A stretch of DNA of 64,000 nucleotides from an uncultured delta proteobacterium (GTDB lineage Bacteria; Desulfobacterota; RBG-13-43-22), in contig CAVQFQ010000006.1 of assembly GCA_963711835.1 (NCBI GenBank), positions 101,213-165,212 of the forward strand. The letters run 5' to 3'. Shown in pieces: positions 1-64,000 of this stretch. A program made the position numbers and the translations under genes. The notes under the pieces are model-generated. The model saw only the letters and a program-made list of their open reading frames with translations. It did no database searches and was not told the origin of the DNA. Position 1 is the first letter of the stretch; every line of letters begins with the position of its first letter.

Positions 1-149
1 TACTCATAATCATAATTACCTGACGGGGCCGCCTTTTCTTCCGTCTGCGGCGGACCCTTTCGCCAATGACTTCAGAAAAAACAGCCCCATCCACCCTGGT
101 AATGTCAGCACTATTATGAGAAGATTAATGAAGAAGTCGGGGCCGTTTT

Positions 150-800
150 ATGAAATTTAAGGCCGTTATTTTTGACTTGGATGGCACCCTGTTGGATACG
201 ATTGAGGATCTGGCGGATTCCATGAACGAGGTCTTGGCCGGATTTGGATTTCCGGGACATGATCTCCAGGTTTACAAGTACTTTGTGGGGGAGGGAGTGG
301 AGGCGCTGGTCCGCCGGGCTTTGCCCCAGGAGAAGCTGACCGAAGAACTGGTGGAGCGGTCTTTAAAAATCTACCGCGAGGAATACGGGAGAAGATGGAA
401 TCTGAAGACGCATCCTTATGTCGGTATTCCCGAGATGCTGGATGCCCTGACCGGACAACAGCTGCCTCTGGCCATCCTCTCAAACAAACCGCATGACCTC
501 AGCCGACTGGTGGTGGCCAAACTGCTTCCCCGGTGGGATTTTAAACGCGTTTTTGGGGCCCGGGCCTCGGTGCCCAAGAAGCCGGATCCGGCTGGGGCCT
601 TGGAGATCGCTCAGGATCTCATGATTTCACCCGAGCATTTTTTATATCTGGGGGATACCGCCATTGATATGAAAACAGCCGTAGCGGCCGGCATGTTTCC
701 GGTGGGGGCCTTGTGGGGTTTCCGGACAGCGGAGGAATTATCGACCAATGGGGCCAAGGTTTTGATAGAAAGACCCTTAGAACTCTTAAAGCTCCTTTAG
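150..800 (+). CDS. HAD-superfamily hydrolase, phosphoglycolate phosphatase-like
   Basis: Motif I FDLDGTLLDT, LSNK, KKPDP and YLGDTAIDM. Confidence 0.9.
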   Translation: MKFKAVIFDLDGTLLDTIEDLADSMNEVLAGFGFPGHDLQVYKYFVGEGVEALVRRALPQEKLTEELVERSLKIYREEYGRRWNLKTHPYVGIPEMLDALTGQQLPLAILSNKPHDLSRLVVAKLLPRWDFKRVFGARASVPKKPDPAGALEIAQDLMISPEHFLYLGDTAIDMKTAVAAGMFPVGALWGFRTAEELSTNGAKVLIERPLELLKLL

Positions 801-879
801 GTTCAACCAACGCCGCAAAAAACCTTTTCACACTTTAAGCAATGCGAGTTTATTGTCTCAGAAATTCCTTGACAATATT

Positions 880-950
880 GTCATTCCGGACTTGATCCGG
901 AATCCATCCCGCCACCAGCGGGACTGGATTCCCGCATTCGCGGGAATGAC
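880..950. repeat. REP/dRS3-like palindromic element
   Basis: GTCATTCCGGACTTGATCCGGAATCCA...TGGATTCCCGCATTCGCGGGAATGAC with internal hairpin CCCGC-CACCA-GCGGG; a related copy lies near 28001-28075. Confidence 0.75.
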
Positions 951-998
951 GGCCTTAGGAACATTGTGAGTAAAGTTGGAGGCGCAATTTTAAAACAA

Positions 999-1037
999 TA
1001 AAAGCCCTTGCCGACCTCTCGCCGGCAAGGGCTTTTA
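999..1037. terminator. Bidirectional intrinsic terminator between the convergent HAD and aor genes
   Basis: 15-bp stem TAAAAGCCCTTGCCG / CGGCAAGGGCTTTTA with A- and T-tracts at its base. Confidence 0.75.
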
Positions 1038-1081
1038 TCTTAGGGTACTTCGCGGGCTTTGCGGTGAATATTGCTCTTTGA

Positions 1082-2818
1082 CTACCAGTTAAAAACCTGA
1101 TCCAACTCCTCGTCCGTGACCCCGAAGGTCACGTTGTGAGGTGGCAGGACCTGGTTTTTGAAGAACTCGGGCAGGCGGTCATGCTGGGCGCTTAATCCGG
1201 CTTTTAAATTGAACTCCCTTTCATTTTTAAGAACCGACTTGCCCAGGGCCACCACGCTGTCGGCCGTCAACTCCAGCCCAAAAAAGGAATTAAGCAGGTC
1301 GAGGAAGGCCTGAAAGGTCTCCGGCTGATCCATAACGGCAAAGGCGATGAAGAGACACATACCGGTAGAGTCGATGGCCGCTGTGGTGATCTGAAGGTTC
1401 CGGGACAGTTCGATCTGGCCCGCAGGCTTCAAGGGGTCCACGAAGCCTCCGACCTTCATGATGTTGGTGGCCACGGCATACCCGGCCGTGTGGTCGGCCC
1501 CCATGGGGCTGGTGGCGTAGGTTACGCCAATGCCCTGCACGGCTCGCGGATCATAGGCCGGCATGGCCTGCCCCTTGACGACGGGGATTCTTTCTACGCC
1601 GAAGACCTTTCCGGTCACCGCGGCGCCGCTGCCTATTATCCGGCCCAGGGGCGTTCCCTTTCCCACTTCCTTGATCAGGTTGATGGCTCCCTGGGCGTCG
1701 CCGAACTTAAGCAGACCGCCTTCCATGGCTACTCCGATCGTGGCGCCCATTTCAATAGTATCCAGGCCGATATCGTCGTCCAGGAGATCCAGTCGGGCGA
1801 TGTTGTCCAGGTCATCAATGCCGCAGTTGCCTCCATGGGCCCAGACCGTTTCGTATTCCGGCTGTTTGGTCAGGAAGTGGCCGTCTTTGTCATGATACGT
1901 TCCGGAGCAGCGGATGACGCAGCCCCGATGGCAGCCGTGAGTGGCCAGGCCCCCCCGGGAGGTTTCCAATGCCGCCTGAGTCTCCCCGCTGATCTTGGCT
2001 GCGCCTGCAAAGCGGCCTTCCTTAAAATTATAGGTGGGATATCCCCCGGCTTCGTTGAGGATGTTGGTCAGGACATTGGTGCCGTAGGCCGGAAGTCCCT
2101 GGCCGGTAACCGGGTTGGATTTTAAGCCATCCACCCATTGCTTGTTGGCGGCCTTGAATTTTTCCGGGTCTTTAGGCGCCCGCATGGGCTTGCCGGTATC
2201 GTCCAGGACAATGACCTTGACGCCTTTGGAACCCATGACAGCCCCCAGACCGCCTCGGCCGGCATGACGGGTGGGTCGCAGTTCCATATCGGTAAAGGCC
2301 ACCGTAGAGGCGGCCAATTTCATTTCGCCGGCCTGCCCGATAGAGATGCAGGCGATCTTGTCGCCGTAGGCGCCTTTCATCTTTTCCACCACGGCGTAAT
2401 TTCCTAAACCCTTAAGGCTGTTGTCGGGGGTGATCTTCACCCCGTCTTTATTGATGAAGATTTTATAAAGGGTGTCGTCTTTAGGTTGGCCTTCGAGGAC
2501 TATGGCGGCATAGCCGAGTCTGGCCAGGACCTGGGAAGGCTGGCCCCCGGAATTGGCCTCTTTGATGCCTCCGGTCAGAGGGCTTTTGCCGCCTACCGAG
2601 ATTCTGCCCGACTGGGCGGCGGCGCTGCCGCTCAACATCCCCGGGGCAATGACCAGCTTATTATCAGCCCCCAGGGGATGGCAAAGGGGGGGCACTTCTT
2701 TTGAGACAATGGCCGAGGTCATGGCCCGGCCGCCCAATCCGGCATAGTCTCCAAGAGGAGCTTCCTTCGCTTTAGGGCCGCCATCGGCCCCCATATCGAT
2801 CCGTAACACTTTATCCAT
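1082..2818 (-). CDS. aor: Aldehyde:ferredoxin oxidoreductase family (W/Mo-pterin)
   Basis: KSPLTGGIKEANSGG, HAGRGGLGAVMGSKG, CxxxCxxxC, PEYET and YDPR motifs; 578 aa. Confidence 0.92.
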   Translation of the reverse strand: MDKVLRIDMGADGGPKAKEAPLGDYAGLGGRAMTSAIVSKEVPPLCHPLGADNKLVIAPGMLSGSAAAQSGRISVGGKSPLTGGIKEANSGGQPSQVLARLGYAAIVLEGQPKDDTLYKIFINKDGVKITPDNSLKGLGNYAVVEKMKGAYGDKIACISIGQAGEMKLAASTVAFTDMELRPTRHAGRGGLGAVMGSKGVKVIVLDDTGKPMRAPKDPEKFKAANKQWVDGLKSNPVTGQGLPAYGTNVLTNILNEAGGYPTYNFKEGRFAGAAKISGETQAALETSRGGLATHGCHRGCVIRCSGTYHDKDGHFLTKQPEYETVWAHGGNCGIDDLDNIARLDLLDDDIGLDTIEMGATIGVAMEGGLLKFGDAQGAINLIKEVGKGTPLGRIIGSGAAVTGKVFGVERIPVVKGQAMPAYDPRAVQGIGVTYATSPMGADHTAGYAVATNIMKVGGFVDPLKPAGQIELSRNLQITTAAIDSTGMCLFIAFAVMDQPETFQAFLDLLNSFFGLELTADSVVALGKSVLKNEREFNLKAGLSAQHDRLPEFFKNQVLPPHNVTFGVTDEELDQVFNW

Positions 2819-2891
2819 AATTGATCTCCTTTCTATTTGGAAGCGCTGAGGTTAACGATGACCATCCGTAAAAGAATAACCGATCATCTCA

Positions 2892-2967
2892 ATTTTCTTC
2901 TGAATTTACCGGCAAGTCAAGGATTAAATAAGTGTAATATTAATTAGTTATGTCATTTATGACATAA
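2892..2967 (-). promoter_or_regulatory. Putative sigma70 promoter of aor with an upstream palindromic operator
   Basis: Minus strand TTGACT-N17-GAAAAT (2920-2892); inverted repeat TTATGTCA-ttta-TGACATAA at 2948-2967. Confidence 0.5.
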
Positions 2968-3047
2968 AAGAAGAGGATAAAGAAAAATCTTTTGAAGAGG
3001 AATATTTTGGAAATTATGTCTGAGGAAAATCCATTCGGGAACCGGAA

Positions 3048-3287
3048 TTATCCCCCTCCTAAAGGAGGGAAGATGCCCACATGGTCTCCCTCTTTCAGGA
3101 CCTCGTCTCCCTGGGCGTGGAGCCCATTCAGAAAAATGATCTTAGCGACCTCGAAGGGCATTTCGATGCGCTGCAGGAGATCCCTGATGGTGGACCCCGG
3201 AGCGCATTCTATTTGAAAAGGTTTGTGGCCGGCCTCCGGGGGCAGGTATTTTTCCAGGGTGGCATAAAGATTCAATTCAATTTTCAT
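3048..3287 (-). CDS. MoaD/ThiS-family sulfur carrier protein
   Basis: 79 aa, ubiquitin-like, ends FPPLGGG; adjacent to aor. Confidence 0.88.
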   Translation of the reverse strand: MKIELNLYATLEKYLPPEAGHKPFQIECAPGSTIRDLLQRIEMPFEVAKIIFLNGLHAQGDEVLKEGDHVGIFPPLGGG

Positions 3288-3299
3288 TGGAGATCTCCT

Positions 3300-3842
3300 T
3301 TACCCGAACCGCCCTTTGCGGCAGACGAGCTGAGCCACGGCCCGGACAGGTTCGGTCTTTATCCCTTCGAAGGAAGCCAGGATTTCCCAGTCCGAAAACC
3401 AGCCCTCAAGTTCACCGGGTTTTAAAAGAAAGGCCGGGTTGTGTGGTTCCCCGAAGGCAGGCTGGCCTGAGGTAAAGGTTTCATATATAAGGATCCCACC
3501 GGTCTTGAGGGCTTTTTTCAAGCAGGGGATGAGAGGACGATGCAGATAGCGGAAGATAAGGATACCCCCATAATGATCTTCCGGAAGCGGGTTGACTCCT
3601 TTTTCTTCCAGATCAACCTGCCAGACTTCAATGGCGGCCTGCTGTTCCCCGGCCAGTTTTTGGACCCGGATCAGGGCTTCCTGGGAACGGTCGCAACAGA
3701 TGACCTGGACCTGATGGGCGGCCAGAAAGATCCCGTTGTGGCCTTCGCCGCAGGCCAGGTCCAGGACCGGACCAGGCAGTCTGTGCGTTGTAAAGAGGTT
3801 AAGATGCTCAAGCAGCAAAAGATCGGGTTTAAGGAGCGACAC
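3300..3842 (-). CDS. Class I SAM-dependent methyltransferase (TehB-like)
   Basis: VLDLACGEGHN SAM motif; FRYLHRPL and LKTGG. Confidence 0.85.
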   Translation of the reverse strand: MSLLKPDLLLLEHLNLFTTHRLPGPVLDLACGEGHNGIFLAAHQVQVICCDRSQEALIRVQKLAGEQQAAIEVWQVDLEEKGVNPLPEDHYGGILIFRYLHRPLIPCLKKALKTGGILIYETFTSGQPAFGEPHNPAFLLKPGELEGWFSDWEILASFEGIKTEPVRAVAQLVCRKGRFG

Positions 3843-3864
3843 CTAAAATCCTTTGGCTTTCCCT

Positions 3865-4602
3865 TCAGGCCTCGGCTCCTCCGGAGAGGGAGATAATCTC
3901 CCCCGTCAGATAAGCCGCTTGCGGGGAGGCCAGAAAGGCCACCAGATCCACGACATCGTCAATACGGGCGATTCGTCCCAGGGGGAGGCCTTTTAGGATT
4001 TCCTTCAGGATCTCCTGATTACTCCAGAAGGGTTTTGAAAATTCCGTCTCCACCACCCCGGGCGCCACGGCATTGACCCGGATGCCGGAAGAGGCCAGTT
4101 CCTTAGCCAGGACTTTGGTCAGCATATTGACCCCGGCCTTGGCTATGCCGTAAATCCCCATGCCGGGGGAGGCCCGATGCCCGGCAATGGAACTGATATT
4201 GATAATGACCCCGCCCTTCTCTTTCATCAGGGGAAAGGCCTGGCGGGAACACAGGAAAGCGGCCTTCAGATTGGAATCCATAATTTTGTCCCAGAGGGGG
4301 ATGTCGGCCTCGGCTGTAAAGGGGGTGAAGATATTCATCCCTAGATTATTAATCAGGATATCCAAGGTTTGAAACTCGGATCGAAGGAGGTTAAAGACGT
4401 TTTCAACCTCCTCGGCCTTGCCCAAATTGGCGGGGATGGTCAGCAGGTCTCCGATCTCCTCTTTGGCTTTTTGGAGGTTGGTTTCTTTCCGGCTGCAAAT
4501 GGCCACCCGGGCCCCTTGCTGAAAAAAATGTCTGGCCAGCCCCAGACCGATTCCGCGCGACCCGCCGGTGATCAGAATTTTTTTATTTTCGAAGTTTCCC
4601 AT
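3865..4602 (-). CDS. Short-chain dehydrogenase/reductase
   Basis: TGGSRGIG, YGIAK catalytic motif and RVNAVAPG. Confidence 0.92.
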   Translation of the reverse strand: MGNFENKKILITGGSRGIGLGLARHFFQQGARVAICSRKETNLQKAKEEIGDLLTIPANLGKAEEVENVFNLLRSEFQTLDILINNLGMNIFTPFTAEADIPLWDKIMDSNLKAAFLCSRQAFPLMKEKGGVIINISSIAGHRASPGMGIYGIAKAGVNMLTKVLAKELASSGIRVNAVAPGVVETEFSKPFWSNQEILKEILKGLPLGRIARIDDVVDLVAFLASPQAAYLTGEIISLSGGAEA

Positions 4603-4727
4603 AGGCTTCCCCCCTGTCGATACCTAAATTTACTTTTTTCGATTTTAACAAATTCAACCTCGATAAGGAATCGAAATCAGATCAGGCAGGTCCTCAGGTA
4701 AAAACTGCCATAGGAATCTCGATAAAC

Positions 4728-5028
4728 TATTAAGGGTCTCAAAATAATAGTGACCAACAGGGACCGGGGGGTCTTCTTTTCTGGGGTTGTCCAAAGGGTA
4801 ACTCATCGCCCTATCCCGGCCCGGACAGCTAAAGGGGTTAGGTGCAGGGCATTCACTCAAGTCCGTTTCGGGCATTAGTGGTGGCCTGTCTCTGAATTGG
4901 ATCCCGAATTTGGCCCGGCAAAGAAGCTTTGGGCTTGAAGGTGGACAACCCAGAAAAGAAGACCCCCCGGTCCCAATTTAAGGCAAGCTCCTCAATTTCA
5001 TGTCAAGACCATTATGAGACCCTTAATA
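4728..5028 (+). mobile_element. MITE-like element A, copy 1 (301 bp)
   Basis: 14-bp terminal inverted repeat TATTAAGGGTCTCA / TGAGACCCTTAATA; inner IR 4760-4793 / 4942-4974; close copies at 11542 and 63115. Confidence 0.85.
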
Positions 5029-5070
5029 AGTTGACTTTTTCAAGGAAATTTGGTCTATAAACCAAAAGGG

Positions 5071-5395
5071 TTAGTATTGTTCAAAAGTTTTGGGATTGAC
5101 GCATTATTGCCTGACTGGGGACCTGGGGTCTTGATTTCAAGGATTGTTCAAAGGGGGATCCTTCCCGCCAATCCGGCCCAGATTTCTAAGGTTGGTTTAG
5201 AGCCGGGCCTTCACCCAACCGGACAAACAGCTTTGGTGAAGGCCTGCTTAAGGCATTATCGTCACCCTTCCAGTCCCGCTAAAAGCGGGATTTCAAGGTG
5301 AGGAGTTAATGGTGGACAATCCATGAAATCAAGACCCCAGGTCCCCTTTCATCGGGTATCAGTACTGTAATGCCCAAACTTTTGAACGATACTAA
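5071..5395 (+). mobile_element. MITE-like element B (325 bp)
   Basis: Terminal IR TTAGTATTGTTCAAAAGTTTTGGG / CCCAAACTTTTGAACGATACTAA; inner IR 5117-5150 / 5313-5346 homologous to that of element A. Confidence 0.7.
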
Positions 5396-5452
5396 ATGGT
5401 TAAGAAAGAGGATTAATATCCCAGGCCAAGTCAAAAAAGAGGGAAAGGATCC

Positions 5453-5716
5453 ATGGAAAATTTAGAATTGAAAACCGGCAATGAAAAAACCAAGGTCATT
5501 ATTCTTACCAACCATTATCGGATCATCGGGGAGATTTTTCTCCTGCCGGGAGCCAGGCTGACCGACTATATCATCGGCTCTAATTCCGCCATTGCCGTGA
5601 CGGACGCCCATGTCTCCAGCCTCGACGGGCGGCTCATCCTTTCGGCCTCCTTCCTGAATGTGGACCGTAATCATATCGAGGTGATCATCCCGGCGGAAAT
5701 GGCTCATTTCGCCTGA
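5453..5716 (+). CDS. Small hypothetical protein (DUF6812-like)
   Basis: 87 aa with a purine-rich RBS; YRIIGEIFLLPGARLTDY pattern recalled from small deltaproteobacterial proteins. Confidence 0.7.
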   Translation: MENLELKTGNEKTKVIILTNHYRIIGEIFLLPGARLTDYIIGSNSAIAVTDAHVSSLDGRLILSASFLNVDRNHIEVIIPAEMAHFA

Positions 5717-6585
5717 GAGGTCCCTGAGGAAAAAACAGGCCTTTCGGACTGCAACCGGGAGGCCATAGCCTCGGGTAACCGCAGGTAAAAGGCCCCTTCT
5801 TCCTTCTTGCCCCTTTTCATACATCCCTGCCCATAGATCCGACATTTCTTTTTAAGTTCCTGAAGGGCCGTCTCTTGCTGGTCCGAAGACAACAAATCCG
5901 AACCTAAGACCTTAACTAAGGCCTGGATCCGGAAACGATCAAGAAAGGGGATCCGTCGGGAAAGCTGGTCCGGGTGGCCGCCCTGTTTGACGACCAGGGG
6001 CTCTTCAATCAGGAACACGGGAAATCGGCAAGAAATGCGAAGCCAGAGGTCATAGTCCTCGCAGGCCGGCAGGCTTTCATCAAAGGGTCCTATCTGAATC
6101 AGGAATTCCCGGCGGATCATAACGGCTGAGGGGCTGACGATACAGCGAATGAGGGAAGGCGAAAAAATATCCCCGGAAAATTTCCGGTGTTTTTTGTGGG
6201 GATTGACCCTCCGGCCATGACGGATCCAAATTTCCTCGGTCTGGCAAATAAGGGCCTGGGGGTTTTCGGCAAAAAAACGGACCTGGGCCTCCAGCTTGGC
6301 GGGAAGCCAGTAATCATCGGAATCCAGAAAGGCGATCCAGGTTCCCTGGGCCAGGCTTAAGCCCCGGTTGCGGGCCGCGCTGACCCCCCGGTTTTCCTGA
6401 TAGATATATCGCAACCGGTTTCCATAGGGTTTAAGGCCTTCTCCGGTCCCGTCCGTAGAGCCGTCATCGATCACGATAAGCTCATAATTGCGACACGTTT
6501 GGCTAAGAACCGATTCAACAGCCGGCCGCAGGAATTCAAAACGGTTATAAGTGGGAATGATAACGCTGATCAGGGGAGCAGGCAC
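5704..6585 (-). CDS. Glycosyltransferase family 2
   Basis: ISVIIPTYNR, IDDGSTD, ARNRG, FLDSDD and EDYDLW. Confidence 0.92.
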   Translation of the reverse strand: MPAPLISVIIPTYNRFEFLRPAVESVLSQTCRNYELIVIDDGSTDGTGEGLKPYGNRLRYIYQENRGVSAARNRGLSLAQGTWIAFLDSDDYWLPAKLEAQVRFFAENPQALICQTEEIWIRHGRRVNPHKKHRKFSGDIFSPSLIRCIVSPSAVMIRREFLIQIGPFDESLPACEDYDLWLRISCRFPVFLIEEPLVVKQGGHPDQLSRRIPFLDRFRIQALVKVLGSDLLSSDQQETALQELKKKCRIYGQGCMKRGKKEEGAFYLRLPEAMASRLQSERPVFSSGTSQAK

Positions 6586-6613
6586 GGTATAAGGCAGCCG
6601 TAAACTTAATCAA

Positions 6614-8116
6614 TCAACCCTCTTCCCGAAAGGCTTCTTCCCTCGTCTTTCTGAAAGACGGGATTAAGACGGCCAGCATGGCCAGAACGGCCAGACCGAT
6701 CAAAACCGCACTGATGGGGCGCTGCACGAATACCAGCGGGTTCCCGCGGGAAAGGAGCATGGCCCGGCGCAGATACTCTTCCATCAGGGGGCCGAGAATA
6801 AAGGCCAGCAACATGGGGGCCGGCTCACAATCCAGTTTGGAGAAAAGGTAACCCAGGGCCCCGAAGAGGGCCATAAAGTAAATATCCGCCTCAGTGTTCT
6901 TCAGGCTGAAAACACCGATACAGCAGAATACCAGGATCCCCGGATAGAGCAGCCGGTAAGGGATCATAAGCAGACGGACCCAGATCCCAATAAGCGGCAG
7001 GTTGAGGATGACCAGGAAAAAGTTTCCGATCCACATGGAAGCGATGATTCCCCAGAAAAGCGCCGGTTGCTCGGTAATGACCGAAGGCCCGGGTTGTATG
7101 CCTTGAATGATCATGGCGCCGATCATAAGCGCCATAACCGGGTTGGAGGGGATCCCCAGGGTCAGCATGGGAATGAACGACGTTTGAGCCCCGGCGTTAT
7201 TAGCCGCCTCAGGGGCGGCCACACCTTCAATGGCGCCCTTACCGAATTGGGCGGAGTTTTTCGAGACTTTCTTTTCAATGGAGTAGGCGGCAAAAGATCC
7301 CAAGATCGAGCCGCTGCCCGGCAGGATGCCGACCGCAGAACCTATCATGGTCCCACGCAGGATGGGGGCTACCATTCGTTTCCAATCCTCTTTGGTCGGC
7401 ATCAGGGTGGTGATCCGGGCCATGACGGATCGGCTTGCTTCCCGTTCCAGGTTGCGGGTTATCTCGGTCAGACCGAACATGCCCATGGCCACCACCACAA
7501 AACCGATGCCGTCGGCCAGTTGGGGGATGTCGAAGGTGAAGCGTTGGGAACCGGAGGTGACATCCGTGCCCACCAGCCCCAAGAGCAGACCGAGCACGAC
7601 CATGCCGATGGCGTGCAGCAGCGACCCCTGGGCCAGCACGGTCGCTGCCACCAATCCCAGGACCATGAGGGAGAAATATTCAGCGGGGCCGAACTTCAGG
7701 GCGATGGCCGACAATCCGGGTGCGAACAAGGCTATCAGAAAGGTGGCAAAGGTACCGGCAAAAAACGATCCGATGGCCGAGGCCGTCAGGGCCACGCCGG
7801 CACGCCCTTGACGGGCCATCTGGTAGCCGTCAAGACAGGTGACCACGGAGGCTGCTTCTCCAGGTATGTTGACCAAAATGGAGGTCGTTGAACCGCCGTA
7901 TTGAGATCCGTAGTAGATGCCGGCCAGCATAATGAGGGCCGAGACCGGGGGCAGGGCAAAGGTAATGGGCAGAAGCATGGCGATGGTCGCCGTTGGCCCG
8001 AGACCGGGCAGTACCCCGATCAGGGTGCCGACAAAGACACCGATCAGGCAATAAAGCAGGTTGGCCCAGGTGATCGCCGTTGCCAGACCGAGACCAAGAT
8101 GTTCGATAAGTTCCAT
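6614..8116 (-). CDS. tctA: Tripartite tricarboxylate transporter, large permease TctA
   Basis: GVLPGLG, YGGSTTSILVNIPGE and PEAANNA. Confidence 0.95.
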   Translation of the reverse strand: MELIEHLGLGLATAITWANLLYCLIGVFVGTLIGVLPGLGPTATIAMLLPITFALPPVSALIMLAGIYYGSQYGGSTTSILVNIPGEAASVVTCLDGYQMARQGRAGVALTASAIGSFFAGTFATFLIALFAPGLSAIALKFGPAEYFSLMVLGLVAATVLAQGSLLHAIGMVVLGLLLGLVGTDVTSGSQRFTFDIPQLADGIGFVVVAMGMFGLTEITRNLEREASRSVMARITTLMPTKEDWKRMVAPILRGTMIGSAVGILPGSGSILGSFAAYSIEKKVSKNSAQFGKGAIEGVAAPEAANNAGAQTSFIPMLTLGIPSNPVMALMIGAMIIQGIQPGPSVITEQPALFWGIIASMWIGNFFLVILNLPLIGIWVRLLMIPYRLLYPGILVFCCIGVFSLKNTEADIYFMALFGALGYLFSKLDCEPAPMLLAFILGPLMEEYLRRAMLLSRGNPLVFVQRPISAVLIGLAVLAMLAVLIPSFRKTREEAFREEG

Positions 8117-8151
8117 GAGCGTACGCGAACCTCCTTAAAAAGTTTGGGGGG

Positions 8152-8604
8152 TTAGCCGCCGAACCAGGAACCGAGTATGGGCAGCGGTATGCCCAACCCT
8201 TTTAAGAACACGGCGATGCAAAACAAAGTGAGACCCGCGGCCATAATTACAGAGGGCCCCCAGCGAAATTCCCTGCTGGCGAAGGCGCTGACAAAGACCA
8301 GAACCGGCAGAGCAATGACCAAACCGGCTCCGCGCACCAGCAGGCCGAACAGGACCGTTGAAACAACTACCAAGGTCAATCCCTTGAAGGTGAATCCCCC
8401 GATCGGGGTCCCTGTCTTCAGAAAGGAGCGGATCAGGGAAATGGTCCCTATGATAATCATTAGGCCGCCGAGGATAGTGGGGAAATAAGACGGCCCCATT
8501 TTAATGGCCGTTCCCATCTGATAATCGCGGGCGATAATGAGCGCGCTCGATCCAAAAAAGATATAGATAAGCCCGGTCCAGAAATCTTTGCTGCTTCGGA
8601 TCAT
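8152..8604 (-). CDS. tctB: Tripartite tricarboxylate transporter, small subunit TctB
   Basis: About 4 TM segments, MGPSYFP motif, lies between tctC and tctA. Confidence 0.9.
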   Translation of the reverse strand: MIRSSKDFWTGLIYIFFGSSALIIARDYQMGTAIKMGPSYFPTILGGLMIIIGTISLIRSFLKTGTPIGGFTFKGLTLVVVSTVLFGLLVRGAGLVIALPVLVFVSAFASREFRWGPSVIMAAGLTLFCIAVFLKGLGIPLPILGSWFGG

Positions 8605-8730
8605 GGCTGCCTCCTGAGCCGCTCAAACGACCAGCCAAGGCGGGTCGGCGGCTTTATAAAGCAACTCGGTTGTCAGAAAAGGCCGGAACCACTCCTCTTT
8701 CTGTTGCGGCAAGCCGGTAGGGAGCTCCGT

Positions 8731-9702
8731 CTAATCGGCATAGGCCCCGGCCTTCTTGAGGATCGGCCCCCATTTGTCGGTTTCAGCCTTGAGGTGCTTG
8801 CGCAGGGCATCCGGGGTGGCGCGGTCTTCACTGACCGGGTCCGTTCCCAGGTCATGGAAGCGTTGAATAACCATACTGTCTTTCAGGGCAACCTGCAAAG
8901 CCTTGGTGAGTTTATCGATGATAGGCTTCGGCGTGCCCTTGGGGGCATAAAGGCCGTGCCAGATGGCGACCTCGAATCCTTTCAATCCCGCCTCGTCCAT
9001 GGTCGGGACATTTGGCAGGGAGGAGACCCGTTTCTTGGTTGTAACCCCATAGACCTTGATCTTCCCGGCCCTGATCTGGCTGGTGGTGTTGGTGGTCTGG
9101 TCGCACATGAGGTCGACCTGCCCGCCCAGTAGGTCGTTCATGGCCGGCCCGGTCCCCTTGTAGGGAATGGTGGTCAGGTCCGTCTCGATAGCAACCATAA
9201 AGAGCGTACCGCACAAATGCGAGGCGGCCCCGAGGCCGGCGTTGGCCAGGTTGACTTTGGCCTTGTTGGCCTTGACATAGGCGATCATTTCCCTGAGATC
9301 TTTGGGAGGAAAGTCCTTTTTGGCCACCATGGTCATGGGCACTTCATTGATCAGGCCGATGGGCTCAAAGTCGGTGATCGGGGTATAGGGTAGTTTGCGG
9401 TAAAGGGCCGGGGCGGTGGCCATCCCGATATGGTGCAAAAAGAGGGTGTAGCCGTCGGGCGCAGATTTAGCGGCCCGGTTGGCGCCCACAGTGCCGCCGG
9501 CGCCATCGACGTTCTCGACGATGACCTGGACATTGAGGGCCTTGGACATGGGTGCGGCCACCAGGCGGGCCACGGTGTCAGTCGGCCCACCGGCGGTAAA
9601 GGGGACAATAATGGATATGATCTTGGTGGGGTAATCTTGGGCAGCAACCGGATGAGCAACAAATAGGGTAAGAACGGCAATGGCCAAGAAAATTTTTTTC
9701 AT
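8731..9702 (-). CDS. tctC: Tripartite tricarboxylate transporter substrate-binding protein (Bug/TctC)
   Basis: Signal peptide; VPFTAGGPTD and IPYKGTGPAMNDLLGG. Confidence 0.95.
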   Translation of the reverse strand: MKKIFLAIAVLTLFVAHPVAAQDYPTKIISIIVPFTAGGPTDTVARLVAAPMSKALNVQVIVENVDGAGGTVGANRAAKSAPDGYTLFLHHIGMATAPALYRKLPYTPITDFEPIGLINEVPMTMVAKKDFPPKDLREMIAYVKANKAKVNLANAGLGAASHLCGTLFMVAIETDLTTIPYKGTGPAMNDLLGGQVDLMCDQTTNTTSQIRAGKIKVYGVTTKKRVSSLPNVPTMDEAGLKGFEVAIWHGLYAPKGTPKPIIDKLTKALQVALKDSMVIQRFHDLGTDPVSEDRATPDALRKHLKAETDKWGPILKKAGAYAD

Positions 9703-9788
9703 TAATCGGTATCCTCCTTGCGGTTAAGTTGGCTGATTCTAAATTTAGCCTGGAAGGGGTGTCAAGGGAAAAATGTGAGAAGCAGGAT

Positions 9789-11519
9789 TTAAATATGGCC
9801 CAAAAGAGCGATGAGACCTGCCAGGAGAAAACTGGACTCGATCAGGGTCTCAAAAAAAATACTGCCGGGCAAGGCCCATTTTTTTTCATAAGTGGTCAAA
9901 AGCAACCCTTGATACCCGAAAGCAATCAGAAGCCCCAAGGCCCAGAGGGGCAGGAGACCCGACAGGCTGGCCAGCGCTACCAGAATCATGGTTCCTAAAC
10001 ACAACATTTTTAGAAAAAGAAGGGTTTTTTCTTCGCCGATCAAGATGGGCAGGGTTTCCTTGCCCACGATCATATCCCCTTGAATGTCCAGAATATCAAA
10101 AAGCCCGGAGCGGATATAAACAAAACTGCAGATGGCCAAGAAAATGATCAGGATGCTCACCGTTAAGGGCCGGTTTTCAGCCAGGACTGGAATCAGGGTG
10201 GTCACGCCGCCCCACCCGAGGGCTACGGAAAGGGTTTTCGAGGCCGGCAGGTCCTTGATTTTTTTCATGGAGGTAAACCGCTGCCAGACGGCCGGAACGA
10301 TTTGAAAGCTGTAAAGGATGCCCAGGAGGCTCATAAAGGCCAAGAGTAAAAAAGGCTTCCAGCCTAATCGATAGGTGAGGAATAGGGACAAGAGGGTTGC
10401 CCCTATCCCCGAGGAAAAAAAGAGGATCCGGTTCCGTTGATAGAACAGGGAACGATCCGGGTCGTTGTATTCGGCCGCCCCCGAATCCAAGAGATGGTTG
10501 AGGATATGCATGGCATAGATATAGGAAAAGGTAATGGCCATATAGATCCATGGTAAAGGCGCCTGCCGGAGGTGGGCCACCGCCAAACTCAGACAGGCCG
10601 CCCCAAAGGCCACCATCAGGTTGGTTTTTAAAAGGAAACGAAGAAGACGAAAGAGGAAAGGGCTCCAGAAAGGTTCTCCCTTTCCTTTGATGGATTCCAA
10701 TTCCTGGACCACTTTTCGAATCATCCAGTTCGGCGTGGAGGCACCGGCGGTTACGCCCACCTGCTTGAATCGGCTTAATTCTTTCCGGTCCAGTTCCTCT
10801 TCGGTCTCCACCTGAAAACAGGGAGTGCCCACGCCCCGGGCGATTCTTACCAGGCGGCGGGTGTTTCCGCTGTTATAGCCTCCGACGATGACCAGGCCCT
10901 CCACATTCTGAGCCAGGGTCTTGACTTCGGTTTGACGTTCGTGGGTGGCATGACAGATGGTATTGAAGACCAGGAGATCAGGAAATCGTTTTTGGAGACC
11001 CGCAACCACTTCCTGGAAAAGGCTTTCATCCTGGGTGGTCTGGGCGACGACGATGACTTTCTCCAAAGGAGGAAGGCCGTTCACCTGGCCGGAGTCGGAG
11101 ACAACGATACCGGAGCCCTGGGAATAACCCAGAAGACCGACTACTTCCGGGTGGTCCTGATCTCCGACAATAATCGGGGTATATCCCTGGCGGGTATATT
11201 TGCGGATAATGGCCTGGACCTTGATGACCCGTGGACAGGTGGCATCAATAACAAAAAAGCCGGCCTGTTTTAGTTTTTCCTTTTCTTCGGGGGGAATGCC
11301 GTGGGCCCGGATAACAATGGTACCCTCATGCCGATCCTGAAGCCGGTCCAGGATCTGAATGCCTTTTTTTTCGAGCATCCGCAGGACCTGGGGGTTATGG
11401 ATCAGGGGACCATAGGTGTAAATAGGATCCTGGTAGTGATAGGTGGCCTCGATGGCCAATTCCATGGCCCTTTTCACTCCCATGCAAAAGCCGGCTTTTT
11501 TTGCCAAACGGACTTTCAT
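9789..11519 (-). CDS. ispH: 4-hydroxy-3-methylbut-2-enyl diphosphate reductase fused to a C-terminal UbiA-like prenyltransferase domain
   Basis: GFCMGV, DATCPRV, TICHAT, SGN and AGASTP; membrane C-terminal part with NHLLDxxxxEYNDPDR and DILDIQGDxxxGKETLP. Confidence 0.92.
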   Translation of the reverse strand: MKVRLAKKAGFCMGVKRAMELAIEATYHYQDPIYTYGPLIHNPQVLRMLEKKGIQILDRLQDRHEGTIVIRAHGIPPEEKEKLKQAGFFVIDATCPRVIKVQAIIRKYTRQGYTPIIVGDQDHPEVVGLLGYSQGSGIVVSDSGQVNGLPPLEKVIVVAQTTQDESLFQEVVAGLQKRFPDLLVFNTICHATHERQTEVKTLAQNVEGLVIVGGYNSGNTRRLVRIARGVGTPCFQVETEEELDRKELSRFKQVGVTAGASTPNWMIRKVVQELESIKGKGEPFWSPFLFRLLRFLLKTNLMVAFGAACLSLAVAHLRQAPLPWIYMAITFSYIYAMHILNHLLDSGAAEYNDPDRSLFYQRNRILFFSSGIGATLLSLFLTYRLGWKPFLLLAFMSLLGILYSFQIVPAVWQRFTSMKKIKDLPASKTLSVALGWGGVTTLIPVLAENRPLTVSILIIFLAICSFVYIRSGLFDILDIQGDMIVGKETLPILIGEEKTLLFLKMLCLGTMILVALASLSGLLPLWALGLLIAFGYQGLLLTTYEKKWALPGSIFFETLIESSFLLAGLIALLGHI

Positions 11520-11541
11520 TAAATCTCGATGCCTTTGATCA

Positions 11542-11840
11542 TATTAATGGTCTCAAAATAAAAGTTACCAACAGGGACCGGGGGGTCTTCTTTTCTGGGG
11601 TTGTCCAAAGGGTAACTCATCGCCCTATCCCGGCCCGGACGGCTAAGTGGGTTAGGTGCAGGGCATTCACCCAAGTCCGTTTCGGGCATTAGTGGTGGCC
11701 TTTCTCTGAATTAGAACCCGAATTTGGCCCGGCAAAGAAGCTTCGGGCTTGAAGGTGGACAACCCAGAAAAGAAGACCCCTCGGTCCCGCTAAGGCAAGC
11801 TCCTCAATTTCATGTCAAGACATTTATGAGATCCTTAATA
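11542..11840 (+). mobile_element. MITE-like element A, copy 2 (299 bp)
   Basis: Aligns end to end with 4728-5028; each TIR carries one substitution. Confidence 0.85.
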
Positions 11841-11844
11841 AGGA

Positions 11845-12846
11845 TCAGCATTCTCTTTCCCCCTGCCCTTCAGCCTGCGCCTGGGGAAGCAGGGAACGCC
11901 TATAGTTTTCAAAAAGGTTTTTCAGGTTTTCCGGGGACTTGGCCAGGGCCACCTCCTGCCGGAATCCTCCGCTGTCGGGCAAACCCCGGGTCAGGATGAA
12001 CAAGGCCCGCCGCAGGCCTTGAATTTGAGCCCTTCCGTATTGATTAGACATGATCCAGTCCCAATAGGAGGTGAGCCATAGACGTCTTTGCTCCAGTGTC
12101 GGCCCGCCCGGCAATCCCCCGGCCTCCAAGGCCCTGATTTCAGTAAAAATCCAAGGGGTGGTGAGGGCCTGGCGGCCGATCATGATGCCATCGGCTCCGC
12201 TTGATTTTTTAAGGGCTATGGCCTGAGAGGCGGAATGGACATCCCCATTCCCGATCACCGGGATTTTTATTTTTTCTTTCATTTCCTTTAAAATGGACCA
12301 GTCGGCTTGACCGGAAAACCCCTGTACGGCCCAACGGGGGTGAATAGTTATGGCATCCACTCCGGCCTCTTCGGCTATTCGGGCGACGGTCTCGAAAACC
12401 GGATTTTCCTTGCTCCAGCCCGGCCGTATCTTTATGGTCAGCGGAAGGGCAATGCTTCGGCGCACAGCCTTGATCAAGGTCTCCACCTGCCTCGGACTTT
12501 TCAGGAGGGCGGCCCCGGCCCCGGTTTTAACCACCTTTTTGACCGGGCAGCCCATATTGATATCGATGATATCCGCCCCGGCGGCCTGGGCGATTAAGGC
12601 GGCCCGGGCCATGATCTCAGGATCGGCACCAAAGAGTTGGACGGTTAAAGGGTGGTCCTCCGGGACGGTCTTAAGAAAAGAACGGCTGGCCGGCACCTCC
12701 CGGACCAGGCCTTCGGAGCTGACCATTTCCGTATAGGCCAGTTCACAGCCCAGGTTCCTGATCAGAAGCCGGAAGGGAAGGTCGGTATATCCGGCCATGG
12801 GCGCCATGAAATAGGGGAAGGAGATGACCCGGTTTCCTATGTTCAC
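11845..12846 (-). CDS. dusB: tRNA-dihydrouridine synthase (DusB type)
   Basis: APMAGYTD, INMGCP, GAGAALL and GNGDV. Confidence 0.9.
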   Translation of the reverse strand: MNIGNRVISFPYFMAPMAGYTDLPFRLLIRNLGCELAYTEMVSSEGLVREVPASRSFLKTVPEDHPLTVQLFGADPEIMARAALIAQAAGADIIDINMGCPVKKVVKTGAGAALLKSPRQVETLIKAVRRSIALPLTIKIRPGWSKENPVFETVARIAEEAGVDAITIHPRWAVQGFSGQADWSILKEMKEKIKIPVIGNGDVHSASQAIALKKSSGADGIMIGRQALTTPWIFTEIRALEAGGLPGGPTLEQRRLWLTSYWDWIMSNQYGRAQIQGLRRALFILTRGLPDSGGFRQEVALAKSPENLKNLFENYRRSLLPQAQAEGQGEREC

Positions 12847-13109
12847 CGGCCTATTTTCTCAACATTTCTTTGTGGTCCGCAGCACGTCATAAGGCCTTGG
12901 TAAAGGGGTTAAGCCCCCTCGATCCGCGATAACGAATTTTAGAACCAGCGATTTTATTTTTATCCTAACTCCCCTATGGGCCGTCAAAGGAACTAAACGG
13001 GAAAAGTATATCACAAGGACCGGTTTTTGGACAAAAAATCAGAAAATGAGAAAAAATAGGAAAAAGTTTAAGGGGGCGCCGTCAAATAGGGTTTCCAATG
13101 GGATTATTC

Positions 13110-13138
13110 TTGACTATAGACAGCAATTAAATTAAATT
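13110..13138 (+). promoter_or_regulatory. Putative sigma70 promoter of the lysS operon
   Basis: TTGACT-N17-TAAATT, ending about 57 nt upstream of the ATG. Confidence 0.45.
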
Positions 13139-13195
13139 TATCATTTTGTTCGGCCCGATCAGGGAGGGCGACCTATCTCATTAAGGACTGCTTAG

Positions 13196-14689
13196 ATGGA
13201 AGAGGACAACCTGTTACGACAACAGCGCTTGAAGAAAGCCGAGGAGTTGAAATCCTCCGGGATTAATCTCTATCCCAGCTTTAATCAAGTCAGCCATAAG
13301 ATTAAAGAAATCCAAGAAGGTTTCAGTTCGGTGGGGGAAAACCTGCCGGAAGATTCCAGCCCCTTGGTCAAAGCCGCCGGCCGGTTAATGGCCATCCGGG
13401 ATTTCGGAAAGAGCGTCTTTTTTCAGGTCCAGGACGGAACCGGCCGTCTTCAGGGCTACCTGAAAAAAGAGTTAATCGGGGCTGATGGTTTTTCTTTGTT
13501 TAAGAAAATGGACGTAGGGGATTTTTTGGGTCTGGAAGGCCCCCTCTTTCGGACCAAGACCGGTGAGTTAACCATTCTGGTCAAGAAACTGCAACTGTTG
13601 TCCAAGGCCCTGCGTCCCCTGCCGGAAAAATTCCACGGCCTGGTGGACGTGGAACAGAGGTACCGGCAGCGCTATCTGGATTTGCTGGTAAACGTCAAGG
13701 TCCGGGAAATTTTCCATCTGCGCTCAAAATTGATGGCCCTGATCCGGAGTTTTATGACCGACCGGGGATTCCTGGAGGTGGAAACCCCGATGATGCAGGC
13801 CATCCCGGGAGGGGCGACGGCCAAACCCTTTAAGACCTTTCATAATGCCTTGAATCTCCCTCTTTTCCTTCGGATCGCCCCTGAACTTTATTTAAAACGT
13901 TTGGTTGTCGGCGGCCTGGACAAGGTCTTTGAGATTAATCGCAATTTTAGGAACGAGGGGATTTCCATTCAGCATAACCCGGAATTTACCATGATCGAGT
14001 TTTATCAGGCCTATGCCACCTACCAGGACCTGATGAACTTAACCGAAGAACTATTCCATTCCCTGGCCATGGATCTGAAGGGGAGTTTGCGTTTCTCCTA
14101 CCAGGGTGAAGCCATTGATTTAACCCCGCCCTGGGAACGGATTCCCTTTATGGAATCCCTGACCGGGATCGGCGGGATCGATCCCGAGGTCCTGAAGGAT
14201 TCCCGGAAGGCCATAGACTTAGCCCGCAGCCTGGGGGCCGATCTTAGGGCCACCGATGGGAAGGGGAAAGCCCTGACCAAGATATTTGAACAATTGGTCG
14301 AACCCCGCTTGCGGCAACCGACTTTTGTCACCGGCTACCCGATCGAGGTCTCACCCCTGGCCAAGCGAAATCAGGAAGATCCGGAAGTAACCGATCGTTT
14401 TGAACTGTTTATCTCCGGGCGGGAATTGGCCAACGGCTTTAACGAACTGAATGATCCCCTGGAGCAAAAAGAACGGTTTTTGGATCAACTGAAGGCCAAG
14501 GAAGCCGGGGATGAAGAGGCCCAGGATATGGACTGGGATTTTTTGCTGGCCCTGGAATACGGCCTGCCGCCGACTGCCGGCGAGGGAATAGGGGTGGACC
14601 GGCTGGTGATGCTTTTCTCCGATGCCCCCTCGATTCGGGAGGTGATCCTTTTTCCGCAGCTTAGGCCGGAGAAGGGTGCTGTTTCCTGA
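13196..14689 (+). CDS. lysS: Lysyl-tRNA synthetase, class II
   Basis: [27 protein letters not shown] and GIGVDRLVM. Confidence 0.97.
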
Positions 14690-14737
14690 AAGCCGAAGAC
14701 CGCCTGCTGATCGCTGCGCGCTGTTTGAAAGCCGACC

Positions 14738-15982
14738 ATGTTTTTTGAATTCTTTATTAGTTACCGCTACCTGAAGGCCAAGAGAAAGCAGACCTTTATT
14801 TCCATCATCACCTTTATTTCCGTCGGGGGGGTGGCCTTGGGGGTGACGGCGCTGATTGTGGTCCTGGCGGTCATGAGCGGTTTTGAAAATGATTTAAAAA
14901 ATAAGATCCTGGGCTTGAATTCCCATGCCCTGGTATTAAGCTGGCATAATGCCATTGAAGATTATGCCCAGGTGGGGGCCAAGGTGGACACCGTTCCCGG
15001 CGTCGTCGGGTCCACCCCTTTTATCCTGACCCAGGTCTTATTGAGCGGGGGGGGGCAGGTGACCGGCGCGGTCCTGCGGGGGATTGATATCCGGAGTGCC
15101 CCCAAGGTCATTTCCCTGGATCGGATCATAAAAAAGGGGAGTTGGGCTGCCCTGGAATCTCCGGCCCCGGGGATCAAGGAAGAACCCTCTCTGCCGGGCA
15201 TCATCTTGGGCCAGGAATTGGCACGGAATCTAGGTCTCTCTCTGAAGGATACCCTTTCCGTAATTTCTCCCTTAGGGGAAGTGACGCCCTTAGGACGGGT
15301 TCCCAAGATGCGGCCCTTCCGGCTGGTGGGGATCTTTGAATCCGGGATGTTTGAGTATGACTCGACCATGGCCTTTATTTCCTTAAGCCAGGCGCAAGCC
15401 TTTCTGGGCCTCTTCGGAAAGGTCAGCGGGCTGGAAGTCAAAACCCGTGACCTCTACCAGGCCCAAGGCATTGCCAAGGCCATTCAAGAAAAACTGGGTT
15501 TCCCCTTTTGGACCAAGGACTGGATGCGCATGAACAAAAACCTCTTTTCGGCCTTGAAATTGGAGAAGCTGGTCATGTTCATTATCCTGACCTTGATTAT
15601 TCTGGTGGCTGCCTTTAATATCGTAGCCTCCCTGATCATGGTGGTTATGGAAAAAACCAAGGACATTGCCATCCTGAAGTCGATGGGAACGACCTCCGGC
15701 AGTATAATGAAAATTTTTATGTTGGAAGGCCTTATCATCGGAACGGTCGGAACCGCCCTGGGTGTTTTGGGGGGTCTGGGCTTGTGTCACCTGCTCCAGA
15801 AATACCAATTTATAAAATTGCCCAGTGATGTATATTATATCTCTTCCCTCCCGGTCTTAATGAAAGGGATGGATGTCCTGGTTATCATTTTGGCGGCTTT
15901 GGGGATCAGTTTCGTGGCCACCTGGTATCCTTCCTGGCAGGCTTCCCGTCTTGACCCGGCCGAAGCCATCCGTTATGAATAA
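14738..15982 (+). CDS. lolE: Lipoprotein-releasing ABC transporter permease (LolC/E family)
   Basis: VLAVMSGF, VAAFNI, IAILKSMG and PAEAIRYE. Confidence 0.9.
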   Translation: MFFEFFISYRYLKAKRKQTFISIITFISVGGVALGVTALIVVLAVMSGFENDLKNKILGLNSHALVLSWHNAIEDYAQVGAKVDTVPGVVGSTPFILTQVLLSGGGQVTGAVLRGIDIRSAPKVISLDRIIKKGSWAALESPAPGIKEEPSLPGIILGQELARNLGLSLKDTLSVISPLGEVTPLGRVPKMRPFRLVGIFESGMFEYDSTMAFISLSQAQAFLGLFGKVSGLEVKTRDLYQAQGIAKAIQEKLGFPFWTKDWMRMNKNLFSALKLEKLVMFIILTLIILVAAFNIVASLIMVVMEKTKDIAILKSMGTTSGSIMKIFMLEGLIIGTVGTALGVLGGLGLCHLLQKYQFIKLPSDVYYISSLPVLMKGMDVLVIILAALGISFVATWYPSWQASRLDPAEAIRYE

Positions 15983-16003
15983 AGGAGCCGGGGAAGATCG
16001 CCG

Positions 16004-16699
16004 ATGTCCGTGCCCCTGTTAACGGTCAGCGCCCTGGAAAAATCCTATCTGATGAACGACCATCGGGTCGAGGTCTTGAAAGGCCTGGACTTGGAGGTCA
16101 ACCAGCGGGATACCCTGGCTGTGGTGGGGGCCTCCGGTACAGGGAAATCAACGTTACTCCATATCCTGGGGACCCTGGAACGTCCTACGAGCGGCGAGGT
16201 TCGCTATGAAGGCCGGGAACTGTTCAACCGGTTTCCCCAGGAACTGGCCGGCTTTCGGAATGAAAAAATCGGCTTTGTTTTTCAGTTTCATCACCTGCTG
16301 CCGGAATTTTCAACCCTTGAAAATGCCATGATGCCTCTATTGATTGCCAGGAAGAGCAAACAGGAGGCCGGCCGGAAGGCCGAGGAACTGCTGGTTCAAT
16401 TGGGTTTAAAAGAGCGCTTGACCCATCGCATCGGGGAATTGTCCGGCGGAGAACAGCAACGGGTGGCTATTGCCCGGGCCTTGGTGCGTTCCCCCCAACT
16501 GGTCCTGGCCGATGAACCGACCGGTAACTTGGACCGCAAAACCGGGGGGCAGATCATGGACCTTTTCCAGGAATTGAACCAGGCCAGGGGGGTTACTTTT
16601 CTGATGGTGACCCATAACCTCGATCTGGCCAAAACCTTTCAGCGCCGGATTGAAATTATTGACGGGAAGGCCTACGAAAGGACCCAGCCAAAGGTATAA
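16004..16699 (+). CDS. lolD: Lipoprotein-releasing ABC transporter ATPase
   Basis: GASGTGKS, GFVFQFHHLL, LSGGEQQR and DEPTGNLD. Confidence 0.92.
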   Translation: MSVPLLTVSALEKSYLMNDHRVEVLKGLDLEVNQRDTLAVVGASGTGKSTLLHILGTLERPTSGEVRYEGRELFNRFPQELAGFRNEKIGFVFQFHHLLPEFSTLENAMMPLLIARKSKQEAGRKAEELLVQLGLKERLTHRIGELSGGEQQRVAIARALVRSPQLVLADEPTGNLDRKTGGQIMDLFQELNQARGVTFLMVTHNLDLAKTFQRRIEIIDGKAYERTQPKV

Positions 16700-16755
16700 A
16701 TTTTTTCTCCCAACCGGTTGGGAGAAAAACCAATTTTTAAGTGAGAGGAAATTTT

Positions 16756-19410
16756 ATGGCGAAGAGGATCGGTTCCATTTTTATTTTGGGTTTCGTCTTT
16801 GCTTTCTTGGCCTCCGCCCCGGGCCAGGCCCAACCTATTGGAAAAGGGGCCATAATGCCCTTTCAGATTTACAGCCAGGAAGACCTGGCCTATCTCCAAA
16901 AAAACATTATGGAGACCTTATACGAGGGCTTGAATAAGCAAAAGATCCCCCTGGTTCCTCTTTCTGAAACAGCACCTTATCTGGGCCAGAAAATCCCCGG
17001 CGACTGGAATGAACTGCGCGGTATCGGGAAAAACCTGGGAGCGGAGTGGCTGGTTTACGGCAACCTGACCAAGATCGGCCAGGGGTTGAATTTGACCGGA
17101 AATCTTCTCGACACTTCCTCGGATAAAGCCCCGCTGACCCTCACTATGACCGAAGACGGTCTGGAGAACCTGTTAAGATTAATCTCCAAATTCTCCCGGG
17201 AGGTGGGGTTGAGAATCCTGGGGCAGGAAAAAATCGCCGAAATTGCGATCCGCGGCAATAAGAGGATAGAAGCCCAGGCCATCCTGAAGGAAATCAAATC
17301 AAAAGTGGGAGAGGCCTATCAGCCCGACCTGCTCGACCAGGACATCCGGGCCATTTTTAATATGGGCTATTTTTCCGATGTCCGATTGGAGCTGGCCCAG
17401 GCCCCTCAAGGAAAACAGGTGACCCTGGTGGTGGTCGAACGCCCCTTCGTAAAAAGGATCGATATCAAAGGAAACAAGGAAATAAAAGAAGAGGAGCTTC
17501 GGGACCAGTCAACCCTTAAAGTCTACTCCATCCTGAACCTCAACACCATCAACGAGACCCTGGAGAAACTGAATACCCATTATCAGTCCAAAGGCTATTA
17601 TAATGCCCGGGTCACTTACACGACCACATTTGAAGACCAGGAGCAGGCGGCCGTGGTGGTCTTCACTGTGGTGGAGGGGAAAAAGGTTTATATTAAAAGC
17701 ATCAGCTTCCAGGGAGTTAAAGGATTTTCGGAGAAGAAATTAAAATCCTTGATGGAGACAAATGAACAGGGTTTTTTTTACTGGTTAACCTCGTCCGGGG
17801 TCTATAAAAAGGAGCTACTGGAGCAGGATCTGGAAAAGTTAGCCTCTTTTTATTATAATAACGGATATTTAAAGGCTCGGGTGGGCGAACCCCAGGTCCG
17901 CCACGAAGGGGATTGGATTTATATCAGCATCCCGGTCGAGGAAGGGCAGCAGTTTAAGATGGGGAAAGCCGATATCCGGGGTGATTTATTGCAGGAAAAA
18001 GAAAAGTTGGTCAAAAACCTCTTGATAACCAAAGAAAAGTATTACAACCGGGAGGTGATCCGCAAAGACATCCTCCAATTGAGCGACCTCTATTCGATCG
18101 AGGGATATGCCTTCGCTGAAATTTTTCCTCAAATTCAGGAGGACCTCTCGGTGCCTAAGGTCGATCTGGTTTATGAGATCAAAAAAGGCCCCAAGGTCTA
18201 TTTTGAGCGTATCGATATCGTCGGGAATGTCAAGACCCGGGACAAGGTCATTCGCCGGGAATTCAAGGTGGCCGAAAAAGGACTTTTTGATCCCCGGGCG
18301 TTACGGAGAAGCAACGAGCTTATCCAGCGCCTGGATTATTTTGAAGAAGTCAACCTCGGCACTTCCCCGGGCAGCCAGGAAGATCGGATGAACTTAAAGG
18401 TCGAAGTTAAAGAGAAGATGACCGGCTCGTTTTCGGTGGGGGCCGGCTACAGCGCCGTGGATCAATTTGTCGTTATGGGTCAGATTTCCGAGCGCAACCT
18501 TTTCGGAAGAGGGCAGCGCCTGAGTCTGGACGCCCAACTGGGCAGTAAAACCCAACGTTACAACCTGAGTTTTGTGGAACCCTGGCTTTTCGACCGTCCT
18601 ATTTCAGCCGGTATTTCCCTTTATAACTGGATCAGGGAATATGATGACTTTACCAAAGACAGCCTCGGCGGCAGCTTGGATTTGGGGCATAACCTCTGGG
18701 GAGAATATACCCGTGGCTATATTACTTACACCTATGACGACGCCACGGTAACCAATATCAAAGACAATGCCGCCCAGATTATTAAGGATCAGGCCGGCCG
18801 TCATGTAACCAGCAGCGTCCGATTAACGCTCCGCAGGGACTCCCGGGACTTGCTTTTCAACACCACCAAAGGGTCCATGAATTACGTCTCGGTTGAATAT
18901 GCCGGCGGTCCTTTCGGCGGCACGAATTTTTTTACCAGGTATATTGCCAGCTCGGGTTGGTTCTTTCCCCTCTTCTGGGATACCACCTTTTCCGTCCATG
19001 GGAAGGTCGGCTATATCGAGCAGAACGCAGGGGGGGATTTGCCGCTCTATGAAAAATTTTATCTGGGCGGAATGAATTCGATTCGAGGCTATCCGGCCCT
19101 TTCCGTCAGCCCCAAGGACCCGGCGACCGGGGATAAAATAGGCGGGGACAAGATGGTCCAGTTCAATCTCGAATACATTTTTCCGATCATTGCCAAGGCC
19201 GGGATCAAAGGGGTTTTATTTTTAGACCTGGCCAATTCCTATCTGAAAGATGAGACCGTTGATTTTAGTAGTCTTAGAAAAAGCATCGGAGCGGGGATCC
19301 GCTGGTATTCTCCTATGGGCCCGCTGCGTCTGGAGTTCGGCTACAATCTGGATCCGAAGCCCGGGGATCCATCCAATAACTGGGATTTCAGCATCGGGAC
19401 CCTTTTTTAA
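16756..19410 (+). CDS. bamA: Outer membrane protein assembly factor BamA with an extra N-terminal domain
   Basis: Signal peptide, POTRA repeats, IRGY motif, WYSPMGPLR and terminal Phe; ATG at 16756 chosen for its RBS. Confidence 0.95.
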   Translation: MAKRIGSIFILGFVFAFLASAPGQAQPIGKGAIMPFQIYSQEDLAYLQKNIMETLYEGLNKQKIPLVPLSETAPYLGQKIPGDWNELRGIGKNLGAEWLVYGNLTKIGQGLNLTGNLLDTSSDKAPLTLTMTEDGLENLLRLISKFSREVGLRILGQEKIAEIAIRGNKRIEAQAILKEIKSKVGEAYQPDLLDQDIRAIFNMGYFSDVRLELAQAPQGKQVTLVVVERPFVKRIDIKGNKEIKEEELRDQSTLKVYSILNLNTINETLEKLNTHYQSKGYYNARVTYTTTFEDQEQAAVVVFTVVEGKKVYIKSISFQGVKGFSEKKLKSLMETNEQGFFYWLTSSGVYKKELLEQDLEKLASFYYNNGYLKARVGEPQVRHEGDWIYISIPVEEGQQFKMGKADIRGDLLQEKEKLVKNLLITKEKYYNREVIRKDILQLSDLYSIEGYAFAEIFPQIQEDLSVPKVDLVYEIKKGPKVYFERIDIVGNVKTRDKVIRREFKVAEKGLFDPRALRRSNELIQRLDYFEEVNLGTSPGSQEDRMNLKVEVKEKMTGSFSVGAGYSAVDQFVVMGQISERNLFGRGQRLSLDAQLGSKTQRYNLSFVEPWLFDRPISAGISLYNWIREYDDFTKDSLGGSLDLGHNLWGEYTRGYITYTYDDATVTNIKDNAAQIIKDQAGRHVTSSVRLTLRRDSRDLLFNTTKGSMNYVSVEYAGGPFGGTNFFTRYIASSGWFFPLFWDTTFSVHGKVGYIEQNAGGDLPLYEKFYLGGMNSIRGYPALSVSPKDPATGDKIGGDKMVQFNLEYIFPIIAKAGIKGVLFLDLANSYLKDETVDFSSLRKSIGAGIRWYSPMGPLRLEFGYNLDPKPGDPSNNWDFSIGTLF

Positions 19411-19480
19411 GCGACTCACCTAAGGCGGCCGGTCTGGATCGGCCCCTTAAAAAAGTGTAAATAAAACCAGGAGGCATTGA

Positions 19481-20023
19481 ATGAATTGTTTTTTTAAAAC
19501 CCTTATTTTTTCGTTAGGCGCTTGTGTTTTGTTGATGGGAACCCCATCCTGGGCCACCGACCCCATTAAAGTGGGTGTCCTGGACCTGCAGAAATGTCTC
19601 AATCAATCCGAATCCGGGAAAAAGGCCTCCAAGGCCCTACAGGATAAATCGGACCGGATCAAGAAAGACCTGAGTACCCGCCGGGATGAGCTGAAGAAGG
19701 GCGAGGAAGAATTGGCTAAAAAAAGCACCGTCCTGAGTGCCGACGCCAGGAGGGACAAAGAAAAGGAGTTGCTCCGAAAGAGGGAGGACTTCCGGGACTT
19801 AGTCCAGGAGAAAGAAGAAGAAATGCGCAAGGATGAATACAACGCCATGCAGCCTCTTCTGAACGAGCTGTTCGAAATAACCAGCAAACTGGCCAGGGAT
19901 GAGGGGTATACCATGATCCTGGAAGCCAAAAGCGGGGTGGTCTACTTCAGCAAGACCGTCGAAATTACGGATAAGATCATCAAGCTCTTTAATGAAAGCA
20001 AGAAAGTAGAAAAGAAGAAATAG
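19481..20023 (+). CDS. skp: Periplasmic chaperone Skp/OmpH
   Basis: Signal peptide, coiled coil, EITDKII end, position after bamA. Confidence 0.88.
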
Positions 20024-20025
20024 GC

Positions 20026-21111
20026 ATGAGTCCTTCATCCCAGGTGACCCCGGGCGTTACCCTGGAGGAGTTAGCCCAACTGCTTAAGGGCGAGGTTCGG
20101 GGATTCTGTGAAGAAAAGATTACCGGAGTGGCGCCTATCCGAGAGGCCCGCCGGGGGGAGATCACCTTCCTGGTCAATCCCAAATATGCCAACGACCTTA
20201 AAACCACCCAGGCCTCGGCCGTCATCGTAGGGCTTCAGGCCGCGGAGACCGGCAAGCCGGTCATTGTGACCCGAAATCCCTATCTGGCCTATGCTCTGGC
20301 GGCGACCTTTTTTGCTCCCAAACCCAGCCACCCCGTGGGGATCAGTCCCCTGGCCCAGATTGGGGAAAATTGCCGCTTCGGAGAAGCGGTCTCTATTTAC
20401 CCTTTTGTTTATCTGGGGAATGGGGTGGAGATTGAAGACCGGGTCGTTCTTTACCCGGGGGCCTATCTGGGGGACGGGGTTCGCATCGGCCGGGATTCCA
20501 TTGTTTATGCCAATGTCTCCATCCTGCAGGGGAGCCGTATCGGCCGGCGGGTCATCATCCATAGCGGAACCGTAATTGGAAGCGACGGCTTCGGCTTTGC
20601 CCAGGAGGGGGATCGGCATGTTAAAATCCCCCAGGTGGGCTCGGTCCAGATAGACGATGATTGTGAAATCGGGGCCAACAATACTATCGACCGGGCCGCC
20701 CTGGGGAAGACCTGGATCAAATCCGGAGTCAAAACCGACAACCTGGTCCATATCGCCCATAATGTAGTGGTGGGCGAGAATTCCCTGCTCATCGCCCAGG
20801 TGGGAATTTCCGGAAGCGCTGTCCTAGGAAAAAATGTGATCCTGGCCGGACAGGTTGGGGTGGCCGGACATATTGTGATCGGCGATCGGGTTATGGTCGG
20901 CGGCAAATCCGGGGTGGCCAAATCCATCCCCTCCGGTGAAGTGGTTTCCGGGAACCCGACTATGCCCCATCAGACCTATCTGCGCTCCCGAACCATCATC
21001 GCCCGTTTGCCTGAAGTGCTGAAACAGATACGGTCCCTGGAGGAACGGGTCCGTTTCCTGGAGTCCGAGATTGAAAAAGGGAGGTCTTCGATTCATGGAA
21101 ATAAGCAATGA
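20026..21111 (+). CDS. lpxD: UDP-3-O-acylglucosamine N-acyltransferase
   Basis: Hexapeptide repeats; GSDGFGF and [10 protein letters not shown]. Confidence 0.95.
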
Positions 21112-21559
21112 GGAGATCCATCAGATTTTACCCCATCGCTATCCTTTTTTACTGGTAGACCGGATTCTGGATTACACCTTGAATGAAAAAATTACCGGTC
21201 TGAAAAACGTAACTATTAACGAGCCCTTTTTCCAAGGGCACTTCCCTGGCAAACCGATCATGCCCGGGGTCTTGATTGTGGAAGCCATGGCCCAAGTGGG
21301 TGGTATTTTGGCCTACAAGTCGGCGTCTCACCTTATGGAGCGGAGGCTGTTCTATTTCATGGCCATGGACAAAGTTAAATTCAGAAGACCGGTGGTCCCC
21401 GGCGACCAATTGATCCTGGAACTGGTAGCGTTGCGCCGCGGGCAGAGGGTCTGGAGGATGCAGGGAAAAGCCTTCGTCCGGGAGAACCTGGCCGCCGAGG
21501 CTGAACTAACGGCGGCGATTGCCGACGGTAAAGAGACCCTAACCGACGAGGAGGTCTAA
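21095..21559 (+). CDS. fabZ: 3-hydroxyacyl-ACP dehydratase
   Basis: [11 protein letters not shown] and [20 protein letters not shown]; start placed after the GGAGG RBS. Confidence 0.96.
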
Positions 21560-22344
21560 TGTCCCATTCTTTTATCCATCCGACTGCCATCGTCGATCCC
21601 CAGGCTGAAATCGGGGAGAACGTTTCCATAGGGCCTTACGCGGTTATTGAAGGCGAGGTTTTTATTGACGCCGGCAGCGAAATCGGGGCCCATGTCTATA
21701 TCGACCGCTATACCCGCATCGGCAAGAACTGCCGCATTTCTCCCTTTGCCTCCATCGGAACCCCCCCGCAGGATAAAAAGTTCAAAGGGGAGAAAACCGA
21801 GGTGTTGATCGGAGATGACAACGTTATCCGCGAGTTCGTGACCATCAATAGGGGTACTCCCGGGGGCGGCGGAGTTACCTCCCTGGGGGAAGAGAATCTG
21901 TTGATGGCTTATGTTCATGTGGCCCATGATTGCAAGTTGGGAAAGGGCATCGTGATGGCCAATGTAGCCACCCTGGCCGGGCACGTCGTTTTGGGCGATT
22001 ATTCGGTAGTCGGCGGCCTGGCTGCGGTCCAGCAGTTCGTCCGGATCGGGGCCCACGCTTTCATAGGGGGAAAAACCGGGGTGGTCCAGGATATCCCTCC
22101 CTATGTCATTGCTTCCGGAGAAAGGGCCAAGTTGTTTGGGCTGAACATCGTCGGTTTAAAACGTCATGAATTTTCCAATGAGCTGATCGGGGCCTTAAAG
22201 AAGGCCTATCAAATTGTAATTCGCTCTCACCTGACCATCCAGGAGGCGATGATTCGAGTCGAGAAGGAGGTCCCTTCTTTCCCGGAAATCAGCACCTTTT
22301 TGGAATTTATCCGCAATTCGCAAAGAGGTATCACCCGTCGATGA
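21559..22344 (+). CDS. lpxA: UDP-N-acetylglucosamine O-acyltransferase
   Basis: IHPTAIVD, PQDKKF, HVAHDC and GLNIVGLKR. Confidence 0.96.
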   Translation: MSHSFIHPTAIVDPQAEIGENVSIGPYAVIEGEVFIDAGSEIGAHVYIDRYTRIGKNCRISPFASIGTPPQDKKFKGEKTEVLIGDDNVIREFVTINRGTPGGGGVTSLGEENLLMAYVHVAHDCKLGKGIVMANVATLAGHVVLGDYSVVGGLAAVQQFVRIGAHAFIGGKTGVVQDIPPYVIASGERAKLFGLNIVGLKRHEFSNELIGALKKAYQIVIRSHLTIQEAMIRVEKEVPSFPEISTFLEFIRNSQRGITRR

Positions 22345-23150
22345 CCGGTCCTTCCCCGATTGGTCTGATTGCCGGGAACGGCAACTTCCCTTTGTTGATT
22401 GCCCGGGCCGCCCAGGCCGAAGGGAAAAAGATCGTGGCCGTGGCCCATCGAGGGGAAACCCGCCCGGAACTGGAGCCCCTGGTTGAAAAGATCACCTGGA
22501 TCCACCTGGGGGAGTTTGGGAAACTGGTTCGGGTTTTTAAGCAGGCAGGGGTAACGGAAGCCATCCTGGCCGGGGGGATCGATAAAAAGAAAATGTTTTC
22601 CAAGGTCCACCCGGACCTTAAGGGGATCAAGCTTCTGGCCAAACTGGCCCATCGCCGGGACGACTTTATTTTGAGAAGCGTGGCCTCCGAACTGGAGAAA
22701 GAGGGCGTCCGGATCCGTCCTTCAACCTCTTTTCTTCCCTCGCTACTGGCCCCTCCGGGGGTCCTGAGCCGCCGGCAGCCCTCTGCGGAGGAAGAAAAAG
22801 ATATTCGTTTCGGGTGGTCTCTGGCCAAGGAATTGGGGAAGTTGGATATCGGCCAATGCCTGGTGGTTCGAAATGGGGCCGTTTTAGCGGTAGAGGCCAT
22901 AGAAGGGACGGATGAGACCATCCGACGGGGGGGCCGGTTAGGCCGGGAGAAGACCGTGGTCATCAAGATCAGCAAGCCCGATCAGGACCTGCGTTTTGAT
23001 CTGCCGGCCGTTGGAGAACAAACCATTCAAACCATGCACGAGGTTAAGGCGGCGGTTTTGGTGATTGAGTCCCAGAAAACGATCCTCTTCGATCAAGAGG
23101 CCACGGTTAGTCTGGCCGACCGGTATCGGATGGCGATCGTTTCAAGATGA
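22341..23150 (+). CDS. lpxI: UDP-2,3-diacylglucosamine pyrophosphatase LpxI
   Basis: GLIAGNG, DIGQ, AVEAIEGTD and QDLRFDLP. Confidence 0.92.
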   Translation: MTGPSPIGLIAGNGNFPLLIARAAQAEGKKIVAVAHRGETRPELEPLVEKITWIHLGEFGKLVRVFKQAGVTEAILAGGIDKKKMFSKVHPDLKGIKLLAKLAHRRDDFILRSVASELEKEGVRIRPSTSFLPSLLAPPGVLSRRQPSAEEEKDIRFGWSLAKELGKLDIGQCLVVRNGAVLAVEAIEGTDETIRRGGRLGREKTVVIKISKPDQDLRFDLPAVGEQTIQTMHEVKAAVLVIESQKTILFDQEATVSLADRYRMAIVSR

Positions 23151-23191
23151 GCCCCCTCTACGGCAACCGGGGATTGGGGTAAGGAGAAAGT

Positions 23192-23470
23192 ATGGAGCCC
23201 AAGTTATTGAACATCGGTTTCGGAAATTCAGTGGTCTCGGACCGGGTCATCGCCATTTTAACCCCGGCCTCTTCGCCCATGAAGCGACTGCGGGAAGAGG
23301 CCCGGGAAGCCAAACGCCTGATCGATACCACTCAAGGCAGAAAGACGCGGTCCATTATCATTACCGACAGCAACCATGTCATTCTTTCGGCCATTCAGGC
23401 TGAGACCGTTGCCCAGCGCTATAGCCCGGATGGGTCGTCAAAAGAGGATGAGCCTAAAATTACCAAATAA
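23192..23470 (+). CDS. remA: RemA/DUF370 family protein
   Basis: LLNIGFGN and [21 protein letters not shown]. Confidence 0.9.
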
Positions 23471-24041
23471 AACAGCCGGCAGCCTTTATGTTCTCTCCGG
23501 TCCTTCCGGGGTGGGCAAGACCACGATACGGAAGGCACTGCTTAAAAAAAATTCGGGACTGCATTTTTCCGTCTCCTGGACGACCCGGGCTCGGCGTCCC
23601 GGTGAAAAGGCCGGGAAAGATTATCGGTTTGTTTCGAAAAAGGCTTTTGAGGAAAAAAAAGAGGCCCGGGCTTTTTTGGAGTGGGCTCGCGTTCACCAGG
23701 AATATTACGGCACTCCCCGGTCCCCGATCGAAGGGTGGATAGCCAAAGGGGAAGATGTCATCCTGGATATTGATATTCAAGGCGCCCGGCAGGTCAAAAA
23801 GAGAATCCCGCAGGCCGTGACTATCTTTGTTCTTCCCCCTTCAACCCGGGAGCTCAGGAATCGTTTGGTTAAACGAGAAACCGAGCCGGCGGCCGAGCTG
23901 TTGCTGAGATTAAAAAATGCCGAAAAGGAAATGCAGTCCTGGCGAGCTTTTGATTTTGTCGTCGTAAATAAGGAAATTCGCACCTCCGTGGCGGCCCTGG
24001 AGGCCATCATCAGGGCCGGACGTTTCAGGGTGCGGGTTTAA
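23448..24041 (+). CDS. gmk: Guanylate kinase
   Basis: [21 protein letters not shown] and DIDIQGA; start at ATG 23448. Confidence 0.95.
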
Positions 24042-24106
24042 ATCGGAATTATTCTCAACAACACCTGATCCCTTTCTAATCCCATTCGGGGGAAAGACCC
24101 AAGTTA

Positions 24107-24898
24107 ATGTCCCTTTCCCAGGAACCCCTCTCGACTGAATGGATTTGGGGTAAACAACCCATCCTGGAAATCCTTAGAAGTCATCCGCACAAAATAAAGC
24201 AGGTTTTCATGCCCGCCTCTGACCAGGATCCCCTTCGGGAGGAAATAAGGGCCTTGTGCCGGCAGTTCCATATCCCCCTGACTTTTAAGGAAAGGTTCTG
24301 GTTTAATCAAAAACTGACCGGCTCTCCTCACCAGTCCGTAATAGCCCGGATGGAGAAAGAACAGCCCTTCCTGACCCTGGAGGCCTTCCTGGCCGGGATT
24401 AAAAATCTGCCGGGTCAATCCCCCCCGGTCCTCTTGGCTGTCGATCATGTCCAGGACCCTCGCAACCTGGGGGCCATGATCCGGACGGCCTACTGTGCCG
24501 GGGCGGGAGGTGTCATTGTGCCGAAAAAACGCGCCTGTCCGGTAACCGGCACGGTTCGAAAGGCGGCAGCCGGGGCCATGGAACATATGCCCTTGGTTCA
24601 GGTAAGCAATCTGGTTCGCACCGTGGAACGCTTGAAGGAACAGGGGTTCTGGTCCCTCAGCCTGGAGGCCGGAGCATCCCATTCCCTGTACAGCCTGGAT
24701 CTGACCCTGCCCCTGGTGGTGGTTATCGGGGGAGAAGGGAAAGGGGTCAGCCCCCTCCTTCAAAAAAGGTCCGATTGGGTGGCCTCGATTCCCATGGCCG
24801 GGAAGCTCTCTTCCCTGAACGCTTCGGTGGCCTGCGCGGTGGTGCTTTATGAAATCTTCCGGCAGCGCAGGGAAAAGATCAAACCGACTCATGGCTGA
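24107..24898 (+). CDS. rlmB: 23S rRNA Gm2251 methyltransferase (SPOUT)
   Basis: DPRNLGAMIR, GGEGKG and IPMAGKLSSLNASVA. Confidence 0.9.
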   Translation: MSLSQEPLSTEWIWGKQPILEILRSHPHKIKQVFMPASDQDPLREEIRALCRQFHIPLTFKERFWFNQKLTGSPHQSVIARMEKEQPFLTLEAFLAGIKNLPGQSPPVLLAVDHVQDPRNLGAMIRTAYCAGAGGVIVPKKRACPVTGTVRKAAAGAMEHMPLVQVSNLVRTVERLKEQGFWSLSLEAGASHSLYSLDLTLPLVVVIGGEGKGVSPLLQKRSDWVASIPMAGKLSSLNASVACAVVLYEIFRQRREKIKPTHG

Positions 24899-25012
24899 AA
24901 CCGGTTTTCCTTAAAAAAATACCGGATTCACCTTATTTTATTTTTGAACCTTTTCTGGTAGTGTCGTTTAAGGTAATAACCGCAATTTATTAATTGATGC
25001 AGGAGGAAACCA

Positions 25013-25405
25013 ATGAAAAAAAGTTTACTCGTTTTAGGATTGTTTTTATTTGCCGTCGGCAGCGTCTATGCCAAGGACTACGAGATAACCAAAAAAGCCG
25101 ATGATCTAACGGTTCAGGTCAGGATCGACAAGAATCCCCCCATAGTCGGACAAAACACGATGACCATACAACTCAAGGAAGCCTCCGGGAAAACAGTTAC
25201 CGATGCCAAGGTGAAGGTGGATTACAGCATGCCCCCTATGCCGGGCATGGCCCCTATGGATTACAAGACCGATGCCGAATTGAAAGGAACGGAGTACAAG
25301 GCCAAATTGAACTTCTCCATGGCCAGCGCCTGGAACGTGGTCGTTACGGTTACACCGCCTTCCGGAAAAGCCAAAAAGGTCCGGTTTAATGTAGATGTTA
25401 AATAA
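25013..25405 (+). CDS. Secreted FixH/YtkA-like protein with a Met-rich motif
   Basis: Signal peptide, VTDAKVKVDYSMPPMPGMAPM; first gene of the Cus cluster. Confidence 0.8.
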   Translation: MKKSLLVLGLFLFAVGSVYAKDYEITKKADDLTVQVRIDKNPPIVGQNTMTIQLKEASGKTVTDAKVKVDYSMPPMPGMAPMDYKTDAELKGTEYKAKLNFSMASAWNVVVTVTPPSGKAKKVRFNVDVK

Positions 25406-25486
25406 ATCCTTCCTTGATCAGGGGGTTGGCCGGTTTTGGGAGGACAGGCCCCTTTCCCGAAGGTTCGGCGCTATCGGAGGTTTTTC

Positions 25487-26747
25487 ATGAATGTAATGAT
25501 CTGGCCTTATTTTTATAATTATTTCAATTAGTTGTGTACTACCGGTCCGGGCTGCAGAGCTTCAGCTTCAGGAATTGATCCAGGAAGCCCTGAGTAAAAA
25601 TCCTGAAATCCTGGCTTCCCGGTTCCTGGTCAAGGCCTCCGAGCATAAAATCCCTCAAGCGCGCAGCCTTCCCGACCCCATGTTCATGACCGGCTATCAG
25701 AATGAAGGCTTCAGCGGCTACAAATACGGGGAGTCGTCCGATGCCCAGTGGATGTTTTCGATCTCCCAGATGTTTCCTTTTTATGGCAAGCGGGATTTGA
25801 AGGCTGAAATGGCCTCCAGGGAGAGCGAAGGCCTGAAGGCTTCTCTGGGAAGCCAGCGTCTCAAATTAATTGCCCGGGTCAAGGAACTCTACTTTGATCT
25901 TTTTCTGGCCTACAAGGACCGGGAAATTATCGGGGACAGGACCGATCTCTTCGCCAGGGTGGAAGAAGCGGCCCTGGCCCGCTACGCCAGCGGCCTGGGG
26001 CAGCAACAGGAAGTGCTCATGGCCCAGACCGAGAAATATATGCTGCTCGAAAAAGAGGAGATGTTAAATCAGAAGATCGAGGCCATCAACGGGATGATCA
26101 ATAGCCTCCTGAGCCGGGAAGTCGGGTCTCCCCTGGGCCGTCCGGCGGAACGGGCCGTTAGCCCTTTTCCCCAGGATCTCCAAGAACTCCTGAAACGGAT
26201 GAAAGAAGATTCTCCGGACCTGAAATCCAAAGAAAAGATGGTCCTGGGTGCCGAAAGCAAAATCCGGATGGCCGAGAAAGAATATTATCCCGATATCACT
26301 CTCAATGCCGGTTATTTTAAAAGAGGAGGAGAATTTGAAGACATGTGGAGCCTGACCGCGACCGTGAATGTACCCCTCTTTTATAGGAGTAAACAACGGC
26401 AGGGTGTCCTGGAGGCCAAGGCCCTCCGAGGTCAGGCTGAGGAAGAAATGACGGCCACCCAGAATATGCTGGCTTCCAGCCTGCGGGAAAATTACTCCAT
26501 GATGAAAACAGGGGAAAAGCTCATGGAACTCTATCAGCAGGGCTTGATTCCCAAGGCCCAGCAGGACTTCCGCCTGGCCCTGGCCGGGTATGGAACCGGG
26601 AAGGTGGAGGCCCTGACGGTGATCAGCCGTTTGAAGACCTTCCTGGATGTGGAGCTCCTGTACTGGGGACAACGGGTGGAGCGGGAAAAGGCTATCGCCC
26701 GCCTTGAGGCCCTGGCCGGAATCAAGGATCCGGCTTTGATGCCCTAA
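25487..26747 (+). CDS. TolC/CusC-family outer membrane efflux protein; apparent frameshift in the signal peptide
   Basis: ARSLPDP, ISQMFPFYGK and YYPDITL motifs; RBS and ATG at 25487 are out of frame with the body (ORF track start 25575). Confidence 0.8.
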
Positions 26748-26798
26748 AACCCGTCAAACGATTTTTGGTAAGAGATCAATTTGTAAGAAGCCCAAGGA

Positions 26799-27992
26799 AT
26801 GAGGAAAAGAATGAAAAAAATATTTTACCTGGCCGGGATCCTGGCCATTCCGATTATCTTTTTCCTCTTCGATTTTGAGGGAGCAGATGTTCCTCCGGCC
26901 TCGGCCCAGGTCCACCAGCATGCCGCCCAGGAAAAGGCACCGGCCAAGCCGGCGGCCAAACCGGAAAAACCGGAGCCGCCCCGGGAGGCCCCCACAGTAG
27001 AAATCATCCAGGAAAAACACGCCCTGATAGGAGTCAAAACCCAGCCGGTTTCCTTCAAACCCCTTCAGAAGACGATCCGCACCGTAGGGCGTATCGAATA
27101 CGACGAGCGGAAACTGGCTACCGTCAACGCCAAGTTTGAAGGCTGGATCGAGAAGCTCTACCTAAATTATACCGGGACCCGGGTTAAAAAAGGGGAACCC
27201 CTGGTCGAAATTTACAGTCCCGAGCTCTACGCCACTCAGCAGGAATTCCTGACCCTGCTGCGCTGGCAGCGCCCCAGGAAAGGAGAGGGGATAGAAGCCC
27301 TGGTGGCCGGTGACGCCGAACGGCTTTTGGAAGCAGCCAGGCAACGCTTGCGGCTCTGGGATATCAGTCAGGGACAGATCCGGAAAATAGAGGAAACAGG
27401 CCAACCCGTCAGGACCCTGGCCCTCTACAGCCCGGTCACCGGCGTGGTGGTCCAGAAGATGGCCGTCCAGGGGATGCGGGTCATGCCGGGGGAAAAGCTT
27501 TTTGATGTGGTTGACCTTTCCAGTGTCTGGGTCCTGGCTGATATTTACGAGATGGATTTGCCTCTGATCAAGATGGGGGAAACGGCCCTTATCCGATTGG
27601 ACTACTATCCAGGCAGGGCTTTTTCATCGAAGATCGACTATATTTACCCTACCCTGGCCGGAGAGACCAGGACCAGCAAAATCCGTTTTTCTCTCCCCAA
27701 TCCCCAGGGAGAACTGAAACCGCAAATGTATACCAATGTGGAAATAAAGATAAACCTGGGCAAGCGACTGGTCATCCCGGAAGATTCCCTGATCGACACC
27801 GGGATTCGAAAGATCGTTTATGTGGATAAAGGGGAGGGGAATTTTGAGCCCCGGGAGGTTTCAACCGGCCTTCGGGCCGACGGCTGGGTTGAGGTGCTCA
27901 AGGGCTTAAAGGCCGGTGAGAAAGTGGCCTCCTCAGCCACTTTCCTGATCGATTCCGAGGCGAAGCTAAAAGGAATCACACCCAGAAAGTAG
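26799..27992 (+). CDS. cusB: CusB-like RND periplasmic adaptor
   Basis: GWIEKLY, YSPEL, DLSSVWV, YIYPTL and FLIDSE. Confidence 0.88.
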   Translation: MRKRMKKIFYLAGILAIPIIFFLFDFEGADVPPASAQVHQHAAQEKAPAKPAAKPEKPEPPREAPTVEIIQEKHALIGVKTQPVSFKPLQKTIRTVGRIEYDERKLATVNAKFEGWIEKLYLNYTGTRVKKGEPLVEIYSPELYATQQEFLTLLRWQRPRKGEGIEALVAGDAERLLEAARQRLRLWDISQGQIRKIEETGQPVRTLALYSPVTGVVVQKMAVQGMRVMPGEKLFDVVDLSSVWVLADIYEMDLPLIKMGETALIRLDYYPGRAFSSKIDYIYPTLAGETRTSKIRFSLPNPQGELKPQMYTNVEIKINLGKRLVIPEDSLIDTGIRKIVYVDKGEGNFEPREVSTGLRADGWVEVLKGLKAGEKVASSATFLIDSEAKLKGITPRK

Positions 27993-28000
27993 CTTGCACT

Positions 28001-28075
28001 CTGAAAACAGGGAACAGGAATCCAAACGAATTTCTTGCGGATCTTGGACTTGGATCCCGTTTTCACGGGAATGAC
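28001..28075. repeat. Degenerate REP/dRS3-like element
   Basis: GGAATCCA...TGGATCCCGTTTTCACGGGAATGAC, related to 880-950. Confidence 0.6.
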
Positions 28076-28149
28076 TCCGAGGGAATCGGGTCCCTTTTAA
28101 TTTCCAACCCTTATGACCAATGAGCTATCACCTTCACTTGAGCTAATCC

Positions 28150-31100
28150 ATGATCACCAAAATCATCGAATACAGCGCCCGTAATAAGTTCATCATCTTC
28201 CTTCTGATGTTCTTTCTGGGGGCCTGGGGCTACTGGTCACTTAAGAATACCCCCCTGGACGCCATCCCCGATCTGAGCGACACCCAGGTCATCATCTTCA
28301 CCGAATGGCCGGGGCGCAGCCCGGACCTGGTTGAAGACCAGATCACTTACCCCATTACCTCCACCCTATTGGCTGCCCCCAAGGTTCAGGCCGTGCGGGG
28401 TTTTTCTTATCTGGGAAGCTCCTTCATTTATGTCATCTTTGAAGAGGGGACCGACATTTACTGGGCCCGCAGCCGGATCCTGGAATACCTTCAAGCCGTA
28501 AAAAATAAGCTTCCGGCCAACATTAACCCGATCCTCGGGCCCGATGCCACCAGCCTGGGCTGGGGATTTTCTTATGCCGTAGTCGATGAAAAAGGGAGCC
28601 TGGACCTGGCCCAATTGCGCTCCCTCCAGGATTGGAATCTGAAACTGGCCCTGGAAAGCGTGCCCGGCGTCTCGCAGGTGGCCAGCATCGGAGGGTTCGT
28701 CAAACAGTATCAGATCACCCTGGACCCCAATCGGTTGCGGGCCTACGGAATTCCGATAACCCGAATCATGGAGGCGGTCAGGAGAAGCAACCTGGATGTG
28801 GAAGGCCGGGTCATCGAATTTTCAGGGCTGGAATATATGGTCCGGGGCCGGGGTTATTTAAAAACCCTGGCCGACCTGGAAAATATCGCGGTCGGCACCA
28901 ACGGGGCAGGGACCCCGATCACCCTGAAGGAAGTGGCCCGCATCCAGTTAGGGCCTGAAATCCGAAGAGGCGTGGCGGACCTGGATGGAAAAGGAGAGGT
29001 GGCCGGGGGGATCGTAGTGGTCCGCTTCGGAGAAAACGTGCTTAATGTCATAGAACGGGTCAAGGAAAAGATCAAGAAAGACATTGAGCCGAGCCTTCCC
29101 CCGGGGGTAAAGGTCGTTACCACCTATGACCGGTCCGATTTGATCAATCGTTCCATCGCCACCCTCAAGGAAGAGATTATCAAGATCTCCATCGCCGTCA
29201 GCGCCGTCTGCCTGGTCTTTCTTTTCCATATTCCCAGCGCCCTGGTAATTATTCTCACCCTCCCCCTGGCCATCCTGATCTCCTTCATCCTCATGGGTTA
29301 CCTGAAAGTCACCTCGAATATCATGAGTCTGAGCGGCATCGCCATCGCCATCGGAGCCATGGTGGACGCCTCCATCATCATGGTCGAGAACGCCCATAAG
29401 AAACTGGAAGAATGGGAAGCTCTGGGGAGGCCGGGAAGCCGGGTCGAAGTGATCATTGAGGCTGCCAAGGAGGTGGGACCTTCCCTTTTCTTCTCCCTGC
29501 TGGTCATCACGGTCGGTTTTCTGCCTGTTTTCAGTCTCCAGGCCCAAGCCGGGAGGCTTTTCAAACCCCTGGCCTATACCAAGACCTTTGCCATGCTTTT
29601 TTCCTCCTTTCTGGCCGTTACCCTGACGCCGGTTCTGATGACCCTTTTTATCCGGGGCAAGATTCGGTCTGAAGATCGGAACCCGGTCAGTATCGTCCTC
29701 CACAAGGCCTATGAACCGGTGGCCCGGATGGCCCTGAGATTCAAGAAGACCGTCATCCTCCTGGCAGTCATGGTCCTGGCCTTGACGGTCTATCCCTTTC
29801 TCAAATTGGGTTCGGAATTCATGCCGCCTCTCTATGAGGGTACCCTCTTCTATATGCCGGTAACCGTACCGGGGGCCTCCGTTTCGGTGGTCACCGATCT
29901 CCTGCACCTTCAGGACAGGCTTCTGAAAGGGATCCCGGAAGTATCCCAGGTCTTCGGGAAGGCCGGGAGGGCCGAAACGGCCACCGATCCCGCTCCCCTG
30001 GAGATGTTCGAAACCGTCATCAACCTCAAGCCTGAATCCCAGTGGCGGAAGGGAATGACAACGGAACAGCTCATCAATGAAATGAACGAGGCCCTGACCA
30101 TTCCCGGAGTGGCCAATTCCTTTACCATGCCCATCAAGGCCCGGATCGACATGCTGGCTACGGGCATCCGGACCCCGGTGGGGATCAAGGTGCTCGGACC
30201 CAAGCTCGAAGAACTGGAAAGGATAGGGCTGGAACTGGAGCATCATCTCAAGGGCATCCGGGGGACACGAAGCGTTTACGCCGAAAGGGTAACCACCGGC
30301 TATTTCCTGGACATTAACGTCAATCGCCAGGAAGCGGCCCGCTACGGTCTGGCGGTGGAGGATATCCAGGAGGTCATCGAGGCCGGTATCGGCGGCATGA
30401 ACATCACCACCACGGTCGAAGGCCGGGAGCGCTATCCGGTCAACATCCGCTATGCCCGGGAGTTGAGGGGCGATATCGACAGCCTGAAGAGAGTCCTGGT
30501 GCCGGTCACGATGGGCAATCCAGGGGGAACCCCGGCCAACCCTGCTTCCGGGGGCATGCCGGGAAGTTCCGCCCCGGCGCCCTTGCAGATCCCCCTGGGT
30601 CAACTGGCTGATATAAAAATTGTCCCCGGACCTACGGCCATCAAGAGCGAAGAAGGACTTCTGACCTCTTACGTATATATTGATTTTTCCGGGCGCGATG
30701 TGGGCGGCTATGTCCAGGAGGCCAAGGAGAAGGTGGCCTCCTTAAAAATCCCGGAAGGTTACCGGCTGGTCTGGAGCGGCGAGTATGAATATTTGATCAA
30801 GACCCATGAAAGGTTAACGTTGGTAATTCCCTTAACCCTCCTGGTCATTTTTGTCCTGATCTTTTTTAATACGAAATCGGTTACCAAAACCATTATTGTC
30901 CTGCTGGCTGTTCCCTTTTCCCTGGTAGGTTCCTTCTGGTTTCTCTATCTGCTCAACTATAACATGAGTATCGCGGTCTGGGTCGGGATCATCGCCCTGG
31001 CCGGACTGGATGCCGAAACCGGCGTGATTATGCTCCTCTACCTGGACCTGGCTTATGAACAGTGGCGAAAAGAGGGACGGTTAAAAGGGCTCAGCGATTT

Positions 31101-31362
31101 GAAGGAAGCCATTATGCACGGGGCGGTGAAGAGGATCCGGCCGAAAATCATGACCGTGAGCGTCATCCTGGCCGGCCTGGTGCCCATCATGTTCAGCCAC
31201 GGCGCCGGCTCCGATGTGATGAAACGGATCGCCGCCCCCATGATCGGAGGGGTGGTGACTTCGATGATCCTGGAATTGATCGTTTACCCAACTATTTACC
31301 TGATCTGGAGGGGGAGGGAGTTGCCGGACCAAGGCAACGCCGAATCTGCTATCAATCAGTGA
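28150..31362 (+). CDS. cusA: CusA-type heavy-metal (Cu/Ag) RND efflux permease
   Basis: DAIPDLSDTQV; Met-containing segments SEFMPP, APLEMFET and ARIDML match the CusA Met triad. Confidence 0.93.
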   Translation: MITKIIEYSARNKFIIFLLMFFLGAWGYWSLKNTPLDAIPDLSDTQVIIFTEWPGRSPDLVEDQITYPITSTLLAAPKVQAVRGFSYLGSSFIYVIFEEGTDIYWARSRILEYLQAVKNKLPANINPILGPDATSLGWGFSYAVVDEKGSLDLAQLRSLQDWNLKLALESVPGVSQVASIGGFVKQYQITLDPNRLRAYGIPITRIMEAVRRSNLDVEGRVIEFSGLEYMVRGRGYLKTLADLENIAVGTNGAGTPITLKEVARIQLGPEIRRGVADLDGKGEVAGGIVVVRFGENVLNVIERVKEKIKKDIEPSLPPGVKVVTTYDRSDLINRSIATLKEEIIKISIAVSAVCLVFLFHIPSALVIILTLPLAILISFILMGYLKVTSNIMSLSGIAIAIGAMVDASIIMVENAHKKLEEWEALGRPGSRVEVIIEAAKEVGPSLFFSLLVITVGFLPVFSLQAQAGRLFKPLAYTKTFAMLFSSFLAVTLTPVLMTLFIRGKIRSEDRNPVSIVLHKAYEPVARMALRFKKTVILLAVMVLALTVYPFLKLGSEFMPPLYEGTLFYMPVTVPGASVSVVTDLLHLQDRLLKGIPEVSQVFGKAGRAETATDPAPLEMFETVINLKPESQWRKGMTTEQLINEMNEALTIPGVANSFTMPIKARIDMLATGIRTPVGIKVLGPKLEELERIGLELEHHLKGIRGTRSVYAERVTTGYFLDINVNRQEAARYGLAVEDIQEVIEAGIGGMNITTTVEGRERYPVNIRYARELRGDIDSLKRVLVPVTMGNPGGTPANPASGGMPGSSAPAPLQIPLGQLADIKIVPGPTAIKSEEGLLTSYVYIDFSGRDVGGYVQEAKEKVASLKIPEGYRLVWSGEYEYLIKTHERLTLVIPLTLLVIFVLIFFNTKSVTKTIIVLLAVPFSLVGSFWFLYLLNYNMSIAVWVGIIALAGLDAETGVIMLLYLDLAYEQWRKEGRLKGLSDLKEAIMHGAVKRIRPKIMTVSVILAGLVPIMFSHGAGSDVMKRIAAPMIGGVVTSMILELIVYPTIYLIWRGRELPDQGNAESAINQ

Positions 31363-31883
31363 ACGTGCTTTTCCGGATGAGCGGCCTTGACCATTTTTCC
31401 ATATTCTTCAGGGTTCAATTTAGGCAACCGTCTTAAAAAAGAGACGATGCCCCAGAGTTCCTCCGTACTGTGGGTTGGACCGAAAGCAGGCATACCGGTC
31501 ATCTTGAGACCGTTTTTGACGATCCAGAACAGTTCGGCTTCTCCCTCGCTTTGAGTGTCTCCTGAGCTCAGAGGAGGAGGGTCGGGGTAAAGGCCCAGGG
31601 CAAACTCCATTCGAGTAAAGCCCGGCGCCCCGTGGCACAGCCGGCACATGGCATGAAAATGGGTAAAACCGATTTGGATAAGCTTCGGATCTGATGAGGG
31701 GGGGCTGATAATCCCCCGGCTGTGCGCGGAAATCGAACGGTCACGAACTTCCTCCAGGACCCAATGGGTGATTTTCCAGTGAGGTTCGGTGGCGGCAACG
31801 TTATAGCTCCCCAACCAGAAATAGGCAGTCACCCCCGCCAGGAGGAAGAAAAAGACTGCTATGGTAATTAACAAAGCTTTCAT
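31356..31883 (-). CDS. Membrane-anchored monoheme cytochrome c
   Basis: CRLCH, GLKMTGMPAF and an N-terminal TM segment. Confidence 0.88.
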   Translation of the reverse strand: MKALLITIAVFFFLLAGVTAYFWLGSYNVAATEPHWKITHWVLEEVRDRSISAHSRGIISPPSSDPKLIQIGFTHFHAMCRLCHGAPGFTRMEFALGLYPDPPPLSSGDTQSEGEAELFWIVKNGLKMTGMPAFGPTHSTEELWGIVSFLRRLPKLNPEEYGKMVKAAHPEKHVH

Positions 31884-31936
31884 GTCTCCGACCTCCTTAG
31901 GTTCCCTTATAACGTGCCCCTTTGTTTGGTCTTGGG

Positions 31937-32284
31937 TCAGCTTAGGTCTTTCTTTTTGGCTTCAAATTCTTCTTTCTCGATTTCTCCCCGGGCGTACCTT
32001 TTTTTGAGAATTTCCAGGGCCGACTCCTCCTGATCGGGACCGGCAATGCGGGACCGATTGGAGGAAAGAAGGGAGCGGATCAGCAGGACAATCAAGACGA
32101 TAACCAAAACCCAAAAGATGATCATGAACAAAGGGCCGAACCAGCCCATCATCCCCCAGCCCATCATGCCCGGTCCCCAGCCCCAACCGCCGTACGGTCT
32201 ATAGTCGGCCTGGGCCTCATGTCCGGCGAAAAAAAACAGAACCGCCGGAACCCAACCTCTTAAAAGCCAGGCCAATGATCTCAT
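31937..32284 (-). CDS. SHOCT-domain membrane protein
   Basis: GMMGWG-rich region, TM helix and ALEILKKRYARGEIxKEEF. Confidence 0.88.
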   Translation of the reverse strand: MRSLAWLLRGWVPAVLFFFAGHEAQADYRPYGGWGWGPGMMGWGMMGWFGPLFMIIFWVLVIVLIVLLIRSLLSSNRSRIAGPDQEESALEILKKRYARGEIEKEEFEAKKKDLS

Positions 32285-32375
32285 AGCCTCCCTCCTTCTC
32301 GATTCTTAAACGTTTTTCCTTATTTTACCTTTCGCGGGGTACCTTGTAAAGTCCGCTCTCTTTTCCCCTTTAACC

Positions 32376-33059
32376 TTAACTTCGAGAGCCGAAGAGGGCG
32401 GTGCCGACCCGGATGATGGTCGCCCCTTCCTCGATGGCCGTCTCAAAATCATGGGACATGCCCATGGACAGTTGAGAGAGGTCCAGGTCAGGGAACCGGC
32501 TTTGCCACTTTCTTTGCCATTGATAAAGAGACCGGAACCAGCGGCGGGAAAGTTCCGGGTCCGGTTCATAAGGCGGGATGGCCATCAGGCCCCGGAGGCG
32601 CAGATGAGACCAGGAAGGGGCGGCTTCCAGTAAAGAAGGGACCTGATCCGGCGGCAAACCGGATTTGCTGTCCTCTCCGGCTTCATTGACCTGAAGCAAG
32701 ACCTCCAGGACTTTCCCTGACAGCTCGGCCTGGCGATTCAATTCCTCGGCCAGGGAGAGGCGGTCCAGGGTCTCGATCATCGAGAAGAGCTTAACGGCGA
32801 TCTTGGCTTTGTTGCTTTGCAGGTGTCCTATAAAGTGCCAGGTCCCTTGATGGATTTGTTCGATCTTCTGCTTGGCCTCCTGGATATAGTTCTCGCCGAA
32901 ATGGGTCAACCCTTCCGTCAGCGCTTCCCGGATGCGTTCTGCCGGCAGGGTCTTGGTGACGGCCACCAGCAGGATCTCCTGGGCCTTCCTTCCTGACCGC
33001 AGGCAGGCTTGTTGGATGCGTTCGTTGACCCGGTCTATTCTATCGGCAAAGGTTTCCAT
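32376..33059 (-). CDS. yggS: PLP homeostasis protein YggS
   Basis: LVAVTK, FGENYIQE, WHFIGHLQSNK and LSMGMS. Confidence 0.95.
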   Translation of the reverse strand: METFADRIDRVNERIQQACLRSGRKAQEILLVAVTKTLPAERIREALTEGLTHFGENYIQEAKQKIEQIHQGTWHFIGHLQSNKAKIAVKLFSMIETLDRLSLAEELNRQAELSGKVLEVLLQVNEAGEDSKSGLPPDQVPSLLEAAPSWSHLRLRGLMAIPPYEPDPELSRRWFRSLYQWQRKWQSRFPDLDLSQLSMGMSHDFETAIEEGATIIRVGTALFGSRS

Positions 33060-33066
33060 CTCCCGG

Positions 33067-33654
33067 TCATCTCCCTAAGCGGAATCGGGTGCAGGCTTCC
33101 AGGGCCTCTACAACTTCGGCCAAGGGCAAGCCGACCACATTGGTATAAGAGCCGTTGATCCGTTTGATCAGAAAAGCCCCCTTCTCCTGGATGCCGTAAG
33201 CCCCGGCCTTATCCAGGGGTTCCCTTCCGGCAACATACCATTCGATTTCCTGAGGGGTCAATGTTTTGAAGCTGACCGAGGTGACCACGCTTTTATCCAC
33301 CTGAAGGTTTTGATGCCGATTCAACAGACAGAAGCCGGTGATGACCCGGTGGGTTCGGCCGCTTAAGGCGGTTAAAAAGGCCGCCGCTTCTTTCGGATTT
33401 TTGGGTTTCCCTAAAATTTTCCGGTCCAAAACAACAATGGTGTCGGCCCCCAGGATCCAATCCCCAGGATAACGGACGGCTGCCGCCTGGGCCTTTTCCC
33501 GGGCCATTCTTTTGGAGAAACCGACGGGGGATTCACCGGGCTTCAGGCTTTCGATGATCTTCGGGGTCCTCACCAGCATCCGGATCCCCAGACTCTTCAA
33601 CAGGGCCTTGCGCCGGGGGGACTGGGAAGCCAATATCAATCTGAACGGAGGCAC
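33067..33654 (-). CDS. maf: Maf-family nucleoside triphosphate pyrophosphatase
   Basis: LASQSPRR, GADTIV, DKAGAYGIQ and NVVGLP. Confidence 0.94.
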   Translation of the reverse strand: MPPFRLILASQSPRRKALLKSLGIRMLVRTPKIIESLKPGESPVGFSKRMAREKAQAAAVRYPGDWILGADTIVVLDRKILGKPKNPKEAAAFLTALSGRTHRVITGFCLLNRHQNLQVDKSVVTSVSFKTLTPQEIEWYVAGREPLDKAGAYGIQEKGAFLIKRINGSYTNVVGLPLAEVVEALEACTRFRLGR

Positions 33655-33657
33655 GGC

Positions 33658-34434
33658 TTATTCTCCTAAACGGTTTCGAAAAGCCTTATGGGTATTTTCC
33701 CATAAGGCCCGGCTCAATTCCAGAGGGGGCATATTTCTGATCCGGGCCACATAGTCTGCCGTGTAGGCCACATAGGCCGGTTCGTTACGCTTGCCCCGAT
33801 AGGGGTGGGGGGTCAGATAGGGGGCATCGGTTTCGATTAAGAGGGAACCTAATGGAGCCCGGCGAACCACCTCTTCCAGGACGGTCCCCTCTTTAAAAGT
33901 AATGGCGCCGGTGATGGAAATAAAAAAATTCAGGTCGAGACATATTTGGGCCATGTCCCAGTCGCCCGAGAAGCAGTGAAAGATGCCGCCTATCTCCCCG
34001 GCCTTTTCCTCCCTGAGGATGGTCAGGACTTCCTCATGGGCCTGCCGGTCGTGGATGACGAGGGGCAGGGAGGTTTCCCGGGCCAGGCGGATCATTTTCC
34101 GGAAGCAGTCTTTCTGGTCCTCTTTAGGGGAAAGGTTGCGGAAGAAGTCCAGGCCGGTTTCGCCGACGGCTACCACACGCGGCTCACAGGCCAATTCGGC
34201 CAGGCGGGAAAAGTCCTGCTCCGTTCGTTCCTTGGCGTCATGGGGATGGATTCCTATTGTGGCCCAGATCCGATCGTGGGCCTGGGCCAGACTCAAGGCC
34301 CGGCGGCTGCTTTCCAGATCGGTCCCAATGGTAATGATTTTAAAGACCCCTTTTTGGAAGGCCCGGGCAATGACCTCTTCCCGGTCCTGGTCAAAGGCCT
34401 CCATATCCAGATGGGCATGGGAATCTATCCACAT
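33658..34434 (-). CDS. tatD: TatD-family hydrolase
   Basis: DSHAH, GIHPH, GETGLD, ETDAP and RGKRNEP. Confidence 0.94.
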   Translation of the reverse strand: MWIDSHAHLDMEAFDQDREEVIARAFQKGVFKIITIGTDLESSRRALSLAQAHDRIWATIGIHPHDAKERTEQDFSRLAELACEPRVVAVGETGLDFFRNLSPKEDQKDCFRKMIRLARETSLPLVIHDRQAHEEVLTILREEKAGEIGGIFHCFSGDWDMAQICLDLNFFISITGAITFKEGTVLEEVVRRAPLGSLLIETDAPYLTPHPYRGKRNEPAYVAYTADYVARIRNMPPLELSRALWENTHKAFRNRLGE

Positions 34435-34639
34435 GGTAAAAAAGAGTTCCTCTCTAATAACTCCGGATTTGGTGATCCTTATTTATAAGAGGTTATTGAA
34501 GAAAAATCAATCTTCATCCAAGAGGAAGACCCGCCGGAGATCAGTTAAAAACCCGGGCGAAATGTGATAAAATATGGTATTAAAAATTAACGCGCTCTGA
34601 GCGGTCCAGCGCCTGGCCGGAGGTTAATAGTTCAACAAA

Positions 34640-36151
34640 ATGAATATCGGAAACTGGTTATTCAAACGAAGTCTTATATCCCCGGCCAAGCCGGCCATTG
34701 TTTTTGAGGATCAGGTTCTGACCTATGCCGGGATGAACCGGCGGGTGAACCGCCTGTCGCAGGCCCTGTTAAAGATGGGGCTGGAATTGGGCGATCGCGT
34801 GGGGGTGCTGAGCCGGAATTGTCCGGAGTTTTTGGAAGTCTATTTTGCCTGCGCCAAAACAGGCCTGATTTTTGTCCCTTTAAATTTTCGCCTGGCCCCT
34901 CCTGAGATCGCCTACGAGATTAACGACAGCGGCTTGCGCTGCCTGTTTTTCCACCTGGAATTGGAATCCCAGGTACACAAAACAGCCCCCTTGCTTTCAA
35001 TAAAAAATCCCGAACTGGTCAGTTGGGGAAGACCCTCGAACTCTGAGACGATTCATTACGAAACCTTCCTGGAGAATGAATCTGAAGAAGAGCCTCCGGG
35101 TGTCGAGGGGACTGTGGCCTGGGACACCCCTCAGATGATCATGTACACCTCCGGCACCACCGGGACGCCTAAAGGGGCCTTGCTCTCCCATCAGAAGACC
35201 CTCTTTAATACCTTGAATGCCCAGATCTATTTTGATCTTTATTCCAACGATACTATGCTGGTGGTGCTGCCCCTCTTCCATTCCGGAGGCCTGAACATCA
35301 TGACGGTTCCCACCCTGTATGCGGGCGGAAAGATCATCCTGCAATCCCGCTTTGACCCGGAAGAGTTTTTAAAAATGATCGCAACCCAGCGGGTCACCCA
35401 GGCCATGGTGGTGCCTACCATGATCAATACCCTGCTCAAGGAAACCCGACCGGAAAAGCATGACCTTTCCAGTCTCAGATCCATCCTGGTTGGTGGAGAA
35501 CCCATCTCGGCGGACCTGATGCTTCAGGCCCGGGACCGAGGCCTGCCGGTCCGCCAGATCTTCGGCCAGACCGAGTCCTCCATCCAGTTGTGGGTGCCGG
35601 AGGAGAAGGCCCGGGAGAAGGCCGGGGCCGTGGGGGTCCCGGTTTTTCATGGGGAGGTGCGGGTAGTCGATGAAAAGGGCCGGCCGGTCTCCTCCGGAGA
35701 GACCGGTGAAATTTGTGTTAAAGGACCGATTCAGATGCTGGCCTATTGGAACCTGCCGGAGGAGACGGAACAAACCATCCGGGAAGGCTGGCTCTACACC
35801 GGAGATCTGGGCCGGATCGATGAAGACGGATACGTCTACGTAGTGGACCGCATGGGGGACATGTATATCAGTGGTGGAGAAAATGTCTATCCGGCGGAGG
35901 TCGAAAAGGCCCTTCTCAATCACCCCAAGGTTTTTGAGGCGGCGATTATCGGGGTGCCGGATGCCAAATGGGGCAAGGCCGGCCGGGCTTTTATTAAGCT
36001 AAAAAAAGGAGAAACCATCACCCTGGAGGAGGTCGTGGCTTTTCTTAAAGAAAATGTCGCCGCCTACAAGATTCCCAAATCCCTGGAGATCGTGGACGAC
36101 CTGCCTAAAACCGCCTCCGGCAAGATCAAAAAGAGCCTCCTGGCCAAATGA
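34640..36151 (+). CDS. Acyl-CoA synthetase (AMP-forming)
   Basis: YTSGTTGTPKG, FGQTE, TGDLG, SGGENVYP and terminal GKIKK. Confidence 0.92.
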   Translation: MNIGNWLFKRSLISPAKPAIVFEDQVLTYAGMNRRVNRLSQALLKMGLELGDRVGVLSRNCPEFLEVYFACAKTGLIFVPLNFRLAPPEIAYEINDSGLRCLFFHLELESQVHKTAPLLSIKNPELVSWGRPSNSETIHYETFLENESEEEPPGVEGTVAWDTPQMIMYTSGTTGTPKGALLSHQKTLFNTLNAQIYFDLYSNDTMLVVLPLFHSGGLNIMTVPTLYAGGKIILQSRFDPEEFLKMIATQRVTQAMVVPTMINTLLKETRPEKHDLSSLRSILVGGEPISADLMLQARDRGLPVRQIFGQTESSIQLWVPEEKAREKAGAVGVPVFHGEVRVVDEKGRPVSSGETGEICVKGPIQMLAYWNLPEETEQTIREGWLYTGDLGRIDEDGYVYVVDRMGDMYISGGENVYPAEVEKALLNHPKVFEAAIIGVPDAKWGKAGRAFIKLKKGETITLEEVVAFLKENVAAYKIPKSLEIVDDLPKTASGKIKKSLLAK

Positions 36152-36209
36152 GACTGATTTTCAGCGGGAATCATCTATTATCAGGTTCGGCTTCATCGGA
36201 TAAAGGGGG

Positions 36210-36788
36210 ATGATGCTTTCCATTCGAAACATCCTGTTCAGGGAGGATCGGGTCTGCCCCTGGTGGCTGGCCTATACCTTTGATAATCCTTTCCGGCGGC
36301 TTTTTCACAACCCTGACCGAATTCTGGGTGATTACGTCAAGCCCGGTCATACCGTACTGGATATCGGCTGCGGCCTGGGCTATTTCACTCTGGCTATGGC
36401 CCGGATGGTGGGGGAAAACGGGAAGGTGATAGCCGTTGACCTGCAGCCTCAGATGCTCAAGCGCCTTAGGCGAAGGGCTGAACGCGCCGGGCTGCAATTG
36501 CGCATTCACCCGCATCTATCCCAGAAGGATTCGTTGGACGTCAAAGAGCCGGTTGATTTTGTTCTGGCCTTCTGGATGGTCCACGAAGTGGACAATCAAA
36601 CGTCTTTTTTTCAGGAAGTACATGGGTTGATGAAACCGGAGGCCCGGTTTTTAGTGGTGGAACCAAAATTCCATGTAACCGACTCGGAGTTTCAAAAGAC
36701 CGTGACCATCGCTCATCAGACAGGCCTGGTTTCCTTGGACGCACCCCAGGTCAGATTCAGCCGAGCCGTTACCTTCGTAAACGAATGA
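36210..36788 (+). CDS. Class I SAM-dependent methyltransferase
   Basis: VCPWW, VLDIGCGLG and FWMVHEV. Confidence 0.88.
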   Translation: MMLSIRNILFREDRVCPWWLAYTFDNPFRRLFHNPDRILGDYVKPGHTVLDIGCGLGYFTLAMARMVGENGKVIAVDLQPQMLKRLRRRAERAGLQLRIHPHLSQKDSLDVKEPVDFVLAFWMVHEVDNQTSFFQEVHGLMKPEARFLVVEPKFHVTDSEFQKTVTIAHQTGLVSLDAPQVRFSRAVTFVNE

Positions 36789-37042
36789 TTATCAAGACCA
36801 GCAGGGGCAAATCAATTGATACCGAGAGGGATTTGACCGCGCCGGAGCGGCACATCCTGCAGAAGCTTTTTATCTGGGAATCTATGGCCTCCAGTATGGA
36901 TCAATTCAATCAGAAAAAAAAGGAGGCCCTGCAAAAGGGCTGGAACAATTCAGGACCTATACAAGAAGGCGAGGCCTTGAAGGGTATAATATTTGATCTG
37001 GAAGAAAAGGTCAGGCTTCGGTTAAAAGAGGTGCAGGAATGA
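36785..37042 (+). CDS. Hypothetical protein
   Basis: 85 aa, ATGA overlaps with both neighbours. Confidence 0.7.
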   Translation: MIIKTSRGKSIDTERDLTAPERHILQKLFIWESMASSMDQFNQKKKEALQKGWNNSGPIQEGEALKGIIFDLEEKVRLRLKEVQE

Positions 37043-37278
37043 CTCCCGGTTCGAGATATGTCAAAATTGTCGAGTAGTCAGATATCGATAATTGTTTTAT
37101 TGGCAGTTGCCCAGAGCTTTTCTATGGCGGCTGCCATGGAAGCAATGAACGCGAAGTATTTAATGAGCTTTGTGAAATTATTGATGAAATGGTAGAGCTT
37201 TACAAAAAGGACGGTAAGCTACTCCCCTCGCCAATATCTGGAAAAGAACTTGTGAATGAACTACAAAAGGTTGCCTAA
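37039..37278 (+). pseudogene. HicB-like antitoxin with an in-frame TAG at codon 13
   Basis: Hand translation: MTPGSRYVKIVE*SDIDNCFIGSCPELFYGGCHG...YKKDGKLLPSP...VA; TAG at 37075-37077. Confidence 0.7.
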
Positions 37279-37474
37279 AAAAATTACCCAGTTGACGGGC
37301 CCTCATCTCTTACACTGCAGGGTGGATGACTCAACAACCTTCGATCAAAACAGAATATGGGGGTTGTCCCGGATTTTCTTATCCCAACTGATTTATGTTA
37401 TGTTTAGTAATGTGTCTCTTTAATTTCCTTTATAAAATACGCAAGCAATGATCTAAATTCCCAGGAGAGCAAAA

Positions 37475-39235
37475 ATGAAGGATCAAACCTTATTCCGCAT
37501 TGGCCAGACGGCTATTCTGTTTCTGAGCCTGTTTGGTTCTTCCTTCTCGCCGCAGCCGACCCTTGCCGGGCCGGAGTCGGGCCAGTTGGCCCATTACATC
37601 GTCTTCGAAAAACACGTTGATGGCACGATTGTCCCGGTTTATTACCAGCCGGTGGAGCTGGCCGCCTCGCTACAATCGGTGTCCGACAGGAAATTGACTG
37701 ACTATTTCGCCCAATCATCACGGAATGCTGACCGGATTGTGGTTGCGCTGCAAGCAAAAGATGAGAGCATTGCGTATCAGAATGTCATTGAGGTCTCCCC
37801 CTGGCTGCGCGGCGAGTTTCACGGCGCGGCGGCGGGCGACCCAATTGACGGGCATATCCTGCCAGCCGAGAGCCCTGCCTTCGTGGTGCGCGTGCCGAGG
37901 ATTGAGGGGACGACGTTGGTGATGAAAGACGCCCGGCTGACGACCATCGCCCAATTCGACCTATCCCGCCTGGCTGCCGAGACGCCGCTCATCACCCTCG
38001 ACCCACGCGCAGTGGTCGAAAGTCAGTCAATTACCGGCCCGGCTGCCAATCGCGTCGATTTCCTCATTATGGGCGATGGCTACACCGCGGCTCAATCATC
38101 CCAATTCAATACAGATGCGACCAACGTCGCCAGCCAGTTCTTCTCGATTTCGCCATACTCCGTTTATCAAAACTACTTCAATATCCACACCCTCTTCACC
38201 GCCTCGAGCCAATCCGGGGCCGACCACCCGCCTTACAATCCCAATTGCGGGTACAGTGACCCCAACTGTTGCGGCGATTCCACGATGCTGTCCGATCCGC
38301 TACAGGGGCAAATGGTCAACACCACCTTCGACGGCCGGTTTTGCGCCTACTGGATCCACCGCCTGCTCGTTGTGAATAACAGCAAAGTGATGGCAGCCGC
38401 GGCGGCCGTGCCGGACTGGGATAGCATCCTGGTGATTGTCAACGACGCGACCTATGGCGGCTCGGGAGGCACTATCGCAGTCATCTCTATGCACTCGGTG
38501 GCAGCGCAAATTGCTCAGCACGAATTTGGGCACTCGTTCGTCAATCTGGCCGATGAATACGAATCGGCATACCCCGGCTACCCTCCATGCAGCGATATTA
38601 CCAGCCCGCCCTGCGAATCGAACGTCACCGATGTGACCAATCGCCCGCAGATCAAGTGGAATCCGTGGATACTTCCCACCACCCCCATCCCAACCCCCGA
38701 GACCGGCACCTATGACGGCCTAGTCGGGCTGTTCGAGGGCGCCAGATACCTCACGACCGGCATGTATCGTCCAGGTCTGGATTGCATCATGCGCTCGCTG
38801 GGGTCGCCGTTCTGCCAGGTGCCCAGCCAATCTTACGTGCTGAAGCTGTACAACGGCGGCTGGGGCGTGCCCACCAGTGGGATTAGCCTGATCGAGCCAG
38901 GTACCGCCTCGCCCGTCACGCCGCTGTTGCTCACTCATCCGGCAACGCAACTCTTCCACGCCGACATCTTGGGACCGATCGGTGGCCCGCCCGTACAAAT
39001 AAGCTGGCTGGATAACGGGATACCCATTCCGGGAACCTCGGGCAACACGATCACTTATACCACCAGCGCCGGCAGCCCCGGCCTCCACTACATCAAGCTG
39101 CAAGTGAAAGATCTGACCTCGCTGGTACACCCTGCTATGGCAGGCGCGGCGCTCGAAGACGAATATACCTGGAATGTCACTGTCTCAGTACCATTACTCT
39201 CAATCAAAGTTTTTCTGCCTCTTCTCCTAAAGTAA
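37475..39235 (+). CDS. Secreted M64-family (IgA peptidase-like) zinc metallopeptidase
   Basis: Signal peptide; GDGYT, YGGSG, HEFGHSFVNLADEY, FEGA, YRP and CIMR. Confidence 0.85.
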   Translation: MKDQTLFRIGQTAILFLSLFGSSFSPQPTLAGPESGQLAHYIVFEKHVDGTIVPVYYQPVELAASLQSVSDRKLTDYFAQSSRNADRIVVALQAKDESIAYQNVIEVSPWLRGEFHGAAAGDPIDGHILPAESPAFVVRVPRIEGTTLVMKDARLTTIAQFDLSRLAAETPLITLDPRAVVESQSITGPAANRVDFLIMGDGYTAAQSSQFNTDATNVASQFFSISPYSVYQNYFNIHTLFTASSQSGADHPPYNPNCGYSDPNCCGDSTMLSDPLQGQMVNTTFDGRFCAYWIHRLLVVNNSKVMAAAAAVPDWDSILVIVNDATYGGSGGTIAVISMHSVAAQIAQHEFGHSFVNLADEYESAYPGYPPCSDITSPPCESNVTDVTNRPQIKWNPWILPTTPIPTPETGTYDGLVGLFEGARYLTTGMYRPGLDCIMRSLGSPFCQVPSQSYVLKLYNGGWGVPTSGISLIEPGTASPVTPLLLTHPATQLFHADILGPIGGPPVQISWLDNGIPIPGTSGNTITYTTSAGSPGLHYIKLQVKDLTSLVHPAMAGAALEDEYTWNVTVSVPLLSIKVFLPLLLK

Positions 39236-39398
39236 AGTTGTGGCGTATTTGAAATTATACCAAAGCGCCCACCGGTGATTTGCAATGTCAAGGGTAACCT
39301 CGGTTCGGCCAACCAATAAGGATTGAGACGACTCGGAAAGTCTTTTCGGTCCATTGTTCAAGAAGCCCTTAGTGGCAAGCGGCGATCTGTCCCCATGA

Positions 39399-39740
39399 GG
39401 ACTTCATCCCCCGGCCAAAGCCAAGATCCTCGAGTCCGGGGAAGCCGAAACCGTTTTGGTGATGGAATCGTTGATGAATCCTGCCCGGGTTCTAAAAACT
39501 TCTTGGGCGGACAAGATCATTGAGATGGAACGTGGCGGCGCAACTCTGGAGGAATTAATACCCATGATCAGCGGGCGAGTCAGTTTTAAAGGATGGGAGA
39601 GCGGCGATCTGAGTGAAGGAATTTATCCAATGGGCCAGGTGATCGGACTTATCGACGATCTCCCCACAGTGGCGGAATTGCTCAAGCGAACCGTTGCTGA
39701 AGCCATGGAAACCAAGAAGCGCTTAGATAAACTCAGCTAA
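39399..39740 (+). pseudogene. C-terminal fragment of a nitronate monooxygenase/FabK-like flavoenzyme
   Basis: HPPAKAKILES...GQVIGLIDDLPTVAELL; in-frame TGA at 39396-39398, N-terminal part absent. Confidence 0.7.
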
Positions 39741-39753
39741 AAGGAAAAGCGAT

Positions 39754-40557
39754 ATGTCAAAAAGAGTCATTTATTCTATTGAGGATGGGGTGGCCGATGT
39801 TCGTCTGAATCGTCCGGAAAAAATGAATGCTCTTGATCCGGCTATGTTCGAGGCTATAACAGCGACGGGAAAGGAACTGGCCCTCAATAGGTCGTTGAGA
39901 GCCGTTGTCCTGTCCGGTGAGGGAAAGGCCTTCAGCGCCGGGCTGGATTTTATAAGTTTCCAGGCCATGGCCGGTTCAGATCGGAAGGGCCTGCGCAGTG
40001 AACTATTTAAAGCGGAAGCCGATAATCCGGCCAACTTTGCCCAACAGCCTGCTTTTGTCTGGCAGGTATTGCCGGTTCCGGTCATTGCCGCCGTGCATGG
40101 TGTTGCCTTTGGTGGCGGTCTCCAGGTGGCCCTGGGGGCTGACATTCGCCTCGTTGCACCTGACGCACGTCTGTCCATATTGGAAATTAAATGGGGACTG
40201 GTTCCGGATATGGGCGGCACACAGCTCCTGCGTTCTCTGATCAAATTGGATGTGCTTAAGGAGCTGACTTTCACCGGTCGGATTGTTTCCGGGTCGGAGG
40301 CTGTAGAACTGGGTCTGGCTACCCGAGTAAGTGAAAACCCTTATGCCGATGCCATGAAATTAGCCCGGGAAATTGCTTCTAAATCACCGGATGCCATCCG
40401 GGCCGGTAAAAAGCTGTTGAATGCTTCCAGATTGGTGAGTGTTGCCGAAGGCCTAAAACTGGAAGCGGATCTCCAAGGTTCAGTCATCGGTCAGCCGAAC
40501 CAGGTAGAAGCTGTTTTATCCAATATGGAAAAACGGTCCCCAATTTTTAAGGATTAG
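39754..40557 (+). CDS. Enoyl-CoA hydratase/isomerase family protein
   Basis: LNRPEKMNAL, FSAGLD, AFGGG and EIKWGLVPD. Confidence 0.93.
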   Translation: MSKRVIYSIEDGVADVRLNRPEKMNALDPAMFEAITATGKELALNRSLRAVVLSGEGKAFSAGLDFISFQAMAGSDRKGLRSELFKAEADNPANFAQQPAFVWQVLPVPVIAAVHGVAFGGGLQVALGADIRLVAPDARLSILEIKWGLVPDMGGTQLLRSLIKLDVLKELTFTGRIVSGSEAVELGLATRVSENPYADAMKLAREIASKSPDAIRAGKKLLNASRLVSVAEGLKLEADLQGSVIGQPNQVEAVLSNMEKRSPIFKD

Positions 40558-40597
40558 TCATTTCCTCACCTAATTGATAAGTGACAAGGAAGAGATA

Positions 40598-40809
40598 AGA
40601 GTCAAATCTTCATTTTGGCAGGTAGTCATAGAGCTTTTATATCGACTGGGAGGGTTACAAGGAGAGGAAGTCGGACGGATCGTGGGGTTAGGATACCCCT
40701 CCATTAGCCAGGAGCGCAAACGGTTCCGGGGGAGGTTAGAAAGGAACCAAAAACTGGGTTTGCTCCCAAAGCAGATTGAATAAAAATGTCACGAATGAAG
40801 ATTTGGCCT
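40598..40809 (+). mobile_element. Remnant of a REP-associated tyrosine transposase (C-terminal HTH) between inverted REP-like ends
   Basis: ELLYRLGGLQGEEVGRIVGLGYPSISQERKR; flanks AGAGTCAAATCTTCA and TGAAGATTTGGCCT. Confidence 0.6.
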
Positions 40810-41116
40810 GAATCCATTTGGGGGATTATTCGGGTTTTTCGGAGGATATTTTTATGAGGATCGGAAGCCATCTGCTGAATTGCTTCCTGTACTGTTGTTT
40901 TTAATGACTCGGCAATTTTGAAAGATTTCAAACGAAAATCATTGCCGCGGTTGTAGGTTATTTAAGCCCCTCCATTCCTCAAATCGAATAAATGTTCCCC
41001 CCGATTATTCGGGCCAATCTCTAATCACTTGACTTTCCCGGTTACCCCTGTTTTAAATGTCCTTCCTATAACTAACTAACTTCCTTAAAGGTTCTCGTTG
41101 GACCGGGAAGGCAGCT

Positions 41117-42955
41117 ATGGGCACGCAGAAACGGAAAACCATCCTTCTCGTAGAAGACGAGGTAGCCATCGCCAGGGACGAAGCGAAGGCCCTTAAGAGA
41201 TATGGGCTCAAGACCATCATTGTTCAAACTGGCGAAAAGGCGATAGAAGCTATTCGAACGTACCCTGAGATAGACCTTGTCCTCATGGGCATCAACCTGG
41301 GAAGTGAAATGGACGGACCCCGGGCCGCCGAAATTATTCTCAAGCAGCGTGAGGTTCCTTTGATTTTTGTATTGTCCCAAACCGAACGCGAAGTCTTGGA
41401 AAAAATTGAGGGCATAACCTCGTACGGCTATTTTGTCAAGAATTCGGGGGAAACGGTCCTCATCGCCGCCGTTAAAATGGCCTTCCAGTTGTTTGAAGCG
41501 CGGATGAAAGAGGGGCAAAAAGAAGGGATGCTACGGATTAATAAGGAGAAACTCCGGTTAGCACAAGTGATTGCAAATATAGGCGACTGGTCATGGGATA
41601 TCGCTTCTGATCGTGCTGAATGGTCTGATCAAGTGTACCAAATATTCAAGGCCCCTCCGGAGGAGCCCTCTTACCAATTCGCGAAGTCCTTCGTGCACCC
41701 CGATGACCTGGATTTATGGCAGAATACTGTCCAGCAGGCCGTTGAAAACCAGGAGCCGTTTTCCCTCGATTACCGGGCCATCCGCTCGGATGGAGAAACC
41801 ATTTGGGTGCATAATGAGACCAAAACCGTATTCAATGAGCAGGGAGGGTTAATCGGCTACCAAGGCACCGTCCAGGATATCACTGAACGAAAGCGGGCGG
41901 AGGAGTCACTGCGAAACACCCAGCAACACCTCAAGAGCATCTTCGATACCGTGCCGGCGCTGATCTGGCAAAAAGATTGGGATGAGAAGTATGTGGCCGT
42001 GAACAAAGCGTTTTGCCAAACCTTTGGATTCTCCGAAGGAGACATTCTCGGAAAAACGGATCATGACCTCTTCCCTCCTGAAGTCGCCGACCAATTCGTC
42101 AGGGATGATCGGAGGATTCTGAGCTCCAGCGTACCCGAATTCGGCATCGAAGAACACTTTCAAAAGGCATCAGGGGAATCCGGCTGGAATCTCACGGATA
42201 AGATGGTGTACCGAGATAAAGACGGCAATATCGCCGGGACGATCGGGTTTGCTTTGGATATCACCGCCCGTAAACAGGCGGAAGAAGCGTTGAAAAAATC
42301 CAAGGAAAAGCTGCGGGCCCTTTCCGCCCGTATCCAGTCGGTACGGGAAGAGGAACGGGAAAACATATCCCGGGAAATTCACGACGACCTGGGTCAACGG
42401 CTGACCGGCCTCAAGATGGACCTGGCCTGGCTCCTCCGCAACCTCAAGCCGGATCAGTCGGAGCTGAAAGAGAAGGCCAAGACCATGAGCCAACTGATCG
42501 ATCAGACCGTAGGGACCATCCGGCGGATTTCCACCGAGCTGCGACCCCGGATCCTGGACGATTTCGGCCTGGTGGCCGCCCTGGAATGGCAGGCCCTGGA
42601 GTTTGCCAATAAAACCGGCATCCCCTGCCATTTCCGGTCGACTGTTCGGAAACTTGACCTGACAGCCGATCTCTCGATAGCCGTTTTTCGTATATTTCAG
42701 GAGGCCTTGACCAACGTAGCCCGCCATTCCCAGGCGACCCGGGTCGAGGCTTCCCTCAAGAAAGACGCCCAAGGCTTGTTCCTGACGATCCGGGACAACG
42801 GCCGGGGGATTTCCGAAAAGGAGATCACGCGCTCCCAGTCACTCGGCCTGGTGGGCATGCGCGAGAGGGCCCTGATCTTTGGAGGCCTGGTAACCATCCA
42901 GGGTAGAAAGGGGAAGGGAACCTCGGTCATCCTGCGTTTGCCCGCTACCAGGTAG
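41117..42955 (+). CDS. Receiver-PAS-PAS histidine kinase (HisKA_3/NarX type)
   Basis: LLVEDE receiver, two PAS/PAC repeats, REIHDDLGQ, QEALTNVARH and DNGRG. Confidence 0.92.
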   Translation: MGTQKRKTILLVEDEVAIARDEAKALKRYGLKTIIVQTGEKAIEAIRTYPEIDLVLMGINLGSEMDGPRAAEIILKQREVPLIFVLSQTEREVLEKIEGITSYGYFVKNSGETVLIAAVKMAFQLFEARMKEGQKEGMLRINKEKLRLAQVIANIGDWSWDIASDRAEWSDQVYQIFKAPPEEPSYQFAKSFVHPDDLDLWQNTVQQAVENQEPFSLDYRAIRSDGETIWVHNETKTVFNEQGGLIGYQGTVQDITERKRAEESLRNTQQHLKSIFDTVPALIWQKDWDEKYVAVNKAFCQTFGFSEGDILGKTDHDLFPPEVADQFVRDDRRILSSSVPEFGIEEHFQKASGESGWNLTDKMVYRDKDGNIAGTIGFALDITARKQAEEALKKSKEKLRALSARIQSVREEERENISREIHDDLGQRLTGLKMDLAWLLRNLKPDQSELKEKAKTMSQLIDQTVGTIRRISTELRPRILDDFGLVAALEWQALEFANKTGIPCHFRSTVRKLDLTADLSIAVFRIFQEALTNVARHSQATRVEASLKKDAQGLFLTIRDNGRGISEKEITRSQSLGLVGMRERALIFGGLVTIQGRKGKGTSVILRLPATR

Positions 42956-43268
42956 TAACTGACCAAGTCCCTTATTGGATCATGCGACTCCTCAATTTTT
43001 AAGCCCCCACCTTAAAAGTCCTTTTGATGCACTCGGACAATTCCAAGCAAGGGGCAATTTCCCAAGTATATTAGGTAGATTCTCCCTGTAATGTTGTTTT
43101 TGAATTTTAGGCTATTTTGCCAGATTTCTAATAGCAATCGTTAAAATGCGGGGTTGTCATTTTAAAGGAGTAGTAGGTGGAAGCAACTTTAACGATAGGT
43201 AGCGACACTATCAGTCAGTTCAGATAATCTTCGGGACAATTTATATTGAGGCAAGGGGTCAACTCTTC

Positions 43269-43286
43269 ATCGAGAAGATAGGTCAT
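43269..43286 (-). pseudogene. First six codons of a probable vapC toxin (MTYLLD)
   Basis: TGATG overlap with the antitoxin stop; PIN-like start, then an abrupt junction. Confidence 0.5.
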
Positions 43287-43513
43287 CAGGGTGTTTCGTG
43301 CCGCAGGCGGTTGACGAGTTCGAGTGTTGCTACACCAGCCTTCGGTTGGACAGGAAACAGCGGCAGACCAGCCTTTGTAGATACAGAAGCCTGTCGGGTC
43401 AGTGCCTGCCTGGCCAGATCCGACAGCACCCGGCCAACAGTGCTGGACCGTTTTCTGGCCAGCTCCTTGGCGGCGAATAGAACATCGTCTTCAAGGTCAA
43501 CGGTGGTGCGCAT
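43286..43513 (-). CDS. VapB/CopG-like ribbon-helix-helix antitoxin
   Basis: MRTTVDLEDDVLFAAKELAR...GRVLSDLARQAL...TLELVNRLR; GAGG RBS before ATG 43513. Confidence 0.8.
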   Translation of the reverse strand: MRTTVDLEDDVLFAAKELARKRSSTVGRVLSDLARQALTRQASVSTKAGLPLFPVQPKAGVATLELVNRLRHETP

Positions 43514-43646
43514 ATTGTCCTCACAACGAGTTGGAATTATTTTTTGCATCTGATGCATGATGATAACGCATCATAACACGGGTGGTCAAGTGGGAAAAAA
43601 GGCACGTAGTTACTGAGTGGACTAATTGGTAGAAAGGAGATACGAG

Positions 43647-44792
43647 TTACAGACCCAATAAATTCCCGATGATCTCCTTCTGGATCTCCGAGGTGCCGCC
43701 GCCGATGGGCATGATGCGCAGGTCCCGCCAGATCCGCTGTACCTCGTATTCCATCATATAGCCGTAGCCGCCGTGGATCTGGATGCAGATGTCCGCCACC
43801 CTGACGGCCATCTCGCAGGCCAGGACCTTAGCCATAGCCACCTCCTTGCGGCATTCCCGACCCTGTATGAATAACCGGAGGGCATGGTAGCTCAATTGCC
43901 TGGCGGCCTCGATCTCGATGAGCATTTCAGCAAACTTGTGCCGGGTGACCTGGAAGGAGCCGATGGGCCTGCCGAAGGCCTGCCGTTTTTTGGCATAGTC
44001 CAGGGTCAGATCAAAGCAATGCTGGGCCATGGCTACGGCCCCGACAGCCATGGACAGGCGTTCGGTCTGGAAGCCGTCCATGATTTGATAAAAACCTTTG
44101 TTTTCCTCTCCCAAAAGATTCCCCAGGGGAACCCGGACCTCTTCAAAAACCAGTTCGCCGGTATCCGATGTGCGCCAGCCCAGTTTGTCCAGCTTTCGGG
44201 CGACCTGAAAACCAGGCGTCCCTTTCTCGACAATGATCTGGGAGATCCCTTTATGTCCCTGACCCGGTTCCGTTTTGCAGGCGACGATATAAAAGTCAGC
44301 CCGGACCCCATTGGTGATAAAGGTCTTGGTTCCGTTGATCACCCAATAATCGCCCTCCCGGACCGCCCTGGTCCGGATGCCCCCCACGTCGGAGCCGGCA
44401 TCCGGTTCCGTGACGGCATAAGCCCCGATCTTCTCTCCCCTGATGCCCGGAGCCAGAAAACGCTCCTTTTGGTCGGGAGATCCGAAACCGGCAATGGCCG
44501 GCAAGGCCACATACTGGTGCAGCCCTAATCCGGCCCTTACCCCCCCTGAGCCGCAATAGGCCAGTTCCTCGGAAAAAATGACCTGGTAGCGAAAATCGCC
44601 CCCGGCGCCTCCGTAGGCCTCCGGGTAGCCGCCGGCCAGGAATCCCAACTCACCGGCCCGGCGATAGAGTTCCAGGGGAAAGGCTTCCTGTCTTTCCCAT
44701 TCCTCGGCCTGGGGGCGAAGTTCCTTGGCCACCCAGCGCGACAACTGGCTGCGAAAAATCCGGTGTTCTTCCTCAAAAAGCCAATCTTCCAT
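43647..44792 (-). CDS. Acyl-CoA dehydrogenase
   Basis: TEPDAGSD, GTKTFITNG, QIHGGYGY and IGGGTSEIQK. Confidence 0.95.
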   Translation of the reverse strand: MEDWLFEEEHRIFRSQLSRWVAKELRPQAEEWERQEAFPLELYRRAGELGFLAGGYPEAYGGAGGDFRYQVIFSEELAYCGSGGVRAGLGLHQYVALPAIAGFGSPDQKERFLAPGIRGEKIGAYAVTEPDAGSDVGGIRTRAVREGDYWVINGTKTFITNGVRADFYIVACKTEPGQGHKGISQIIVEKGTPGFQVARKLDKLGWRTSDTGELVFEEVRVPLGNLLGEENKGFYQIMDGFQTERLSMAVGAVAMAQHCFDLTLDYAKKRQAFGRPIGSFQVTRHKFAEMLIEIEAARQLSYHALRLFIQGRECRKEVAMAKVLACEMAVRVADICIQIHGGYGYMMEYEVQRIWRDLRIMPIGGGTSEIQKEIIGNLLGL

Positions 44793-44812
44793 TTAGGTCC
44801 CTCATTTTTTTT

Positions 44813-44977
44813 GCCACAGACAAAGGCCGGACAAGGTGGCGGCGACCTGCCGCCACCCAAATCGCCAGCGCCTTTGGCGCCTATACAGTTTTTCTTCGCG
44901 AAGCGATGGCCTATTTTGCCTGTTCATGTCGAACAGGCAAAAATAATCGTCCGCCTTTGTTCGTGTGGGTCGGTGGC
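44813..44977. repeat. Nested palindromic cassette containing a terminator-like hairpin
   Basis: Outer ACAAAGGCCGGAC / GTCCGCCTTTGT; 9-bp stem 44835-44857; 12-bp stem TTTTGCCTGTTC / GAACAGGCAAAA. Confidence 0.6.
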
Positions 44978-44995
44978 TATAACAATTTTCTGCTT

Positions 44996-46525
44996 TTATG
45001 ATTTCTCCCAGCGCTCCCGCAGCACCCTTTTCAATACCTTTCCTGCCGGGGAACGGGGCAACTGGTCCACAAATTCGACGGACTTGGGTTTTTTAAAGCT
45101 GGCGATATGGGCTTTGCAGTAATCGATAACTTCGGCCTCGATCATGGGGTCCCCTTTTTTGAGAACCACGACGGCATGGATCTTTTCTCCCCACTGGGAA
45201 TCAGGCAGGCCGATTACAGCCGCTTCCAAAATCTTGGGATGGGCATAGAGGACTTCCTCGATTTCACGGGGGTAGACATTCTCCCCCCCGGTGATGATCA
45301 TATCCTTCTTCCGGTCCACGATATAAAGAAATCCTTCCTCATCCAGTCTTCCCAGGTCTCCGGTATGCAGCCAACCTCTCTTGAGGGTCCTGGCGGTGGC
45401 CTCCGGATCCTTATAGTAGCCGACCATGATGTTCGGCCCGCGAGCCAATACTTCACCTACTTGCCCGACCGGAACCTCCCGGTCCTCATTGTCCACCAGG
45501 CGGGTTTCAACATTGACGAAGGGTTTGCCGACCGAGGCCATTTTTCGCAGCACGTGATGGGGATTCAAGGTGGTGATGGTCGCCGCCGATTCGGTCATGC
45601 CGTAAGATTCTCCCAGAGCGGCGTTGGGGAAAACCTGCAATAATTTTTTCTTGGTTTCCAGGGGCATGGATTCGGCCCCGGAAGACAGGGAGCGCACCGA
45701 GGTGGTGTCGTACTGCCCCAGATTGGGAAGTTGCAGAATAAAGTTCCAGACCGTGGGCGGAAAGGTCATACGGTTGATCTTTTCTTTTTCGATCCATTCC
45801 ATAACCTTTTGGGGGTCGAAGGTCTTCATCATGACGTTGGTGCAGCCGACAAAAAGATTCCCGATAAGGATGATAAAGGCCGCGGCATGGTAGAGGGGGA
45901 AGACCATCAAGACCCGGTACTCCGGATTGATATCCACATCGCAGGCCATGTTCACCGCGGCCCAGATGCAATTCCGGTGGGAAAGCAGCACGCCCTTGGG
46001 TTTCCCGGTTGTCCCAGCCGTATAAAGAATGGCCGCCAAATCGTTTTCTTCGATTTCGACCGGAGGGGCCTCGGCGGATTCGAACCGCCAGATCTCCTCC
46101 AGAGGGATCATATCCGCCCCGGCTTCCCCGCCGCTCTTAAAAAATCGCTTGATCCGGGTCAGATCGCTCTTTATTTCCCGAATCGGGGATTCGAATTCCT
46201 GTGAAAGGATCAAAAATGAGGCCTCGGAATGATCGATGATATAGTGCAGTTCGCGGGGGGAAAAGCGGACATTCAAGGGGACAATCACGGCCCCCAGCTT
46301 CATCAGGGCCAGGTAGGTTTCCAGGACCTCATGGCCGTTTAAAAAAATGGTGGCCACCTGATCCCCCTTTCGGATACCCTGTTTCCAGAGGGCCGCAGCC
46401 CTTTTATTGGAGTTGGTTTCCCAAAGGGCGTAGGTCCAGCGGCCTTTTTCCGAAACGACCGCCTCCCGAAGAGGATTTTTAAAGGCCGCCCTTTTTAAAA
46501 GATAAGGAATGGTCATAGGAATCAT
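44996..46525 (-). CDS. Long-chain fatty acid-CoA ligase family
   Basis: YTAGTTGKPKG, YGMTE, TGDLG and TGGENVYP. Confidence 0.93.
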   Translation of the reverse strand: MIPMTIPYLLKRAAFKNPLREAVVSEKGRWTYALWETNSNKRAAALWKQGIRKGDQVATIFLNGHEVLETYLALMKLGAVIVPLNVRFSPRELHYIIDHSEASFLILSQEFESPIREIKSDLTRIKRFFKSGGEAGADMIPLEEIWRFESAEAPPVEIEENDLAAILYTAGTTGKPKGVLLSHRNCIWAAVNMACDVDINPEYRVLMVFPLYHAAAFIILIGNLFVGCTNVMMKTFDPQKVMEWIEKEKINRMTFPPTVWNFILQLPNLGQYDTTSVRSLSSGAESMPLETKKKLLQVFPNAALGESYGMTESAATITTLNPHHVLRKMASVGKPFVNVETRLVDNEDREVPVGQVGEVLARGPNIMVGYYKDPEATARTLKRGWLHTGDLGRLDEEGFLYIVDRKKDMIITGGENVYPREIEEVLYAHPKILEAAVIGLPDSQWGEKIHAVVVLKKGDPMIEAEVIDYCKAHIASFKKPKSVEFVDQLPRSPAGKVLKRVLRERWEKS

Positions 46526-46666
46526 CGTTTCCCTCCCATGCGTGGGATCCGGCCCGGTCCGGGGTCAGGATCTAAAAGGGGATGGTCGGACTAAAGAAAT
46601 AATGGTCGGGGGTTCTTTTCCCGTTGACGGGTCCTCTTTAATTGGCTATGATTGATATTATATCTG

Positions 46667-46680
46667 ATTAAATATTTAAT
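46667..46680. promoter_or_regulatory. Palindromic operator candidate in the divergent promoter region
   Basis: Perfect 14-bp palindrome ATTAAATATTTAAT. Confidence 0.35.
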
Positions 46681-46818
46681 TAACACAAACCGGGAAAAAA
46701 GGTCAAGCGTTTTTCCCTCCCGCCTCTCCTTCTTTTCGCCCGCTGAGCGGACGGGAAAGGGAAAAAACCGTTGGAGCGGTATTTTAAAATTCGGATAAGA
46801 TAAGGGCCTAAAGGTCAT

Positions 46819-47526
46819 ATGGAAACAGATCCTGTCCGTCAGCTTATCGAATCAGCCCTCCTGGAAGGACGCCTCAGCCTTTCCGAATATGAATCCAAAC
46901 AAATTCTCTCCCATTACCGGATACCGGTCACCCGGGAAAGGCCGGCCTTGGATTTGGAAGGCTTATCAAAGGCCGCCGAAGAAATCGGCTACCCCCTGGT
47001 TTTGAAAGGCTGCTCGGCCGGCATTTCCCATAAAACGGAGAAGGATTTAATTCGCCTGGATATCCGGAATGAGGCAGAAGCCCTAAGGGCCTTTGAAGAA
47101 ATCCAAGCGAAGATGGAAGGCCGCCCCAAGGCCGTTTTAGTCCAGGAGATGGTCAAGGGAAAACGTGAATTCCTGGCCGGCCTGACGCGGGATCCCCAGT
47201 TCGGTCCCTGCGTCCTCTTCGGATTGGGAGGGATTTTTACCGAGGCCCTTGAGGATGTCACTTTTCGCATTGCCCCTTTCACAAAAAGCGACGCCCTGGA
47301 AATGATCCAAGAAATCAAAGCCCAAAGACTTCTGGAAGCCTTTCGGGGGATGGAAGCGGTGGATAAAGAGCAATTGGTCGACCTGTTGCTTCAGGTCGGG
47401 CGGATCGGGCTGGAGCAGGAAAAAATCAAAGAGGTCGATATCAACCCGCTTATTATTTCCCGGGGAAGGCCTGTGGCGGTCGATGCCTTGATTGTCCTGG
47501 AAGAGAAGAAGTCCGGTAAAGGATAG
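46819..47526 (+). CDS. ADP-forming acyl-CoA synthetase, beta (ATP-grasp) subunit
   Basis: LSEYESK, GYPLVLK, HKTE, DPQFGP, GLGGIFTE and DINPL. Confidence 0.9.
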   Translation: METDPVRQLIESALLEGRLSLSEYESKQILSHYRIPVTRERPALDLEGLSKAAEEIGYPLVLKGCSAGISHKTEKDLIRLDIRNEAEALRAFEEIQAKMEGRPKAVLVQEMVKGKREFLAGLTRDPQFGPCVLFGLGGIFTEALEDVTFRIAPFTKSDALEMIQEIKAQRLLEAFRGMEAVDKEQLVDLLLQVGRIGLEQEKIKEVDINPLIISRGRPVAVDALIVLEEKKSGKG

Positions 47527-47539
47527 GTTCTCAAGCAAA

Positions 47540-48979
47540 TTGGAGCGATCCTATTTCGATTCTTTTTTTAACCCCAGGGGAATTGCCCTCGTAGGCGCTT
47601 CGTCCCATCCCAATAAATGGGGTTTCCGGGTTCTGGCCAACATCCTGGCCGGAGGTTTCCAGGGACCGATTTACCCGGTCAACCCCAAGGGGGGCACTCT
47701 GCTCGGCTTAACAATGGTCCCTTCGCTGCAAGCGGTTCCCGATTCGGCGGATCTGGCCGTCATAACTATTCCGGCCCGCCAAGTAGCTCAGTCCCTTCAG
47801 GAATTGGCGGAAAAAGGGATCCGCTCGGTCATCATCATCAGCTCCGGCTTCTCGGAGACCGGACCGGAAGGGCAGGCCCTGGAAAAAGAAGTGATCCGGT
47901 TGGCCCGCGAGAAAGGCCTGCGCTGTATAGGCCCCAATACCATGGGCATTTTCAGCGCCTCCTGCCGATTGCACGCCCTGATGCCGCCCCTCCAGCCTCT
48001 GACGGGCGCTATTTCCTATGTCTCTCAGAGCGGCAACTTGGGCGTTCAGATGCTGGGCTGGGGGATAGAGCGGGGGGTGGGATTCTCCAAATTCGTCTCC
48101 AGCGGCAACGAAGGAGACCTTCAATGCGAGGATTATATCGAGTATTTTTCCGCTGATCCGGAGACCAAGGTCATCCTGGCCTATATCGAGGGACTGGAGA
48201 ACGGCCGCCGTTTTTTGGATATGGCCCAAAAAGCCACCCGGGAAAAACCCTTTATTATTTTTAAGGGAGGGCGAACCGATGAAGGCGGCCGGGCCGCCCG
48301 ATCCCATTCCGGTGCCCTGGCGGGCCGCTACGGTCTTTACAGCGCCGCTTTTCGCCAGGCCGGGATTGTCGAGGCCGAGACCTCCGACAGCCTGCTCGAT
48401 TATGCCGCGGCCTTTGTTCACTATCCCCTGCCCAAAGGAAACCGGATCTGTATCATAACCCGAGGCGGAGGATGGGGAGTGGTCGGAGCCGACGCCTGCC
48501 GAGAGTGGGGTCTGGAACTGCCCCCCTTATCGGAGGAGCTGATCCGGCGCCTCAATCAGGTCCTGCCCTCCTACTGGAGTCACGGCAATCCCATCGACAT
48601 GGCCGCCACCTTAAGTCCGGAGGCCTTCCCGGTCTGCCTGGAAGCTCTAATTCAGGAAGAAGGAGTGGACGGGATTATTGCCTTGGGGGTGGAGTTCGGC
48701 AAAAGAAATTCCATGCTGGAGGAACGCTTGAAAAAGCTAAATCTCTCTGAAAAAGTTGATCTGGAAGGCTATCCGGATGAGCTCAGGGATATTCAGCTCA
48801 CAATAGAGTTGATGAAACATTATCGAAAACCGGTAATTATGGTCAGCGGCGTCAGCAGCTCCACAAAAGCCGTTGCCCTTAAAGACGACAACACGGTTAT
48901 GTTTTCAACCCCCGAAAGGGCGGCCCGGGCTATGGCCAAGCTTTGGGAATACAGCCGCTATCTGCAAAAAATTAATTGA
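47540..48979 (+). CDS. ADP-forming acyl-CoA synthetase, alpha (CoA-binding) subunit; start uncertain
   Basis: IALVGAS, YPVNPK, GPNTMG, SQSG, SHSGALAG and NPIDM. Confidence 0.88.
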   Translation: MERSYFDSFFNPRGIALVGASSHPNKWGFRVLANILAGGFQGPIYPVNPKGGTLLGLTMVPSLQAVPDSADLAVITIPARQVAQSLQELAEKGIRSVIIISSGFSETGPEGQALEKEVIRLAREKGLRCIGPNTMGIFSASCRLHALMPPLQPLTGAISYVSQSGNLGVQMLGWGIERGVGFSKFVSSGNEGDLQCEDYIEYFSADPETKVILAYIEGLENGRRFLDMAQKATREKPFIIFKGGRTDEGGRAARSHSGALAGRYGLYSAAFRQAGIVEAETSDSLLDYAAAFVHYPLPKGNRICIITRGGGWGVVGADACREWGLELPPLSEELIRRLNQVLPSYWSHGNPIDMAATLSPEAFPVCLEALIQEEGVDGIIALGVEFGKRNSMLEERLKKLNLSEKVDLEGYPDELRDIQLTIELMKHYRKPVIMVSGVSSSTKAVALKDDNTVMFSTPERAARAMAKLWEYSRYLQKIN

Positions 48980-49026
48980 TCTGTCAAGACCATGATCCCG
49001 TACCTTGGCCAGAATATCAAATGGTG

Positions 49027-49175
49027 AAAGCACGAAATTCGAATCTCGAAATCCGAAACAAATCCAAATGACCAAATATCGAAACTCAAAACCTTTTTAA
49101 GAACCGTTTGTTTTGATAATTTGAATTTTGAACCTTCATACCTGTTTCGGATTTCGTGCTTCGGGTTTCAGATTT
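49027..49175. repeat. Heptamer-based palindromic element (CGAAATC units)
   Basis: AAGCACGAAATTCGAATCTCGAAATCCGAAACA...TGTTTCGGATTTCGTGCTTCGGGTTTCAGATTT. Confidence 0.7.
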
Positions 49176-49192
49176 ATTAAAAGGAGGATAGT

Positions 49193-50701
49193 ATGACCGG
49201 TATCGTCTCTTTTGGCGGATATATTCCCAGACTGCGCCTAAAACGGCAAAGCATCGTTCAAAGTATGGCCTGGCTGGCGCCGGCCATCGCTTCCGTGGCC
49301 CAGGGGGAGCGCTCCTTCTGCAGTTGGGATGAGGACAGCCTGACCATGGCCGTTGCCGCTTCCCGGGATTGCCTGGCCGGACAGGATAAAGCCGCTACCG
49401 ACGCGGTTTTTCTCAGTTCCACCACCCTGCCTTTTTCCGACCGTCTTAATGCCGGTATTGTTAAGACCGCCCTTAATTTGAATGACGAGGTCCAGGCCGC
49501 GGACTTTTCCTCCTGCCTTCGGGCCGGCACCACAGCCTTACTGAACGCCCTGTCCATGGTGCGCAGCGGTGACCAAAAACAAATCCTGGTCACTGCCGCC
49601 GACAAGAGGATGTCCAAGGCGGCCTCTTTCAATGAAATGTATTTCGGCGACGGGGCGGCTTCGCTGCTTATCGGCCAGGATCGGGTCATCGCCGAATTTA
49701 AGGGCTCCTATACGGTCACCCATGATTTTGTCGATCATTACCGGGGCTCCGATAAAAAAACGGATTACCTATGGGAGGAACGCTGGATCCGGGATGAAGG
49801 CTACGGCAAGATAATCCCCCAGGCTGTTACCGGCCTCCTTAAAAAATGTTCCCTCTCCATGACCGATGTCCGGAAGTTGGTCTTCCCTTGCCCCTTCAAG
49901 GCCGAACAGCGCCGCATCGCCAAAAAACTTGGGGCCGAACCAGATCAACTGGCCGACAACCTCCATGAGGTCTGCGGGGAAACCGGGGCCGCCCATCCCT
50001 TGATCATGTTGATCAAGGCCCTGGAGGAAGCCCGGCCCGGGGATCGGATCGTGGCCGCCGGATTCGGCCAGGGATGTGATGCCCTTTACTTCCAGGTAAC
50101 CGAAGACATTCTTAAGCTCTCTCCCCGCCAGGGCTTTTCAGGTTCGCTGGCCCGCAAGCTGACCGTTGACAATTATCTGAAGTTCCTGAAGTTCAGGGAT
50201 CAGATAGACACCGAAATGGGCATCCGGGCTGAGGCCCCGACCCAAACGGCTATGACCGTCCTCTGGCGAAAACGGGACATGGTTCTGGGATTGGTAGGGG
50301 GTAAATGCCGGGTCTGCGGGACAGCCCAGTTCCCCCGGATGGATATCTGCGTTAATCCCGACTGCCTGGCAGTCAAAAGCCAGGAGCCCCATGAGTTTGC
50401 CGATCTCCCGGCCCGGATCATGAGTTTTACCAAGGACTACCTGACCGTTTCGGTCAACCCCCCCGGGATTTACGGAATGATCGAGTTCGAGGAAGGCGGC
50501 CGGTTTATGGCCGATTTTACCGATTGCGATCAGGTCTCGGTTAAGGTGGGTCAGCCTGTAGCCATGAGTTTCCGCAGGCGCTACCTTGATAAAGAACGGG
50601 GCTTCAGCGGCTACTTCTGGAAGGCCGTGCCGGATACAACGATCGGATACTGGATAATGGCAAAATGCGATACTGGATACTGGTTACTGGATACTGGATA
50701 A
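49193..50701 (+). CDS. HMG-CoA-synthase-like domain fused to a DUF35 Zn-ribbon/OB-fold domain
   Basis: GYIPRLRL, DEDSLTMA, GDGAA; CRVC...CVNPDC and YFWKAVP. Confidence 0.85.
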   Translation: MTGIVSFGGYIPRLRLKRQSIVQSMAWLAPAIASVAQGERSFCSWDEDSLTMAVAASRDCLAGQDKAATDAVFLSSTTLPFSDRLNAGIVKTALNLNDEVQAADFSSCLRAGTTALLNALSMVRSGDQKQILVTAADKRMSKAASFNEMYFGDGAASLLIGQDRVIAEFKGSYTVTHDFVDHYRGSDKKTDYLWEERWIRDEGYGKIIPQAVTGLLKKCSLSMTDVRKLVFPCPFKAEQRRIAKKLGAEPDQLADNLHEVCGETGAAHPLIMLIKALEEARPGDRIVAAGFGQGCDALYFQVTEDILKLSPRQGFSGSLARKLTVDNYLKFLKFRDQIDTEMGIRAEAPTQTAMTVLWRKRDMVLGLVGGKCRVCGTAQFPRMDICVNPDCLAVKSQEPHEFADLPARIMSFTKDYLTVSVNPPGIYGMIEFEEGGRFMADFTDCDQVSVKVGQPVAMSFRRRYLDKERGFSGYFWKAVPDTTIGYWIMAKCDTGYWLLDTG

Positions 50702-50772
50702 AAACAAAGAACGATGCTTGATAAAAAGGGATCATCCACCATCCAGTATCCAGTAACCAGTATCCAGTATCG
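50668..50772. repeat. Perfect 32-bp inverted repeat built from GATACTG heptamers
   Basis: Arms 50668-50699 and 50741-50772 are exact reverse complements. Confidence 0.9.
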
Positions 50773-50797
50773 AGTTTCATAACCAAGGAGAACTTAT

Positions 50798-52000
50798 ATG
50801 GCTACCGGAATTAGAGATAAAGTTGCGATTATCGGAATGGGCTGCACCCGCTTCGGTGAACGCTGGGAGTCAGGCGCTGAAGAACTTATGGTCGAAGCCT
50901 TTAACGAATGCATCGAGGATGCCGGTGTTGACCGTAAGGATATCCAGGCCGCCTGGCAAAGCACCTGTATTGAACAGATCAACGTCGGCCGAAGCGCCCT
51001 CCCTTTATCAACTACCTTGCGCCTGCCTTTTATCCCGGTGACCCGGGTGGAAAACTTTTGCGCCAGCGGCACCGAGGCCTTCCGCGGAGCGGTCTATGCC
51101 GTAGCCTCTGGGGCCTATGATACCTGTCTGGCCCTGGGCGTGGAGAAATTAAAAGACACCGGCTATGGGGGGTTGCCCGCCGCCGGGTCCGATCTGGGCT
51201 CCTTGAACTGGCTCTGGTATCCCAACTGGACGGCACCGGGGGCCTTTGCCCAACTGGCTACTGCCTATGCCGCCAAATATCAGATCGCCGAGCAAGACCT
51301 GAAGCGGGCCATGGCTCAGGTCTCCGTTAAAAGCCATGCCAACGGCGTCCTGAATCCCAAGGCCCATCTTCGAAAGGCCGTGACCATCGAACAGGTCTTG
51401 GCTGCTCCGATCGTGGCCTATCCGCTGGGGCTGTTCGACTGCTGCGGGGTGAGCGACGGGGCCGCCTGTGCCATCGTTACCACGGTCGAAAGGGCCCGGG
51501 CCATGGGCATTCGGAATCCGGTAACGGTCAAAGCCCTGCAACTGGCCCTGAGCAGCGGGGAAGAGATGGGTTATAAAGGCTGGGACGGGAGTTATTTCAT
51601 GACCACGGACCGCTGCAGCACTATGGCTTATAAGGAGGCCGGGATCACCAATCCCAAGGAAGAGATCAGCATGATGGAACTCCATGACTGCTTCTCCATC
51701 ACCGAACTGGTCACTTATGAAGACCTGCATATCTCCGAAAGAGGCCGGGCCTGGCAGGATGTGCTGGATGGGATGTATAACCGGGATGGCCAAGTCCCGG
51801 CTCAGGTGGATGGGGGGTTGAAGTGTTTCGGTCATCCTATCGGGGCCTCGGGTCTGCGGATGCTCTATGAGATGTATCTGCAGCTCCAGGGCCGGGCCGG
51901 AGAACGGCAGCTTAAGGATCCCCGGTACGGCCTGACCCACAACTTGGGGGGGCGCCCTTTTCAAAACGTCTGCAGCATCGCCATTGTAGGACGTTCCTAA
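50798..52000 (+). CDS. Thiolase (SCP2-type acetyl-CoA acetyltransferase)
   Basis: VENFCASG, HDCF, GHPIGASG and HNLGG. Confidence 0.92.
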   Translation: MATGIRDKVAIIGMGCTRFGERWESGAEELMVEAFNECIEDAGVDRKDIQAAWQSTCIEQINVGRSALPLSTTLRLPFIPVTRVENFCASGTEAFRGAVYAVASGAYDTCLALGVEKLKDTGYGGLPAAGSDLGSLNWLWYPNWTAPGAFAQLATAYAAKYQIAEQDLKRAMAQVSVKSHANGVLNPKAHLRKAVTIEQVLAAPIVAYPLGLFDCCGVSDGAACAIVTTVERARAMGIRNPVTVKALQLALSSGEEMGYKGWDGSYFMTTDRCSTMAYKEAGITNPKEEISMMELHDCFSITELVTYEDLHISERGRAWQDVLDGMYNRDGQVPAQVDGGLKCFGHPIGASGLRMLYEMYLQLQGRAGERQLKDPRYGLTHNLGGRPFQNVCSIAIVGRS

Positions 52001-52065
52001 CCTTAAACCTCAAGCGCTGTCGGACCAGAGCGGTCCTCAAACCTTAATCCCAAGAAGGAGGATGA

Positions 52066-53280
52066 ATGGACTTCAGTTTCACACTCGAAGAAGAGGCCTT
52101 CCGCGAAGAATTCATCTCCTGGCTGACCCAAAACCTCCCCGAAAACTGGAATGCCCTCCATTACACGGTTTATGAATCCCAGGAAGAATGGGGACGGCTC
52201 TACCGGGAGTTCCAAAATAAATTGTTCCGGGCCGGCTATGCCGGGCTTCATTATCCGGCGGAATTCGGGGGCCGGGGGAAGACCCTGATCCAGGAGCTGA
52301 TGGTTTCCGAGACCATCGCTTCTACCTGCCTGGAGCTTAAAATTCCGGGAGTCGTCACCCACGGCATGGCCGCTCCCCTGCTCTTCCTTTGCGGCCGGGA
52401 AGATCAAAAAAAAGAATTCCTGCCCAAGATCTTCGATGGAACCCATATCTGGTGCCAGGGCTTCAGCGAACCGAACGCCGGTTCCGATGTGGCCAATATC
52501 GGCACCCGGGCACTAAAACAGAACGGCACCTATATCGTCAACGGACAGAAGGTTTGGACCTCTTTCGCCCACCTGGCGGATTACGCTCTTCTGCTGGTCC
52601 GGACGGACTCCCAAGGCCCCAAGCATAAGGGCTTGACCTACCTGCTGCTGGATATGAAGCTGCCCGGCGTCGAGGTCCGTCCGGTGAGGCAGATAACCGG
52701 CGAAGCTGAATTCAATGAAATCTTTCTGGAAGATGTCCGCATACCCGAAGCCATGCGGATTGGCCCGGAAGGGGAAGGCTGGCGTATCGCCATTTCCACC
52801 CTCATGTTTGAACGGGCCATGGGCGATGCGGTCATGGCCGGCGCTTATCTGCGCAATATCCGCAGTCTGATGGACTTGGCCCGGCAGATGAAGCGTTCCG
52901 GCAGATCGGTCCTTGAGGATCCTGTTTTTCGGCAGCAAATAGGCCAAGCCTATATCCGGGTCATGGCCGTCAAAATGCACGGCTATCGCAGCCTCTGCCA
53001 TCTGCTCCGGGGGAATGTCCCCGGTCCCGAAGGGTCTATCGGAAAAATCCTTTGGAGCGAGACCAATCAAAGACTTTGCGAAACGGCCATGCAGATCCAG
53101 GGGCCTTTCAGTCAGCTCACCAAAGGCTCGCCCTGGGCGGTGCGCGACGGTATGTGGCAGTACTTATTCCTGAAATCCAAGGGCAGCACTATCGCCGCCG
53201 GGACAACCGAGGTGTTGCGGAATATTATCGGGGAAAGGATCCTGGGCCTGCCCAAGGATACCTCCAGAGTAAACAGGTAA
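52066..53280 (+). CDS. Acyl-CoA dehydrogenase (WCQGFSEP subtype)
   Basis: WCQGFSEPNAGSD, NGQKVWTS and TIAAGTTEVLRNII. Confidence 0.92.
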   Translation: MDFSFTLEEEAFREEFISWLTQNLPENWNALHYTVYESQEEWGRLYREFQNKLFRAGYAGLHYPAEFGGRGKTLIQELMVSETIASTCLELKIPGVVTHGMAAPLLFLCGREDQKKEFLPKIFDGTHIWCQGFSEPNAGSDVANIGTRALKQNGTYIVNGQKVWTSFAHLADYALLLVRTDSQGPKHKGLTYLLLDMKLPGVEVRPVRQITGEAEFNEIFLEDVRIPEAMRIGPEGEGWRIAISTLMFERAMGDAVMAGAYLRNIRSLMDLARQMKRSGRSVLEDPVFRQQIGQAYIRVMAVKMHGYRSLCHLLRGNVPGPEGSIGKILWSETNQRLCETAMQIQGPFSQLTKGSPWAVRDGMWQYLFLKSKGSTIAAGTTEVLRNIIGERILGLPKDTSRVNR

Positions 53281-53308
53281 TTTTGGAAACAAAATTCGAA
53301 ATGGCTGA

Positions 53309-53392
53309 CCCCCACCCCTCCCTCCCCCATCTCAGGGGGAGGGTCTCTTTCTACTTCCCCTCCCCTGGTGGGAGGGGATTGAGGGGAGGGGG
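53309..53392. repeat. C/G-rich REP-like palindromic element
   Basis: CCCCCACCCCTCCCTCCCCC...GGGGGAGGG and CCCCTCCC...GGGAGGGG...GGGGAGGGGG. Confidence 0.65.
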
Positions 53393-53445
53393 ATCAGGTA
53401 TTTTTCACGCTGCGTGTGTGCCCGCTAGTGTAGGTAGGAGAACCT

Positions 53446-54630
53446 ATGGATATCCGGTTAAGCGATGAACAGATGGAGATGGCCAGGCAGGCCCGGAAGT
53501 TCTTCGAGAAAGAATGCCCCCCGGCCTGGGTTCGGGCCATGATGGCAGAAGATCGGGGTTTTACCGAGGAATTTTGGGATAAACTGCTGCAAATGGGCTG
53601 GCTGGGCATGCACCTCCCCGAGTCGGAGGGCGGCCTCGGTCTGAAATTAATGGACTTGATGGTTGTGCTTGAAGAGATGGGACGCGCACTGATGCCGGGG
53701 CCCTTCTTCTCCACCGTCCTCCTGGCAGCCGAGGTAATCCGTGAGGGCGGGACCGCTCTTCAAAAAAATGGCACCCTTTCCGCCATAGCTGCGGGCCGCC
53801 TGCGGGGCACCCTGGCGCTCTATGAACCGGAAGGAGGAGCCGACCCGGGATACATTCACCTAAATGCCAAAGCCGATGGAAACGGCTATATTTTGAAGGG
53901 GATCAAGCTCTTTGTCCCTGATGCCCATGTTTCCCATTTCCTGATCTGCGCCGCCAGGACTCAGGACGGCCAGATCCCTTTCCAAGGCCTGACCCTTTTT
54001 TTTGTTCCCCAGGACAGCCCCGATATGACCATTTCCCTTTTGCCGACCATGGATGCGACCCGAAAACTCTGCGCCGTGGAATTCCATGGGGTCCGGATAG
54101 GCCCTGAAAATATCCTGGGTCAGGTTCATCAGGGCGGTATTGCCTTAAAGAAGGCTTTGCAGGCTGCCCAAGTCGGATTGTGCGCCGATTCCATCGGCCT
54201 TGCCCAGCGGGCCATGGAAATGGCTGTCGCCTATGCCAAGATCCGGATCCAGTTCGACCAGCCCATTGGAGCCTTTCAGGCCGTCAAACATCACTGCGCC
54301 CGGATGTTTGAAGAGGTGGAAAGTGCCCGCTCGATGCTCTATTGGGCGGCCTGGGCCTTGGACCAAACCGAACCCGAGGAAGCGGCCCGGGCGGTCGCGG
54401 CAGCCAAGGCCATCTGTTCAGAGATGGCTGACCGGGTCGTCTCCAATGCCATTCAGGTCTTGGGCGGGACCGGGTTCTCCTGGGAGCACGACATTCATCT
54501 CTATCTCAAACGGGCCAAGGCCAATGAAGCGGCCCTGGGGGATCCGGTTTATCACCGGGAACTGATAGTGCAAATGCTCGAGAAATCATCAGCCGGAGGA
54601 GCGTCCGCTCCGGGCGGAATTGAGGTTTAA
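53446..54630 (+). CDS. Acyl-CoA dehydrogenase, probable partner subunit
   Basis: EEMGRAL, RIQFDQPIGAFQAVKH and GGTGFSWEHDIHLYLKRA. Confidence 0.9.
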   Translation: MDIRLSDEQMEMARQARKFFEKECPPAWVRAMMAEDRGFTEEFWDKLLQMGWLGMHLPESEGGLGLKLMDLMVVLEEMGRALMPGPFFSTVLLAAEVIREGGTALQKNGTLSAIAAGRLRGTLALYEPEGGADPGYIHLNAKADGNGYILKGIKLFVPDAHVSHFLICAARTQDGQIPFQGLTLFFVPQDSPDMTISLLPTMDATRKLCAVEFHGVRIGPENILGQVHQGGIALKKALQAAQVGLCADSIGLAQRAMEMAVAYAKIRIQFDQPIGAFQAVKHHCARMFEEVESARSMLYWAAWALDQTEPEEAARAVAAAKAICSEMADRVVSNAIQVLGGTGFSWEHDIHLYLKRAKANEAALGDPVYHRELIVQMLEKSSAGGASAPGGIEV

Positions 54631-54676
54631 GATTAAAATCCTCAAACCTCCAGCTCCCCACTTATAGCAGGGTTTC

Positions 54677-55945
54677 ATGTATTACGGCTGGATCATTGTT
54701 GCTGTGGCTTTCGTCACTTTGGGGATCGCCTTCGGCATCTGGTATTCCTTCTCGGTATTTTTCCTGGTTATTATAAAGGAATTCGGCTGGAGCCGGGCGG
54801 CGGCCTCCAGCATCTTTTCCATTTTTATCATCTCCCAGGCCGTCATGGGTCTGCTGACCGGTTTTCTCCAGGACCGCTTCGGCCCCCGAAAAACCATTCC
54901 TTTCGGCACCGTTCTCCTGGCCCTGGCTCTGGTCCTGACCAGTCAGGCGAGCCGGATGTGGCATTTCAGCCTGGCCTACGGCCTTCTGGCCGGCTCCGGA
55001 ATCAGCCTTTTGGGATTTTCTTCCCATTCGGCCTTTATCCCGAAATGGTTCGAACGGAAGCGAGGCTTGGCCATCGGCATCGCCATGTCCGGCATCGGAT
55101 TCGGGATGCTCTTTCTCGTCCCCCTGGTCGAAAAACTGATCACCTTGTACGGCTGGCGTTTTTCCTATCTTTTCCTGGCGGGACTGGTTCTCTTCCTGGT
55201 AATCCCTTTAAATCTGATTTTTTCCCGGAGAAGCCCGGCCGACCTCAATTTGAAACCGGATGGCGATACCGCCCACCCCTCCCCGACCCGGACCGGTCCG
55301 GCGCTGGTCATGGAGATCGTGGACCCGGATTGGGCCGGAACGGAATGGACCTTGAAGAAGGCCGTGGCCACTAAACGTTTCTGGTTTTTATCGACGGCGT
55401 TTTTCTTCGGCTCCATGGTCTTTCAAAGCACCCTGCTCCACAGCGTTTCGGCTCTGGTGGATGCCGGCTTGAGCCGAACGGCAGCCGCCTATTATTTCGG
55501 CATCCTGGGAATCATGGGCTCTGCCGGGAAAATTTTTTTCGGCTACCTTTCCGATCGCTTCAACCGCGAAACGATCAATAACCTGGCCGGCCTGGTAACG
55601 GCCCTGGGCCTGGCCTGCCTGATTGCCACCGGCCGGGTGGAGGGACCGCTATCCCTGCTGTTTGCCCTGCTTTTCGGTCTGGGCTATGGAGCCGCCGCCC
55701 CTCTTTTTCCTTCCATCAGCGCCGATATCTTTCTGGGCCGGTCTTTCGGTTTTATCTTTTCCGTGATTTGCATCGGAGGAGGGATCGGGGGGGCCCTGGG
55801 TTCTTTTCTTCTCGGTTGGTTACGGGATCTTTCAGGAAACTATTCCATGCCCTTCAGCCTGATCATGATCGGCATCTTTCTGTCCTGTCTTTTCGTTTGG
55901 CTGGCCGCCCCCAGCCAGGTCAGAAAAATGGTCAGGATTACCTAA
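54677..55945 (+). CDS. MFS transporter (monocarboxylate/OFA-like)
   Basis: About 12 TM segments, GFLQDRFGPR and WFERKRGLAIGI. Confidence 0.92.
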   Translation: MYYGWIIVAVAFVTLGIAFGIWYSFSVFFLVIIKEFGWSRAAASSIFSIFIISQAVMGLLTGFLQDRFGPRKTIPFGTVLLALALVLTSQASRMWHFSLAYGLLAGSGISLLGFSSHSAFIPKWFERKRGLAIGIAMSGIGFGMLFLVPLVEKLITLYGWRFSYLFLAGLVLFLVIPLNLIFSRRSPADLNLKPDGDTAHPSPTRTGPALVMEIVDPDWAGTEWTLKKAVATKRFWFLSTAFFFGSMVFQSTLLHSVSALVDAGLSRTAAAYYFGILGIMGSAGKIFFGYLSDRFNRETINNLAGLVTALGLACLIATGRVEGPLSLLFALLFGLGYGAAAPLFPSISADIFLGRSFGFIFSVICIGGGIGGALGSFLLGWLRDLSGNYSMPFSLIMIGIFLSCLFVWLAAPSQVRKMVRIT

Positions 55946-56065
55946 GTCGGAAGCACCCTATCGACTCTCTCCCGGCATAAACAATGAGTTACGAGCTGGA
56001 TCGAGCGACAGGTTGGGAGAGGTTGATTGGGAAAAGAAAGGAAATTTTTTCTCTCAAAAAAAAGC

Positions 56066-56094
56066 TTGACAAGATCGGCCGGTAAAAATATTGT
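56066..56094 (+). promoter_or_regulatory. Putative sigma70 promoter for the lplA-like gene
   Basis: TTGACA-N17-TATTGT, followed by two similar boxes ACCGATATACGAT and ACCGCATATCGTT. Confidence 0.5.
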
Positions 56095-56220
56095 ACCGAT
56101 ATACGATTTATTATACCGCATATCGTTATAAATAATCCAGCCGGTCCTGCTCCTTGATACCAAGAACCGGGTCCTGGAGACGTCCCTGACAGCGATCCAA
56201 CGGAATGGAAAGGCGGCCCC

Positions 56221-57318
56221 ATGAAAGAACTGCGCTACATTCAATGTGACTATTCCTATGCCGATTACTCCACCAGCATCTCGCCCGCTATCGAGCGCAG
56301 CCTGGAGGAAGGGATCTCACCCGCCACGGCGGTGTTGAATATCTTCAGGTCCGACAGCATCACCTCCGGATACCTGGACGACCCGGAAAAGACCATAGAC
56401 CTGGAATACTGCCGGGTGCATCATATCTTGGTCCGCCGCCGCCCGAACACCGGCGGGGCGGTGCTTGGCCCCAAAGGAGGCGCCTTTCTCTGCTTTTACT
56501 TGAATCCCCTCCAGCTTGGACTGCCGCTGACCAACATTAAGGAGGCCTTCCGTGTCTCCCTGACCGGGCTCGCCGAGGCCATAGAAGAATTGTGGGGCAT
56601 CCCGGCCCGTTACCGCCCCCTGAACGACGTGGAGGTGGAAGGCCGCAAAGTGGTGCCCAGTTCGGCCCGTCTGGAAAAGGGCATCCTCAGCCTGAGGCTC
56701 CTGATTAACGTGGTGAACACCGATCGCGAAACCCTGCGTCAGGCCATAAAAACCATCCCCGAGAAAATCAAGGACAAAAAGATCAAGGACCTGGGACAAC
56801 GCTTTACCTGTCTGGAAGACGAAATCGGCCGCCGGATGGTTCCCTCGGATCTGGATGGGCTGGCCAAGCTTACTGTGGACAAGATATTCGGAAGTGAATT
56901 CATCTTAAAGCCCGGGGCGCTCGGCCTGCAGGAAGAAAAATATTTCACGGAATACCAGGACAAGTTTAACTCCGAAGAATGGTTTTTCGGAAACTCCGAG
57001 AGGCTCCGCTTCAAAAACATTCCAGCCGATGCCGTCAAGTCGGAAGGCTGCCAGAAAGCGGTGGCCGGACTGATCCGGGTCACGCTGCTGACCCGGGCAG
57101 GCCGGATCCACGATCTCATCATAACGGGTGACTTTCATCCTTCCCCTTACGGAGTCATCAAAGACATGGAAGACGCCCTCCGGGGAACCGAATGCGGCCT
57201 GGAGGGTGTCCACCGAAAACTGGAGGCCCTTTATGCCCGGCCGGGCGTCGAAATGGCCGGGGTCGAGATACAGGATTTTCTGGCCGCTTTCGACAAGGCC
57301 TTTAATCAGGAGGCCTGA
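56221..57318 (+). CDS. Lipoate-protein ligase A family protein
   Basis: RRPNTGGAV, NDVEVEGRK, C-terminal domain with ITGDF. Confidence 0.82.
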   Translation: MKELRYIQCDYSYADYSTSISPAIERSLEEGISPATAVLNIFRSDSITSGYLDDPEKTIDLEYCRVHHILVRRRPNTGGAVLGPKGGAFLCFYLNPLQLGLPLTNIKEAFRVSLTGLAEAIEELWGIPARYRPLNDVEVEGRKVVPSSARLEKGILSLRLLINVVNTDRETLRQAIKTIPEKIKDKKIKDLGQRFTCLEDEIGRRMVPSDLDGLAKLTVDKIFGSEFILKPGALGLQEEKYFTEYQDKFNSEEWFFGNSERLRFKNIPADAVKSEGCQKAVAGLIRVTLLTRAGRIHDLIITGDFHPSPYGVIKDMEDALRGTECGLEGVHRKLEALYARPGVEMAGVEIQDFLAAFDKAFNQEA

Positions 57319-57374
57319 CAACAGCACTCGGAATAAGATGTCGTCTAAAAACAACCACCAGGAGGGAACCGTTC

Positions 57375-57770
57375 ATGGGAAAAAAATACCAGCAATGCAT
57401 CGTCAGCCAACCGAAAATAATCGACGTTTTTCCAGCCCATGCGCCGGGCAAATATCAAATTCTGATGGATGGGGAGATGGTCCCCGGGGCGGATTTTTTT
57501 ATCGCCGGCGGCATCCACCACAAAATCCATCAGGCGGAGCCGATCATCCAAAAGCATCATCATGCTGTCAGCGAGGCTTACCTGTTTATAGGCAAGAAGG
57601 GGGACGCGGAGATCGAAGTGGAACTCGGCGATGAAATCTATACCGCAACCAGCCCCTGTGCCGTTTATGTTCCGGCAGGGGTCAAGCATACCTATCGCTA
57701 CAAAAGGATAGACGGGCCGTTGACGGTAGTGGCCATCGTGCAAAGCGGGGAATATGTTCCGATTAGTTAG
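57375..57770 (+). CDS. Cupin-domain protein
   Basis: [13 protein letters not shown] and VYVPAGVKH. Confidence 0.8.
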
Positions 57771-57772
57771 GG

Positions 57773-57900
57773 TGTCTGTTTGCTTCCATCATGAATGACC
57801 GCGATCGCGCAGCCGGGCGCTCCGGCGTAGGCGCGGTCTTGGGCAGCAAGAACCTCAAGGCCGTGGCGGTTAAGGGCAGTGGCCAGGTTCCACCGGCGGA
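57773..57900 (+). pseudogene. Internal fragment of a second aldehyde:ferredoxin oxidoreductase gene
   Basis: Hand translation: [39 protein letters not shown]. Confidence 0.8.
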
Positions 57901-57935
57901 TCCGATCGGATTGGACGAGGAAAAGATATTCCGAA

Positions 57936-58724
57936 ATGCGTGACAAGGATTTCATCAAATCTTTCGGCAAAGGATTTGCCATCCTGGAGCTGATGGGCAA
58001 GTCCGAAAAGCCCCTTTCGCTCACCGAAATTGCCAACCAACTGGGTTACAATAAGACGGCCACCCAGCGCTTTCTCTACAGCCTGGTCAACCTGGGCTAT
58101 GCCAAGAAAACGGAGGGCAAAAGGTACTCTTTGGGGTACAAGGTCCTCAGCCTGGGTGTCAACTTTCAAAGGAGCGACAAGCTCTACACCCTGGCCCAAC
58201 CCTACCTGGAAGACTTGTCCAAACAGCTTCAGCGAAGCCTGACCCTTGGTGTGTTGATCGACACGGAGGTGCTCATCCTCTATCGCAAGGAGGTGAAACG
58301 GTTTTTCCCCTATGCCATCTACGCCGGGTCGAAAATGCCCGCCCACTGTTCTTCAACCGGCAAAGTACTCCTGGCCGGACTCCCCGACTCCGAACTGGAC
58401 CAACTGCTGGACCGGATGCCACTTCCGCTCCTCACCCCTAAAACCAAGGTTCGGAAAGAAGATATTATCAAGGAGGTCCAAAAAACGCGCCAGCGGGGGT
58501 ACGCCGTTTCCGACCAGGAGTTTTCTCTGGATCTCTTTGCCATCGGCTTCCCGATACTGGACCAGGAATCCCGAGTGGCGGCTGCCCTGACCGTCTCGAT
58601 TAATGTCGCTGAAAAGAAAGACAAAAAACTTCTTGAAAGCGTCAAGAATAGTTTAATCGAAACCTGCCGGTTTATCTCCAAGGGCCTGGGATACGAAGGT
58701 CCCTACCCTGTTATCACCTCCTGA
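57936..58724 (+). CDS. IclR-family transcriptional regulator
   Basis: [15 protein letters not shown] region, [13 protein letters not shown] and RGYAVSDQE. Confidence 0.93.
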
Positions 58725-59015
58725 ACCCGGCCCTTTCCCCGCTTGACTATCCCTTACAGCAACATCCCCTTGACTTATCAGGCCTTCTATGCTGCTATTT
58801 TATACAAAAACCTGATTCCCACCCGCCCCACCCACTCCGACTTTCCCCCGTCCGGAGGCGTGGTCATAATTCGTCATCCCAGCCATGACCCGCTGAGACG
58901 GGATCCGGGGCCTTATGATGTTGGGGAAGGGAATATTCTTTTTGCCTGCATCGAGAGTGCCCGGTATAGCCGGGCATGAGGATTTATTATCATTCCAAGA
59001 GAAGAAGGGGTCGCT

Positions 59016-59243
59016 ATGACCTGCAAGAATCATCCGGATCAAGAAGCCTACGTGGCCTGCCAGAAAATGGGGATCGGCTACTGCCAGGATTGCCTGGACA
59101 ACTGCGAAGCCTGTACCGATCCCTGCGGCTATTGTCAATTTCGGACCCAGTGTCTGATCTGGGAGTTGTGCCGCAGGAGCGAAAAACGCTATCGCCTCGA
59201 AAGAGAGGCTGAAGGGGCTGCCTCCCCGGAAGGAGAAGGGTAG
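59016..59243 (+). CDS. Small Cys-rich, probably metal-binding protein
   Basis: 10 Cys in 52 aa, CxxHP start, purine-rich RBS. Confidence 0.75.
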   Translation: MTCKNHPDQEAYVACQKMGIGYCQDCLDNCEACTDPCGYCQFRTQCLIWELCRRSEKRYRLEREAEGAASPEGEG

Positions 59244-59275
59244 TTTCCGTACCGAGTGCGGATTAGGGGCGGCTT

Positions 59276-60160
59276 ATGTTAAGACCAAATCTTCCATCCC
59301 TTGGCGATGAGGAAGGGAAAGCCCTTCCACGGGACCTTCCGAAAGTTATTGATGCCCATGTGCATATCTTTCCCGACACTATATTTTCCGCCATCCGGGC
59401 CTGGTTTGACGAAAACGCCTGGCCTATCCGATACCGGCTGACCACCTCGGAGCTGCTGACATACCTGCTGTCCCGCGGCGTCGGTCATGTGGTGGCCCTT
59501 CAATACGCCCACAAACCGGGCTTGGCCAGGACCCTGAATCGCTACATGGCGGAGAAGTGTCGGGAGTTTTCCGGAAAAGTTACCGGTCTGGCCACAATCT
59601 TCCCGGGCGAAGAGCAGGCCGGGGGAATTCTTAAGGAAGCTTTCGATCATGGTCTAAAGGGTCTGAAATTGCACGCCCATGTGCAGTGCTTTGATATGAA
59701 TGCCGAAGAGATGGCGAGCATCTATGCCCTGTGTGAATCGGAGCAAAAACCCATCGTCATGCACGTCGGCCGGGAGCCCAAAAGCGAGGTCTACAAGTGT
59801 GATCCCTATCAAATCTGCAGCGCCGAGAGATTGGAAAGGGTCCTGCTGGACTTCCCCGGGCTAAGGATTTGTGTCCCTCATTTAGGATTTAACGAGATGG
59901 CTGCTTACCGAAAATTGCTTGAGAAATATGACACCCTCTGGCTGGACACAACCATGATGCTGGCCGGCTACCTTCCTTGGGATGACCCCATCGAATTGGA
60001 TAGTTATAGAATGGATAGAGTCATGTATGGATCCGATTTTCCCAATATCCCGTATGCCTGGGACCGGGAACTCAAATGGCTCAAGGCCTCGGGGCTGCCG
60101 CCGGACAAACTGGAATGGATTCTAAATAAAAGCGCCGCCTGTTTTTTCGGGATCGATTGA
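59276..60160 (+). CDS. Amidohydrolase_2 family protein
   Basis: IDAHVH, GLKLH, HLG and YGSDFP. Confidence 0.9.
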   Translation: MLRPNLPSLGDEEGKALPRDLPKVIDAHVHIFPDTIFSAIRAWFDENAWPIRYRLTTSELLTYLLSRGVGHVVALQYAHKPGLARTLNRYMAEKCREFSGKVTGLATIFPGEEQAGGILKEAFDHGLKGLKLHAHVQCFDMNAEEMASIYALCESEQKPIVMHVGREPKSEVYKCDPYQICSAERLERVLLDFPGLRICVPHLGFNEMAAYRKLLEKYDTLWLDTTMMLAGYLPWDDPIELDSYRMDRVMYGSDFPNIPYAWDRELKWLKASGLPPDKLEWILNKSAACFFGID

Positions 60161-60303
60161 TGGAAAAATGCTAATAAACACGCCAAGCCTTAGGACCATG
60201 ATGGGTGCCAGTTTCCTTAACCTCTTCATGGAACGGGAATTTAACGTCATCGTTATGGACCTGCAAGGTCATGCGTCGGTGGCGGACTTAGAGGAGGTTT
60301 AAC

Positions 60304-61113
60304 ATGTCCCGTAGAATCATAGACATCTCGATGCCGCTTGAAAACGATGTCATCTCAGACCCGCCGGCCTTCGGGCCGAAGATCACCTATCTGGACCATG
60401 AGGTGACCTTCATGCAGATGGCCTTTTTCTTCCCGGGGTTGAAGAAAGAGGACCTTCCCGACGGGGCTGCCTGGGCGGTGGAGAAAATCGAACTCACCAC
60501 CCATAACGGCACTCACCTGGATGCCCCCTTCCACTTCCACCCGACCATGGACAAAGGCCAGCGCGCCCTCACCATTGATGAAGTGGACCTGGACTGGTGC
60601 TTTCAGCCGGGAGTAAAACTGGACTTCCGTCACTTTCCCGATGGGTATGTGGCGACGGCCCAGGACGTGGAGGCGGAACTGGAACGGATCGGCCATACCC
60701 TGAGGCCTTTGGAAATTGTCCTCATCAATACCCGGGCCGGATCGCGCTACAGCCATGATGACTATGTCAGTGCCGGTTGCGGCATGGGCTACGAGGCCAC
60801 CATGTTCCTTCTGGAACGAGGTGTACGGGTGACGGGCACCGATGCCTGGAGTTGGGATCCGCCTTTCGTGTTTACCGCCCAGCGGTATGCGGAAACCCAG
60901 GATCCCGGGATCATCTGGGAGGGCCACAAGGCCGGTCGCGACGTCGGCTATTGTCACCTGGAGAAACTGCACAACCTGGAGGTGCTGCCGCCGGACGGCT
61001 TTATGGTGGCCTGCTTCCCGGTGAAGATCCGTAGCGCCTCCGCCGGATGGACCCGGGCGGTGGCCATCTTCGATGAAGCCCTTATGCTGACTTCAGGCCA
61101 GAGGAGGACTTAG
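60304..61113 (+). CDS. Cyclase family (kynurenine formamidase-like) metal hydrolase
   Basis: HNGTHLDAP, GTDAWSWD, HLEKL and RAVAI. Confidence 0.9.
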   Translation: MSRRIIDISMPLENDVISDPPAFGPKITYLDHEVTFMQMAFFFPGLKKEDLPDGAAWAVEKIELTTHNGTHLDAPFHFHPTMDKGQRALTIDEVDLDWCFQPGVKLDFRHFPDGYVATAQDVEAELERIGHTLRPLEIVLINTRAGSRYSHDDYVSAGCGMGYEATMFLLERGVRVTGTDAWSWDPPFVFTAQRYAETQDPGIIWEGHKAGRDVGYCHLEKLHNLEVLPPDGFMVACFPVKIRSASAGWTRAVAIFDEALMLTSGQRRT

Positions 61114-61565
61114 TGATGGATAGACCTTTTATTGTTGAAAATGCCCGAGAACGGCAAAGGCTCCATGACTTTGTTGCCCGAATGACCGACCAGGAATTGA
61201 GCCTCTCCCTTGAGATGGGCTGGACAGTCGCCTCGGCCCTGGCCCACCTGGCCTTCTGGGATCAGCGGTCATTGGTTCTTTCGCGGAGGTGGAAGATGGG
61301 CGAGGAGGTAGCCCTTTCTCCGGTGGATACCGATTTAACGAACGATGCCCTTCTCCCCCTTTGTCTGGCCATACCGCCCCGGGCTGCAGCCGAACTGGCC
61401 CTGGCCGCAGCCGAGGCGGTGGATGGCGAGATTGAAAAACTGTCTCCTGACTTAATCGCCCGCATAGAAGCTCTCGGGGACCGTTTCAGGCTATATCGCT
61501 GTGTTCATCGCAAGATGCATCTGGACCAGATTGAGGCGAGGCTCAACACAAAATCGGCAGGCTAG
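61113..61565 (+). CDS. DinB/maleylpyruvate isomerase N-terminal-like protein
   Basis: GWTVASALAHLAFWD and HRKMHLDQI. Confidence 0.8.
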   Translation: MMDRPFIVENARERQRLHDFVARMTDQELSLSLEMGWTVASALAHLAFWDQRSLVLSRRWKMGEEVALSPVDTDLTNDALLPLCLAIPPRAAAELALAAAEAVDGEIEKLSPDLIARIEALGDRFRLYRCVHRKMHLDQIEARLNTKSAG

Positions 61566-61588
61566 AGCCCGGACAAGACCCCGCCGGT

Positions 61589-61882
61589 TCAGATCGAAGC
61601 CAGTTCGTTCAGAATGGTAATTTCCGGGGTACCGGCGAACAGCTCTCCCGCCTTGGCAAAAAAAGCATTGAAATGCGGTGTGGAGGAATGAATTTTGAGG
61701 GCCTCCTTGTCCTTGTAACGCTCCATGACCACTAAAGTATTGGGGGCCTGTTTGGAAACATTCAGGCTGTAGAAAAGCGTTCCCTCCTCTTTGGCCACCT
61801 CGGTTATTAACTGCTTAAAGGCCTCGATGGCTTCGTCGCGTTTCTCTTCCTTGACCGGAATCTTGGCAATGACTGAAATCAT
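61589..61882 (-). CDS. Antibiotic biosynthesis monooxygenase (ABM) family protein
   Basis: EEGTLFYSL and ERYKDKEALKIHSSTPHF; AAGGAG RBS before ATG 61882. Confidence 0.88.
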   Translation of the reverse strand: MISVIAKIPVKEEKRDEAIEAFKQLITEVAKEEGTLFYSLNVSKQAPNTLVVMERYKDKEALKIHSSTPHFNAFFAKAGELFAGTPEITILNELASI

Positions 61883-61959
61883 AAACGGTTCTCCTTGATA
61901 TTTATTTGATTTCCTGCCTGACCATACCATATTTTCTATGACAGAATTTTATTTTTTCT

Positions 61960-63033
61960 CTATCCGATGCTTTTCCCAGGAGAGGCAGGGCCCCTGAAGA
62001 TCTGCTTCATACGCAGCAGCAGGCCCAGGTTCCCTTCCGCCTGATAGGCCTTTTGGAAGAAAGCCTGCTGCCCGTCCAATTCCCTCCGGGCGATGGCCAG
62101 CCAGACCTCCGCGGGGGTGCGGATGACCAGATCAGGTGTATGGGAAGGCCGGGGTTCCAGGACACAGCCTCCATTCTGGATAGACAAATAGGTCTCAAAT
62201 GTCTCGGACCCGGAAACCACGAACCCGATGATCGCGGTCAAGTCCCCGGCCGCTTCGGAATTAAAGAAATCCGGCATGCGGGAGATGGTTTCCCAGGCGC
62301 TCTTCGGAAGAAGTACCGGGCCCACTTCACGGACCGGAAAGGCCTTCTCTCCCTTGGCCATTTCCCTCTGTTCAGACCTGGTCGGCAGACCCAGCTTTTT
62401 CAAATAATAATCAGGAAAGCGCAAGTTAAATGGAAGACCAATAAGCAGGATCAACCCCAAGGGAATCAAGGCCCGTGTTACTACGGAGGGGTATAAACTT
62501 GTCACCACCGCAACGGCCAGTATCCCGGACCAGACATGGGTCATGATCCGGTTGATTCGAATGAAAAACGGGTTTTCCCAAAACTCCCGGGGAGTGGCCT
62601 TTTTAGCGTAATGGTAGGTGAAGGGGTCATGACCGAACAGAGGCGGGAAAAAGGCAGCGGCGAACAGGCAGGTATAAATCCCCGTGACGGCATATTTCAC
62701 CAGGAATGGCCCAAAGACATCCGGAAGGATGAGCAAACAGGTTGAAACCAAGGCGAAATAACCGCCGATAACCCAGTCGAAATAGGTCGGTTTATCCCAG
62801 CGGTAAGCAATCGTAATTATAACGCAACAGTAAGAGAAGATTGCCAGGGAACCGATGGTCAGGTTAGAAGGCGTTACACCCAGGGAGGCCCAGATCTTGA
62901 AAAAAGCCAGGGCCGGGAACGGTGCGACATAGAGGAAAATCTGCCGGGCTGTGCTCAATTTCTTCATGGTTTGCTTTTGTGAGTTCCTGGCCTGGTCCAT
63001 GAGTTCTTCTACAGGGCTAATGCGGTCTTCCAT
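61960..63033 (-). CDS. Membrane protein with a C-terminal SCP2 sterol/lipid-binding domain
   Basis: About 6 TM segments; C-terminal PDLVIRTPAEVWLAIARRELDGQQAF...GNLGLL. Confidence 0.8.
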   Translation of the reverse strand: MEDRISPVEELMDQARNSQKQTMKKLSTARQIFLYVAPFPALAFFKIWASLGVTPSNLTIGSLAIFSYCCVIITIAYRWDKPTYFDWVIGGYFALVSTCLLILPDVFGPFLVKYAVTGIYTCLFAAAFFPPLFGHDPFTYHYAKKATPREFWENPFFIRINRIMTHVWSGILAVAVVTSLYPSVVTRALIPLGLILLIGLPFNLRFPDYYLKKLGLPTRSEQREMAKGEKAFPVREVGPVLLPKSAWETISRMPDFFNSEAAGDLTAIIGFVVSGSETFETYLSIQNGGCVLEPRPSHTPDLVIRTPAEVWLAIARRELDGQQAFFQKAYQAEGNLGLLLRMKQIFRGPASPGKSIG

Positions 63034-63114
63034 AACCCTCCCTTTTTTTGTTTATATACCGGAAGCTTTATAATATAAAGTTTGAATCCTTAATGATTGC
63101 TCCATTGTATCATA

Positions 63115-63413
63115 TATTAAGGGTCTCATAAAGTCTTGACCTGAAATTGAGGAGCTTGCATTAAATGGGACCGGGGGGTCTTCTTTTCTGGGTTGTCCAC
63201 CTTCAAGCCCAAAGCTTCTTTGCCGGGCCAAATTCGGGATCTAATTCAGAGACAGGCCTACACTAATGCCCGAAACGGACTTGAGTGAATGCCCTGCACC
63301 TAACCCACTTAGCCGTCCGGGCCGGGATAGGGTGATGAGTTACCCTTTGGACAACCCCAGAAAAGAAGACCCCCCGGTCCCTGTTGGTCACTATTATTTT
63401 GAGACCCTTAATA
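63115..63413 (-). mobile_element. MITE-like element A, copy 3 (299 bp, inverted)
   Basis: Reverse complement aligns end to end with 4728-5028; perfect 14-bp TIR. Confidence 0.85.
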
Positions 63414-63446
63414 AACCAATAGAACAAAGGGCTAAGGAGGTTTTTT

Positions 63447-64000
63447 ATGAGCCGAGAAATCCATCCTTTAATTGATATCGAGATGGTTGAGACCATCCGG
63501 GCGACGGGCAAGACCAGCACGAGTCTGCCCGACCGGATCCCCCTCTTGGAAAAATACCTCCTTCCCTATGACCGGGAGGCAAAGAATGTCATTATTACCG
63601 GATGCCAGATCTTGGCCTCCTTGCCGGAGGTACTCTCCTCCCTGGCCCGTTTCTTTGATCGCACCGGCCTCTCCTACACCTTTCTTTCCCAAGAGTACTG
63701 CTGCGGGAATTACCTCTACCGTCCGGCCATCCAGGCCCGGGATGAAAGCGCCCTGGCCGAGATCAGGGGACTCTCCCGGGAGTTTTTAGAAAAAAATATC
63801 GTCCGGGCCGAGGAGTTGGGTGCTACCCGGATCATCATTTTTTGCTCCCCCTGTTACCCCATCTATAAACATGCCTTCCCCGAAAAGGAAATTGTCTTTT
63901 ATCCGGCGGCTATCGCTGAAGAGATGAAGCCCCTTCGGTATGAAGGGGAGATCGACTATTACGCCGGTTGTTACCGGCTGCACCGCAAGTTTGCCCCGGT
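63447..64000 (+). CDS. CCG-domain (Fe-S)-binding protein, runs off the window end
   Basis: AAGGAGG RBS; hand translation gives TGC, EYCCG, CSPC and YYAGC. Confidence 0.8.
   Translation, partial: MSREIHPLIDIEMVETIRATGKTSTSLPDRIPLLEKYLLPYDREAKNVIITGCQILASLPEVLSSLARFFDRTGLSYTFLSQEYCCGNYLYRPAIQARDESALAEIRGLSREFLEKNIVRAEELGATRIIIFCSPCYPIYKHAFPEKEIVFYPAAIAEEMKPLRYEGEIDYYAGCYRLHRKFAP

Follow-up and report, generated by a model that had tools for sequence, protein, structure and literature searches.

The 300-bp repeat that occurs three times in the window (the whole stretch of 64,000 nucleotides analysed here) is a new, unnamed MITE derived from IS630, and as such it is a member of a familiar class. 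What is unusual is the part that it encloses, a conserved, length-constrained and invertible hairpin cassette that is found in at least four MITE families and has been moved between them. The explanation that we favour, and regard as probable, is an IS630-family MITE that duplicates TA on insertion and carries a shared hairpin passenger exchanged by recombination.

The initial annotation had described three full-length, slightly diverged copies, all of them intergenic, with TA-flanked outer ends of 14 bp and with a longer inner inverted repeat of 33/34 bp around a core of ∼150 bp. Each of these points was borne out (Table 1). The copies were recovered at the positions given there both by a three-way alignment and by BLAST against the window's own genome. 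They are 299–301 bp long (n = 3) and 94–97% identical to each other (by BLAST, copy B is 94% and copy C 96% identical to copy A), and the mean column identity of the three-way alignment, flanks included, is 89%. Every copy begins with TATTAAGGGTCTCA and closes with the complementary TGAGACCCTTAATA; only copy B shows single substitutions there. Beyond the outer TA the flanks are unrelated, and the similarity ends exactly there on both sides. Only the extent had to be adjusted: the positions include both copies of the duplicated TA, and the element proper, which has 297 bp, spans 4730-5026 in copy A. The two inner arms, of which the left has one extra G, are 97% complementary. A motif of 21 specified core bases was found three times in the window and not once in 100 shuffles; a chance origin of the repeat is excluded. 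Compared with shuffled sequences, the fold of the whole element had z-scores of −8.4 (at −143 kcal/mol) and −8.8 on the two strands.

The flanking ORFs place copy A between an SDR gene (3865-4602, minus strand) and a glycosyltransferase gene (5704-6585, minus strand), copy B between an IspH/UbiA ORF (9789-11519, minus strand) and a Dus gene (11845-12846, minus strand) and copy C after ORF 61960-63033. The ORF upstream of copy B in this numbering encodes 576 aa with a LytB/IspH domain (residues 3-275) and a UbiA prenyltransferase domain (306-536), and it looks like a gene fusion. No ORF is common to the copies. In agreement with the initial annotation, no transposase family was detected in the window among the 40 ORFs scanned against Pfam (out of 52 ORFs of ≥200 aa; the 12 omitted are shorter ones that overlap a longer ORF).

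Table 1. Features of the repeat, of its neighbour and of the other MITE shells that hold the hairpin module
Feature	Position	Strand	Evidence or remarks
Copy A, composite MITE	4728..5028	+	alignment, BLAST, empty site
Copy A, TA	4728-4729	+	
Copy A, left IS630-type end	4730-4759	+	
Copy A, hairpin module	4760-4974	+	
Copy A, right IS630-type end	4975-5026	+	
Copy A, duplicated TA	5027-5028	+	
Module left arm, 34 nt	4760..4793	+	pairs with 4942-4974; covariation across 45 modules
Module core, 148 bp	4794..4941	+	conserved across 104 own-genome and 45 multi-genome modules
Module right arm, 33 nt	4942..4974	+	pairs with 4760-4793
Copy B, same composite MITE	11542..11840	+	module 11574-11788
Copy C, same composite MITE	63115..63413	−	module 63167-63381
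Neighbouring MITE of another family	5069..5397	+	ends GTATCGTTCAAAAGTT; 230-bp module at 5117-5346
Shell A			ends GTCCCAAAGTTACGTGA; 8-bp duplication
Shell B			ends GTATCGTTCAAAAGTT
Fourth (cluster-5) shell	∼16 loci, e.g. C17:134117-134335, C15:41687-41903		no obvious terminal inverted repeat

We compared the element with the whole genome to which the window belongs (3.9 Mb in 28 contigs, 89% complete), as had been suggested, and BLASTN returned 83 matches. When the query was split into its outer and inner parts, the matches fell into composites, ∼90-bp copies that consist of the outer ends only, and loci with only the inner 215 bp at ∼70% identity. Therefore the 300-bp repeat is a shell of ∼30 + 55 bp wrapped around a separate module of ∼215 bp. 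It was thus a good lead to point out the inner repeat as unusual for a MITE on account of its length relative to the TIR, as it belongs to a module that is common to other MITE families of the genome. In this genome there are 17 full composites (277–302 bp) and 6 mini-derivatives, along with some twelve ends that are truncated. The term ‘high-copy’ applies in a relative sense only, with ∼35 loci of the shell in 3.9 Mb and 138 loci of the module superfamily.

TA or a one-base variant of it flanks all 23 composite and mini copies listed, usually with t before it and a after it, which makes the insertion target look like TTAA with the central TA duplicated. In 16 of the 17 cluster-1 copies TTAAGGGTCTCA and its complement stand at the two ends, and the terminal repeat extends imperfectly to ∼25 bp. 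Empty orthologous sites, which the initial annotation had named as a check, were found for copies A and B. The site of copy A is empty in a 1,895-nt contig of a related strain from run X10 (flanks ∼91% identical), in which position 4727 joins position 5027; 299 bases are skipped and two letters fit both sides, which corresponds to a single TA. The same contig is also without the neighbouring MITE (5068 joins 5398, with 329 bases skipped and 5 letters shared). Contigs of three runs have no copy B at the orthologous position, where 11525, 11529 or 11533 joins 11853 or 11856 with 22–30 diverged letters in between, a divergence that blurs the junction. A search for empty paralogous sites, in which the joined 80-bp flanks of 23 copies were compared with the own genome, gave only one junction-spanning hit, and this was a self-hit. 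Terminal repeats, no coding capacity, many copies and empty sites are the properties of a MITE, and they bear out the proposal of a non-autonomous element.

The mini copies, which consist of the shell only, are deletion products of composites and not virgin shells, because in all three shells they retain arm remnants and have varied junctions, located at short microhomologies (GACC or CCCC, for example). Several copies may have a junction type in common, which means either that such forms went on transposing after the deletion or that one deletion took place repeatedly. Twelve solo ends were examined as possible neighbours of an autonomous parent, and all were truncated copies running into ordinary ORFs.

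The initial annotation had offered IS630, IS5 and IS701 as candidate families, and the TA duplication together with the ends of the shell points to IS630. The outer 30–55 bp on each side match the ends of ∼1.1-kb, TA-flanked elements of the IS630 family (Tc1/mariner superfamily) in the genome of a relative and in metagenomes. The nearest of these that were found, in G007 and in sediment and wetland contigs such as L185 and L141, have the same TA flanks and terminal repeats of the type TTAA..GTCTCA.AAT, but they carry a transposase gene where the MITE has the 215-bp hairpin module. The relative, genome G007 of the same family, contains two identical ∼1.1-kb TA-flanked elements (one at L042:936-2050) with an ORF of 342 aa that scored 236.7 bits on NF033545 (NCBIfam IS630; cut-off 100) and 125.7 bits on PF13358 (DDE_3). 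Between the right end of the MITE and the left, promoter-side end of the G007 element, 25 of 29 positions are identical, among them those of the TTGACA box that precedes the transposase gene. All 80 metagenome loci that were kept (L141-L220) encode relatives of this transposase (71–93% amino-acid identity), and most of these loci have the two IS ends at a distance of ∼1.11 kb; the five elements that were printed in full are 1108–1109 bp long and TA-flanked, and their ends read TTAAC[C/T]GTCTCA. Relatives of the G007 transposase were present in 499 metagenome stretches, which makes the ∼1.1-kb element a very common one in metagenomes from sediment, wetland and peat.

The ends differ in one detail. 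Positions 5-6 are GG at both ends of the MITE and CY in most full-length elements, and in L185, L205, L210 and L166 GG occurs at one end only, which begins with TTAAGGGTC as in the MITE. The search for a transposase gene bounded by the ends of the repeat, which the initial annotation had named as a check, gave relatives with one matching end, but no autonomous element with TTAAGGGTCTCA at both ends was found in the own genome, in the genomes of relatives or in the metagenome loci examined. In the own genome (an 89% complete assembly, and repeats often remain unassembled) there was no match to PF13358 and none to the G007 IS630 transposase. Because the own genome showed no IS630 transposase, the copies in the window would be mobilised in trans, or would by now be stranded. 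Degraded remnants of the IS630 group, with stop codons or as a fragment only, were seen at G016:C13:2493-3495 and G014:C17:454096-454275; they sit in genomes rich in composite MITEs, and their end ...AAATAATATAGAC resembles the left part of the shell in MITEs from several relatives.

The hairpin module is much more widespread than the IS630-type shell. An nhmmer search of the own genome gave 250 hits at 138 non-overlapping loci. The full-length modules number 104; their modal length is 216–218 bp, and a variant of 230 bp exists as well. The 104 modules form clusters of 38, 20, 17 (the one in the IS630 shell) and 16 members, one cluster of 3 and ten singletons. They fill at least four MITE shells with differing ends and target duplications, and most clusters, judged by their consensus flanks and end motifs, are tied to a shell of their own (Table 1). 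In the four main clusters and cluster 10 (94 of the 104 modules) none was found outside a shell. The fourth shell has CTAACCAAAG... on one side and ...AGAGATAAATTCTCAGAC on the other, with the two orientations roughly equal, and it may depend on a type of transposase that needs no terminal repeats. The neighbouring MITE in the window lies 40 bp from copy A (nhmmer hit C6:106336-106551, both ends found), and its 230-bp module has an extra small hairpin, CCCGCTAAAAGCGGG.

Within the core, the blocks CCGGCC and GGCCTG are invariant or nearly so, beside the conserved inner ends of the arms (TTGTCC/GGACAA), whose inner 7 bp are invariant in an alignment of 45 modules. These blocks persist across lineages that are only ∼62% alike overall (45 modules, several genomes). 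Further genomes of the family contain these shells and modules too. The composite MITE is present at 70–81% identity in at least 8 genomes of another genus, and matches to the module were obtained in 14 of 21 genomes of the class, the own genome included; 40 other sampled families of the phylum gave none. The strict 21-base core motif was limited to 33 stretches in six MAGs, labelled as delta-proteobacterial, Thermodesulfobacteriota or ‘Pseudomonadota bacterium’; viral contigs gave no match to this motif, and the plasmid and phage collections gave none to the element. In some modules of other organisms the central ∼82 bp (window positions 11658-11741) are replaced by a 15-nt palindrome, TCCCGCCAGGCGGGA (seen in a contig of run X10), a further sign that the centre of the core can be dispensed with or is easily deleted.

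Shells that are unrelated may enclose near-identical modules. Cluster-11 modules are found 28 times in shell A and 7 times in the unrelated shell B, with 84.9% likeness between these two groups. Cluster-13 modules, which are only 66.5% like the cluster-11 ones, are present in shell B as well; nevertheless, shell B itself is 84.0% alike between its two sets of copies. In a tree of 66 modules the labels for the shells are clustered, yet they require 15 changes compared to a minimum of 6, and shell B falls into two deep clades (some of the automatic labels on this tree are too permissive, and the IS630 label of L039 is false). A score for inverted repeats in the flanks, set against a null of shuffled pairs, was uninformative since clusters share shells, and only the printed flanks were used.

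The module occurs in either orientation in every shell. It is flipped in 3 of 17 copies in the IS630 shell and in 3 of 24 in shell B, and, as read from the printed flanks, in ∼7 of 28 in shell A and in about half of those in the fourth shell. Flips are also present in another MAG (L093 and L108 have one orientation, L117 and L100 the other). In one flipped copy a one-base bulge of the arm has moved along with the core, and in two singletons the arms have been lengthened inward by copying the other arm. The tree of the IS630-shell copies, in which the flip of C25:101487 was cut at the wrong place, is star-like and does not decide between one and three inversions for the three flipped copies. 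The two orientations were seen at different loci; contigs break at the borders of the element, so that one state per locus is visible.

The favoured reading of these data, an IS630-family MITE with an exchanged hairpin passenger, would work as follows. The MITE would consist of the two ends of an IS630-family insertion sequence, with the hairpin module where the transposase gene would sit, and the shell alone would supply what the transposase needs. An IS630-family transposase made elsewhere would cut the MITE out and paste it into a TA, which would thereby be duplicated. Recombination or gene conversion between the inverted arms would keep the arms matched, and the same recombination at the arms would flip the core and copy cores between shells in either orientation; the candidate process, deduced from the patterns described above, is that the two arms pair and recombine and that mismatches between them are corrected. 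Several observations count against this explanation. The own genome, 89% complete, gave no IS630-family transposase, the best autonomous candidates match the MITE at one end only, and the invariance of blocks across lineages that have otherwise diverged so far is not predicted for a purely passive passenger. The mechanism explains neither the conserved blocks (the inner 7 bp of the arms, and CCGGCC and GGCCTG in the core) nor the tight length of 216–218 bp.

Could the module instead be a functional RNA that is spread by MITEs, either an sRNA gene or a double-stranded RNA hairpin (a bidirectional terminator, a stabiliser or an RNase III substrate)? We think this very unlikely. The very stable fold and the conserved sequence blocks in the core would suit an RNA, and so would a change in three related modules (L020, L095 and L031:205), in which three adjacent G-C pairs of an interior helix have become G.T on the plus strand only. 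The covariation, however, is confined to the closing stem. We examined it in a MAFFT alignment of 45 modules (24 from the own genome and 21 from others), which replaced an hmmalign alignment of 104 modules from which RNAalifold gave poor consensus folds on both strands. With the 45 modules, RNAalifold predicted only the closing stem and two invariant short pairings. In the closing stem 16 of 23 pairs were changed on both sides, whereas four interior helices, which we proposed from folds of single sequences (a different RNA structure could be missed in this way), showed little covariation: in helix 4 none of the 5 pairs had two-sided changes and one pair was broken in 17 of the 45 sequences, and in helix 6 59.6% of the cells were paired. 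The wobble mismatches that arise from transitions in the stem were without strand bias (among the 104 copies, 49 G.T on the plus and 48 on the minus strand), and in tandem contexts the module was co-oriented with the neighbouring genes in 30 cases and anti-oriented in 27. A comparison with Rfam, also suggested in the initial annotation, matched no family: there were no hits at the gathering score in the 64-kb window and only chance-level ones when E was raised to 10 for copy A and to 1 for two other module types. A promoter scan detected no promoter-like site inside the module, and its two terminator-like hits correspond to a short hairpin in each arm and were no commoner than in shuffled sequence. 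Moreover, the module takes both orientations relative to the shell, whose right end bears the promoter-like TTGACA box of the IS. By eye, no convincing sigma-54 or IHF site was apparent in the core. Contigs with the module are present in the metatranscriptome runs X10 and X14, in which the depth sums many copies and organisms and carry-over of DNA is possible. The restriction of covariation to the stem, the lack of strand and orientation bias, the lack of an Rfam match and the copied arms favour a process at the level of DNA, and we take the module to be not an RNA gene but a passenger at the DNA level, which recombination at the arms has shuffled.

Alternatively, the module may itself be a small mobile repeat with 33-bp terminal repeats of its own, which an enzyme would insert in either orientation and specifically into MITE shells, without target duplication; it would then be a parasite of MITEs. 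The same module subfamily in unrelated shells, a module tree on which the shell labels fail to form monophyletic groups, both orientations in every shell and the lack of a direct repeat flanking the module inside the shell are all consistent with this. There is also a parallel in another domain of life: the SMRs of Haloquadratum walsbyi, as described in PMC3119063, have terminal repeats, cause no target duplication and insert in a targeted manner into other mobile elements, and the ‘fwd/rev’ switch repeats described there occur at identical positions. By this description, SMR-A and the switch repeats are, like our module, small, have terminal inverted repeats and lie inside mobile elements without target duplication; they sometimes stand in opposite orientations at the same place, and their mode of movement is given as unknown. 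The behaviour of the module appears closest to that of these repeats, a likeness drawn from their description. Here, however, no intact empty target was found, and recombination between the arms accounts for the data with no need of a dedicated enzyme. None of the shells seen was without arm remnants, as every mini copy in the three shells keeps part of an arm, at varying junctions, and the 94 modules of the four main clusters and cluster 10 never occur outside a shell. In the own genome there is no gene between module-type arms either, and the sole long pair of arms belonging to a single module is due to the insertion of an ordinary IS. An autonomous element with module arms as its ends was sought with an arm-to-arm screen, which flagged 14 pairs >300 bp apart and 7 left arms without a partner; the two closest pairs were opened, and they represent an IS inserted in a module and a chance match of arms. 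On balance, independent insertion of the module is the main rival explanation, though an unlikely one. Outside the window, at G000:C10:53481-55975 in the own genome (G000), the module of a shell-B MITE is split by a ∼2.2-kb insertion with inverted ends of its own (AGAGATTTTAAAGG...) and two ORFs (219 and 451 aa). Copies of CTAAAAGC lie on either side of this insertion, which has the appearance of an IS that has entered a MITE. Flipping by a site-specific invertase that alters the expression of neighbours, i.e. an inverton, would agree with 33-bp inverted repeats around a segment of ∼150 bp (the known size range of invertons), with both orientations in every family and with the invariant inner 7 bp of the arms. 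Against it, the core gave no promoter-like hit in the scan, two states were never observed at a single locus (contigs end where the repeat begins), and locus-specific regulation is hard to picture for 138 dispersed loci without orientation bias relative to the genes; we consider it extremely improbable. Finally, the module might be a new kind of selfish DNA, a hyperparasite confined to MITEs, which passes by hopping or conversion between MITE families with unrelated transposases, rides on whichever of these is active and flips freely, and whose core boxes would bind an unknown protein that promotes exchange or boosts transposition; this is a speculative idea and we hold it to be improbable.

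RUP of Streptococcus pneumoniae, which is linked to IS630-Spn1, and Correia/NEMIS of Neisseria are bacterial MITEs that duplicate TA. MITEEc1 is filed under IS630, to judge from the label MITEEc1_IS630 in ISfinder as it appears in PMC11602168, and the comparison with Correia is drawn from PMC4853749. By their descriptions, RUP, Correia and MITEEc1 are like our element in that they are short and non-coding, have terminal repeats, duplicate TA, are present in many intergenic copies and fold into long hairpins. They differ in that they have ∼100–155 bp and fold via their own ends, whereas here the hairpin is a separate internal cassette that is also present in MITE families with other ends and target duplications. 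In our literature search neither this element nor a cassette of the hairpin type common to bacterial MITE families was found described.

For annotation, the 300-bp repeat of this uncultured sediment lineage is of use since it breaks assemblies, sits in promoter regions and marks differences between strains. If the cassette gives its carriers an advantage in transposition or retention, or brings about its own exchange, it would add a layer to the origin of non-autonomous elements and to the competition among them, and the lineage offers ∼100 natural copies of the module per genome in which this may be tested.
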